Below, piece after piece: positions 1-40,600 of a stretch of 40,600 bases of DNA. The DNA is from Candidatus Nomurabacteria bacterium RIFCSPLOWO2_01_FULL_41_12 (lineage in GTDB: Bacteria > Patescibacteriota > Minisyncoccia > Phycocordibacterales > UBA9973), in contig MFUY01000002.1 in assembly GCA_001787035.1 (NCBI GenBank), positions 7,355 to 47,954 of the forward strand. Reading direction: 5' to 3'. The stretch's first letter is position 1, and every line of letters starts with the position of its first letter. The notes under the pieces are model-generated. The model did not search any database, was not told the DNA's origin, and saw only the letters and a list, made by a program, of their open reading frames with translations. The position numbers were made by a program, and so were the translations under genes.

Positions 1-164
1 GAGAGGTGTTTATGCTCTCTAGCCTGCCCTTACTTGCCATACCCTTTATTATATTTTGGCTTGTTTTGAATATTGCTCTTGTAGAGGGCGCAAAATATCT
101 GCTACGCGACAAGAAGCATCTCTTTACAAAAGAACATTATCTTAAGCTTTTCTCAATAATATAG
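1..164 (+). CDS. C-terminal fragment of a membrane protein gene cut by the window edge
   Basis: The frame starting at nt 3 is open from the window edge to TAG 162-164. It translates to EVFMLSSLPLLAIPFIIFWLVLNIALVEGAKYLLRDKKHLFTKEHYLKLFSII, hydrophobic then basic. It is not in the ORF track because no start lies in the window. Confidence 0.3.
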   Translation, partial: EVFMLSSLPLLAIPFIIFWLVLNIALVEGAKYLLRDKKHLFTKEHYLKLFSII

Positions 165-207
165 TGTGTGGCATTTATGGGCATTTTTTGGTATAAAGTA
201 AATACAT

Positions 208-279
208 GGTGCCTGTAGTTTAGTGGTAAAACTTCGGCTTGTGGAGCCGATATCGAGAGTTCAATTCTCTCCAGGCACC
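208..279 (+). tRNA. tRNA-His (anticodon GTG) with genome-encoded G-1
   Basis: Hand-folded cloverleaf. Acceptor GTGCCTG 209-215 pairs with CAGGCAC 272-278. D stem GTTT/AAAC. Anticodon stem TCGGC/GCCGA with loop TTGTGGA (GTG at 241-243). T arm GAGAG-TTCAATT-CTCTC. The extra G208 opposite C279 is the His identity element. CCA is not fully encoded. Confidence 0.85.
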
Positions 280-281
280 CA

Positions 282-674
282 TTAATTTTTGTGAATATCT
301 TCTTCTAAATGGGCTAGTTGCTTTTCCACTCTATTCAAAGTATCTTGGAGGTTTTTAATTTGAGTTTCTTCTGTTGCAACTTCTTCTTCCACTTTTTCAG
401 CCATTTTTTCTTCGCCAATCAAGCCGGAAATAATAAGCCGGCTCCCAATAAAAGCGGAGACAAATACTCCCGTGATAAGAAGTATTATGGTTCCTATAAT
501 TATTGAGGCCACAGAACTGACATTAATATCATCGGCCAAATGCCATATTCCGCGCCAAAATAATATTATTCCAATGCCCCCTATGAGCGCGTAAAGAATA
601 GGGTAGTGGCTTAGTTTACTCCTTACTCTGTCTTCCAACTTATCAAAAAATCGCTTTATCTTTTTCAACTTCAT
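282..674 (-). CDS. hypothetical small membrane protein with acidic coiled-coil-like C-terminus
   Basis: 130-aa ORF with two hydrophobic segments (PILYALIGGIGIILFW, IIIGTIILLITGVFVSAFIG) and an EEKMAEKVEEEV tail. TAA stop. No family recognised. Confidence 0.55.
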   Translation of the reverse strand: MKLKKIKRFFDKLEDRVRSKLSHYPILYALIGGIGIILFWRGIWHLADDINVSSVASIIIGTIILLITGVFVSAFIGSRLIISGLIGEEKMAEKVEEEVATEETQIKNLQDTLNRVEKQLAHLEEDIHKN

Positions 675-753
675 CCCAGTACTAAAATTTTAAATAATAA
701 TGTTTATCCTTATTTCCCGTAATCAAAATTAGGTGAAACCGTTACGGGACAAG
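675..753 (-). repeat. Family A leader element, copy A1 (abuts the ATG of the 282..674 gene)
   Basis: The reverse complement reads ACTTGTCCCGTAACGG...AAAATTTTAGTACTGGG followed by ATG. It shares the 5' box ACTTGTCCCGT and the 3' box AAAATTTTAGTACTGGGATG with copies at 4630, 27776 and 36197. Confidence 0.7.
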
Positions 754-790
754 TATTGCTTTATCATACACTAAGAGTAGAATTGTTTCC

Positions 791-1342
791 ATGCCTTGGG
801 ACGATAAAGAACTTATAGAGGTACTAAAAAATAATGGCGTCGTGGTAATGCCCACAGACACTTTATATGGAATTGTGGGTAGGGCGCAAAACCAGTCTGC
901 GGTAGAACGTATTTATAAAATACGAAAAAGAAACCCAGGAAAGCCTTGCATAATACTTATTGGAGACATAAATGAGTTAAAGAAATTTGGCATAATTCTA
1001 ACAGAAGCACAAAAAGATCAAATTAGAAGATATAGAGAACCCACAAGTTTTATTGTTGACTGCACTGATGAAAAATTTTCATATTTACATCGTGGCACAA
1101 AGACTTTAGCATTTCGCTTACCTACTTCAAAATCTCTAAGAAATTTTTTAATAAAAACCGGACCATTGATTGCGCCTTCCGCGAATATTGAGGGTTTGCT
1201 CCCGGCAAAGACTATTATTGAAGCACGCAATTACTTTGGCAGTCAAGTAGACCTATATATTGACGGCGGGGAAATTAGGAGTAAGGCTTCAAAAATTGAA
1301 AAATTGCATAAAGATGGCAAATTAAGTACAATTAGGGAATAA
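791..1342 (+). CDS. tsaC: L-threonylcarbamoyladenylate synthase (YrdC/TsaC family)
   Basis: 183 aa. YrdC-type motifs VVVMPTDTLYGIVGRA, KPCIILIG, LRLPT and PLIAPSAN. Confidence 0.8.
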   Translation: MPWDDKELIEVLKNNGVVVMPTDTLYGIVGRAQNQSAVERIYKIRKRNPGKPCIILIGDINELKKFGIILTEAQKDQIRRYREPTSFIVDCTDEKFSYLHRGTKTLAFRLPTSKSLRNFLIKTGPLIAPSANIEGLLPAKTIIEARNYFGSQVDLYIDGGEIRSKASKIEKLHKDGKLSTIRE

Positions 1343-1343
1343 T

Positions 1344-1874
1344 ATGATTCAAAACCACCTTTCATTTTTAAGATTACTTTTCGGTGAGAATGAAGAGCCG
1401 AGACGGAGGATATTCCGCAGTATCAAGGCCAAGGCTGATGCAAAAAGAACAGCAACAGAGCGGATTGCAGACTGGATGACTTCACGTTTTGGGAGCATAA
1501 CTTTTTTATCCCTAAATATACTGATGTTTATTTTATGGGTACTCATAAATACCAATCAAATACAGGGAATACCCCCCTTTGACCCTTTTCCTTTCAGTCT
1601 TCTTACCACCATTGTCTCTCTGGAAGCTATTATTCTTGCAATCTTCGTACTTATATCCCAAAATCGCAATTCAAAAGTAGATGACTTGCGGGAAGAAACT
1701 CACTTGCAAGTCAATCTTATTGCTGAAAAGGAAATTACTAAACTTATGAAAATGATGGCTATTCTTCTGGAAAAGCATGGGGTAGACTTGTCACAAGACC
1801 CCGAATTAAAAAAACTGCTCCGACCGATCAGTGAGGAAGAAATAGAAAAAAGATTGGAAAAAGAGATTCTGTAG
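1344..1874 (+). CDS. DUF1003 family membrane protein
   Basis: 176 aa. FGSITFLSLN..W...N, then FDPFPFSLLTTIVSLEAIILAIFVLISQNR is the typical DUF1003 core. Confidence 0.7.
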   Translation: MIQNHLSFLRLLFGENEEPRRRIFRSIKAKADAKRTATERIADWMTSRFGSITFLSLNILMFILWVLINTNQIQGIPPFDPFPFSLLTTIVSLEAIILAIFVLISQNRNSKVDDLREETHLQVNLIAEKEITKLMKMMAILLEKHGVDLSQDPELKKLLRPISEEEIEKRLEKEIL

Positions 1875-1875
1875 T

Positions 1876-2907
1876 ATGAAAATTCTAAAGAATTATGATT
1901 TGAAAAATTTAAATACTTTTGGTATACCCACCAAGGCCAAATTTTTTGTAGAAATTACGGGTGAAGGTGAACTAAATGAACTTTTTAAAGAGCCGTTATA
2001 TATAGGGCACGAAAAGCTTTTCTTAGGGGAAGGCAGCAATGTTTTATTTACCAAAGACTGGGGTGGCATAGTAGTCCTAAATAAAATAAAAGGCATAGAA
2101 ATTCTAGAAGAAGATTCCGAGAACATCCTAATAAAATCAATGAGCGGAGTAATCTGGCACGATTTAGTGTCTTTTGCGGTAGACCACGATTATTGGGGGA
2201 TTGAAAATTTGGCGCTTATCCCCGGTACAGTAGGGGCTGCGCCGATGCAAAACATCGGAGCTTACGGAGCGGAATTAAAAAATGTTCTCACTTTAGTTGA
2301 GGCTTATAATGTTAATACTGGAGAGAAGAGAATTTTCAGTAAAGAAGAGTGCATTTTTGGGTACAGAGACAGTATTTTTAAGAACTCGTTAAGAAATAAA
2401 TATTTCATATCTGCTATCACTTTAAGATTAAGCAAGACGGGAAAGCCCAACACGAGCTATAAAATTTTAAAAGAGCATTTGGAGAAAAATAAAATTGAAA
2501 TCAAAAACTCTAAAAACATAAGCGATGCTGTATCTGAAATCCGCCGGAGTAAGCTTCCCGACCCGAGGGTCATTGGAAATGCCGGAAGTTTTTTTAAGAA
2601 TGTCTTCGTGGATAAAGACAAGTTGGCAGAATTGCGCAGACTTTATCCAGCTATGCCATTTTTTGAAGAAGATGGTCTATCAAAAATTCCGTCTGCCTGG
2701 CTGATTGAACAATGTGGTCCTGCAAACGGGACAAGCTGGAAGGGATATAGAGTAGGCAATGTTGGAGTACATCATAAACAGGCGCTTGTTTTAGTCAATC
2801 ACGGAGACGGGCGGGGACAAGATATTAAAGATTTAGCTCTGCAAATCATTGCTTCAGTCAAAGAAAAATTTGGCTTAGAACTTGCCCCTGAAGTCAATTT
2901 GATTTAG
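1876..2907 (+). CDS. murB: UDP-N-acetylenolpyruvoylglucosamine reductase
   Basis: 343 aa. NLNTFGI, LGEGSNVLF, GAAPMQNIGAYG, GNAGSFFKN, PSAWLIEQCG. Confidence 0.9.
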   Translation: MKILKNYDLKNLNTFGIPTKAKFFVEITGEGELNELFKEPLYIGHEKLFLGEGSNVLFTKDWGGIVVLNKIKGIEILEEDSENILIKSMSGVIWHDLVSFAVDHDYWGIENLALIPGTVGAAPMQNIGAYGAELKNVLTLVEAYNVNTGEKRIFSKEECIFGYRDSIFKNSLRNKYFISAITLRLSKTGKPNTSYKILKEHLEKNKIEIKNSKNISDAVSEIRRSKLPDPRVIGNAGSFFKNVFVDKDKLAELRRLYPAMPFFEEDGLSKIPSAWLIEQCGPANGTSWKGYRVGNVGVHHKQALVLVNHGDGRGQDIKDLALQIIASVKEKFGLELAPEVNLI

Positions 2908-2955
2908 CAGCATTTCAGGTGTAGAATTAAAACATTAAAAATTAATCTAAAATTT

Positions 2956-3765
2956 ATGGAAATCCCACAAGAATATCAAAAGAATTTATATCGTGCAGTA
3001 CTTGCCTTTCTAATCGTCTTGTCGCTTCTGTTCGCAGTAAAGTTTTTCTCTGAGCTCCGCTCTTACGGAATGATGGGCAGCTCAAATGCCAATGTTATCA
3101 CTCTCTCCGGTCATGGAGAAGTGCAGGCAGTACCGGATATTGCCAATGTTTATTTCACTATTTCTAAAGATGCGAAAACAGTAAAAGAAGCACAGGAAGC
3201 TGTGGCGAAAATAGAAAAAGCCGCGCTTGATTTTTTGAAAGGAAAAGGGGTAGCTGATAAAGACATAAAAACCGAAAATGCCTCTTTCTATCCGAAGTAT
3301 GAATATAAATACGATACGAAAATGATGATGCCTTGCAACGAATATGGATGTCCTCCACGAGGAGGCAATAGTGTAATTGTCGGCTATACTGCGTCTGAGA
3401 GCGTTACGGTAAAGGTTCGCAATACTGATGATGCCGGAATTATTATGCAAGGCTTGGGTACAGTTGGCGTTTCTAATTTAAATGGCCCTAATTTTGCCAT
3501 AGATGATGAAGATGCATTAAAAGCTGAGGCTAGAAAAAAAGCGATTGATGATGCGAGAGTTAAAGCAAAAGTTTTAGCAAAAGATCTTGGAGTTAAATTA
3601 GGCAGGATTGCAAATTTCAGCGAGGGAGGCGGATATTTTCCTGTAATGTATGGCAAGGTTGCCGGGATGGGGGGTGATGCTGAAATTTCATCCGCTCCGG
3701 CCGAGATTCCCAAAGGAGAAAACACCATCAGCTCGGACGTGACAATAACTTACGAGATAAAGTAA
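2956..3765 (+). CDS. SIMPL (DUF541) domain secreted/periplasmic protein
   Basis: 269 aa. N-terminal membrane anchor, then GHGEVQAVPDIANVYFTI and an AKVLAKDLGVKLGRI SIMPL-type core. Confidence 0.75.
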   Translation: MEIPQEYQKNLYRAVLAFLIVLSLLFAVKFFSELRSYGMMGSSNANVITLSGHGEVQAVPDIANVYFTISKDAKTVKEAQEAVAKIEKAALDFLKGKGVADKDIKTENASFYPKYEYKYDTKMMMPCNEYGCPPRGGNSVIVGYTASESVTVKVRNTDDAGIIMQGLGTVGVSNLNGPNFAIDDEDALKAEARKKAIDDARVKAKVLAKDLGVKLGRIANFSEGGGYFPVMYGKVAGMGGDAEISSAPAEIPKGENTISSDVTITYEIK

Positions 3766-3794
3766 ACCCGCACACTAAATTTTAGTGTGCGGGT
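3766..3794 (+). terminator. hairpin directly abutting the stop codon (terminator-like)
   Basis: ACCCGCACACTAAA (3766-3779) pairs with TTTAGTGTGCGGGT (3781-3794), followed by AAATTTGATATTTT. The arms resemble the hairpin at 29050/29108. Confidence 0.55.
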
Positions 3795-3833
3795 AAATTT
3801 GATATTTTATAGAAAAAGAGTACTATTAAAACC

Positions 3834-4361
3834 ATGAAACAACTTGATCCAAAGGCAGTCTGGTTATTTTTTATTAGTTCTGTTTTACGTTTGTTTTGGT
3901 TACTCATACTTTTTAGTATTGTAGGTTCGGTAACCTTGATTGATTACCTTAGCAAAAACTTAAATAAGACTGGGGAGATTTCATTTACCTTTCTGAATTG
4001 GCTATGGATTATTATTCCTATTTTTCTTATTATTTGCTTTATTTTGGCAAAGCTTACCTATCATTATTATCGATATGAGATGTCAGAACTCGTGTTTAAA
4101 AAAGAGCACGGCATCATTTGGAAAAAATATGTTTCCATACCTTACGACAGGATTCAAAATGTCGATATTTATCGCGGAGTATTGGCGCGGCTTCTTGGTC
4201 TCTCTGATCTCCAAATTCAAACAGCAGGAGGCATAACTGCCGGTAGCTACGGAGCGTTTTCTGAAGGAAGACTAATAGGAGTATCAAAAGAAGAGGCTGA
4301 AAAATTAAGAGACGAGCTAATCCAAAAAGCCCGCAGTTCTCGTACTGGCCAAGGACTCTAA
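3834..4361 (+). CDS. membrane-flanked bacterial PH domain protein (bPH_2/DUF304, YdbS-like)
   Basis: 175 aa. Two N-terminal TM segments, then PYDRIQNVDIYRGVLARLLGLSDLQIQTAG. Confidence 0.7.
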   Translation: MKQLDPKAVWLFFISSVLRLFWLLILFSIVGSVTLIDYLSKNLNKTGEISFTFLNWLWIIIPIFLIICFILAKLTYHYYRYEMSELVFKKEHGIIWKKYVSIPYDRIQNVDIYRGVLARLLGLSDLQIQTAGGITAGSYGAFSEGRLIGVSKEEAEKLRDELIQKARSSRTGQGL

Positions 4362-4401
4362 TTTTTTAATTTGACTATTTGAGAGAAAAAGAGTAAAGTT
4401 G

Positions 4402-4426
4402 AAAGAGCCCTGAAGGGGGCTTTTTT
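4402..4426 (+). terminator. rho-independent terminator
   Basis: AAAGAGCCC - TGAAGG - GGGCTTTTT stem-loop followed by a T run, between the bPH gene and secE. Confidence 0.65.
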
Positions 4427-4431
4427 AAGAA

Positions 4432-4614
4432 ATGTCAAAGATTACCGAATATTTCAAAGATACAAAAATGGAGCTGAAACATGTAATTTGGCCCGGGAGG
4501 AGCCAGACTCTTTACTATACTTTAATTGTCATAGTTTTGTCAGTTTTAGTCGCGTATTATCTGGGTATTTTTGATTTTATTTTTTCCAAAGGTTTAGAAA
4601 AGTTATTACCATAA
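4432..4614 (+). CDS. secE: preprotein translocase subunit SecE
   Basis: 60 aa with a single TM. ELKHVIWPGRSQTLYYTLIVIVLSVLVAYYLGIFDFIF. Located immediately upstream of nusG. Confidence 0.8.
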   Translation: MSKITEYFKDTKMELKHVIWPGRSQTLYYTLIVIVLSVLVAYYLGIFDFIFSKGLEKLLP

Positions 4615-4629
4615 GCCTCAAGCCTATAC

Positions 4630-4702
4630 ACTTGTCCCGTACTAAATTTTTGATTACGAGGCATAACGATAAACATTAATAATTAAAATTTTAGTACTGG
4701 GA
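4630..4702 (+). repeat. Family A leader element, copy A2 (ends in the nusG ATG)
   Basis: ACTTGTCCCGTACTAAATTTTTGATTACG...AAAATTTTAGTACTGGGA. TCCC 4635-4638 pairs with GGGA 4699-4702, which includes the A of the ATG. Confidence 0.7.
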
Positions 4703-5244
4703 TGAAACAAGAAACAGAGGGGGCAAGAAATTGGTACGCAATACACACTTATGCCGGATATGAAAATGTCGTCTTGCGTAATTTGCGCCAGCGCATTGAC
4801 TCCCTAGGTATGAACGATAAAATTTTCAACGTTATTGTTCCGATTGAAAAAAAGATAAAAATAAAAGGAGGCAAGAGAGTGGAGGTGGAAGAAAAAATTT
4901 ATCCGGGTTATGTTTTGGTTGATATGATTGTGACGGATGATTCTTGGTATGTGGTGAGGAATACTCCGCGGGTCACCGGTTTCGTCGGCGCGGGAGTAAA
5001 CCCGGTGCCTCTTAAAAAAGAAGAAGTGGAGTATCTTTTCAAGAAGATGGATGCCGGCACAACTAAGCACAATATTGACATGGTTATCGGCGAGAGCATT
5101 CTGATTACCGATGGTCCGTTTAAAGAACTGGAAGGGAAAATTAATTCCATTGACCAAGAGCGTGGCAAAGTTAAAGTGCTTGTTTCAATGTTCGGTCGCG
5201 AGACCCCGGTCGAACTAGATTTCTTGCAAGTCAAGAAAATTTAA
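4702..5244 (+). CDS. nusG: transcription termination/antitermination factor NusG
   Basis: 180 aa. WYAIHTYAGYENVV, YPGYVLVDM and a KOW-type C-terminus ITDGPFKELEGKI. Confidence 0.9.
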   Translation: MKQETEGARNWYAIHTYAGYENVVLRNLRQRIDSLGMNDKIFNVIVPIEKKIKIKGGKRVEVEEKIYPGYVLVDMIVTDDSWYVVRNTPRVTGFVGAGVNPVPLKKEEVEYLFKKMDAGTTKHNIDMVIGESILITDGPFKELEGKINSIDQERGKVKVLVSMFGRETPVELDFLQVKKI

Positions 5245-5258
5245 GATAATGTATCAGA

Positions 5259-5302
5259 GTCGCGCTTAAAGGACGGTTGCGCGACATGATTTCGCAAAAT
5301 CA
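5259..5302 (+). repeat. Family B leader hairpin pair, copy B1 (abuts the rplK ATG)
   Basis: GTCGCGC (5259-5265) - 13 nt loop - GCGCGAC (5279-5285), then ATGATTTCGCAAAATCA. Near-identical copy at 31249-31294. Confidence 0.7.
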
Positions 5303-5728
5303 ATGGCTAAAAAAATAACCAAAAAAATAAAACTTCAAATTCAAGCTGCAAAGGCCACTCCGGCGCCGCCCTTGGGGCCTGCGCTCGGCCAAGCCGGCAT
5401 AAATATCGGAGATTTTGTCACCAAGTTCAACGCTGCCACAGCCAAAATGGCCGGGGATAAAGTCGGTGTTTCCATTACTGTTTATGAAGACAGGAGCTAT
5501 GATTTTATTGTGAAAACACCTCCAGTAACCGGGCTTATCTTAAAAGCCGCTGGGGTGGAGAAAGGTTCTGGTAAAAATGTTGCGACAAAAGCGGGTAAAA
5601 TCACTCGCGCACAAGCTTTAGAAATCGCAAATAAAAAAAGAGCGGATTTGAATGCCAAAGATGACGAAGGCGCAATACGCATTATCGCCGGCTCTGCTCG
5701 ATCTATGGGTATTGAAGTAGTGGATTAA
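5303..5728 (+). CDS. rplK: 50S ribosomal protein L11
   Basis: 141 aa. [26 protein letters not shown]. Follows nusG as usual. No rplA follows. Confidence 0.95.
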
Positions 5729-5736
5729 CGAAGCCT

Positions 5737-6462
5737 ATGTTAAGATACTCATATATGTCAAACATTAAACAATATTTTACGCAGAAAAATGTTCTCTTTA
5801 TTGTTATTTTCGCAGTTTTGGGGTTTATCGCTCTGCAAATTCCAGTGGCCCAATTGGAAGGGTCTAAAGTGAAGTTTATGGTCTATGACGCTTTCGCTCC
5901 TGTGGCCGGCGCTTTTATCGGTAGCTTGCCTGGCGTAGTGGCGGTCTTTTTAATGCAATTTGTAAATTTCTTGGTGCACGGAGCAGTTGTGGAAGATGCC
6001 GGAACAATTATTCGTTTTTTGCCGATGCTTTTCGCGGCATTATACTTCGCTCGGAAAGGAAAATCTAATCTAGTCGTTCCAGTACTTGCGATTATCGCTT
6101 TTATTGCTCATCCTATCGGCCAAACGGTTTGGTATTTTGCACTTTTCTGGACCATTCCAATTATTGCCTATTTTTTCCGTGACAGGTTTCTTTTGGCGCG
6201 GGCGCTTGGCGCCACCTTTACCGCCCACGCGGTCGGCGGCGCTTTATGGATCTGGGTTTTCAACCTGCCGGCGCCGGTTTGGGTCTCGCTTATACCGGTT
6301 GTGGCTCTAGAGCGCGGATTTTTTGCTCTTGGAATTGTTATTTCTTTTGTTCTTGTCAACAATCTTTTAGCTTTTCTCGAAAAGAAATATATCTTAAATC
6401 TCGGTTTTACTATTAACCAGGGATATCTCTTGGGCGCATTACGCCATGAATCGAAAGTCTAA
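5737..6462 (+). CDS. multi-pass membrane protein; possible vitamin/folate-type transporter component (context only)
   Basis: 241-aa ORF (alternative ATG at 5755) with about 6 hydrophobic segments. Its stop overlaps the next gene. Any function is inferred only from the adjacent folate genes. Confidence 0.5.
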   Translation: MLRYSYMSNIKQYFTQKNVLFIVIFAVLGFIALQIPVAQLEGSKVKFMVYDAFAPVAGAFIGSLPGVVAVFLMQFVNFLVHGAVVEDAGTIIRFLPMLFAALYFARKGKSNLVVPVLAIIAFIAHPIGQTVWYFALFWTIPIIAYFFRDRFLLARALGATFTAHAVGGALWIWVFNLPAPVWVSLIPVVALERGFFALGIVISFVLVNNLLAFLEKKYILNLGFTINQGYLLGALRHESKV

Positions 6463-6985
6463 GCCGCATAAAGTTATTTACACCGCTTATGTTGCAACTA
6501 GTATTGATGGACGCATAGCAGAGAGTCATCAGTCCGGCATAGACTGGACAAGCAAGGAAGACTGGAATTTTTTTCAGAAATCTCTTAATAAAATGGATGC
6601 CGTCATTGTGGGGCATAATACTTATAAAGTTTCCAAAGATCGCCTCAAACGGAGAAACACCATAGTTTTGACTTCAAAAATCAATAAGTTGAAAACACAA
6701 GACAAAATTGTTTTTTTTAATCCAAAGAACTCCAGCCTAGAAAAATTTCTTAGTAGTAAAGGATATAAAAATATAGCAGTGCTCGGTGGCGGTAAAGTGT
6801 ATGATTTTTGCCTTTCCAATAAAATGCTGGATGAGCTTTTTGTCACGATTGAACCGTATGTTTTCACAAATGGCGTGCCGATGTTCTCCGGGATTAGATT
6901 CAGAAAATATAAATTTTCCTTAGTTACAGTTAAAAGACTTAATAAAACAGGAACCCTTCTCTTAAAATATAAAAATGAAAATTAA
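6446..6985 (+). CDS. RibD C-terminal domain / dihydrofolate-reductase-like reductase family protein
   Basis: 179 aa. VATSIDGRIA, DAVIVGHNTY, VLGGGKVY, DELFVTIEPYVFTNG. Confidence 0.7.
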   Translation: MNRKSKPHKVIYTAYVATSIDGRIAESHQSGIDWTSKEDWNFFQKSLNKMDAVIVGHNTYKVSKDRLKRRNTIVLTSKINKLKTQDKIVFFNPKNSSLEKFLSSKGYKNIAVLGGGKVYDFCLSNKMLDELFVTIEPYVFTNGVPMFSGIRFRKYKFSLVTVKRLNKTGTLLLKYKNEN

Positions 6986-7736
6986 AACTATAAAAACCAG
7001 AATATTTCGCGAAAACGAAAACCTAATGGAGTTTATTTTAAAGTATCTCAAAAAAATTCCCAAAAAAAATCTTGAGCAATCTATCCTGGTTATAACCTCC
7101 AAGATAGTGGCTCTCTCCGAAGGGAGAACTAAAGAAATTGATAAATCAATTTCTCACGACAAAATGCGGGAAAAGATTATTAAAGCTGAAAGCGAATATA
7201 TGCTGCGGACTAAATACACCTGGCTGACCATCAAAGACGGGATGGTCATGGCTTCAGCCGGCATTGATGAATCCAATGCGGACAACAAGATAGTTTTATT
7301 ACCAAAAGATTCTTTCCAGGCCGCCCATTTAATTCGCAAGAAGTTAGTTAAAGAATATAAAGTAAAAAACTTAGGTATTCTAATTACGGACAGCAGGCTA
7401 CTGCCTCTGCGCGCAGGCATCGTCGGAGCCGCTGTCGGTTATGCTGGGTTTAAAGGTGTGCGAGATTATCGCGGAACTCCGGATATCTTCAGGAGAATTT
7501 TAAAATTATCCCGGACTGATGTGGCTGACGGCTTGGCTACCGCAGCCGTACTTTGCATGGGAGAAGGCAAAGAGCGGCAACCACTCGCCTTGATTACTAA
7601 CGCTCCGGTTGAATTCGTGGAAAAAGTCAACAAAAAAGAGCTCTACATCGACCCGCGCGAAGATTTGTATCAGCCTCTTTTTGCCAGGATAAAAAAAATA
7701 AAAAATATAAAATCAAAGAATTATTACAGGTTTTAA
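6975..7736 (+). CDS. CofE/FbiB-like gamma-glutamyl ligase (putative folate-metabolism gamma-glutamate ligase)
   Basis: 253 aa. ITSKIVALSEGR, ASAGIDESNA, ILITDSRLLPLRAGIVGAAVGYAGF. Confidence 0.7.
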   Translation: MKIKTIKTRIFRENENLMEFILKYLKKIPKKNLEQSILVITSKIVALSEGRTKEIDKSISHDKMREKIIKAESEYMLRTKYTWLTIKDGMVMASAGIDESNADNKIVLLPKDSFQAAHLIRKKLVKEYKVKNLGILITDSRLLPLRAGIVGAAVGYAGFKGVRDYRGTPDIFRRILKLSRTDVADGLATAAVLCMGEGKERQPLALITNAPVEFVEKVNKKELYIDPREDLYQPLFARIKKIKNIKSKNYYRF

Positions 7737-7765
7737 AAATTTTTGAGGTGTGATATATTAATCCT

Positions 7766-8095
7766 ATGGTTGATTTAAAAGAATTACAAAAGGAAGTGAT
7801 GAGGAATAAGCTGGAGAAGGGGTTTAACACAAAAAATCTTGCGCTGGATTTTTGTCGCGCACACGAAGAACTTTCTGAAGCTTTTTCTAAACACAACAGG
7901 AATCAGCCCGGAGTGGCGGAAGAATTTGCTGATGTAATGATATTTATCCTTGGTATGTGTGAGACAATGGACTTTGACCTGGAAAAAGAATTAAACAGAA
8001 AAATTGAAATTAATAAAAAAAGAAAATACAGAAAAGAAAAATCCCCAGAAGGTGAAGATGTATTTATTCGCATAAAAACTCCCGAGGACCCTTAG
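7766..8095 (+). CDS. MazG-like all-alpha nucleoside triphosphate pyrophosphohydrolase
   Basis: 109 aa. AHEELSEAF ... AEEFADVMIFILGMCE metal-binding E-x-x-E/E-x-x-D pattern. Confidence 0.7.
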   Translation: MVDLKELQKEVMRNKLEKGFNTKNLALDFCRAHEELSEAFSKHNRNQPGVAEEFADVMIFILGMCETMDFDLEKELNRKIEINKKRKYRKEKSPEGEDVFIRIKTPEDP

Positions 8096-8583
8096 ATTTT
8101 TTCGTAGATTGAAAAGGTATAGTTAAAAGGATTCCTTTCGTCTTTTTGGCGCTCTTCGTGGGAGATTTCGTTCCAAACTACCGGTATAATTTCCGGGAAA
8201 AAGGCGTCAGCATCTTTTTCTTCCGCTTCTGTGTGGGTTATATAAAGTCTGTCGGCAATAGACATAGTTTGCTTATATAATTCTCCTCCTCCGATTATAA
8301 AAATTTCCTCGTCAGTATTTTTAAATAATTCTAATGCCTCATTTATAGAATGGGTAATTTCCACTCCGTCTTTCTTATAATTTAAATCTCTAGTAATTAT
8401 TATATTTCTCCTGTTGGGCAATGGCCTCCCCAGAGACTCAAAAGTCTTGCGTCCCATGATGACCGCATGTCCGGATGTAGTTTCCCTGAAATGCTTCATG
8501 TCTTCAGGCATATGCCACAGGAGGGTATTGTTTTTGCCTAGTTCGTTATTTTTCCCGATAGCTGCGATAAGTGAAATGGTCAT
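8092..8583 (-). CDS. folA: dihydrofolate reductase
   Basis: 163 aa. ISLIAAIGKNNELGKNNTLLWHMPEDMKHFRETTSGHAVIMGRKTFESLGRPLPNRRNIIITR and IIGGGELY. The ATG overlaps the TGA of the upstream ThyA-like gene (ATGA). Confidence 0.9.
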   Translation of the reverse strand: MTISLIAAIGKNNELGKNNTLLWHMPEDMKHFRETTSGHAVIMGRKTFESLGRPLPNRRNIIITRDLNYKKDGVEITHSINEALELFKNTDEEIFIIGGGELYKQTMSIADRLYITHTEAEEKDADAFFPEIIPVVWNEISHEERQKDERNPFNYTFSIYEKI

Positions 8584-9413
8584 TTTATGATATTTAAGCC
8601 TTCAATCGGCTCTCCGGGCTTGTAATAAGGAGCGAATGCTTCATAAATCTCTTTTACCAGATTCTCATCCTTTTTTTTCGCCCGGTCAAAAATATCTGGG
8701 GGCATTACCGGGAAAATGTTTGGATGCGTGTTCACTCTTTTAATTAATTCTTTTGCTCCTTCATAATGCGTATCGTAAATATGCGCATTGGAAATAGTAT
8801 GGGTATAAACTCCAGGTTTCACTCCCAGTTTTTGCGCAACTATATACATGAGGAGGGTAAAGCCAAAAGTATCAAAAGGGCATCCTAGCATCATGTCATT
8901 TGACCTTATAATATTGTGCAAATGAAGCCTCCTACCGATGATATTTATGGTAAAGGCAAAAGGGCAAGGCACGTTCTTTTTCTCCGTTCCGCCAAACCCG
9001 TCATCGCCCGGGTCCCAGGTGACTATCACTCCCTGGCGAGAAGTCGGGTCTTTTGTAAGTAATTCTATCAGCTTGCCTAGCTGGTCTCTTTTGAAATGAT
9101 GTTTCCAGCGATATCCGTAGGCTGCGGTAATCGTACCGTCCGGCTCAATAAATTCATCCCACATTTTTGTATATTTTCGCAAAAACTCAGTATCTTTCTC
9201 GCCAGTTATAAACCAAACTTGCTCGGCAATGGGCGACTTTATAGGATTTTTCCTTAGCGTCAAAATAGGAAAACCATCTTTTTCTATATCAATTTGGAAA
9301 GTAATCCCGGGCAAGGCTTTTGTTTTATGGCCCGTTCTCTCGTTAAGCTCTTCTATTCCTTCAGACATTATTTTCTTAATAATGTTTTGATAGATTGTAT
9401 CAAAAGTGGTCAT
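8580..9413 (-). CDS. thymidylate synthase (ThyA) family enzyme with Asp at the Asn177 specificity position
   Basis: 277 aa counted from the ATG at 9413. The track ORF runs on to 9638, but the ThyA alignment begins at MTTFDTIYQ. Motifs: NERTGHKT, MWDEF, catalytic Cys in NVPCPFAF (codon 8964-8966), IRSNDMMLGCPFD (Asp codon 8871-8873), NAHIY. Confidence 0.85.
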   Translation of the reverse strand: MTTFDTIYQNIIKKIMSEGIEELNERTGHKTKALPGITFQIDIEKDGFPILTLRKNPIKSPIAEQVWFITGEKDTEFLRKYTKMWDEFIEPDGTITAAYGYRWKHHFKRDQLGKLIELLTKDPTSRQGVIVTWDPGDDGFGGTEKKNVPCPFAFTINIIGRRLHLHNIIRSNDMMLGCPFDTFGFTLLMYIVAQKLGVKPGVYTHTISNAHIYDTHYEGAKELIKRVNTHPNIFPVMPPDIFDRAKKKDENLVKEIYEAFAPYYKPGEPIEGLNIIK

Positions 9414-9438
9414 ATAGTAGAGTATACAATATAAACTT

Positions 9439-9927
9439 ATGGAAACAAGAAATATCAAATATCCGTATTTGCCGGAAAGCCGAACTATTTTATATGTTCC
9501 CGAGGAAAATAAATATATGTTTTCCGCCAAAGAAGTTGCACTCAGAGAATCTACTGATAAAAAGATTTCAACCGGAGTTGTAATTGTAAATGAGCAGGGC
9601 GAGATTTTGGTTAAGGCTGCAAACCAGTCCGCGCTCAAAAATCAATATCTTCTAGCTACCCATAAAAACTGGTGTATCAGAAAACTTTTTAAAATTCCTT
9701 CGGGGCAAAAATATTGGCTATGTCCCGGATGCGCTTCGCACAGGAATCATGGGGAATATAGGGCGATAAAGATGCTGGAAAAAAAATTTCCGAATAAAGT
9801 TGGCTCAAGTTTAGATTTATATTTGTGGGGGCATTGGTGGTGCTGCAAGCCTTGTTGGGATAAAATGATAGAGGTTGGAATCAGGAGTGTATATCTTCTG
9901 CAGGGGGCAGATAAACTTTTTAAATAA
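9439..9927 (+). CDS. cytidine/deoxycytidylate deaminase-fold zinc enzyme (dCMP deaminase-like)
   Basis: 162 aa. NHGEYRAI (H-x-E zinc/catalytic motif) and CKPCWDKM (PCxxC). Divergent from the ThyA-like gene across a 25-bp spacer. Confidence 0.65.
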   Translation: METRNIKYPYLPESRTILYVPEENKYMFSAKEVALRESTDKKISTGVVIVNEQGEILVKAANQSALKNQYLLATHKNWCIRKLFKIPSGQKYWLCPGCASHRNHGEYRAIKMLEKKFPNKVGSSLDLYLWGHWWCCKPCWDKMIEVGIRSVYLLQGADKLFK

Positions 9928-9928
9928 T

Positions 9929-10360
9929 ATGAAAAAGAAACTTTACATCGGTTGCGCTTTGACAAATATCCCAGTTGATAAAAGGAAAATTCTTCTAGAG
10001 ATGATTGTTAAAATAAAAAAGGAATTAAGTAATCATTTTGAAATTCTAGAGTTTTTAGGGGTTGATGATTTGGGGACCGATCGTCCTTTTTCTCCACGTG
10101 AAATTTATAATTTTGATATAAAAGAGTGTTTAATGAAAACGGATTATTTTTTAGCAATTTGTGATTATCCTGCACTTGGTCTTGGTTATGAGATAGCTAC
10201 AGCTGTGGAGAAAAGAGGAATTCCGGTTTTGGCTCTGGCTCATAAGGATTCTAAGGTTTCTAGATGTATTGTTGGTATTGATCATCCCAATTTTCATTTC
10301 ATGTATTATGATTCGGTGGAAGATATTATTGAAAAAACCTTTAAAACATTGACAAATTAA
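9929..10360 (+). CDS. nucleoside 2-deoxyribosyltransferase/DNPH1-like fold protein
   Basis: 143 aa from the ATG at 9929 (the track start 9875 overlaps the upstream gene). LYIGCAL... and PALGLGYEIATAVEKRGIPVLAL resemble the NDT-family core. Weak assignment. Confidence 0.4.
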   Translation: MKKKLYIGCALTNIPVDKRKILLEMIVKIKKELSNHFEILEFLGVDDLGTDRPFSPREIYNFDIKECLMKTDYFLAICDYPALGLGYEIATAVEKRGIPVLALAHKDSKVSRCIVGIDHPNFHFMYYDSVEDIIEKTFKTLTN

Positions 10361-10420
10361 CACGAAAATGCTATTCTTTTTATATCATTCTCATCTATTA
10401 CATATTGGGAGTGACCCATT

Positions 10421-11656
10421 ATGTACGCACATCATCAATCAGGACCAAAGAAATTTGGCCGTTCATCTTCTTTTAGAGCTAGACCCCGTTTAGGAGGCGG
10501 ACGGTTTTCTCGTTCAAAGAGCAATAGAAGGTCGCGTGGCGAGCACATAGATTTTTCGCGCTTTGTTAAAAAGAATGTTTATGTGGAAGAAAAGCCCTAT
10601 TTGTCCAAACACACCTTCGCAGATTTCTCCTTTAATCCTCAATTGCATAAAAACATAACTCGTGCCGGGTTCATCCATCCCCGGCCTATTCAAGACCAGG
10701 CGATACCGACGGTACTAAAAGGCTCGGACGTCTTTGGCATGGCCAATACTGGTACAGGCAAGACTGCGGCATTTTTACTTCCTTTAATTGAAAAAATCGC
10801 TAAGACCAGAGGCAAGAACATGAGAGAAAAGGTCTTGATAATGGCGCCAACTAGAGAGCTTGCGCTACAGATAGAGGAGGACTTTAAAAACCTCGCTTTT
10901 GGGTTCGGGATGTTTTCGGTCGCTTGTGTGGGAGGCCTACCTATCACCAAACAAATTAGAGAAATACAATTAGGTGTTTCGTTTATTATCGGCACACCAG
11001 GAAGATTGCGAGATTTGATAAATAGAAAGGTTCTTGATCTTTCTATTTGCCACTCTGTCGTGCTTGACGAAGCAGATAGAATGCTGGATATGGGTTTCCG
11101 GGACGACATGGTTTTTATCATCGGCAAAACTGCAAAAGAAAAGCAGACGCTTTTCTTTTCGGCGACGCTTTCCCCAGAAATTAGAAAATTAACGCAACTG
11201 TATCTAAAAGACCCAGTTTTTATTTCCGTAATTTCTGGTGAGACGTTAAAAAATATTGATCAAGATGTCGTTCGTACTAGAAGCAAAGAAGAAAAATTAA
11301 ACAAACTGCACGAAGTTTTGAAAAAAGATGGTTCCGATAAAGTGCTTATTTTTCGCGAGATGAAGCACAGCGTGGATTCTCTGGCGAAAGAATTGTCCCA
11401 TTTTGGTTTTAAAGTAGGCGCTATTCACGGCGACAAAAGAAGCCGTGAACGTATCCGCATACTGGATTCATTTAAAAAAGACAAGATTAATATTTTAATT
11501 GCCACCGACGTGGCCGCGCGCGGGCTTGATATTCCAGACGTAACGCACGTCATCAACTACGACGTGCCTCAAACCTACGATACCTACGTGCACCGTATCG
11601 GCCGCACCGGCCGTTCTGGCAAAAAAGGTACAGCCCTGACTTTCGTACCAGTATAG
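10421..11656 (+). CDS. DEAD-box ATP-dependent RNA helicase with RG/RS-rich N-terminal extension
   Basis: 411 aa. Q motif PRPIQ, Walker A ANTGTGKTAAF, PTRELA, VLDEADRMLDMGF, SAT, ARGLDI, HRIGRTGR. Confidence 0.9.
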   Translation: MYAHHQSGPKKFGRSSSFRARPRLGGGRFSRSKSNRRSRGEHIDFSRFVKKNVYVEEKPYLSKHTFADFSFNPQLHKNITRAGFIHPRPIQDQAIPTVLKGSDVFGMANTGTGKTAAFLLPLIEKIAKTRGKNMREKVLIMAPTRELALQIEEDFKNLAFGFGMFSVACVGGLPITKQIREIQLGVSFIIGTPGRLRDLINRKVLDLSICHSVVLDEADRMLDMGFRDDMVFIIGKTAKEKQTLFFSATLSPEIRKLTQLYLKDPVFISVISGETLKNIDQDVVRTRSKEEKLNKLHEVLKKDGSDKVLIFREMKHSVDSLAKELSHFGFKVGAIHGDKRSRERIRILDSFKKDKINILIATDVAARGLDIPDVTHVINYDVPQTYDTYVHRIGRTGRSGKKGTALTFVPV

Positions 11657-11676
11657 ATGTTATAATTAAAATACAT

Positions 11677-12567
11677 ATGCTTGAAGGAAATTTAGTTAAA
11701 ACTATCACTTCCGATGGCTTGGAGTTAGTCGGTTTTTGGGCCAACGCTAAAAGTGATATTGCTGTATTTCACTCTCACGGAACAGCCGGGGATTTCTACA
11801 CCCATAAATTTATAGAAGAAGAAGGAGAGAGATTGTCCCAAAAAGGTATTTCTTTTTTAACTGCCAACAATCGGGGGCATGATGTATATGCAGATATTAG
11901 AAAGCACAAAAACGGAAAGGTGAAATGGACCCAAATCGGTGGCGGGTTTGAAAAATTTGAAGATTGCCTTTTGGATATCGATGCTTGGGTTAAATTTTTA
12001 ATAAAAAATGGTGTCAAAAAAATTATTCTGCAAGGGCATAGTTTATCCCAAAAGATTTTATATTATCAGTATGCTAAGAAGAATCCAAAAGTAGTTGGAC
12101 AAATTCATTTATCACCGCAAAACGACGATGGCCTAATGTTCTTTTCTTTGGGTGCAAAGAAGTATAAAGAAATAAATAAAAAGATTAGAAAAATGATTAA
12201 AAACGGTAAGGCAAATGAGATACTTTCCAAAGATCTTTCTCCAGTCAGTTACACCACTTCGGCTCAGATGTACTCTGGTTATTTAACTGATTACGGAGTT
12301 GGAACTTTAACCCCTTATCATAATCCTAAATCAAAAAACTGGCAGATATTAGAGAAAACGAGAAACCCTCTTTTGGTTATTTTTGGTGGCAAAGATGCTT
12401 ACATTAAACCATCTCCAAAAATTGCGGCCAAACTTATAAGAGAAAAAGCAAAATTAGCCAAATCACTCGAGGTTAAAGTTATTAAAAGTGCTACCCATAG
12501 TTATATTGGCTATGAAAAAGAGTTGGTAAAAATTATTACCAATTGGATTAAAGAAAATTTTCTTTAG
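11677..12567 (+). CDS. alpha/beta-fold hydrolase
   Basis: 296 aa. Nucleophile elbow GHSLS, HG oxyanion region (FHSHGTAGD), C-terminal ATHSY. Confidence 0.65.
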   Translation: MLEGNLVKTITSDGLELVGFWANAKSDIAVFHSHGTAGDFYTHKFIEEEGERLSQKGISFLTANNRGHDVYADIRKHKNGKVKWTQIGGGFEKFEDCLLDIDAWVKFLIKNGVKKIILQGHSLSQKILYYQYAKKNPKVVGQIHLSPQNDDGLMFFSLGAKKYKEINKKIRKMIKNGKANEILSKDLSPVSYTTSAQMYSGYLTDYGVGTLTPYHNPKSKNWQILEKTRNPLLVIFGGKDAYIKPSPKIAAKLIREKAKLAKSLEVKVIKSATHSYIGYEKELVKIITNWIKENFL

Positions 12568-12572
12568 AGTTT

Positions 12573-12821
12573 TTATGCTTTTATCAAGCCAGCCTTAAGT
12601 AGAGTGGCATAGGCGCCCCGCTTTTTCATTGTGCGCATGCCTTGGACGGAGACTTCTATATTTACAAATTTGTTGATTTCAGGAATAAAAACCCTCTTCT
12701 TTTGAAGATTTAAGTATTTTCGGACTTTGCCGGTTGGATTGAATTTAGTGGCACGAGTCCTGTTGGAATACCCGCCACCTACAAGTGAACCCTTTTTTGT
12801 TATCGCGCATGTTTTCGCCAT
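12573..12821 (-). CDS. rpmB: 50S ribosomal protein L28
   Basis: 82 aa. MAKTCAITKKGSLVGGGYSNRTRATKFNP... Confidence 0.85.
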   Translation of the reverse strand: MAKTCAITKKGSLVGGGYSNRTRATKFNPTGKVRKYLNLQKKRVFIPEINKFVNIEVSVQGMRTMKKRGAYATLLKAGLIKA

Positions 12822-12849
12822 AGTTTTTTCATGCTATCATAGAATTTAT

Positions 12850-13470
12850 ATGGACGCAATGGATGCAGTTTTTTATATAGCCATACTAGTGATGTCTATA
12901 GTCATGCACGAAGTTTCGCACGGCTTTATGGCGGAATATTTCGGCGACAAGACGGCGCGCTATGCCGGCCGTCTGACACTCAACCCGCTCAAGCACTTGG
13001 ATTTATTCGGTTCGGTGCTTTTACCTGTACTTCTGGTTATATCAAATGCTCCTTTTTTGTTTGGTTGGGCGAAGCCGGTGCCGTATAATCCAGACAACTT
13101 AAGCAATAGGAAGTGGGGGACGATATGGGTTGCGGCGGCCGGAGTGCTCGCCAACTTTTCTATCGCATTTTTATTCGGGGTCATTATCCGTCTTAGTTCC
13201 GGGATGATCTTACCTGATGCTTTTTACTTTATAACATCCGTGATTGTTGTTATAAATCTTGCTCTAGGGATATTCAACTTAGTACCGATTCCGCCCTTAG
13301 ATGGTTCCAAAATACTTTTTTCCTTTTTACCCTTCTCTTTTTCCAAAGCAGTAATGTTTTTTGAGCAATACTCACTTGCTCTACTTCTTCTTTTTATTGT
13401 TTTCTTTGCTGATTATTTATCTCCGATACTGGCTTATCTTTTTACTCTTATCACCGGCCTTGCATTTTAG
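12850..13470 (+). CDS. site-2 protease family (M50) membrane metalloprotease
   Basis: 206 aa from the ATG at 12850 (the track start 12727 would overlap rpmB). HEVSHG zinc motif, multiple TM segments, NLVPIPPLDGSK. Confidence 0.75.
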   Translation: MDAMDAVFYIAILVMSIVMHEVSHGFMAEYFGDKTARYAGRLTLNPLKHLDLFGSVLLPVLLVISNAPFLFGWAKPVPYNPDNLSNRKWGTIWVAAAGVLANFSIAFLFGVIIRLSSGMILPDAFYFITSVIVVINLALGIFNLVPIPPLDGSKILFSFLPFSFSKAVMFFEQYSLALLLLFIVFFADYLSPILAYLFTLITGLAF

Positions 13471-13504
13471 CCTGTCCCGTATCAAGCTTACTTTGGTTCG
13501 GGGT

Positions 13505-13533
13505 TTGCAATTTCCTCTATGTTATAGTATATT
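13505..13533 (+). promoter_or_regulatory. sigma70-like promoter upstream of rpsL
   Basis: TTGCAA (13505-13510), 17-nt spacer, TATATT (13528-13533). Confidence 0.5.
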
Positions 13534-13540
13534 TTCACCT

Positions 13541-13564
13541 GAGTCTTCGGACTCTTTTGTTTTC
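13541..13564 (+). promoter_or_regulatory. 5'-leader hairpin plus U-tract in the rpsL leader
   Basis: GAGTC-TTCG-GACTC (13541-13554) followed by TTTTGTTTTC. The same promoter/hairpin/T-run layout occurs upstream of tuf and rpsS. Confidence 0.45.
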
Positions 13565-13578
13565 AATAGTCAAATTTG

Positions 13579-14004
13579 ATGCCAACAATTAATCAATTAA
13601 TAAAGAAAAACAGGGTTAAAGTCCACGCCAAGCACAAGACGGTGGCTTTGGCCAAGGGTTTCAATGTCTTGAAAAACAGGCCGGTCTTTTTTCCGGCGCC
13701 CTTCAAGCGCGGCGTCTGCGTGAAAGTTTCAACCACGACTCCCAAAAAGCCGAACTCTGCGTTGCGTAAAATCGCCAGAGTGCGCTTGACCAACGGCATG
13801 GAAGTCACAGCCTATATTCCGGGCGAAGGACACAACTTACAAGAACACTCAGTGGTTATGCTCCGAGGAGGACGTGTGAAGGACTTGATCGGAGTACGGT
13901 ATCACATTGTGCGTGGAGTGCTTGATACACAGGGTGTTGAAAAGAGGCGTCAAGCACGTTCTCTTTATGGAAATAAGAAGCCTAAAGAAACAAAAGCAAA
14001 ATAA
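13579..14004 (+). CDS. rpsL: 30S ribosomal protein S12
   Basis: [10 protein letters not shown]..., [21 protein letters not shown] at 13579 (the track begins at an upstream TTG). Confidence 0.95.
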
Positions 14005-14007
14005 TTT

Positions 14008-14478
14008 ATGCGAAGAAAAGTAAAAAATAGAAATATAGTTTCTCCTGACTTCGTTTACAACTCGGAGAAGTTGGAGAAATTTATCAATTACATTATGTGG
14101 TCCGGCAAAAAGGAAACTGCCCGGAAAGTGATGTATGCCACCTTTGATACAATAAAAGAAAAAACAGGTAATCCGAATCCACTGGAAGTTTTTGATCTGG
14201 CTTTGCGTAATGCCGGTCCTTCCACTGAAGTGCGCTCCAAGCGCATCGGAGGCGCGAACTATCAAGTACCGATAGAGGTGCGGGCGGAGAGAAAACTCGC
14301 TCTTGCTATGCGCTGGATCCGCGATGCTGCCCGGGGTGGCAAAGGCAGGCCGATGCATTTGAAACTCGCCGATGAATTAATTTCCGCTTCCAAGAACGAA
14401 GGCTCGGCCATCAAAAAGAAAGAAGATACACACAAAATGGCCGAAGCCAACAAGGCTTTCGCTCATTTCGCCTGGTAA
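14008..14478 (+). CDS. rpsG: 30S ribosomal protein S7
   Basis: 156 aa. GKKETARKV, VRSKRIGGANYQVPIEVR, ANKAFAHFAW. Confidence 0.95.
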   Translation: MRRKVKNRNIVSPDFVYNSEKLEKFINYIMWSGKKETARKVMYATFDTIKEKTGNPNPLEVFDLALRNAGPSTEVRSKRIGGANYQVPIEVRAERKLALAMRWIRDAARGGKGRPMHLKLADELISASKNEGSAIKKKEDTHKMAEANKAFAHFAW

Positions 14479-14487
14479 TCAAAATAT

Positions 14488-16635
14488 ATGGAACGGGATT
14501 ATCCTCTGGAAAAAGTCAGGAATATTGGAATTATTGCGCACATTGATGCGGGTAAGACGACCACGACCGAGCGCGTGCTTTTTTATACCGGTGTGTCGCA
14601 TAAAATCGGCGAAGTGCATGAAGGGGATACCACTACTGACTGGATGGAGCAGGAGCGGGAGCGCGGTATTACCATTACCTCTGCCGCGGTCACTTGTTTT
14701 TGGACTCCGACTTACGCAGGGACTGATAAAACTAAAAAACACCGCTTCAACATTATTGATACTCCTGGGCACATTGATTTTACCGTAGAAGTGAAGCGAT
14801 CTCTTCGTGTTTTAGACGGTGCTGTCGTCGTCTTTGACGGTGTGGCTGGAGTAGAGCCTCAGTCTGAAACAAATTGGCGTTATGCGGATGAAGCAAAGGT
14901 TCCCCGTATTTGTTTTATAAACAAACTGGACCGAACAGGCGCTTCTTTTGAGCATTCATATGAGACTATTTTAGACAGATTAAGTAAAAAAGCTGTGCGT
15001 GTGCAGATTCCTATCGGGCTCGAAGAAAAGTTTGAGGGGGTTGTTGATATTCTTCGTATGAAGGCCTATTACTTTGAAGGAGAAATGGGTAATCAGGTAA
15101 GGGAAGCAGAAATTCCGGAAAATTTAAAAGCTGATGCGGAAAAATATCATAGTGAACTGGTTGAGAAAATAGTTGAGACCGATGAAGTTATGATGACGGA
15201 ATATCTGGAAGGAATGATTCCTAATTTTGACACGCTGAAAAAAACTCTTCGCAAGGCGGTTATTGGGAATAATATTTTCCCGGTATTTGCTGGGAGCGCA
15301 TTAAAGAATAAAGGTATCCAGCTGGTCTTGGACGCCGTGGTGGACTATTTGCCCTCACCGCTTGATATTCCGCCTGTCTCCGGTATTGACCCAAATACGG
15401 AAGAGGTTATTACAAGAGGCGCTTCCGACGAAGAGCCTTTTTCCGCGCTTGCTTTCAAAGTCGCGACTGACCCTTTCGTCGGCCAGCTTATTTTCTTCCG
15501 CGTTTACGCCGGAACTTTATCCGCTGGTAGCTATGTCTACAATCCGCGCACGCGCAATAAAGAGCGCATTGGCCGAATTTTACGGATGCATGCCAATGAC
15601 AGGGAAGAAGTAAAAAAAGTTTTTGCCGGAGAAATAGCGGCTGCGGTAGGACTCAAGGATACCATCACGTCAGACACTATTTGTGATGAGGATAAGCCTA
15701 TCATTCTGGATCGCATTGTATTTCCTGAACCGGTTATTTCGCTTCGTATTGAGCCCAAGACAAAAGCCGACCAAGAAAAAATGGGCATGGCCCTTAATCG
15801 CCTGGCACAGGAGGACCCAACTTTTAAAGTTTCAACCGACCAAGAGACAGGCGAGACCATCATTGCCGGCATGGGAGAATTGCACTTGGAAATTATCGTA
15901 GATAGAATGAAGCGTGAGTTTACTGTGGAAGCGAATGTCGGCAAACCGCAAGTGGCTTATCGAGAAACAATCAATGGCACTAGTGAAGCTGAAGGAAAAT
16001 ATATCAAGCAGTCGGGCGGACGCGGAAACTACGGACATGTGAAGATAAAAGTGAAGCCGATGGAGGCGCTTAGCAAAGAAGAATTAGAAGATTTGCCGAA
16101 GAATACCAAGCGCTCTCCGGGTTTTGAATTTATAAATAGCATCAAAGGAGGAGTGATTCCGCAGGAATACATCGCGCCTTGCGAGAAAGGATTTAAAGAA
16201 GGGTTGGAACGCGGAATCGTGGCTGGGTTTAAAATGGTTAATGTTTCAGTAGAGCTTTGGGACGGGTCTTACCATGAAGTTGACTCTAATGAAATGGCTT
16301 TTAAAATCGCCGCGAGTATGGCAGTGCAGGATGCGTGCAAAAGGGCGAATCCAGTAATCCTAGAGCCGATGATGAAAGTGGAAGTTGTTACTCCGGATAA
16401 ATTCATGGGTGATGTAACGGGCAATCTCTCTTCCAAGCGGGCTCTGATTGAAGGGATGGAAGACCGCGGAATGAATAAAGTTATCCGCGCTATTGTGCCT
16501 CTTTCGGAGATGTTCGGCTACATGACCGGCTTGCGTTCCATGACCGAAGGCCGCGCCAGCTTTACTATGGAATTCTTCCGCTACGACATCGTGCCGAACA
16601 ATGTGGCTGAGACCATTATTGCAACTAGGAAATAG
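14488..16635 (+). CDS. fusA: translation elongation factor G
   Basis: 715 aa. [25 protein letters not shown], and the C-terminal [31 protein letters not shown]. Confidence 0.95.
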
Positions 16636-16669
16636 ATTTATGGGGGAAAATATGTGGTAGAATGGTTGA

Positions 16670-17209
16670 GTGACTACTCAATTTAAAAAATTTCTCATTG
16701 GGCTGTTTTCTTTAGTACTTGGAATCGCAACTTTCGTTGTCCTACTTTACTTTACTATACCTCGTAATGCGGGATTGGAGGGTATTGTTATTGCAATGAG
16801 TGATATAGGGTTATCTCTTGGTAGCATTTTTATTTATTACATTCTACTTATCCGAGTGTTCAGACAATTTGTCTTTGAGGATTTTATGGGTGCAGCTAAC
16901 CAAAATACACAAAGCTCTAATATACTTTTAGAAAATAAATTTAGTGTCCTGACGCTACTAGCCATTCTCTCGGTTTTTGTAAGCGGTCAATACGGTGTGA
17001 TTTTTTACGGGCTGGTTCCTGTTTTTGGCATTTTAAGCTTATTTAAGGACAGAAAAGCGGGGAAACTTTTAATTCTTACAATAGGAGCTGTATTTTTGAT
17101 ATTCACGTTTTATGAGCGTCAAACTGGATATCAAAAATGTCTTCAAGAAAAAATAGCTTATGAAAGTGACCCCAAAAATAATGCTGGCAGTTTTACTTGC
17201 GTCAATTGA
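16670..17209 (+). CDS. hypothetical multi-pass membrane protein
   Basis: 179-aa ORF with a GTG start and several hydrophobic segments. TGG-TAGAAT extended -10-like site at 16655-16663. No family recognised. It lies between fusA and the fusA 3'-end relic. Confidence 0.45.
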   Translation: MTTQFKKFLIGLFSLVLGIATFVVLLYFTIPRNAGLEGIVIAMSDIGLSLGSIFIYYILLIRVFRQFVFEDFMGAANQNTQSSNILLENKFSVLTLLAILSVFVSGQYGVIFYGLVPVFGILSLFKDRKAGKLLILTIGAVFLIFTFYERQTGYQKCLQEKIAYESDPKNNAGSFTCVN

Positions 17210-17232
17210 CTAACAAGAATCGTTCTTGCTAA

Positions 17233-17289
17233 TTTTATGATATAGTTCCTAATAATGTTGCCGAGACAATTATTGCCGCCAGAAAATAA
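17233..17289 (+). pseudogene. relic duplicate of the fusA 3' end ([18 protein letters not shown]-stop)
   Basis: 17236-17289 aligns codon for codon with fusA 16582-16635, with 40 of 54 nt identical. 11 differences are synonymous third positions, one is TAG vs TAA, and two fall in a single Thr-to-Ala codon. A TAA at 17230-17232 closes the frame upstream. Confidence 0.75.
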
Positions 17290-17965
17290 AAGAATTTTTC
17301 TATACCTGGCCTTGCCTTTAATTGTTCTGGCCCTCTATTTCGGCATAATTTATTTGTTTAGATATTTAGGGTTTCCTTCTCCGGAAGAAATAATTGCTTT
17401 CACTCAAAGATACTACGAAACCTACGGATACTCTGTGGTTTTAGTCGGCGCTATAGCGGAAGGTGCGCTCTTAATCAATTGGTATTTGCCGGGTTCTATC
17501 GTGGTGGCTTTGGGAGTTATCTTTGCCAAGCAAGCGGGACTGAATGTTTTCTTAATGTTAGGCTTGGTGATTCTGGGCTTTTTTCTGACTGCTCTCTTGA
17601 ACTATGCTTTAGGACGTTTTGGCTGGTATCATGTGTTTTTAAAATTAGGATTACAAATGCCGCTTGAAAAAATGCAGTCAAAAGTGGCGGACAAAGGTTT
17701 GAAGATATTATTTACCACTTATGTTCACCCTAACTTTGGAGCTTTAGCTGCTACTGCGGCCGGTATTTTACGCCTGCCTTTTTTTAAATTTTTTCTTTAT
17801 TCTTTAATTTCAATAACCATTTGGAATAGCTTATGGACTATTTTGTTTTATTATTTTGGTTCATTTCTTGTCCACTATGTAAACCTTCTCGTTATAGCAG
17901 GAGGGATATTCGTCTATTTTGTGCTGATGAAAAGCTTTAAAGAATCAAAAGTTAACATCCCCTAA
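17255..17965 (+). CDS. DedA/VTT-domain family membrane protein
   Basis: 236 aa. YGYSVVLVGAIAEGALLINWYLPGS and multiple TM segments. The 5' end overlaps the fusA relic in another frame. Confidence 0.75.
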   Translation: MLPRQLLPPENKRIFLYLALPLIVLALYFGIIYLFRYLGFPSPEEIIAFTQRYYETYGYSVVLVGAIAEGALLINWYLPGSIVVALGVIFAKQAGLNVFLMLGLVILGFFLTALLNYALGRFGWYHVFLKLGLQMPLEKMQSKVADKGLKILFTTYVHPNFGALAATAAGILRLPFFKFFLYSLISITIWNSLWTILFYYFGSFLVHYVNLLVIAGGIFVYFVLMKSFKESKVNIP

Positions 17966-18005
17966 GAGGTTTCTGTTTTCTGTTTTTTTTGATAGTATAC
18001 TAGCA

Positions 18006-19097
18006 ATGCTTCAGACCCCATTTTACAACCCGGAGAAATCTTATGAGGAAAATTTTCAAAAAGGCCCTTTTGGTGCCTTCGCGCAAGGCTTCGGCAACCC
18101 AAAGGGGGCTGATTCGGAAGTCATAAAAGATGAAGGCGAGCCCAAATATGATTTTCTTGGCTTCAAAGTAAACTCGCCTTTCGGTATTGCTGCCGGACCG
18201 CTTATAAATGGGAATTTTGTGCAGGCGGCACTCGATAAAGGTTTTGATATTGTCACTTATAAAACTGTCCGCACTAGAGAGTATCCATGTCATCCATGGC
18301 CGAATGTTTTGTCAGTGGAAGTGCCTGGAGACTTAACTTTAGAGAAGGCTGAAGAGGGAGTTGTGGCGAACGAAAATTATTCTGAACCGCTTTCCATTAC
18401 CAATTCTTTCGGCGTGCCCTCCTTTCCGCCTGAATTCTGGCAGGAAGATATAAAAAAAGTGGTAAAAAATTTACGCAAGGGGCAGATTCTCGTCGGCGCT
18501 TTCCAGAGAACAAAAAAAGAAATACCGGATGTGGAAGAATATATAAAAGATTTTGCCAGAGCAGCCAGACTAATGAAGGAAACTGGGGTGAATGTGATGG
18601 AAGTAAATTTCTCTTGTCCCAATGAAGGCACTGCAGAGCTTCTTTGTTATGACGTAGAGCGCAGCGCCGAAGTTTTGAAAGCGATCAAAGATGAAATTAA
18701 AAATATTCCTTTGATTGTAAAAATTTCTTATTTTAAAGACGAAGAATTGCTTCGCCATTTTGTAAAAAAGGTTGGTTCTTTAGTGCAAGGTGTTTCTGCT
18801 ATTAATACTATTTTTTCAAAAATAGTGGACGAGAAGGGAGGCGAAGCGCTTCCCGGACGGACGCATAGCGGAGTTTGCGGTCATGCCATAAAATGGGCAG
18901 GACTGGATATGGTGAAAAGATTAAAAAAGTTGCGTGAAGAGTTAGGATATTCATATACTATCATCGGCGTCGGGGGAGTGATGAATGCGAATGATTTTTT
19001 GGAGTACCGAAATGCCGGTGCAGACGTCGTGATGTCGGCGACCGGCGCGATGTGGAACCCGTATCTTGCAAGAGACATAAAAGAAAGGTTAAGATAA
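18006..19097 (+). CDS. pyrD: dihydroorotate dehydrogenase family protein
   Basis: 363 aa. FGIAAGPL, NFSCPN, GVGGV. Followed by pyrE and pyrF. Confidence 0.75.
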   Translation: MLQTPFYNPEKSYEENFQKGPFGAFAQGFGNPKGADSEVIKDEGEPKYDFLGFKVNSPFGIAAGPLINGNFVQAALDKGFDIVTYKTVRTREYPCHPWPNVLSVEVPGDLTLEKAEEGVVANENYSEPLSITNSFGVPSFPPEFWQEDIKKVVKNLRKGQILVGAFQRTKKEIPDVEEYIKDFARAARLMKETGVNVMEVNFSCPNEGTAELLCYDVERSAEVLKAIKDEIKNIPLIVKISYFKDEELLRHFVKKVGSLVQGVSAINTIFSKIVDEKGGEALPGRTHSGVCGHAIKWAGLDMVKRLKKLREELGYSYTIIGVGGVMNANDFLEYRNAGADVVMSATGAMWNPYLARDIKERLR

Positions 19098-19103
19098 AAT
19101 TAT

Positions 19104-19751
19104 ATGAATGAATCGAACCAAGAAGTTGTGGATATACTTAAGAAAACAAATGCAGTAGTTACCAATAGTCATTTCGTTTATGTTTCTGGGAAGCATGCTC
19201 CGGAATATGTTAACAAGGATTATGTTTATCCGCACACCGCACAAATTTCCCGGATTGCGGAAATAATTGCGGAAAAATACAAAGACCTACCAGTTGATGT
19301 CATAGTTGGACCATCTATCGGTGGTATTATACTTTCTCAATGGACGGCGCATCATCTATCGCTTTTGAAAGGTAAAGAAATTTTAAGTGTTTTTACAGAA
19401 AAGCAACCCAATAAAGATCAAATTTTTATGAGATATTACGGGCAATACGTAAAAGGCAGAAATGTTTTAGTTGTTGAAGATGTAGTAACTACAGGGGGCT
19501 CTGTGAAAAAAGTTATAAATAGTGTTCTGAAAGAAGGCGGTAAAGTTTTAGCCGCCTGCGCGATAGTAAACAAAGACCCCAAAAATATAAATCCGGATTT
19601 TATCGGTGTGCCTTTTGACTATTTGGCAATTATTGGTATGGATGTTTGGGATGAAAAAGATTGTCCGTTATGTAAAGAGGGTGTGCCAATAAATCTTCAG
19701 TTGGGATATGGTAACCAATTTTTGGAGCAACATAAAGATTATCCAAGATGA
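19104..19751 (+). CDS. pyrE: orotate phosphoribosyltransferase
   Basis: 215 aa. PRPP-binding loop VLVVEDVVTTGGS. The TGA stop overlaps the pyrF ATG. Confidence 0.8.
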   Translation: MNESNQEVVDILKKTNAVVTNSHFVYVSGKHAPEYVNKDYVYPHTAQISRIAEIIAEKYKDLPVDVIVGPSIGGIILSQWTAHHLSLLKGKEILSVFTEKQPNKDQIFMRYYGQYVKGRNVLVVEDVVTTGGSVKKVINSVLKEGGKVLAACAIVNKDPKNINPDFIGVPFDYLAIIGMDVWDEKDCPLCKEGVPINLQLGYGNQFLEQHKDYPR

Positions 19752-20563
19752 TAATTGATAAATACAACAAAAGAGCAAAAAAAATAAATTCGCTTCTTTG
19801 TGTAGGTTTGGATACTGACTTTTCTAAAATTCCCAAGCGTTTTTTGAGAAAAAAATTTCCTCAATTTGAATTTAATAAATGGATTATAGAAGAGACGCAC
19901 GAATTTGTCGTGGCTTATAAGCCAAATAGCGCATTTTATGAAGCGCGGGGTGATAAGGGAATGAAAGAATTAAAAATGACAATGGATTATTTGATTAAAA
20001 ATTATCCGGATGTTTTTACAATATTAGATGCCAAACGCGCAGACATTGGTAATACGAATAATGGCTATGTGTCGGCTATTTTTGACTGGCTTAATTTTGA
20101 TGCTGTAACTCTTCATCCATATTTAGGGAAAGAAGCATTAAAGCCGTTTCTAGACAGGAAAAATAAAGGTTGCATTATTCTTTGCCGGACTTCAAACAAA
20201 GGAGCCGAAGAGTTTCAGGATTTAGAGTTTTCGCAAGGACGGTCCTTGCGAAAACTTTGGCAGATTGTGGCGGAGAGAGTGAGTAAAAATTGGGATAAAA
20301 ATAAAAATTGCATGCTTGTCGTCGGTGCGACTTATCCAAAAGAAATGAAAAAAATCCGCGCGCTGGTCGGCGACATGACTTTTCTTGTGCCCGGTATCGG
20401 TGCGCAGGGTGGAGATTTGAAAGCTGTAATAAAAGCCGGCTTAAACAAAAAAGGCCTCGGTCTCATTATTAATTCTTCTCGGGGAATTATTTTTGCCAAA
20501 AATCCCAAAGAAGGGGCACAAAAACTTAGGGATGAAATTAGGACATATAAGAATATTTCCTAA
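19748..20563 (+). CDS. pyrF: orotidine 5'-phosphate decarboxylase (type 2)
   Basis: 271 aa. LCVGLDTD, ILDAKRADIGNT, LVPGIGAQGG. Confidence 0.85.
   Translation: MIIDKYNKRAKKINSLLCVGLDTDFSKIPKRFLRKKFPQFEFNKWIIEETHEFVVAYKPNSAFYEARGDKGMKELKMTMDYLIKNYPDVFTILDAKRADIGNTNNGYVSAIFDWLNFDAVTLHPYLGKEALKPFLDRKNKGCIILCRTSNKGAEEFQDLEFSQGRSLRKLWQIVAERVSKNWDKNKNCMLVVGATYPKEMKKIRALVGDMTFLVPGIGAQGGDLKAVIKAGLNKKGLGLIINSSRGIIFAKNPKEGAQKLRDEIRTYKNIS
20226..20256. repeat. Family D palindrome, copy D1, inside the pyrF coding sequence
   Basis: Perfect 31-nt palindrome AGTTTTCGCAAGGAC-G-GTCCTTGCGAAAACT, encoding FSQGRSLRKL. The core AAGGAC-S-GTCCTT recurs at 21908, 26121/26145, 27333 and 39978/40004. Confidence 0.7.
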
Positions 20564-20564
20564 T

Positions 20565-20592
20565 TTGACAACATTTTTTAATCTGCTAATAT
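20565..20592 (+). promoter_or_regulatory. near-consensus sigma70-like promoter upstream of tuf
   Basis: TTGACA (20565-20570), 16-nt spacer, TAATAT (20587-20592). Confidence 0.55.
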
Positions 20593-20598
20593 AACAAT

Positions 20599-20625
20599 AA
20601 CTGCACTTTTGGCAGTTTTTGTTTG
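20599..20625 (+). promoter_or_regulatory. 5'-leader hairpin plus U-tract in the tuf leader
   Basis: AACTGC-ACTTTTG-GCAGTT followed by TTTTGTTTG. Confidence 0.4.
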
Positions 20626-20709
20626 CCCAATTATTAATAATATCGTTAGTAATTAAGCCTTAGCAGCTATTCCTGTATGTTAAGTCTTAACTATTAGCAC
20701 AATAAATAT

Positions 20710-21903
20710 ATGGCAGAAGAATTTAAAAGAGACAGGCCGCACATAAATGTCGGCACCATTGGTCACGTTGACCATGGTAAGACTACCTTAACAGCTTCCA
20801 TCCTGCATGTTTTGAATATGGCCGGAAAGCAGGTTAGGCTTCGAGGTGTTGATCAGATCGACAATGCTCCGGAAGAAAAAGCTCGAGGAATTACTATTAA
20901 TATTTCTCACAACGAGTATTCAACCGATGCCCGCCACTATGCGCACATCGATGCTCCAGGACACGCGGACTATATTAAAAACATGATTACCGGCGCAGCT
21001 CAGATGGACGGCGCTATCCTTGTGGTTGCGGCTACTGACGGCGCGATGCCTCAAACTCGCGAACACGTTTTGCTTGCTAAGCAAGTCGGCGTGCCTAAAA
21101 TGATTGTTTTCTTAAACAAGTGCGACATGGTTGACGATAAAGACATGATTGACCTGGTGGAAGAAGAAATTCGCGAGCTCCTAACCAAACAAGGTTTTGA
21201 CGGCGCTGGCGCTCCGGTTATTCGCGGTTCAGCCCTTAAAGCTCTTGAATCAAAGTCCGTTGACGATGAATGGGCGAAAAAAATTCTTGAACTCGTCAAT
21301 GCTCTAGATACCTATATTCCAATCCCAGAGAGAGACATTTCCAAGCCTTTTCTTATGCCGGTTGAAGACATCTTCTCTATTGAAGGACGAGGAACAGTTG
21401 TGACCGGAAAAATTGAAAGAGGGGTAGTGAAAGTCGGCGAAGATGTGGAAATTGTCTGAATTAAACCTACCCAAAAATCAACGGTTACCGGTATTGAAAT
21501 GTTCAATAAAAATCTACAAGAAGGTATGGCTGGAGACAACGCCGGTATTCTGCTTCGGGGCTTAAAGAAAGAAGACATTACCCGTGGGCAAGTTCTTTGC
21601 AAACCGGGCACAACTACTCCACACGACAACTTTACCGCTGAAATATATGTTTTAAAAAAAGAAGAAGGCGGACGTCACACTCCTTTCTTTAAAGGCTATA
21701 AGCCCCAGTTTTATATCCGAACGACGGATGTCACAGGTGATGTAGCTCTTGCTGAAGGGACAGAAATGGTTATGCCTGGAGATACGGTAAAGATTACAGT
21801 TAAATTAGTCACTCCGGTTGCATTAGAGGAAGCGCAGAGATTTGCTATTCGTGAAGGAGGCAAGACTGTCGGCGCAGGGGTGGTTACAAAGATTCTTGGT
21901 TAA
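20710..21903 (+). CDS. tuf: translation elongation factor Tu, one reading frame interrupted by a single in-frame TGA (21457-21459)
   Basis: Track ORFs 20710..21459 and 21499..21903 are in the same frame. Read through, the junction gives GEDVEIV-[TGA][15 protein letters not shown], which matches the conserved EF-Tu [33 protein letters not shown] and NKCD are present. Confidence 0.85.
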
Positions 21904-21907
21904 AATC

Positions 21908-21942
21908 AAGAACGGTCCTTAGGGAAGTTGAGACCGTCCTTT
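21908..21942. repeat. Family D composite hairpin, copy D2 (tuf-rpsJ spacer)
   Basis: AAGAACGGTCCTT-AGGGAAGTTG-AGACCGTCCTTT. Same layout as 39978-40018. Confidence 0.65.
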
Positions 21943-21951
21943 AAAAGCACA

Positions 21952-22416
21952 ATGACAACAACAGAGACAAAAACAAAAAAGCCTAAAATGCTCAAAACTC
22001 CGGCAGTTAAAGTTGCCAAAATACCTAAATTAAAAGTCTCTAAAATTAGTCTTAAAAAAGGTAAATCTTCGCCTTCTCTACGGGCAGGTCGTCCAACTTC
22101 CGGGGATGGCAAAGTAGTGCTTCGCATACGTGTGCGAGCGTATGAAAATAAAATTCTTGATAGCTCAGTCAAGCAGATTATGGATACTGCTGTCCGTTAC
22201 GATGCAGTCATCGTCGGGCCGGTGCCTCTGCCTACTGAAATTAAGAAATACACGGTTAATCGTTCCCCTTTTATTTACAAAAATACGCGGGAGCAATTTG
22301 AGATTCGAGTGCATAAAAGATTAATTGATATTGTAAATCCAAACGCAAAAACCATCGAGGCTCTGACTAATTTATCGCTTCCTTCGGGGGTAGATATTGA
22401 CGTCAAGATGTTATGA
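21952..22416 (+). CDS. rpsJ: 30S ribosomal protein S10 with Lys-rich N-terminal extension
   Basis: First ATG in frame at 21952. The core LRIRVRAYENKILDSSVKQIMDTAVRYDAVIVGPVPLPT is S10. It is preceded by about 55 Lys/Thr/Pro-rich residues. The TGA stop overlaps the rplC ATG. Confidence 0.85.
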   Translation: MTTTETKTKKPKMLKTPAVKVAKIPKLKVSKISLKKGKSSPSLRAGRPTSGDGKVVLRIRVRAYENKILDSSVKQIMDTAVRYDAVIVGPVPLPTEIKKYTVNRSPFIYKNTREQFEIRVHKRLIDIVNPNAKTIEALTNLSLPSGVDIDVKML

Positions 22417-22967
22417 AATTTATTTTAGGAACAAAAGAAAACATGACGGAGTATTTCGAGGAAGATGGAAAAGTAATTCCAGTTACTTCGCTCTATGCTG
22501 GTCCGGTGACAGTAAGTCGGATTTTTCGGAAAGAAAAAGATGGCTATAATGCCGTCCAAGTAGATTTTGCTTCAAAGAAAAAAGAATTTAGGCTTAAGCC
22601 AGAAGATACGATAGACCTCAAAGAGGGAGACACTATTGACGTTTCAGTTTTTGCTCCGGGCGACAATCTTATTGTTTCAAGCGTATCCAAAGGTAAAGGT
22701 TTCCAAGGCGTGGTCAAGCGCCATGGGTTCTCTGGCGGCCCGCGCACCCACGGTCAGAAACATTCGGAAAGAGAGGCAGGCTCAATCGGCGGAGGACTTC
22801 GAACTCATGTTCCTCGCGGCATGAGAATGGCGGGCAGGATGGGGGGAGATAGAATAACCCAGAAAAATTTAAAAGTTGTTTTTGTAGATAAAGAAAATAA
22901 TATAATGCTGGTGAAGGGAGCGATAGCCGGAAAGCGCGGGAGCTTGGTTGAGATTGTAAGCAGATAG
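22413..22967 (+). CDS. rplC: 50S ribosomal protein L3
   Basis: 184 aa. ILGTKENMTEYF, GKGFQGVVKRHGFSGGPRTHG. Confidence 0.9.
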   Translation: MKFILGTKENMTEYFEEDGKVIPVTSLYAGPVTVSRIFRKEKDGYNAVQVDFASKKKEFRLKPEDTIDLKEGDTIDVSVFAPGDNLIVSSVSKGKGFQGVVKRHGFSGGPRTHGQKHSEREAGSIGGGLRTHVPRGMRMAGRMGGDRITQKNLKVVFVDKENNIMLVKGAIAGKRGSLVEIVSR

Positions 22968-22989
22968 TAGTAAATAGTTAGTAAGAATT

Positions 22990-23661
22990 ATGGAAGCAAA
23001 AATACAAGCAAAAATTTATGACCAAAAAGGTGTCTCGGCGGGGGCAGTATTTCTTCCAGCGAAAGTTTTTGCCGCTAAGTGGAGGAGCGACCTAGTGCAT
23101 CAAGTTGTGGAAGGAATGCGCAGCAATAAGCGCGCAGGCACAGCTGATACTAAGGACAGGGGAGAAGTCCGCGGTGGAGGCAGAAAGCCCTGGAAACAAA
23201 AGGGGACAGGGCGGGCACGTCACGGGTCTTCCAGGAGCCCTATCTGGGTGGGCGGAGGCGTAACCCACGGCCCGCTGGCGGAGAAAAATTATAAAAGAAA
23301 AATCTCAAAAAAAATGCGGGCGCAGGCGCTTTTCTCCGTTTTGTCTAGAAAATTAAAAGACGGGGAGATTATTTTTATAGATTCTCTTGTAATGTCTGGG
23401 ATCAGCACTAAAAACGGAGTAGAAGTGATAAAAAATTTAGCCAAAGCTATAGGAGCCAAAAATATTACAACTGCAAAGAAACCCAAAATGCTCATGGCTC
23501 TGTATGAACGTAATGTTAAAACAGAAAAGAGCTTCAGAAATATATCGGCACTTGAGATAGTTTTTCTAAAAAATCTAAATCCTCTTGATGTATTAAATTA
23601 CCAATACCTTTTAATAGAAAATCCGGTCGAGAGCGTAAAATTTTTAGAATCTCGTGGCTAG
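22990..23661 (+). CDS. rplD: 50S ribosomal protein L4
   Basis: 223 aa. RGGGRKPWKQKGTGRARHGSSRSPIWVGGGVTHGP. Confidence 0.9.
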   Translation: MEAKIQAKIYDQKGVSAGAVFLPAKVFAAKWRSDLVHQVVEGMRSNKRAGTADTKDRGEVRGGGRKPWKQKGTGRARHGSSRSPIWVGGGVTHGPLAEKNYKRKISKKMRAQALFSVLSRKLKDGEIIFIDSLVMSGISTKNGVEVIKNLAKAIGAKNITTAKKPKMLMALYERNVKTEKSFRNISALEIVFLKNLNPLDVLNYQYLLIENPVESVKFLESRG

Positions 23662-23780
23662 TGAAACTTTTTAAAATATGCTTTTTCCGGTACGGATTTT
23701 CCGAAGCTTGAAAAATCCTGAAATTCTCGGCTCGTCAGCCTCGAAACCCCTCCAAAAGCATATTTTAAAAAGTTTCACTA
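23659..23780. repeat. 122-bp element with perfect 27-bp terminal inverted repeats (rplD-rplW spacer)
   Basis: TAGTGAAACTTTTTAAAATATGCTTTT (23659-23685) is the exact reverse complement of 23754-23780. The 68-nt core contains an internal GGATTTT/AAAATCC hairpin. The left arm includes the rplD TAG stop. Confidence 0.8.
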
Positions 23781-23787
23781 AAACAAA

Positions 23788-24057
23788 ATGACAAAAATAA
23801 TTAAAAACCCAAGAGTGACCGAAAAAGCCTCATTTGCGCAAGAGCAAAATGTTTACTCTTTTGATGTTGTTTCAGGGGCGAATAAGACAGAAATAAAAAA
23901 GGCTATTTTTGCGCTCTATAAAGTGCATCCGGTAAAAGTGAATGTTTTACCTATACCAAGGAAAAATATTATGTCCAAAGGACGTTTGGGAGTCAAAGGC
24001 GGAGGCCGAAAGGCGTTGGTGTATTTAAAGGTAGGTGATAAAATAGAATTTATTTAA
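23788..24057 (+). CDS. rplW: 50S ribosomal protein L23
   Basis: 89 aa. PRVTEKASFAQEQNVYSFDV, NKTEIKKAI. Confidence 0.9.
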   Translation: MTKIIKNPRVTEKASFAQEQNVYSFDVVSGANKTEIKKAIFALYKVHPVKVNVLPIPRKNIMSKGRLGVKGGGRKALVYLKVGDKIEFI

Positions 24058-24058
24058 A

Positions 24059-24898
24059 ATGAAAAGCTACAAACCGACAAGTAAATCAAGACGTCAGATG
24101 ACTAATGTATCATACAGGGGTGTTTTGACAGCGACCGCTCCCACTAAGTCTTTGACTTATGGTTTCAAGAGATCAGTAGGGCGTAACAGCCAAGGCAGGA
24201 TTACCATGAGACATAAAGGCGGAGGGCATAAGCGTCTTTTCCGGGATGTTGACTTTGTTTATAATAAAAAAGAAATTCCCGCGAAGATTAAATCTGTGGA
24301 ATACGACCCGAACCGTTCGGCCTTCATTGGCTTAGCTGTCTATAAAGATGGAGAAAAAAGATATGTCGTATTGCCGAAAGGAGTAAAAATGGGGGATTCT
24401 TTTATCGTATCCGAAAAGGCGCCCCTCTCGGCGGGAAATCGTTTGCCACTTCGTAATATTCCGGTTGGAACTTTTGTTTACAATATTGAAATCAAACCTA
24501 GGGGCGGTGCTAAGATCGGTCGCTCAGCGGGAATTTTTGCCCAAGTGGTGGCGAATGCCGACGGATATACGAACATCAAAATGCCTTCAACGGAAATCAG
24601 AAAAATAAATGAAGAGTGTTGGGCCTCTATAGGCGCGGTTTCAAACGAAGAGCATCATCTGGAGAATTACGGTAAAGCGGGGCGTAGCCGTTGGAAAGGA
24701 ATACGCCCGACGGTTCGCGGCACAGCAATGAACCCAGTAGACCATCCATACGGAGGCGGAGAGGGCAGACAAGGGCGCGGAACCAAACGCCCGAAAACAA
24801 TGTGGGGCAAGGTTACCGGCGGGCGCAAAACCCGCGGTCCGAAGAAATACTCAAATGTGTTTATCGTGTCTAGGCGCAAGACTGGGAAGAATAAATAA
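24059..24898 (+). CDS. rplB: 50S ribosomal protein L2
   Basis: 279 aa. RHKGGGHKR, GTAMNPVDHPYGGGEG. Confidence 0.95.
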   Translation: MKSYKPTSKSRRQMTNVSYRGVLTATAPTKSLTYGFKRSVGRNSQGRITMRHKGGGHKRLFRDVDFVYNKKEIPAKIKSVEYDPNRSAFIGLAVYKDGEKRYVVLPKGVKMGDSFIVSEKAPLSAGNRLPLRNIPVGTFVYNIEIKPRGGAKIGRSAGIFAQVVANADGYTNIKMPSTEIRKINEECWASIGAVSNEEHHLENYGKAGRSRWKGIRPTVRGTAMNPVDHPYGGGEGRQGRGTKRPKTMWGKVTGGRKTRGPKKYSNVFIVSRRKTGKNK

Positions 24899-24927
24899 AA
24901 AAATCCTCCACTATGGAGGATTTTTTT
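24899..24927 (+). terminator. strong rho-independent terminator immediately after rplB, inside the S10 cluster
   Basis: AAAAATCCTCCA-CTA-TGGAGGATTTTT (12-bp stem) with a T7 run. The A run upstream makes it potentially bidirectional. Confidence 0.75.
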
Positions 24928-25016
24928 ATTAACAACCATAACTTGCGTTATTTTGTGTAGATTATAGACTTTATAATGGAATCATACATAAACTTTGTTC
25001 TCTCACCCCAGATATT

Positions 25017-25301
25017 TTGGGGTAAATCGTAACGTTGTCGTTTCGGAGGGGGTCAATGCACCACGTGTCAAGGCGTCGTCGTCGCCAGGCGAGGAGAGTT
25101 ATCATCGCCGTGGCTATGTTGTTCATTGTACGTCGGGCGAAGGAGGCCCGTGTTACGCGTCGCAAACGACGCTAGTCTGGTGCATCCACCCTCTAGCTGG
25201 CTCCCCGCCGGCCCCTCAACATCGCTGGCTCCCGCCAGTCCCACCCCGCCCCGGCCTTCGACGCCTGTCGAATGCTGGGGCACTCTTATTTTTACCCCCA
25301 A
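25017..25301. other. GC-rich insert 1 between rplB and rpsS; candidate structured RNA or foreign DNA remnant
   Basis: 151 of 240 nt are G+C in 25021-25260, and 47 of 60 in 25201-25260. The flanking line 24941-25000 has 16 of 60. Complementary segments: 25046-50/25189-93, 25056-62/25179-85, 25134-38/25146-50, 25157-62/25167-72, and possibly 25017-26/25291-301. TATAAT at 24972-24977 lies upstream. Strand undetermined. Confidence 0.5.
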
Positions 25302-25328
25302 CGGCTCAAATACCAGTATTTGAGCCGT
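25301..25328. other. perfect 12-bp hairpin at the right edge of GC-rich insert 1
   Basis: ACGGCTCAAATA-CCAG-TATTTGAGCCGT. No U-tract on either strand. Confidence 0.6.
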
Positions 25329-25342
25329 TCGCTGACTTTCAT

Positions 25343-25370
25343 TTGACATTTTAGCCATATTTGTTAGTAT
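25343..25370 (+). promoter_or_regulatory. near-consensus sigma70-like promoter re-initiating at rpsS
   Basis: TTGACA (25343-25348), 16-nt spacer, TAGTAT (25365-25370). Followed by leader hairpin GGCTC-AATTGA-GAGCC (25379-25394) and GTTTTGTTTG. Confidence 0.55.
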
Positions 25371-25423
25371 GTTTTTAAGGCTCAATTGAGAGCCGTTTTG
25401 TTTGCTTAAGAGAAAACATAAGA

Positions 25424-25771
25424 ATGACAAGATCAATCAAAAAAGGCATATATGTGGATGAAAAACTCTTAAAAAAGATTGAGGGCAAAAACCCGCTTTC
25501 CACTCCGGTCGTCAAGACCTGGAAAAGGGCCTGCGTTATATCCCCAGAGATGCTTGGTTTTACCTTCGGCGTGCATAATGGTAAGACGCACATAGATGTT
25601 TTAGTTACGGAAGACATGGTTGGGCACCGATTGGGAGAATTTTCTCCGACTAAGAAATTTATTAAGCACGGAGGAAAGATGCAGAAAGAGCTTGAGCAAA
25701 AGAAAAAAGAAGCCGAGATAACAGCCGCTAAAGGAGCGACTGCCGCCACAGCTGATGCGAAGAAAACATAA
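25424..25771 (+). CDS. rpsS: 30S ribosomal protein S19 with Lys/Ala-rich C-terminal tail
   Basis: 115 aa. RSIKKGIYVD, GFTFGVHNGKTHIDVLVTEDMVGHRLGEFSPT. Confidence 0.95.
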   Translation: MTRSIKKGIYVDEKLLKKIEGKNPLSTPVVKTWKRACVISPEMLGFTFGVHNGKTHIDVLVTEDMVGHRLGEFSPTKKFIKHGGKMQKELEQKKKEAEITAAKGATAATADAKKT

Positions 25772-25773
25772 TT

Positions 25774-26169
25774 ATGAAAGCATTTTTAAAAAATTACAGA
25801 CAGTCTCCGAGGAAAGTTCGTCTAGTTGCCGGACTGATCAGGGGGAAAAGTGTAGGACAGGCCGTAGCGGAGCTTGATTTTTTAGCGAAGCGCGCCGGAT
25901 TACCGATAAAAAAGCTTTTACTTTCTGCGGTTTCTAATGCGAAACAAAACGGAATAGAAATGGCTAATTTATATATCAAAGAACTGCGAGTAGACAAAGG
26001 CATAACCATGAAAAGGATGATGCCCGCGGCCATGGGTACCGGACACAGGATAAATAAGCGCACCAGCCATCTGAATATCCTTTTAGGAGAAAAAGTTGTT
26101 AAAGTTGCAAAGTCTAATAAAAGAACGGTCTCGAGTTCTAAAAAAAGGACCGTCCCTGAGAAAAAATAA
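25774..26169 (+). CDS. rplV: 50S ribosomal protein L22 with basic C-terminal extension
   Basis: 131 aa. YRQSPRKVRLVAGLIRGKSV, GHRINKRTSH. The tail KSNKRTVSSSKKRTVPEKK is encoded by a Family D composite element. Confidence 0.95.
   Translation: MKAFLKNYRQSPRKVRLVAGLIRGKSVGQAVAELDFLAKRAGLPIKKLLLSAVSNAKQNGIEMANLYIKELRVDKGITMKRMMPAAMGTGHRINKRTSHLNILLGEKVVKVAKSNKRTVSSSKKRTVPEKK
26121..26157. repeat. Family D composite element, copy D3, inside the rplV 3' coding region
   Basis: AAGAACGGTCTC-GAGTTCTAAAAA-AAGGACCGTCCCT. Both arms are read as K-R-T-V. Confidence 0.6.
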
Positions 26170-26170
26170 T

Positions 26171-26896
26171 ATGAGCAAAATAGTCCATCCATATGCGCAT
26201 AGGTTGATAATACTCCGAGACTGGAAGTCCCGCTGGTTTGCCGATCCGAAGAAATACGTTTCTTACCTGAAGGGAGATGTTCTGATACGCCAATATTTAG
26301 AAAAAAAACTGCGCGGAATGTATATTTCCACCATTGAAATCGAAAGAAGCAGAAAAGCAACTCGGTTCATCATCCGAACTTCCCGTCCCGGCCTTATCAT
26401 AGGCAGGAGTGGTGAGGGAGCCACTAAGCTGAAGGCTGATATTTTGAAGAAAATGGATAATTTGAAACTTCCAAGACCGGAAGATTTTAAATTGGAAATT
26501 GTTGAAGTAGGGAATCCGGAAGCTGATGCCGCTATCGTCGCTTATATGATTGCCGAAGGGTTGGAGAAAAGATTGCCTTATCGCCGGGTTATTAAAACGA
26601 TTATTGAAAAAGTCATGACGACACGCGGAGTAGAAGGCGCCAGAGTGGTTCTCTCCGGCCGTCTTGGCGGAGCTGATATTGCCCGCACAGAAGAGCTCAA
26701 GCGGGGCAGTATTCCGCTGCAGAGTTTCCGCGCGGATATAGATTTCAAGCGTGAGCGCGCGACCTTGTCTTACGGCGTGGTCGGGATAAAAGTCTGGATT
26801 TACCGCGGTAAAATTTTTGCTGATAAAAGACCTGCCCGTAGTGGTTTTAGTACATCTGATGCAGGCGGAAGAGAAAATAAGATAAAAACTGATTAA
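26171..26896 (+). CDS. rpsC: 30S ribosomal protein S3
   Basis: 241 aa from the ATG at 26171 (the track start 26096 overlaps rplV). MSKIVHPYAHRL, GRLGGADIARTE. Confidence 0.95.
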   Translation: MSKIVHPYAHRLIILRDWKSRWFADPKKYVSYLKGDVLIRQYLEKKLRGMYISTIEIERSRKATRFIIRTSRPGLIIGRSGEGATKLKADILKKMDNLKLPRPEDFKLEIVEVGNPEADAAIVAYMIAEGLEKRLPYRRVIKTIIEKVMTTRGVEGARVVLSGRLGGADIARTEELKRGSIPLQSFRADIDFKRERATLSYGVVGIKVWIYRGKIFADKRPARSGFSTSDAGGRENKIKTD

Positions 26897-26900
26897 TTTT

Positions 26901-27329
26901 ATGTTAGTACCAAAAAAAGTAAAATTTAGAAAATGGCAAACCAAGCGCACCAATCCAAAGATGGTGTCGCCAGACACCCGGGGTACGAAGTTGTCTTTTG
27001 GTTCCTACGGTCTTAAGTCTGAGACTCAAGCGCGTGTCAAATCAACCCAAATCGAATCCGCCCGCAAGGTAATATCCCGCACTCTCACTAAAGCCGGAAA
27101 ATACTGGATTCGTATTTTCCCCGACCGCCCCTATACTTCCAAACCCCCAGAAATGGGCATGGGAAAAGGGAAAGGCGACCCACAGGGATATTGTTTTGAT
27201 GTTTTTCCGGGACGCATTATTTTTGAAGTGGACGGCGTGGATGAGGCTATTGCCCATGAAGCATTACGAAAAGCGGGCACCAAGCTTCCGCTTAAAGTAA
27301 GAATTATTGGGAGAACTCATAAGCAATAA
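26901..27329 (+). CDS. rplP: 50S ribosomal protein L16
   Basis: 142 aa. MLVPKKVKFRKWQ, MGKGKG. Confidence 0.95.
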   Translation: MLVPKKVKFRKWQTKRTNPKMVSPDTRGTKLSFGSYGLKSETQARVKSTQIESARKVISRTLTKAGKYWIRIFPDRPYTSKPPEMGMGKGKGDPQGYCFDVFPGRIIFEVDGVDEAIAHEALRKAGTKLPLKVRIIGRTHKQ

Positions 27330-27332
27330 TAC

Positions 27333-27345
27333 AAGGACCGTCCTT
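27333..27345. repeat. Family D palindrome, copy D4 (rplP-rpmC spacer)
   Basis: AAGGAC-C-GTCCTT, perfect. Confidence 0.6.
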
Positions 27346-27352
27346 AAAAAAC

Positions 27353-27547
27353 ATGAAAACAAAGAAAGACAATTTAAAAGGAATGAAAAAGGATGAGCTC
27401 AAGAAAAAGCTTGTTGTCCTGGAAGAGAATGTGCGAGTTATTAGATTTAAGGCGGAAGGTTCAAAATCAAAGAATGTAAAAGAGTCGGCAACTTTAAGAA
27501 AAGAAATTGCTCGAATATTAACAGAGATAAATAACAAAAAGAAATGA
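27353..27547 (+). CDS. rpmC: 50S ribosomal protein L29
   Basis: 64 aa. [20 protein letters not shown]. The TGA stop overlaps the rpsQ ATG. Confidence 0.9.
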
Positions 27548-27771
27548 ATAAAGGTAATATCTTAAAAGGAGTGGTTGTTTCGGACAAGATGGATAAGACC
27601 GTGATTGTAACAGTGTCGCGATTTATCAAGCATCCGCTTTACGGCAAATTTTATAAAGTAAATAAGAAATACAAAGCGCATGACCAGGAAAATAAATATA
27701 AAATCGGAGATAAGGTAGAAATAGTTGAAACCAGGCCGATTTCAAAAGACAAAAGATTTAAAGTGGTATAA
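27544..27771 (+). CDS. rpsQ: 30S ribosomal protein S17
   Basis: 75 aa. [45 protein letters not shown]. Confidence 0.95.
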
Positions 27772-27775
27772 TTAT

Positions 27776-27847
27776 ACTTGTCCCGTTGCAAATTCAACGA
27801 ATGGGACATAAAGGATAAAAATTATTAATTAAAATTTGCAACTGGGA
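27776..27847 (+). repeat. Family A leader element, copy A3 (ends in the rplN ATG; classical S10|spc boundary)
   Basis: ACTTGTCCCGTTGCAAATT...AATTTGCAACTGGGA. GTTGCAAATT 27785-27794 pairs perfectly with AATTTGCAAC 27833-27842, and TCCC pairs with GGGA 27844-27847. It carries three compensatory pair changes relative to A2 and A4. Confidence 0.75.
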
Positions 27848-28218
27848 TGATACAAAACGAAAGTTTAGTTAAAATAACAGATAACGCTGGAGGCACCGTG
27901 GGTAAAGTGTTCAAGATTTTAGGCTCTTCAAAAAAAAGATACGCGACTTTGGGCGAATTGGTTATTATTTCTGTGAAAGTAGCTTCTCCACGAAAAGGGG
28001 TAAAGAAGAAAGACGTGCATCAGGCAGTCGTCGTACGCACCAGAAGCGCCTACAGAAGGAAGGATGGATCTTATATTCGTTTTGACGATAATGCTGTAGT
28101 GCTCTTGGAAAAAGGCAAGCTTGACCCGAAAGCCGGGCGCGTCTTCGGTCCGATACCGAGAGAGCTTGCTGAAAAGGGATTTCAAAAAATAATTTCGCTG
28201 GCGCAGGAAGTAATTTAA
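27847..28218 (+). CDS. rplN: 50S ribosomal protein L14
   Basis: 123 aa. MIQNESLVKITDNAGG. Confidence 0.95.
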   Translation: MIQNESLVKITDNAGGTVGKVFKILGSSKKRYATLGELVIISVKVASPRKGVKKKDVHQAVVVRTRSAYRRKDGSYIRFDDNAVVLLEKGKLDPKAGRVFGPIPRELAEKGFQKIISLAQEVI

Positions 28219-28236
28219 AAAAGTTTCTTAAAATAT

Positions 28237-28455
28237 ATGAAATTAAAAAAGGGAGACAACATAATAATCATAACAGGCAAGGATAAAGGTAAAAAAGGCA
28301 AGATTGTCCGTGTTTTGGTGCGAGAGAATAAAGTTATTGTTGAAGGGGCAAATATGAGCAAAAAGCATCAGCGTCCCAGAAAGTCTGGCGAAAAGGGGAG
28401 GATGATAGATATGGCTATGCCGATACACGCTTCAAATGTTAAAAAAGCAGAATAA
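28237..28455 (+). CDS. rplX: 50S ribosomal protein L24 (short form)
   Basis: 72 aa. MKLKKGDNIIIITGKDKGKKGKI KOW motif. Confidence 0.9.
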   Translation: MKLKKGDNIIIITGKDKGKKGKIVRVLVRENKVIVEGANMSKKHQRPRKSGEKGRMIDMAMPIHASNVKKAE

Positions 28456-28464
28456 ATAGTTAAT

Positions 28465-29049
28465 ATGAAACATTTAACCGTAAAAGAAAAAGAAGTGCAA
28501 GCCTTTGAGAAAATGAAAAACTCTACTGTGGCGTTAAGCTCGGAGTTTCATTATAAAAATGCCATGGCTTCGCCGAAGATGGAGAAGATTGTTTTGAACA
28601 CAGGCACTGGGACAGCCATCAAGAAAGATAAAAATAAAAATGATGCTATCGGAGAACGTTTAGCCAAAATTACCGGGCAGAGGCCGGTTCTAAAAGGCGC
28701 CAAGCAGTCCATTGCGTCTTTTAAAGTCCGCCAGGGCGACCCTATCGGCATCGTTGTGACATTGAGGGGCAAGAGGATGTATGCTTTCCTAGAAAAACTT
28801 ATAAATGTCGCCATCCCCCGCACCAAAGATTTCCGTGGTATTGCCCGCACGGCAGTGGATACTATCGGCAACCTCACCATTGGCATCAAAGAACACACTA
28901 TTTTTCCGGAAACAGCTGATGAAGATATCCGCGACGTTTTCGGCATGTCTATTACTCTGGTTTCCACAGCTAAAAATAAAAAAGAAGGTACAGCTTTCTT
29001 TGAACTCCTGGGTGTCCCTTTCAAGAAGGAAGAAGAGAAAAAGAAATAA
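28465..29049 (+). CDS. rplE: 50S ribosomal protein L5
   Basis: 194 aa. PKMEKIVLNTGTG, ITGQRPV, FRGI, GIKEHTIFPE. Confidence 0.95.
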   Translation: MKHLTVKEKEVQAFEKMKNSTVALSSEFHYKNAMASPKMEKIVLNTGTGTAIKKDKNKNDAIGERLAKITGQRPVLKGAKQSIASFKVRQGDPIGIVVTLRGKRMYAFLEKLINVAIPRTKDFRGIARTAVDTIGNLTIGIKEHTIFPETADEDIRDVFGMSITLVSTAKNKKEGTAFFELLGVPFKKEEEKKK

Positions 29050-29121
29050 ACCCGAACACTTATATGTATAACGCAACTTCGTTGCGCACTTTTGGCGCAT
29101 TATGCAAATAAGTGTGTGGGT
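29050..29121 (+). other. long-loop hairpin abutting the rplE stop
   Basis: ACCCGAACACTTAT (29050-29063) pairs with ATAAGTGTGTGGGT (29108-29121), 12 of 14 complementary. Internal CGCAAC-TTC-GTTGCG. The arms resemble the 3766-3794 terminator hairpin. Confidence 0.5.
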
Positions 29122-29194
29122 AAAGTTATCCACAGTTTTTATTGATATATGAATATATAGGTCTACTATTAAGGATGGAGTCTGTACATCAGTG

Positions 29195-29550
29195 TGAGTA
29201 GATTCCCGTGCACTGCCCACGTATCGGCAGAAGAAAGCAAAGAGGATCCTCACATGACGAATCGTCTGGCGCCCAACTGGGCGCAGATCAGCGGCAAGCA
29301 GATCTTCTTCAAGCATCCGTTCGGCGTCGGCAACACCAACAAGGAGGCGCAGGGCGGCACGTAGGCGAAGAAGCCAAGCGCGCCGCGGCATCAGGGGTTT
29401 CATCGCAAGGTGAGTAGGTCTTCGGGACCATGGCTCACTAGGGACGGGAAGGGACGGCGCACACAACATCGTGCTCCTTCCCCCCGTCCTTCTCTATTTC
29501 TACCTTGACTATTCCGCGCTTATTTGCTAGGCTCAAGGGGCCTAGCAATA
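29195..29550 (+). other. GC-rich insert 2 between rplE and rpsN: leader, SD plus 36-codon ORF, and hairpin-rich 3' part
   Basis: 146 of 240 nt are G+C in 29221-29460. Possible promoter TTGATA-16-TACTAT at 29142-29169. Hairpins at 29410-29438, 29441-29489 (GGGACGGGAAGGG / CCTTCCCCCCGTCC, then TTCTCTATTTCT) and 29524-29548 (TTGCTAGGC-TCAAGGG-GCCTAGCAA). 8-nt direct repeat GTGAGTAG at 29194 and 29410. Confidence 0.55.
29254..29364 (+). CDS. candidate 36-aa small protein MTNRLAPNWAQISGKQIFFKHPFGVGNTNKEAQGGT (no family recognised)
   Basis: ATG preceded by AAAGAGGA, whose GGA ends 7 nt upstream. 33 of 36 codons end in G or C, unlike the A/T-ending usage of neighbouring genes. TAG stop at 29362-29364. 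Too short for the ORF track. Confidence 0.4.
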   Translation: MTNRLAPNWAQISGKQIFFKHPFGVGNTNKEAQGGT

Positions 29551-29589
29551 GATCGATCTGTATTTCTCCTTAAGGTCTTTAGTAGTTTT

Positions 29590-29618
29590 TTGAAGAACTT
29601 TAAGAAAAAATATACGAT
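29590..29618 (+). promoter_or_regulatory. possible promoter re-initiating at rpsN
   Basis: TTGAAG (29590-29595), 17-nt spacer, TACGAT (29613-29618). Weak call. Confidence 0.3.
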
Positions 29619-29662
29619 ATCATCTATAAAAATAGGCGATATTTACTAGTTAATTTTTTTTG

Positions 29663-29848
29663 ATGGCAAAAACATCAGTAAAAGCGAGAGCTTCAAAGAA
29701 ACCCAAATTCAGCACCCGGGCCAAGAACCGATGTTTTCGCTGTGGCCGAGGCAATGCTTTTATGAGAGATTTCGGCATTTGCCGTATTTGTTTCAGAGAG
29801 TTGGCAAATGAAGGAATGTTACCGGGTGTTCGTAAATCAAGCTGGTAG
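29663..29848 (+). CDS. rpsN: 30S ribosomal protein S14, zinc-binding type Z
   Basis: 61 aa from the ATG at 29663. CFRCGR...CRICFRE double CxxC, C-terminal LPGVRKSSW. Confidence 0.95.
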
Positions 29849-29852
29849 TTAA

Positions 29853-29890
29853 CAGGTGTTGGACACCCGAATTCGGGTGTCCAACACCTG
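29853..29890. repeat. Family C hairpin, copy C1: perfect 38-nt palindrome (rpsN-rpsH spacer)
   Basis: CAGGTGTTGGACACCCGAA|TTCGGGTGTCCAACACCTG. Followed by the tandem CACCTGAAG x2. No U-tract. Confidence 0.8.
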
Positions 29891-29910
29891 AAGCACCTGA
29901 AGCATAAAAA

Positions 29911-30297
29911 ATGGATTCAATTGCAAACATGTTAATAGTAATGAAGAATGGAGGTGAAGCCGGCAAAGAGTCCGTACTCTTACCGTATTCTAAAATGAAG
30001 AATGCTATTTTGGAATGTCTGCAGAAGGAAGGTTATGTAAATTCTGTCTCCAAGAAAGTCAAAAAAGATCAGCCGGTACTGGAAGTAGGTCTGATTTATA
30101 TGGAAGAAAAGCCAAAAATCGCAGAAGTTGAAAGGATTTCCAAACAGTCCAGGCGTGTCTATTTTAAAATGAAAGATATTCATAGAGTTAGAAACGGAGC
30201 AGGACTGCTCGTGCTTTCCACACCGAAAGGCATTTTATCCGGTAAAGAAGCGCGCAAAGAACAAGTCGGAGGTGAAGCGTTATTCAGAATTTGGTAA
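29911..30297 (+). CDS. rpsH: 30S ribosomal protein S8
   Basis: 128 aa. DSIANMLIVMKNG, GGEALFRIW. Confidence 0.95.
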   Translation: MDSIANMLIVMKNGGEAGKESVLLPYSKMKNAILECLQKEGYVNSVSKKVKKDQPVLEVGLIYMEEKPKIAEVERISKQSRRVYFKMKDIHRVRNGAGLLVLSTPKGILSGKEARKEQVGGEALFRIW

Positions 30298-30301
30298 ATT
30301 T

Positions 30302-30835
30302 ATGAGTAGAATAGGCAAACAAGAAATAGTTATACCAGGGGGAGTGAAAGTCACACAGAGTGGTCCTACTCTTACTGTTGTCGGTCCTAAAGGTACACTA
30401 ACTAAAAATTTCAGAGATGATATTACTATCACTATTGCCGGCAATGCCATAAATTTAAATATCAAGAGAAATGACAAATTCTCCAAATCTCTCTGGGGCA
30501 CTTATGCTTCACATATCAAGAATATGATTGCCGGAGTACAAACGCCGTATCAGAAGAAATTAATCCTAGAAGGCGTGGGGTTCAAGTCCGAAGTCAAGGG
30601 CAAAACTCTTAATTTTGCCCTAGGGTTTTCCCATCCGGTCATTGTGGAAATTCCGGACACCATTACCGCTACTGCCGATAAAAATAATATTACGATTACC
30701 GGGATTGATAAGGAATTAGTTGGAAGTTTTACCGCTGCCATCCGTGCCTTAAAGAAACCGGAGCCTTACAAGGGCAAAGGGATGCGTTATGAGGGCGAGG
30801 TTATCAGGCGCAAGCAAGGCAAGAAGACAGTTTAA
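30302..30835 (+). CDS. rplF: 50S ribosomal protein L6
   Basis: 177 aa from the ATG at 30302. MSRIGKQEIVIPGGVKV, YKGKGMRYEGE. Confidence 0.95.
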   Translation: MSRIGKQEIVIPGGVKVTQSGPTLTVVGPKGTLTKNFRDDITITIAGNAINLNIKRNDKFSKSLWGTYASHIKNMIAGVQTPYQKKLILEGVGFKSEVKGKTLNFALGFSHPVIVEIPDTITATADKNNITITGIDKELVGSFTAAIRALKKPEPYKGKGMRYEGEVIRRKQGKKTV

Positions 30836-30888
30836 ATACAGGTGTTAAATACAGGTGTTGGACACCCGGGTTCAGGTGTCCAACACCT
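30834..30888. repeat. Family C hairpin, copy C2 (rplF-rplR spacer) with tandem 13-mer
   Basis: AAATACAGGTGTT x2, then AGGTGTTGGACACC (30853-30866) pairing with GGTGTCCAACACCT (30875-30888). Same arms as C1. Confidence 0.8.
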
Positions 30889-30902
30889 AGAGAATAAAAA
30901 TC

Positions 30903-31244
30903 ATGCAAAAGAAAAACAACAAAAGAATAAGGCTGAAGAAGAGAATCAGAGTAAAAATCAAAGGTACTGAAACGCGCCCGCGTCTGACTGTTTTTCGTTC
31001 AAATAAATTTATCTATGCGCAAATTATCAATGACTTGGCGGGGAAAACTTTAGTGCAGGCAAGTGACGTGAAAGTGACCAAAGGAACGAAGACAGAGAGA
31101 GCCAAGGAAGTAGGCCGCCTGATAGGCGCTCTTTGTCTGAAAATAAAAATTAGCAAAGTTGTTTTTGATCGCAACGGATTTAAGTATACCGGAAGGATAA
31201 AGACAGTAGCAGATGAAGCCAGGGCTTCAGGTCTTCAATTTTAA
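30903..31244 (+). CDS. rplR: 50S ribosomal protein L18
   Basis: 113 aa. RPRLTVFRSNKFIYAQI, FDRNGFKYTGRIK. Confidence 0.95.
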   Translation: MQKKNNKRIRLKKRIRVKIKGTETRPRLTVFRSNKFIYAQIINDLAGKTLVQASDVKVTKGTKTERAKEVGRLIGALCLKIKISKVVFDRNGFKYTGRIKTVADEARASGLQF

Positions 31245-31248
31245 TAGC

Positions 31249-31294
31249 GTCGCGCTTTAATGGACGATTGCGCGACATGATTTCGTAAAATCAT
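31249..31294 (+). repeat. Family B leader hairpin pair, copy B2 (abuts the rpsE ATG)
   Basis: GTCGCGC (31249-31255) - 14 nt loop - GCGCGAC (31270-31276), then ATGATTTCGTAAAATCAT. Confidence 0.7.
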
Positions 31295-31885
31295 ATGGAA
31301 AAGACAAAAGAAAAAAAGAATAATAATCGCAGAGGATCCTCTTTCGGACGAGCAAAGCCGGAGTTTGACCAGAAGATTTTAAATATTCGCCGCGTGACCA
31401 GGGTTGTCGCTGGCGGACGCCGGTTTTCCTTTAGCGTCGCTTTGGTGGCCGGGGATAAAAAGGGGTCTGTTGGTTTAGGCTTGGGAAAAGCGGGAGATAC
31501 GGCACTCGCGATAAATAAAGCAGTACGCAATGCCAAGAAAAATATGATAAGGTTAAAGTTGACAAAGACAATGTCTATTCCCCACGAGCTTTCTGCTAAG
31601 TTTTCAAGCTCACGAATTATTCTTTTGCCGAACAAGGGTCGCGGGCTGGTAGCTGGCTCGGTTATTCGCGATATAATAAAACTCTCCGGGATGAAGGATA
31701 TTACTGGGAAAATCGTGTCTAATAGCAAGAATAAATTAAACAATGCCAAAGCAGTCATGGAGGCTCTCTCTGTTATTTCTTCAAAATATGCAAAACCAGT
31801 AGTGGAAAACATTACCATAGTCCCGGTAGAAGTTCCTATCCCCGCAACATTTATTAAAGATGTAAAAGAGGAACCCCAGCAGTAG
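31295..31885 (+). CDS. rpsE: 30S ribosomal protein S5
   Basis: 196 aa. INRVTKVV-like RRVTRVVAGGRRFSFSVALVAGD, GLGLGKAGD. Confidence 0.95.
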   Translation: MEKTKEKKNNNRRGSSFGRAKPEFDQKILNIRRVTRVVAGGRRFSFSVALVAGDKKGSVGLGLGKAGDTALAINKAVRNAKKNMIRLKLTKTMSIPHELSAKFSSSRIILLPNKGRGLVAGSVIRDIIKLSGMKDITGKIVSNSKNKLNNAKAVMEALSVISSKYAKPVVENITIVPVEVPIPATFIKDVKEEPQQ

Positions 31886-31943
31886 AGCGAAGCTCACTAC
31901 GGGGCAAGAAAAAATAAATAAATAAAATTTCTGTAAAAAATAT

Positions 31944-32246
31944 ATGCAAATACATAATTTAAAAAGAACTCATAAAAATAAAAAAGATCGGCTGGTGGGC
32001 CGTGGTGGGAAGCACGCCAAGACTTCTGGCCGCGGAGGCAAGGGCCAAACGGCTCGCGCCGGTAACAAGCGCCGTCCGGAACTTCGTGATATCATTAAGA
32101 AATTGCCGAAGAATCGCGGGTACAGATTTAAGTCTGTTCGCAGGGCATTGGTTCTTTCAAAAGAGAAGCTTGCCTCTCCAGGTGAAAAGTTTTCGGATAT
32201 TCGCAAGCGCCTCGGAATAAAGGGCAAGAAGATAAAGATTAGATAA
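31944..32246 (+). CDS. rplO: 50S ribosomal protein L15 (short form)
   Basis: 100 aa. VGRGGKHAKTSGRGGKGQTARAG. It directly follows rpsE with no L30 gene between. Confidence 0.85.
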   Translation: MQIHNLKRTHKNKKDRLVGRGGKHAKTSGRGGKGQTARAGNKRRPELRDIIKKLPKNRGYRFKSVRRALVLSKEKLASPGEKFSDIRKRLGIKGKKIKIR

Positions 32247-32247
32247 A

Positions 32248-33519
32248 ATGTTGAATTTTTGGAACAAAATGAAATTAGTCTGGACGGATACTTCACTACG
32301 AAAAAGGGTATTCTTCGTGCTTTTTATATTGATATTGTTCAGACTGCTTTCGGCTATTCCTATTCCCGGCATCGATACATTGCAACTCAATCGATTTCTC
32401 TCTAACAATCAATTTTTCGGTATTTTAAATATATTCTCCGGAGGCGGGCTTTCCAACCTTTCCATTATAATGCTCGGTGTCGGTCCGTATATTACTAGCT
32501 CGATTATTATGCAGCTTTTGACCATTATGGTTCCGGCTTTAAAGAAAATTTACCACGAAGAAGGTGAGGCTGGCAGAAAGAGGTTTACCCAATACTCCAG
32601 ACTGCTTACTGTGCCTTTGGCCGGTCTTCAAGGCTTCGCTCTTTTGGCTATTTTAGAAAGCCAGAATATTTTAGTTAATCTGACGGCTTTTGACAGAGTG
32701 ACGAATTTAATTATTGTGGTTGCTGGGTCAATCTTGCTAATGTGGCTGGGCGAGCTTGTGTCCGAATTCGGCATCGGGAACGGCGTGTCGCTCATAATTT
32801 TTGCCGGTATTGTGGCGACTTTGCCTTCACAGGTCAGCCAGCTTGCCTTCACTTTTGATGTTTCTCAAGTTCCGCTTTATTTGATGTTTATGGTCGTGGG
32901 CGTCTTGGTCATTGCCGGCATTGTCCTTGTGACTGAAGCCGAACGCCCGATTCCCGTCACTTATGCCAAGCGTGTCAGGGGGATGAAAATGTACGGCGGC
33001 GGTTCCACTTATCTGCCGCTCCGGGTCAACCAAGCCGGAGTGATTCCGATAATTTTCGCTCTTTCCATCCTGCTTTTCCCGCAAATGATCGGCACTTTTT
33101 TGTCGCGCTTTGATAATGTGATAATTGCGAAAATTTCCAGCCTGCTTATTTCATTTACACAAACCTCAGTGCTTTATGCAATACTCTACTTTATTTTGGT
33201 ATTTCTTTTTACTTATTTTTATACGGCAGTCACTTTTGACCCCGAGGCGCTCTCCACCAACTTGCAAAAAAACGGTGCTTTTATTCCCGGTATCCGCCCG
33301 GGCGCGTCAACTTCCGACTATATTTCTAAAGTCTTGAGCCGTATCACGCTTCTCGGCGCTGTCTTTCTGGGCTTTATCGCTGTATTGCCTCTCATTATGC
33401 AATTTGCCACCGGGATAGCTGCTTTGGCGCTCGGTGGCACTTCAATCTTGATCGTCGTCTCTGTCGTCTTAGACCTGATGAAAAAAGTGGATTCGCAAAT
33501 CTCCATGCGAGAGTATTAA
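32248..33519 (+). CDS. secY: preprotein translocase subunit SecY
   Basis: 423 aa. IPIPGID, FSGGGLSNLSIIMLGVGPYITSSIIMQLL, RVNQAGVIPIIFA. Confidence 0.95.
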   Translation: MLNFWNKMKLVWTDTSLRKRVFFVLFILILFRLLSAIPIPGIDTLQLNRFLSNNQFFGILNIFSGGGLSNLSIIMLGVGPYITSSIIMQLLTIMVPALKKIYHEEGEAGRKRFTQYSRLLTVPLAGLQGFALLAILESQNILVNLTAFDRVTNLIIVVAGSILLMWLGELVSEFGIGNGVSLIIFAGIVATLPSQVSQLAFTFDVSQVPLYLMFMVVGVLVIAGIVLVTEAERPIPVTYAKRVRGMKMYGGGSTYLPLRVNQAGVIPIIFALSILLFPQMIGTFLSRFDNVIIAKISSLLISFTQTSVLYAILYFILVFLFTYFYTAVTFDPEALSTNLQKNGAFIPGIRPGASTSDYISKVLSRITLLGAVFLGFIAVLPLIMQFATGIAALALGGTSILIVVSVVLDLMKKVDSQISMREY

Positions 33520-33551
33520 AACTACTAGGCAAGACCTAGTCGAAAAAGATT

Positions 33552-34067
33552 ATGTCAAAAAAAGAAAAAATAGAAATAATAATGACAGGGGGAACAATAG
33601 ATTCCTCGTGGAATGGTATTAAAGATACAGCCATTGTAAATGCTCATTCCATAATCCCTGGTTATTTCAAGAAATTAATTATTTATCCGGAAATTAAATT
33701 TACTGAAATTTGTATGAAGGATAGCAGGGAAATAAACCAGGAAGATATTAAAAATATCTTGAAAAAAATTGAAAAAAGTAAAGCAAATAAAGTTCTTATA
33801 ACGCATGGTACATATACTATGCCTGATACAGCAAAATTTCTTGAAGCCAATTTAAAAAGAAAAGATCAAACTATTGTTTTCACAGGTTCCATGGTTCCCC
33901 TAGAAGGTGTTTATCCCACTGACGCAGGTTTTAATCTTGGTTTTGCCATTTCTAAAGTTCAAGAGCTTAAACCAGGGTTTTATATATGTATGAATGGTGA
34001 AACTTTTAGTCCTCAAGAAGTAGTAAAGAATTTAGGCGAAGGGAAGTTCTATTCCATATTTAGATAA
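33552..34067 (+). CDS. asparaginase N-terminal-domain protein (short form)
   Basis: 171 aa. IIMTGGTIDS and LITHGTYTMPDTA match the asparaginase/GatD-type N-domain motifs. Confidence 0.6.
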   Translation: MSKKEKIEIIMTGGTIDSSWNGIKDTAIVNAHSIIPGYFKKLIIYPEIKFTEICMKDSREINQEDIKNILKKIEKSKANKVLITHGTYTMPDTAKFLEANLKRKDQTIVFTGSMVPLEGVYPTDAGFNLGFAISKVQELKPGFYICMNGETFSPQEVVKNLGEGKFYSIFR

Positions 34068-34093
34068 GTTAGGAAATTATTTCCCAAGGAAAG

Positions 34094-34936
34094 ATGAAAA
34101 CCCCGGAATATCCAATTAAGAGAATAGAAAAATCTCCTCTTAAAAAAGTTGAACAAGCGCCTAATGTGCCTATTATTGATATTATTCGTCACGGGGACAC
34201 AGATTATAAACAAGGGCGGGGTGATGACTATAAAAGGGCGCAACTCAATACTAGTTTTCCTGGTTTCAAGTTAGATAGCGAGCATTTGGATTTAACGCGT
34301 GGGGGGATAATAACGATGAAGGAAGCGGCCCTTCAGCTAGTAAATATAATAGATAGAGCAAATGAAGTAGTTTTGATAATTAGTTCACCATCTCAGCGTG
34401 CGCATTCATCGGCATTAGTTGTGGAAAAGGAATTAAGAGATAACGGCATAAATATTTTAAATGGCACAGGGGAATTTAAATTCGCCGGGGCGTTAGATGA
34501 AGCCAGTTCACGATTAGATAAATTGCGTGATAAATATTATAGCAAAGAAGGCAATCCTAAAACTGACGAGGGCCACGTTGATATTAGAGACAAACGTCAT
34601 GAGGTTGAAGCCTTAGCTTTCCAACGATTTTTACGACATATGAATAATATTTATAAATGGCTGAAACCAGAAACCCTAGAAAAGATAAAAGGAAAAAGGT
34701 TAAGAATTGTATGTTTCACTCACGGCGAAATTACAGGTCATTTTATCCCTGAAGCTTTTCATTTCACAGCTGAAGGAGGCCATCAAAAAAGAAGTCAAAT
34801 TTTAGAAATTTTGCCTAAGTCTCAACTTATAGCAGGCAAAAAGATTACCACTAATGTAAAATTATATCCAACTAGAGAAAGGGACTCTGGAAAAGATGGA
34901 CAAATAACAAGAGGTTTTAAGCCGAAGAATAGCTAG
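34094..34936 (+). CDS. histidine phosphatase (phosphoglycerate mutase-like) family protein
   Basis: 280 aa. IIRHGDTDY (RHG motif), SSPSQRAHSSA, FTHGEI. Confidence 0.65.
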   Translation: MKTPEYPIKRIEKSPLKKVEQAPNVPIIDIIRHGDTDYKQGRGDDYKRAQLNTSFPGFKLDSEHLDLTRGGIITMKEAALQLVNIIDRANEVVLIISSPSQRAHSSALVVEKELRDNGINILNGTGEFKFAGALDEASSRLDKLRDKYYSKEGNPKTDEGHVDIRDKRHEVEALAFQRFLRHMNNIYKWLKPETLEKIKGKRLRIVCFTHGEITGHFIPEAFHFTAEGGHQKRSQILEILPKSQLIAGKKITTNVKLYPTRERDSGKDGQITRGFKPKNS

Positions 34937-35534
34937 GTGTATTTTTGTACCCCTCAATTGCTTTTAAGATATCTTTGGTAACTTTCGAGATAGATTGATT
35001 GCCGTTGATTGTTTTGAGCTTTTTTAGGCTTTTAAAATACTTTACGGTTTTGCCGACTTGGTCTTTATGCCATTTTATGCGAGTAACAATAAGCTTTTTT
35101 GTATCAAATACTTTATAGATTGCTTTCATATTTCCGACTTTGCGCAAGAGAGAGCGTTTATACACTTCTTTGTCTGAGAGAGTAATGTATAAAGCTAAAA
35201 AATCCTGATTTTGTGAGTAAAGAATTTTTTTTACAAGCTGGCCTTCCGGCTTGAGCCTAGGAGTACCCAGAAAGAGCAGGTCTTTGTTTTTTGGCTTGTT
35301 TTTTATTTCTCTAATTAAGAATCTTTGTAGCAAAACAGTCGGTAAAGGTTTGCCTTTTCCCGTGGTTCTCCTAGCCCAGTCGCCATTTTTACTTTTTTCT
35401 TTTAGGAGCTTGCGTGAATATACACCGGACTCAACAAATTTTAACGCATATTTCTTTTTTAGAATGTTGGCTTGGGTTTCTTTGCCGGAAGCTATCATTC
35501 CGAGAAGCACTATGTTAAATCCAAGTTTTTTCAT
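34917..35534 (-). CDS. adenylate kinase-like nucleoside monophosphate kinase paralog
   Basis: 205 aa. P-loop LLGMIASGKETQ, and LGTPRLKPEGQ corresponding to the DGFPR..Q region. Opposite strand to the surrounding cluster. Confidence 0.6.
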   Translation of the reverse strand: MKKLGFNIVLLGMIASGKETQANILKKKYALKFVESGVYSRKLLKEKSKNGDWARRTTGKGKPLPTVLLQRFLIREIKNKPKNKDLLFLGTPRLKPEGQLVKKILYSQNQDFLALYITLSDKEVYKRSLLRKVGNMKAIYKVFDTKKLIVTRIKWHKDQVGKTVKYFKSLKKLKTINGNQSISKVTKDILKAIEGYKNTPSYSSA

Positions 35535-35597
35535 AATAAAGCCATTCTATTACAAAATCCTTGATTATTCAAGCTAAATTTTGTATTGTTTAGATAT

Positions 35598-36194
35598 ATG
35601 CCAAATGAAAATAGTCAGACTTTCGTATTTTTTGGAATAGTGGGCTCCGGCAAAGGGACACAGGTGAAATTGCTGATGGATTTTTTAAAGACTCGTGACG
35701 GACGGGAGATAGTTTATGCTTACCCAGGTAATGAGTACAGGAAACTTATAGAGTCCGGTAGCTATACTGGTTCTTTGGTAAAAGGTCCTGTTTCTCGTGG
35801 TGAACTTCTTCCCGGTTTTTTAACTGACGCTATTGTTACAAATATTCTCATTTTATCTTTGACTCCAGAGAAACATTTGATTGCCGATGGATACCCTCGC
35901 GCAGTAGCCCAATCTATGAGCTTTGAAAAAATGATGGAGTTTTATAAACGGAAAGACATAAAGATTATTTATATTGAAGTAAAAAAAGAGGAAGGAATAA
36001 AGAGAAATCTTTTACGTGGTCGGCATGATGATACAGGAGAAGGTCTTGCCAAAAGATTTGATGAATATGTAAACAATGTAGTGCCAGCGATGAATTATTT
36101 TAAAGATAAAGAAAATTATAAGATTTATCCTATCAATGGCGAGCAATCAGTAGAAAATGTGCATAAAGATATTATCGAAGCTCTGGGGTTTTAG
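35598..36194 (+). CDS. adk: adenylate kinase
   Basis: 198 aa from the ATG at 35598. FFGIVGSGKGTQ, DGYPRAVAQ, RGRHDD. Canonical position before map. Confidence 0.8.
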   Translation: MPNENSQTFVFFGIVGSGKGTQVKLLMDFLKTRDGREIVYAYPGNEYRKLIESGSYTGSLVKGPVSRGELLPGFLTDAIVTNILILSLTPEKHLIADGYPRAVAQSMSFEKMMEFYKRKDIKIIYIEVKKEEGIKRNLLRGRHDDTGEGLAKRFDEYVNNVVPAMNYFKDKENYKIYPINGEQSVENVHKDIIEALGF

Positions 36195-36196
36195 CC

Positions 36197-36270
36197 ACTT
36201 GTCCCGTACTAAATTTTTGATTAAGATAAATGACCACTCTTAGTAACAATTTAAAATTTTAGTACTGGGA
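36197..36270 (+). repeat. Family A leader element, copy A4 (ends in the map ATG)
   Basis: ACTTGTCCCGTACTAAATTTTTGATTAAG...AAAATTTTAGTACTGGGA. Both boxes are identical to copy A2. Confidence 0.7.
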
Positions 36271-37052
36271 TGATAATTATTAAAACACCAGAAGAAATAG
36301 AAATACTGCGAAAAGGGGGCAGGCATCTGGCGGCTGTGCTTCATAAAGTAAAAGAGAAAATAAAACCAGGAATTTCCACGAAAGATTTGGATGATTATGC
36401 ATTTAAGTTAATTAATGAAATGGGCGACTCTCCCGCATTTTTGAATTATCGTCCAGCCGGCGCGAAAGTTCCTTTTCCTGCAAGTCTTTGTGTGTCTGTC
36501 AATGATGAAGTAGTGCACGGCATTCCAAACAAGGAAAGAATATTAAAAGAGGGTGACATTGTCGCGCTTGATTTAGGACTTAAGCATAAAGGGCTTTTTA
36601 CCGACATGGCATTTACGGTACCAGTAGGGAAAGTGAGTTCTAGCGCTCTTAAATTAATGGAGGTGACAGAGAAGGCACTGCAAGTGGGCATCAATGCGGC
36701 GCAAGCCGGCAATACGGTAGGGGACATCGGCCATGCCGTTGAGAGTTTTGTGCGTGCCCAAAAAAACAGCCAGCAGTACGGTATTGTAGAAGTTCTCTCG
36801 GGGCACGGAGTCGGACGCGCAATACATGAAGACCCCTATATACCCAACTTTGGGAAAAAAGGGAAAGGAGAAAAGTTAGTTCCGGGCATGGTCATTGCGC
36901 TCGAGCCGATGATAAATAACGGCACAAAAAATGTGACTTTGGACGATGACGGCTACACTTTCCGCACAGCTGACAGCAAAAACAGCGCGCATTTTGAGCA
37001 TACAATTTTGATTACCGAAAATGGGCCGGAAATTTTGACCAAAACTTTTTAA
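36270..37052 (+). CDS. map: type I methionine aminopeptidase
   Basis: 260 aa. VVHGIP, DIVALDLG, FTDMAFT, GHGVGRAIHE, ALEPM, FEHTILIT. Confidence 0.95.
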   Translation: MIIIKTPEEIEILRKGGRHLAAVLHKVKEKIKPGISTKDLDDYAFKLINEMGDSPAFLNYRPAGAKVPFPASLCVSVNDEVVHGIPNKERILKEGDIVALDLGLKHKGLFTDMAFTVPVGKVSSSALKLMEVTEKALQVGINAAQAGNTVGDIGHAVESFVRAQKNSQQYGIVEVLSGHGVGRAIHEDPYIPNFGKKGKGEKLVPGMVIALEPMINNGTKNVTLDDDGYTFRTADSKNSAHFEHTILITENGPEILTKTF

Positions 37053-37094
37053 AAAAATTTTAGCTTTTGTTTGTTTTGTTATATACTTATATCC

Positions 37095-39866
37095 ATGGAA
37101 CAGCCATTTTTTAAGGAAATGCCGAAGTTTAAGACTCCAGAAGAGGAGCTTGATTATTTGCGTGCTCATGTGGCTCGTCGCGAAGAGGAGCTTATTAAGA
37201 TTGGGCATATTGAACATGCGGGAGACAATGCGGCGCGGGACGTGGTGGGAGCATATAAGGAAGTGCCCGCGGAGGAGATATTGCACGAAAGTCATCTTTT
37301 AAATAAAAAGGAAACGGAAGGCATAGTTTTGGCGCTTAAGCCGGAATCCCACGATAATACAATGGAAGAACTTTTAGGTATTGTCATAACCAAAGGAGTT
37401 AAAAATGCGCTCTCGGTGGTAGAGGCTATGAATAACCCGCATATTGAAGATGATTTCCATAGGATTTTAATTCAGTACTTAAAAGCAGGCCAAGCGAACA
37501 TCCCCTTCAAAGAAGGTACTCCCATGCACAAGTCTCTCAATATGACGCTCTTTGAGATAACTCTTCCACCGCCCACCGATGAGGCTGATAAATCAAAGGG
37601 TTTCAAGGAATTTATCGGAGCGATGGAGCAGTTTTATGCCGGCATGCAATCCATTTCTTCGGATAAAAAAAATACAAAAGAAATTTATTTCACATTAGAA
37701 GTGGCTCTTGGTAATCAAAATGATGAGGTGGTTGTCTATGCGGGAGTTCCCAATAAGCATATTTCTCTTTTTGAGAAACAGATTTTGGCATTTTATCATA
37801 ATGCGAAAATCCGCGAGGTGACGGATGATTATAATATTTTTAATATGGACGGAGGGTCCACCGGAGCTTATGCGGTGCTCTCCGAGCGCGGAGTAATGCC
37901 AATCAAGACTTATGACAATATCGAGCATGATCCAATGAATACGATTCTCAATGTATTTTCCAAACTGCAGACTAAGGGTGAGGGCGCAGCGATCCAGCTC
38001 GTGGTAGCGCCCGCCGGCGAAAAATTTATCAATGAATTTCACATGATCTTGGATGATGTGAAAGACGGTATGTCTGTCAAACATGCGGCGGATAATTTTT
38101 ATAAATTTAACCGCGCATTTTTAGACGCAGGCAAGGAATTAATTTTTGGCAAAAAGAAAAAGGAGCCGGAGGGAAAAAATCCTGAAAAATACATGAAAGG
38201 CAGACGCGCGGTGGATGAAGGAGCAGCGGAAAAAATAGGCAATAAAATAAAAAGTAGTATTATGAAAGCCAATATCCGTGTTATTACATCAGGCGCGACG
38301 AAAGAGCGCGCAGAGGCTATTCTAAAAGAAATAGAATCTTCTTTCAACCAATTTTCCGAAGCGGCCAGCAACTCTTTTGTCTTTGAAGAAGCTCACGGAA
38401 GCTCTCTGAAGCAGCTTTTTCATGATTTTTCTTATCGTGCTTTTTCAACTGACAGGATTATACCGCTTAATTTAAAGGAGCTTGCTTCAGTCTTTCACTT
38501 TCCGGTCGGCATCGGCAGTCAGCCACAGTTGAAGGAGGCTAAAGCCGGTATTGCTCCAGCACCACTTGAGATGGGGCAAGAGGGGATAATCTTAGGAGTA
38601 AATAGTTACCGGGGCAAAGATACTGAAATCCACATGGCGCGTGAAGACCGCATGAGGCATTTCTATGTGATAGGTCAGACGGGAACAGGCAAAACAAATA
38701 TCATGCTCAATATGATTACGCAGGATATAATCTCCGGCGACGGTTGTTGTTATATAGACCCTCACGGCACTGATATACAGACCATCTTATCCCGTATTCC
38801 AAAAGAACGTATTGATGACGTTATTTATTTTGATCCAGCCTACACATCTCGCCCAATGGGGTTAAACATGCTTGAGTATGACACTAAATATCCGGAGCAG
38901 AAAACTTTCGTGGTAAACGAGATGATGGGAATTTTTAATAAACTTTTTGATATGAAAGTGGGAGGCGGGGCGATGTTTGAACAATACTTCAGGAATAGCG
39001 CATTTCTGGTGATGGAAGATCCGGAGTCCGGCTCCACCTTGCTTGAGATTACCAGGGTCTTGGGCGACAAAGAATTTCGAGACATGAAACTTGCCAAGTG
39101 TAAGAACCCTATCATTAAACAATTTTGGGTTTCTGCCGAGCAGACGACGGGGGATCAGTCTCTAGCGAACTTCGTGCCATATATTTCTTCTAAATTTGAT
39201 AATTTTATCAGCAACGACATTATGCGTCCGGTAGTGCTCCAGCAGAATTCTGTCTTTAACTTCCGAAAGATTATGGACGAGAAGAAAATTCTCTTGGTCA
39301 ATCTTTCCAAGGGCCGGCTGGGAGATATCAACGCGAACTTAATCGGTCTCGTCTTGGTGGGTAAAATCCAAATGGCGGCGCTTTCCCGAGTGGATATGTT
39401 TGGCAAGCCGATGAATGATTTTTATCTTTACATTGATGAGTTTCAAAATGTCACTACCGACTCCATCGCTTCTATTTTATCAGAGGCTAGAAAATACAGA
39501 TTATCGCTCAACATCGCGCATCAATACATCACTCAATTGGAGGAGAATATTAAAAATGCTGTCTTTGGAAATGTCGGATCAATGGCGGTCTTTCGCGTCG
39601 GCACTGAAGACGCGACATTTCTTGAACCAAAATTTAAAGAAAAATTTACAGCGCATGATATTACAAAACTAGATAATTACAATGCCTATGTGAGCATGCT
39701 TGTAAAAGGCCAGCCAACTAAACCTTTTAATCTGCATACTTTGGCTCCGGAGAAAGGCAATCCTGACATTGTGGATAGTCTAAAAGAACTTTCTTATGTC
39801 AAATACGGCCGCGACCGAGAAGAAGTGGAAGCTGAAATCATGGCGAGGTATACGTCTATGGAATAA
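37095..39866 (+). CDS. large soluble P-loop NTPase of the TraD/VirD4/VirB4-HerA (T4SS-type) superfamily with an unassigned ~500-aa N-terminal region
   Basis: 923 aa from the ATG at 37095. Walker A GQTGTGKT (38673-38696). Walker B-like FYLYIDEFQN (about 39420-39449). YIDPHG, ARKYRLSLNIAHQY. No TM segment seen. Confidence 0.6.
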   Translation: MEQPFFKEMPKFKTPEEELDYLRAHVARREEELIKIGHIEHAGDNAARDVVGAYKEVPAEEILHESHLLNKKETEGIVLALKPESHDNTMEELLGIVITKGVKNALSVVEAMNNPHIEDDFHRILIQYLKAGQANIPFKEGTPMHKSLNMTLFEITLPPPTDEADKSKGFKEFIGAMEQFYAGMQSISSDKKNTKEIYFTLEVALGNQNDEVVVYAGVPNKHISLFEKQILAFYHNAKIREVTDDYNIFNMDGGSTGAYAVLSERGVMPIKTYDNIEHDPMNTILNVFSKLQTKGEGAAIQLVVAPAGEKFINEFHMILDDVKDGMSVKHAADNFYKFNRAFLDAGKELIFGKKKKEPEGKNPEKYMKGRRAVDEGAAEKIGNKIKSSIMKANIRVITSGATKERAEAILKEIESSFNQFSEAASNSFVFEEAHGSSLKQLFHDFSYRAFSTDRIIPLNLKELASVFHFPVGIGSQPQLKEAKAGIAPAPLEMGQEGIILGVNSYRGKDTEIHMAREDRMRHFYVIGQTGTGKTNIMLNMITQDIISGDGCCYIDPHGTDIQTILSRIPKERIDDVIYFDPAYTSRPMGLNMLEYDTKYPEQKTFVVNEMMGIFNKLFDMKVGGGAMFEQYFRNSAFLVMEDPESGSTLLEITRVLGDKEFRDMKLAKCKNPIIKQFWVSAEQTTGDQSLANFVPYISSKFDNFISNDIMRPVVLQQNSVFNFRKIMDEKKILLVNLSKGRLGDINANLIGLVLVGKIQMAALSRVDMFGKPMNDFYLYIDEFQNVTTDSIASILSEARKYRLSLNIAHQYITQLEENIKNAVFGNVGSMAVFRVGTEDATFLEPKFKEKFTAHDITKLDNYNAYVSMLVKGQPTKPFNLHTLAPEKGNPDIVDSLKELSYVKYGRDREEVEAEIMARYTSME

Positions 39867-39942
39867 ATTTTGGTTATCCCCACTTATTTTCCTTTAAAGA
39901 AAAGGCTATTTTTGATATAATTAAGGTGTCCTAAAATACAAA

Positions 39943-40600
39943 ATGATACCAAAAAATTTTAGGAAAAAATTTCTTACAAGGACGGTCCTTGGGGAAACTT
40001 CTTTAAGGACCGTCCTTAGACTACTTGGACTTTTAGTCTTAGCTTTTTTGGTTTTTTCTCCGGTAGCGGTAGGGGCGGTTTCGGATGTGCAGTTCAGCAT
40101 TCCCTTCTCCAAATTCAATCCCTACCTCTCTAAACTAAAAGATATAAAGAATGAAATAGTTTCCTCTATTACTTCCGCCACCTCCCAAACAGCCAACATC
40201 TTAGACACCTTCACCGACAATCTCCGAGATGCCTGGAGAGCTTATGTTAATCCTCTGCCTCCTCTCCCGACCAAAGTCCCGACCCGGGTCGGGGCCATCA
40301 TCACCGTCTCTGCCCCTCCCCCAGTCATCTCTGACCAGGCTCTACTGAACGCTCTCTCTATTCTCTTCAATAACAAAGAGATAGCTTCCAGATTCAGAGG
40401 CTCTCCTGGATTACCAGGTCCGGAAGGTAAAGAAGGTCCTCCTGGACCCAAGGGAGAGACAGGCTCCTCCCTCGGCCGTAGCCCTATGGGCGAGGCCTCC
40501 GTCACCTACATACCCTCCAATCCTTCCACTAACTTCGGAGGAGCTTCCATCTTCTCTGTTACAGACTTATCTTCCAATAAATTAATCACCGAGACAGCTA
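39943..40600 (+). CDS. secreted/anchored protein with collagen-like G-X-Y repeats, 3'-truncated by the window end
   Basis: ATG at 39943 and open to nt 40600, so it is absent from the ORF track. MIPKNFRKKF..., TM segment LLGLLVLAFLVFSPVAVGAV, and eight G-X-Y triplets GSPGLPGPEGKEGPPGPKGETGSS at 40399-40470. The minus-strand track ORF 40242..40505 is its antisense shadow. Confidence 0.7.
   Translation, partial: MIPKNFRKKFLTRTVLGETSLRTVLRLLGLLVLAFLVFSPVAVGAVSDVQFSIPFSKFNPYLSKLKDIKNEIVSSITSATSQTANILDTFTDNLRDAWRAYVNPLPPLPTKVPTRVGAIITVSAPPPVISDQALLNALSILFNNKEIASRFRGSPGLPGPEGKEGPPGPKGETGSSLGRSPMGEASVTYIPSNPSTNFGGASIFSVTDLSSNKLITETA
39978..40018. repeat. Family D composite element, copy D5, inside the 5' coding region of the collagen-like gene
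   Basis: AAGGACGGTCCTT-GGGGAAACTTCTTT-AAGGACCGTCCTT. The two arms are exact reverse complements and are read as T-R-T-V-L and L-R-T-V-L. Confidence 0.7.

What the first reader, a model, noticed from the sequence alone, without database searches (positions are those of the whole stretch)
29254..29364. 36-codon ORF with a strong SD and extreme GC3 codon usage foreign to the host
ATG ACG AAT CGT CTG GCG CCC AAC TGG GCG CAG ATC AGC GGC AAG ... GGC GGC ACG TAG. 33 of 36 codons end in G or C. The surrounding r-protein genes prefer A/T-ending codons, and the other frames of the island lack this skew. AAAGAGGA lies 7 nt upstream of the ATG. Third-position skew that is much stronger than the local G+C (61%) is the signature of a real coding frame that evolved in a high-GC background (inference). 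The peptide MTNRLAPNWAQISGKQIFFKHPFGVGNTNKEAQGGT is soluble and Gly/Asn/Lys-rich. I do not recognise it. An internal palindrome GCGCCCA-AC-TGGGCGC (29269-84) could alternatively be an RNA or DNA structural element.
Basis: partly seen in the sequence, partly recalled or inferred. Interest (0 to 1): 0.65.

Follow-up and report, generated by a model that had tools for sequence, protein, structure and literature searches.

The report
Foreign-looking mini-gene between rplE and rpsN
The 36-codon ORF is real and sits in a small self-contained unit (promoter, ribosome-binding site, short GC-rich ORF, terminator) inserted into the ribosomal-protein operon of three related Nomurabacteria (candidate phyla radiation, CPR) species, but its peptide is not conserved, so it is an orphan mini-gene rather than a new conserved small protein.

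Summary
ORF 29254-29364 has 33 of 36 sense codons ending in G/C, against host GC3 of 0.39-0.51. It is the most extreme such stretch in the 40.6 kb window, and AAAGAGGA lies 7 nt upstream of the ATG. It lies in a 455-nt insert (29050-29504) between rplE (L5) and the conserved promoter and leader of S14. That junction is a cargo hotspot in Nomurabacteria: the spacer ranges from 136 to 3756 nt across 64 relatives, and one close relative has an empty site. Two sister species carry a homologous cassette at the same place. The sigma-70-like promoter, a strong SD and the intrinsic terminator (one compensatory pair) are conserved. The ORF between them is not: it is 36, 55 or 21 codons long and the peptides are almost unalignable. 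The window's TAG falls 6 codons before the sister's stop. All three ORFs keep G/C at third positions more than neutral drift predicts (p about 1e-4). No homolog turned up in any protein, Pfam, PHROG, NCBIfam, Rfam, plasmid or phage search. Best reading: a horizontally acquired, moron-like mini-gene that is probably translated, whose expression signals and codon composition are maintained but whose peptide sequence is not. A decaying gene remnant is the main rival. Interest is moderate to low.

The parts
29050..29121 (+). Window-specific 72-nt imperfect hairpin directly after the rplE stop codon. It is part of the insert but absent from the sister species.
   Evidence: Inverted repeat I1. Folds at -29 kcal/mol with z = -3.8. 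The 75-nt gap in L091/L095 in alignment A1 shows it is absent there.
29115..29144 (+). Terminator-like hairpin plus T-run (TGTGGGTAAAGTTATCCACA GTTTTTATTG). It may terminate the rplE transcript. Its 3' arm (AAGTTATYCACA) is conserved in the sister species.
   Evidence: Consensus scan and alignment A1.
29142..29169 (+). Cassette promoter: -35 TTGATA, 16-nt spacer, -10 TACTAT.
   Evidence: Consensus scan. The same architecture is present in L091 (TTGACT-16-TAGCAT) and L098 (TTGACT-16-TATGCT). Identity to L091 is 74%.
29176..29238 (+). Predicted 5' UTR with a hairpin at 29213-29230 (CUGCC...GGCAG).
   Evidence: Folds. L091 has CUGGC...GCCAG at the equivalent place, read directly from alignment A1, which is a both-sides change.
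29239..29253 (+). Shine-Dalgarno AAAGAGGA (29239-29246) overlapping a 10-nt perfect palindrome GAGGATCCTC (29242-29251), followed by a 7-nt spacer to the ATG.
   Evidence: The 13-nt block GAGGATCCTCACA is identical in L091-L095. Anti-SD duplex energies are -6.1, -9.5 and -11.8 kcal/mol in the three species, against a host typical value near -1.
29254..29364 (+). The reported ORF: 36 codons plus TAG, GC3 0.92, peptide MTNRLAPNWAQISGKQIFFKHPFGVGNTNKEAQGGT.
   Evidence: The database holds it as protein P0001, with no relatives.
29365..29379 (+). In-frame continuation (AKKPS) that still carries the GC3 signal. It is homologous to the last codons (ANKPN*) of the sister ORF, so the window's TAG is premature relative to the sister.
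29409..29439 (+). Hairpin GGUGAGU-AGGUC(UUCG)GGACC-...GCUCACU with a stable tetraloop.
   Evidence: Conserved in L098, where changes are confined to the loop (UUCG-type becomes GCAA). All 15 predicted pairs are kept. It is replaced by a different hairpin in L091.
29441..29501 (+). Intrinsic terminator: a 19-pair G+C-rich hairpin followed by UUCUCUAUUUCU.
   Evidence: 97% identical to L091. The three-species consensus fold has one compensatory A-U to G-C pair. The U-rich tail is on the + strand only.
29505..29662 (+). Ancestral rpsZ (S14) promoter (TTGACT 29505-29510, 17-nt spacer, TAGGCT 29528-29533) and conserved leader. This is the right-hand border of the insert and is not part of the cassette.
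   Evidence: It aligns with the roughly 140-nt spacers of relatives that lack an insert and with the empty site in L097. Identity to L091 is 87%.

Best explanation
The ORF belongs to a self-contained mini-gene cassette about 385 nt long. The whole insert, 29050-29504, is 455 nt and includes a window-specific hairpin. The cassette sits in the gap between the end of the rplE transcript and the separate promoter of rpsZ (S14). In Nomurabacteria that gap repeatedly accepts foreign cargo.

The cassette carries its own sigma-70-type promoter, a structured 5' UTR and a strong Shine-Dalgarno site, which is rare in this genome. It also carries a short ORF written almost entirely in G/C-ending codons, one or two stable hairpins and an intrinsic terminator. 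It would therefore make a highly structured RNA of about 330 nt that is translated into a short hydrophilic peptide.

What is shown: the architecture; its conservation in three species; the hypervariability of the peptide; and the excess retention of G/C at third positions.

What is inferred:
- The cassette entered by horizontal transfer from a higher-GC, SD-using source. It is 'moron'-like in the phage sense (an added promoter-gene-terminator unit).
- It is transcribed and translated.
- Selection acts on expression, on an open frame and on codon or RNA composition, not on a particular peptide sequence. The product would then be a fast-evolving disordered micropeptide, or the act of translating and stabilising the RNA is what matters.
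For: Location and insert borders:
- rplE ends at 29049 and rpsZ starts at 29663.
- Only 29505-29662 aligns with the roughly 140-nt spacers of relatives.
- L097, with L5 93% identical, has an empty site: TAA, 3 nt, then TTGACT.

Hotspot:
- The spacer ranges from 136 to 3756 nt across the 64 of 80 related species representatives in which both genes were found. Cargo is varied and often elevated in GC, and each of the three examined (L033, L015, L079) starts with a TTGAC promoter.

Three homologous cassettes at the same site:
- The window, L091-L095/L100 (L5 91% identical; includes Ca. Nomurabacteria RIFCSPHIGHO2_01_FULL_40_12) and L098/L099 (L5 89% identical).

Conserved signals:
- Promoter -35/16 nt/-10 in all three.
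- Strong SD in all three (-6.1, -9.5 and -11.8 kcal/mol), while only 3 of 50 host starts reach -5.8.
- Terminator 97% identical to L091, with a compensatory pair.
- A tetraloop hairpin that varies only in its loop.

ORF properties:
- The period-3 GC signal is continuous from the ATG to the stop in each species.
- The net length differences between the orthologous start and end are multiples of three (39 and 102 nt; read).
- Third positions are G/C at 107 of 120 codons. The neutral one-branch retention estimated from 605 four-fold sites is 0.75, giving p = 8.5e-5.

Independent assemblies carry the spacer at 100% identity, which rules out a chimera.
Against: - The peptide is not conserved. Lengths are 36, 55 and 21 aa, the best BLASTP E-value is 0.025, and two pairs give no alignment.
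- The window has a stop 6 codons before the sister's stop.
- ORF-region DNA alignments are barely better than codon-shuffled controls (z = 4.3, 2.4 and 1.5).
- No donor or homolog was found anywhere.
- There are no expression data.
- There is no within-species variation to test selection.
- The L098 5' UTR carries period-3 GC in a different frame, which looks like a frameshifted remnant.
- With only three species, the frame-preservation argument is weak (about 1 in 9 by chance).
Confidence: 0.5

Rival explanations
1. Decaying remnant. The cassette is what is left of a larger foreign cargo gene. Its promoter, SD, first codons, last codons and terminator survive. Different internal deletions in each lineage produced the 21-, 36- and 55-codon leftovers, and the period-3 GC pattern is a fossil.
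For: - Only the N-terminal codons (TNRxAP, window vs L098) and the C-terminal codons (TN..G.T.A.KP, window vs L091) are alignable. The middle is not.
- The window has a premature TAG.
- There is a phase-shifted period-3 signal in the L098 5' UTR.
- The same hotspot holds full-size GC-rich cargo genes in relatives.
- One close relative has lost or never had the cassette.
Against: - Third-position G/C is retained above the neutral expectation, even assuming an ancestor with 100% GC3 (p = 0.01, 0.003 and, combined, 8.5e-5).
- The promoter, strong SD and terminator are kept in all three species at a four-fold-site divergence of 0.5-0.8 substitutions per site.
- There is no phase shift inside any of the three ORFs.
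- No full-length relative was found among about 100 loci or in the protein databases.
Confidence: 0.27
2. A structured small RNA is the functional product. The G+C richness serves RNA stability in an AT-rich genome, and the ORF is incidental.
For: - The spacer RNA folds far better than shuffles (z = -8.0).
- All three predicted transcripts fold at -132 to -137 kcal/mol, with about 60-66% of ORF bases paired.
- There is a conserved terminator and a tetraloop hairpin with UUCG-type/GNRA loop exchange.
- The peptide is unconstrained.
Against: - A pure RNA constraint does not predict a strict period-3 pattern confined to the ATG-to-stop interval.
- It does not predict a strong SD at the right spacing in all three species of a genome that rarely uses SD.
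- The internal hairpins of the ORF, such as 29269-29284, are not conserved.
- No Rfam family matches any of the three copies.
Confidence: 0.12
3. Leader-peptide attenuator. Translation of a leader made of host-rare G/C-ending codons controls the downstream terminator, and so controls read-through into rpsZ-rpsH-rplF...secY.
For: - The order ORF-hairpin-terminator lies immediately upstream of the S14 operon.
- The codons are rare in the host.
- The pattern 'translation matters, peptide does not' fits.
Against: - The stop codon is 77 nt (window) and 47 nt (L091) from the terminator stem, which is too far for a terminating ribosome to affect it.
- I did not see an alternative antiterminator pairing in the MFE folds.
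- S14 has its own conserved promoter downstream of the terminator in all relatives, including those with no cassette.
Confidence: 0.05
4. DGR relic. The ORF is an orphan variable region or template repeat of a diversity-generating retroelement (DGR). That would explain the hypervariability, the A-free third positions and the many AAN codons.
For: - Bona fide DGRs occupy this same hotspot in L033 and L015. Their VR-TR mismatches are 20 of 22 and 15 of 15 at template adenines, with an RT gene downstream.
- Their target genes are also GC3-rich (0.70-0.72).
- The window ORF has 8 of 36 AAN codons and no A at third positions.
- A G+C-rich tetraloop hairpin follows the ORF.
Against: - There is no RT, Avd or second repeat copy anywhere in the 40.6 kb.
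- There is no similarity to the L033 or L015 elements.
- There is no intra-population variation across 10 and 5 contigs.
- Species differ by indels and at non-adenine sites.
- The ORF is far too short for a known DGR target fold.
Confidence: 0.04
5. A scrap of a recognisable gene: either an inverted 3' end of a ribosomal protein S8 gene, or a single cell-wall-binding (choline-binding/CROP) repeat from a GC-rich Gram-positive organism.
For: - The antisense frame reads LLVLPTPNG..., like S8 LLVLSTPKG, and has the same length to the stop (E = 5e-4 for one pair).
- Residues 4-26 weakly resemble GW..I.GK.YYF repeats (PDB E = 0.16).
Against: - There is no Pfam hit to Ribosomal_S8 or CW_binding, even at E <= 10.
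- The large-database hits are to three unrelated repeat families (Ig-like, FG-GAP, choline-binding). Their E-values come from summing 5-7 weak repeat matches.
- Neither resemblance is present at the homologous positions of the sister ORFs.
Confidence: 0.02

Closest known systems
Phage 'morons' (autonomous promoter-gene-terminator units with atypical base composition inserted between conserved genes; from my own knowledge of the phage genomics literature, not checked here)
   Same: It has its own sigma-70-type promoter and factor-independent terminator. It is inserted between two genes of a conserved array without disrupting them. Its composition differs sharply from the flanks. Its presence among close relatives is patchy, with a clean empty site.
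   Different: The host replicon is a cellular ribosomal-protein operon of a CPR bacterium, not a prophage. The cargo ORF is only 21-55 codons long and is not conserved. No phage homolog exists.
Leader peptides / upstream ORFs of attenuators (trp and his leaders, erm leaders)
   Same: It is a short ORF with a good ribosome-binding site, followed by hairpins and a terminator upstream of an operon. The peptide sequence is largely irrelevant.
   Different: The stop codon is 47-77 nt from the terminator. No antiterminator alternative was found. The downstream operon has its own promoter after the terminator.
Dual-function sRNAs encoding micropeptides (RNAIII/hld, SgrS/SgrT, SR1/SR1P; from my own knowledge)
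   Same: It is a structured RNA of a few hundred nt, transcribed on its own, with an embedded small ORF.
   Different: In those cases the peptide or a base-pairing region is conserved. Here neither a conserved peptide nor a conserved single-stranded seed was found. There is no Rfam match.
DGR variable regions (present in the same hotspot in L033 and L015)
   Same: It is a hypervariable coding stretch with A-poor, G/C-rich third positions between conserved flanks, with a G+C-rich hairpin downstream.
   Different: There is no template repeat, no reverse transcriptase, no adenine-specific mismatch pattern and no population variation.

Membership tests
Moron-like autonomous cargo unit | Own promoter upstream and intrinsic terminator downstream of the cargo ORF | tested here: met
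   TTGATA-16-TACTAT at 29142-29169, conserved in three species. A 19-pair hairpin plus U-rich tail at 29441-29501 with one compensatory pair. These are sequence predictions only, with no transcript data.
Moron-like autonomous cargo unit | Base composition distinct from the flanking genes | tested here: met
   G+C is 0.605 against 0.41. GC3 is 0.92 against 0.39-0.51. The codon score lies below all 268 host chunks.
Moron-like autonomous cargo unit | Presence or absence among close relatives, with an intact empty site | tested here: met
   L097 (L5 93% identical) has TAA, 3 nt, then the S14 promoter. The window, L091 and L098 carry the cassette.
Moron-like autonomous cargo unit | Resides in a phage or prophage genome | tested here: not met
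   The context is the S10-spc ribosomal-protein operon of a Nomurabacteria chromosome. There are no phage hits.
Conserved small protein gene | Homologous copies keep the peptide sequence and length (purifying selection) | tested here: not met
   Lengths are 36, 55 and 21 aa. The best BLASTP E-value is 0.025 and there is no alignment for two pairs. The stop is premature relative to the sister.
Conserved small protein gene | Open frame with start, ribosome-binding site and coding periodicity in every copy | tested here: met
   ATG plus a strong SD in all three copies. The period-3 GC signal is continuous from ATG to stop.
Diversity-generating retroelement (variable or template repeat) | A second near-identical repeat copy whose mismatches lie at adenines of one copy | tested here: not met
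   There is no repeat of the ORF in the window. The positive control works in L033 and L015.
Diversity-generating retroelement (variable or template repeat) | Reverse transcriptase gene nearby | tested here: not met
   No RT was found among the 20 non-ribosomal ORFs of the window scanned with Pfam. The rest of the genome could not be searched.
Leader-peptide transcription attenuator | Leader stop codon close enough to alternative terminator/antiterminator hairpins for the ribosome to choose between them | tested here: not met
   The stop-to-terminator distance is 77 nt in the window and 47 nt in L091. I did not see a competing antiterminator in the MFE folds.
Cell-wall-binding / choline-binding repeat (PF01473, PF19127) | Significant match to the repeat profile | tested here: not met
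   There is no Pfam hit at E <= 10. Only summed multi-repeat hits and a PDB E-value of 0.16 were seen.
Ribosomal protein S8 (PF00410), inverted fragment | Significant match of the antisense translation to the S8 profile | tested here: not met
   There is no Pfam hit. The 17-residue BLASTP match is not reproduced at the homologous positions of the sister ORFs.
Any curated RNA family (Rfam 15) | Covariance-model hit at or near the gathering score | tested here: not met
   The best hits have E of about 1, to eukaryotic miRNA models, in all three species.

The most novel reading that the evidence does not exclude
The cassette is a dedicated expression site: conserved promoter, ribosome-binding site and terminator. 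Its short translated interior is turned over unusually fast or replaced, while being held to G/C-ending, stop-free codons. That would make it a previously undescribed hypervariable micropeptide locus, or a translation-sensing RNA, in CPR bacteria, sitting in a ribosomal-operon hotspot that also hosts DGRs.
Probability: 0.12. Interest if true: 0.65.

Novelty: new member of a known kind. Interest (0 to 1): 0.35.

Why it matters
On its own this is a lineage-restricted orphan mini-gene, so it does not add a new conserved protein or RNA family.

It is useful for three reasons:
- It is a clean example of foreign, SD-bearing, GC-rich DNA becoming an independent transcription unit inside the most conserved operon of an ultra-small CPR genome that otherwise hardly uses SD sequences.
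- It exposed the rplE|rpsZ junction of Nomurabacteria as a cargo hotspot that holds pilin-like genes, ATPases and complete DGRs. This matters for anyone using this operon as a phylogenetic marker block, or studying how CPR genomes acquire genes.
- Three lineages keep promoter, SD, terminator and G/C-ending codons while the peptide itself drifts freely. That unexplained pattern could be tested with metatranscriptomes from the Rifle-type groundwater samples in which this organism is abundant.

Tried and rejected
- Rfam on the window and on all three cassettes found nothing. ARAGORN found no tmRNA.
- Protein homology gave no true relative:
  - The word-indexed search of 5.8 billion proteins, using the 56-aa GTG-extended ORF, returned only the ORF itself.
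  - The same search with the sister 55-aa peptide returned nothing.
  - The full HMMER scan of 1.84 billion representatives returned the ORF itself plus five repeat proteins from three unrelated families. Their E-values come from summing 5-7 weak stretches, so I rejected them as homologs.
- Pfam, PHROGs, NCBIfam and PDB gave nothing significant.
- DNA searches against plasmids and phages gave nothing below E = 0.3.
- Back-translated peptide scans of viral and metagenome contigs found no relative.
- A terminator-hairpin pattern scan of the metagenome collection returned the sister species plus two chance hits inside GC-rich genes (L101, L102). The viral scan returned none.
- The inverted S8 fragment idea was rejected.
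- The assembly chimera or contamination idea was rejected, because ten contigs from ten different assemblies carry the spacer at 100% identity.
- The DGR relic idea has no supporting component in the window.
- I looked for terminal inverted or direct repeats that might mark a transposable element and found none convincing. The repeated TTGACT at both borders is better explained as two -35 boxes.
- Population variation for a dN/dS test was not available. The window species shows none across the spacer and the sister species none within the cassette, and the only differences in L094 lie in the last 17 nt of a contig end.
- Extra L5 relatives (L096, L103, L105) carry other cargo. L104 (89% identical) shows a cassette-like promoter, but the contig ends after 60 nt.
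- Two literature searches found nothing on this locus.
Full report
**1. The observation**

Window 29254-29364 (+) reads ATG ... TAG and encodes MTNRLAPNWAQISGKQIFFKHPFGVGNTNKEAQGGT.
- 33 of 36 sense codons end in G/C. GC by codon position is 0.49/0.43/0.92, and no other frame of the island shows this.
- Twelve host genes have GC3 of 0.39-0.51.
- The ten highest-GC3 111-nt windows of the whole 40.6 kb all lie on this ORF.
- Only 4 of 20000 shuffles of the island reach 34 of 37.
- A codon-adaptation score built from 46 host genes puts the ORF at 0.58. That is below the minimum (0.64) of 268 host 37-codon chunks.
- AAAGAGGA sits at 29239-29246, 7 nt from the ATG.
- The 16-nt palindrome at 29269-29284 is there and folds.

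- The period-3 signal continues about 6-8 codons beyond the TAG.
- The antisense frame that shares third positions is equally open. The ORF alone therefore does not fix the strand. The promoter, SD and terminator do.

**2. Where it is**

The window is a Candidatus Nomurabacteria (Paceibacterota, CPR) chromosome segment carrying the S10-spc ribosomal-protein operon.
- The ORF lies in a 613-nt spacer between rplE (L5, ends 29049) and the zinc-type rpsZ/rpsN (S14, starts 29663).
- Ten contigs from ten different metagenome assemblies carry the spacer at 100% identity (eight cover all 613 nt), so it is not a chimera.
- Only the last roughly 160 nt (29505-29662) align with the roughly 140-nt spacers of relatives. 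This stretch holds a conserved TTGACT-17-TAGTAT-type promoter and a strongly conserved S14 leader.
- Everything from 29050 to 29504 is therefore an insert.
- L097, whose L5 is 93% identical, shows the clean empty site: TAA, three bases, then TTGACT.

**3. The junction is a cargo hotspot**

The L5-S14 spacer could be measured in 64 of 80 related species representatives, and it ranges from 136 to 3756 nt.
- The larger spacers hold co-oriented cargo: pilin-like N_methyl proteins, an AAA ATPase, TruB-like proteins and an acidic 150-aa protein.
- In L033 and L015 the cargo is a complete diversity-generating retroelement. Variable-template mismatches are 20 of 22 and 15 of 15 at template adenines, with an RT gene downstream.
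- Several cargos are G+C-enriched relative to their hosts. Each of the three examined (L033, L015, L079) begins with its own TTGAC promoter, and the L079 cargo ends in a terminator.
- The finding is the smallest cargo unit of this kind.

**4. Homologous cassettes**

Two sister species carry a homologous unit at the same place.
- The first is L091-L095/L100 (L5 91% identical). It includes GCA_001785295.1, Ca. Nomurabacteria RIFCSPHIGHO2_01_FULL_40_12.
- The second is L098/L099 (L5 89% identical).
- L104 (89% identical) shows the same promoter, but its contig ends.

Conserved features:
- A -35/16 nt/-10 promoter: TTGATA...TACTAT, TTGACT...TAGCAT and TTGACT...TATGCT.
- A 5' UTR hairpin with a both-sides change between the window and L091 (CUGCC/GGCAG vs CUGGC/GCCAG).
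- A strong SD in each species. The window and L091 share GAGGATCCTCACA, and L098 has AAGGAG.
- The terminator hairpin plus U-rich tail. It is 97% identical between the window and L091. In L098 one A-U pair has become G-C.
- A second hairpin shared by the window and L098, which differs only in its loop (UUCG-type vs GCAA).

SD strength stands out. The three duplex energies are -6.1, -9.5 and -11.8 kcal/mol, and only 3 of 50 host start sites reach -5.8.

The predicted transcripts (283-357 nt) fold at -132 to -137 kcal/mol. The spacer as a whole has z = -8.0 against shuffles.

**5. The ORF itself is not conserved**

- The sister ORFs are 55 codons (MRTHTLTALNIFASPANLTPATPATPDAIIAAGIIEIPEPTNANGTGVTAANKPN) and 21 codons (MRATTNRGAPATRVAKGTKRT).
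- The ATG is orthologous in all three species. The TAG and the following CCGAGA are orthologous in L091 and L098.
- The window's TAG aligns with GCG in L091. Its frame then continues AKKPS, matching ANKPN*.
- Net length differences between the orthologous ends are 39 and 102 nt, both multiples of three.
- Only a few N-terminal codons align (TNRxAP, window vs L098, with three G<->C synonymous changes), and about 14 C-terminal codons (window vs L091, 7 of 14 identical, E = 0.025).
- The other peptide pairs give no alignment.
- DNA alignments of the ORF region beat codon shuffles only weakly (z = 4.3, 2.4 and 1.5).
- There is no evidence of purifying selection on a peptide.

**6. The codon composition is nonetheless maintained**

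- Four-fold sites in 12 shared ribosomal genes (605 sites) are only 51% identical between the window and L091. Their G+C is 0.53.
- From these sites, the probability that a G/C site is still G/C after one branch is 0.75.
- Even if the ancestor had 100% GC3, the observed 38 of 42, 51 of 56 and 18 of 22 (107 of 120 in total) exceed this expectation (p = 0.01, 0.003 and 0.34; combined 8.5e-5).
- Three explanations remain. G/C-ending codons are selected. The interiors are younger than the species split. Or they evolved elsewhere. I cannot decide between these.

**7. No relatives elsewhere**

- The 36-aa peptide is on record once (P0001, two contigs). Most gene callers missed it.
- The exhaustive HMMER scan gave five further hits. 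All are repeat proteins (Ig-like, choline-binding, FG-GAP) whose scores are sums of 5-7 weak stretches. Three unrelated families cannot all be homologs, and none recurs in the sister ORFs.
- Pfam, PHROGs, NCBIfam, PDB, plasmid, phage, viral-contig and metagenome scans were negative.
- A resemblance of the antisense frame to the S8 C-terminus has no profile support and is not reproduced in the sister copies.
- No Rfam family matches.
- No RT or second repeat copy exists in the window.

**8. Interpretation**

Shown:
- An autonomous-looking promoter-SD-ORF-terminator unit of atypical composition.
- It is inserted at a permissive, recurrently used junction.
- It is kept in three species and absent from a fourth.

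Inferred:
- It was acquired horizontally from an SD-using, higher-GC source.
- It is transcribed and translated.
- Selection maintains expression and composition rather than the peptide.

I put this at about 0.5. The main rival, at about 0.27, is that it is the eroded stump of a larger foreign cargo gene. That rival explains the alignable ends, the premature stop and the phase-shifted signal in the L098 5' UTR. It does not explain the retained GC3 or the retained signals. A pure sRNA, a leader attenuator, a DGR relic and a scrap of a known gene are less likely, for the reasons given under each.

**9. Novelty and interest**

The architecture is that of a phage 'moron' transplanted into a cellular ribosomal operon. 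The ORF is an orphan. This is a new member of a known kind (a horizontally acquired orphan mini-gene), not a new conserved small protein. The hotspot, its DGR cargo and the composition-without-sequence conservation are the more interesting by-products. Overall interest is 0.35.

Noticed in passing
L011-L090 (L5-S14 spacers); window 29050-29662: The rplE|rpsZ junction is an insertion hotspot in Nomurabacteria. The spacer ranges from 136 to 3756 nt across 64 species representatives. Cargo is diverse and co-oriented: pilin-like N_methyl proteins, an AAA ATPase, TruB-like proteins and an acidic 150-aa protein. In the three inserts I read (L033, L015, L079) the cargo starts with its own promoter, and L079's ends in a terminator.
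   Followed up: partly
L033:4698-7245 and L015:4745-7247: Complete diversity-generating retroelements sit in that same hotspot. Each has a target gene with a C-terminal variable repeat (L033 5238-5368), a template repeat 461 nt downstream (5699-5829) and an RT gene (6229-7245). Mismatches are 20 of 22 and 15 of 15 at template adenines. The target genes are GC3-rich (about 0.7) in about 0.37-0.41 G+C genomes.
   Followed up: partly
window 4632-4705, 27778-27850, 36199-36273 (+) and 670-728 (-): A repeated leader hairpin of about 75 nt lies upstream of nusG, rplN and two other genes. Its 3' arm ends in ...GUACUGGGAUGA, so the start codon is buried in the stem. The rplN copy has compensatory changes (GUUGCAAA/UUUGCAAC instead of GUACUAAA/UUUAGUAC). 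For the three + strand copies z = -3.3 to -5.6; the fold of the reversed copy (670-728) is no better than shuffles (z = -0.4). This is a candidate translational control element in a genome that mostly lacks SD sequences.
   Followed up: partly
window 29854-29890 and 30852-30888: Two copies of a near-perfect 37-nt palindrome (AGGTGTTGGACACCCGAATTCGGGTGTCCAACACCT; -35 kcal/mol, z = -9) lie in the S14|S8 and L6|L18 spacers. They look like REP-like elements or strong hairpins inside the operon.
   Followed up: no
window, 50 gene starts: Host genes almost never have a Shine-Dalgarno sequence. Only 3 of 50 starts have an anti-SD duplex energy of -5.8 kcal/mol or stronger, and a typical start is near -1. 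This lineage seems to initiate translation mostly without SD.
   Followed up: partly
window 29534-29662: The S14 5' leader is far more conserved than four-fold sites. It is 87% identical to a species whose four-fold sites are 51% identical, and it has invariant blocks such as TTTAAGAAAAAATATACGATATCATCTATAAAAATAGGCGAT. It is a candidate ribosomal-protein autoregulatory leader that matches no Rfam family.
   Followed up: no
window 29050-29121: A 72-nt imperfect hairpin lies directly after the rplE stop. It is present only in the window species and absent from both sister cassettes. It could be a secondary small insertion or a MITE-like element. There is no second copy in the window.
   Followed up: partly
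window 5266-5326 and 31257-31317: A 61-nt motif, 79% identical between its two copies (TTAAnGGACGnTTGCGCGACATGATTTCGyAAAATCA...), lies immediately upstream of two gene starts, at 5303 and at rpsE 31295. Its function was not examined.
   Followed up: no
window 24000-24700 vs L003: One otherwise identical metagenome contig differs from the window by 140 mismatches, all but one confined to about 700 nt in the L23/L2 region. This suggests a local recombination tract between strains.
   Followed up: no
window 37071-39866: A 931-aa ORF just downstream of the operon has weak TraG/TraD-type coupling-protein domains (TraG-D_C, TrwB_AAD_bind). This hints at a type IV secretion or DNA-uptake ATPase.
   Followed up: no
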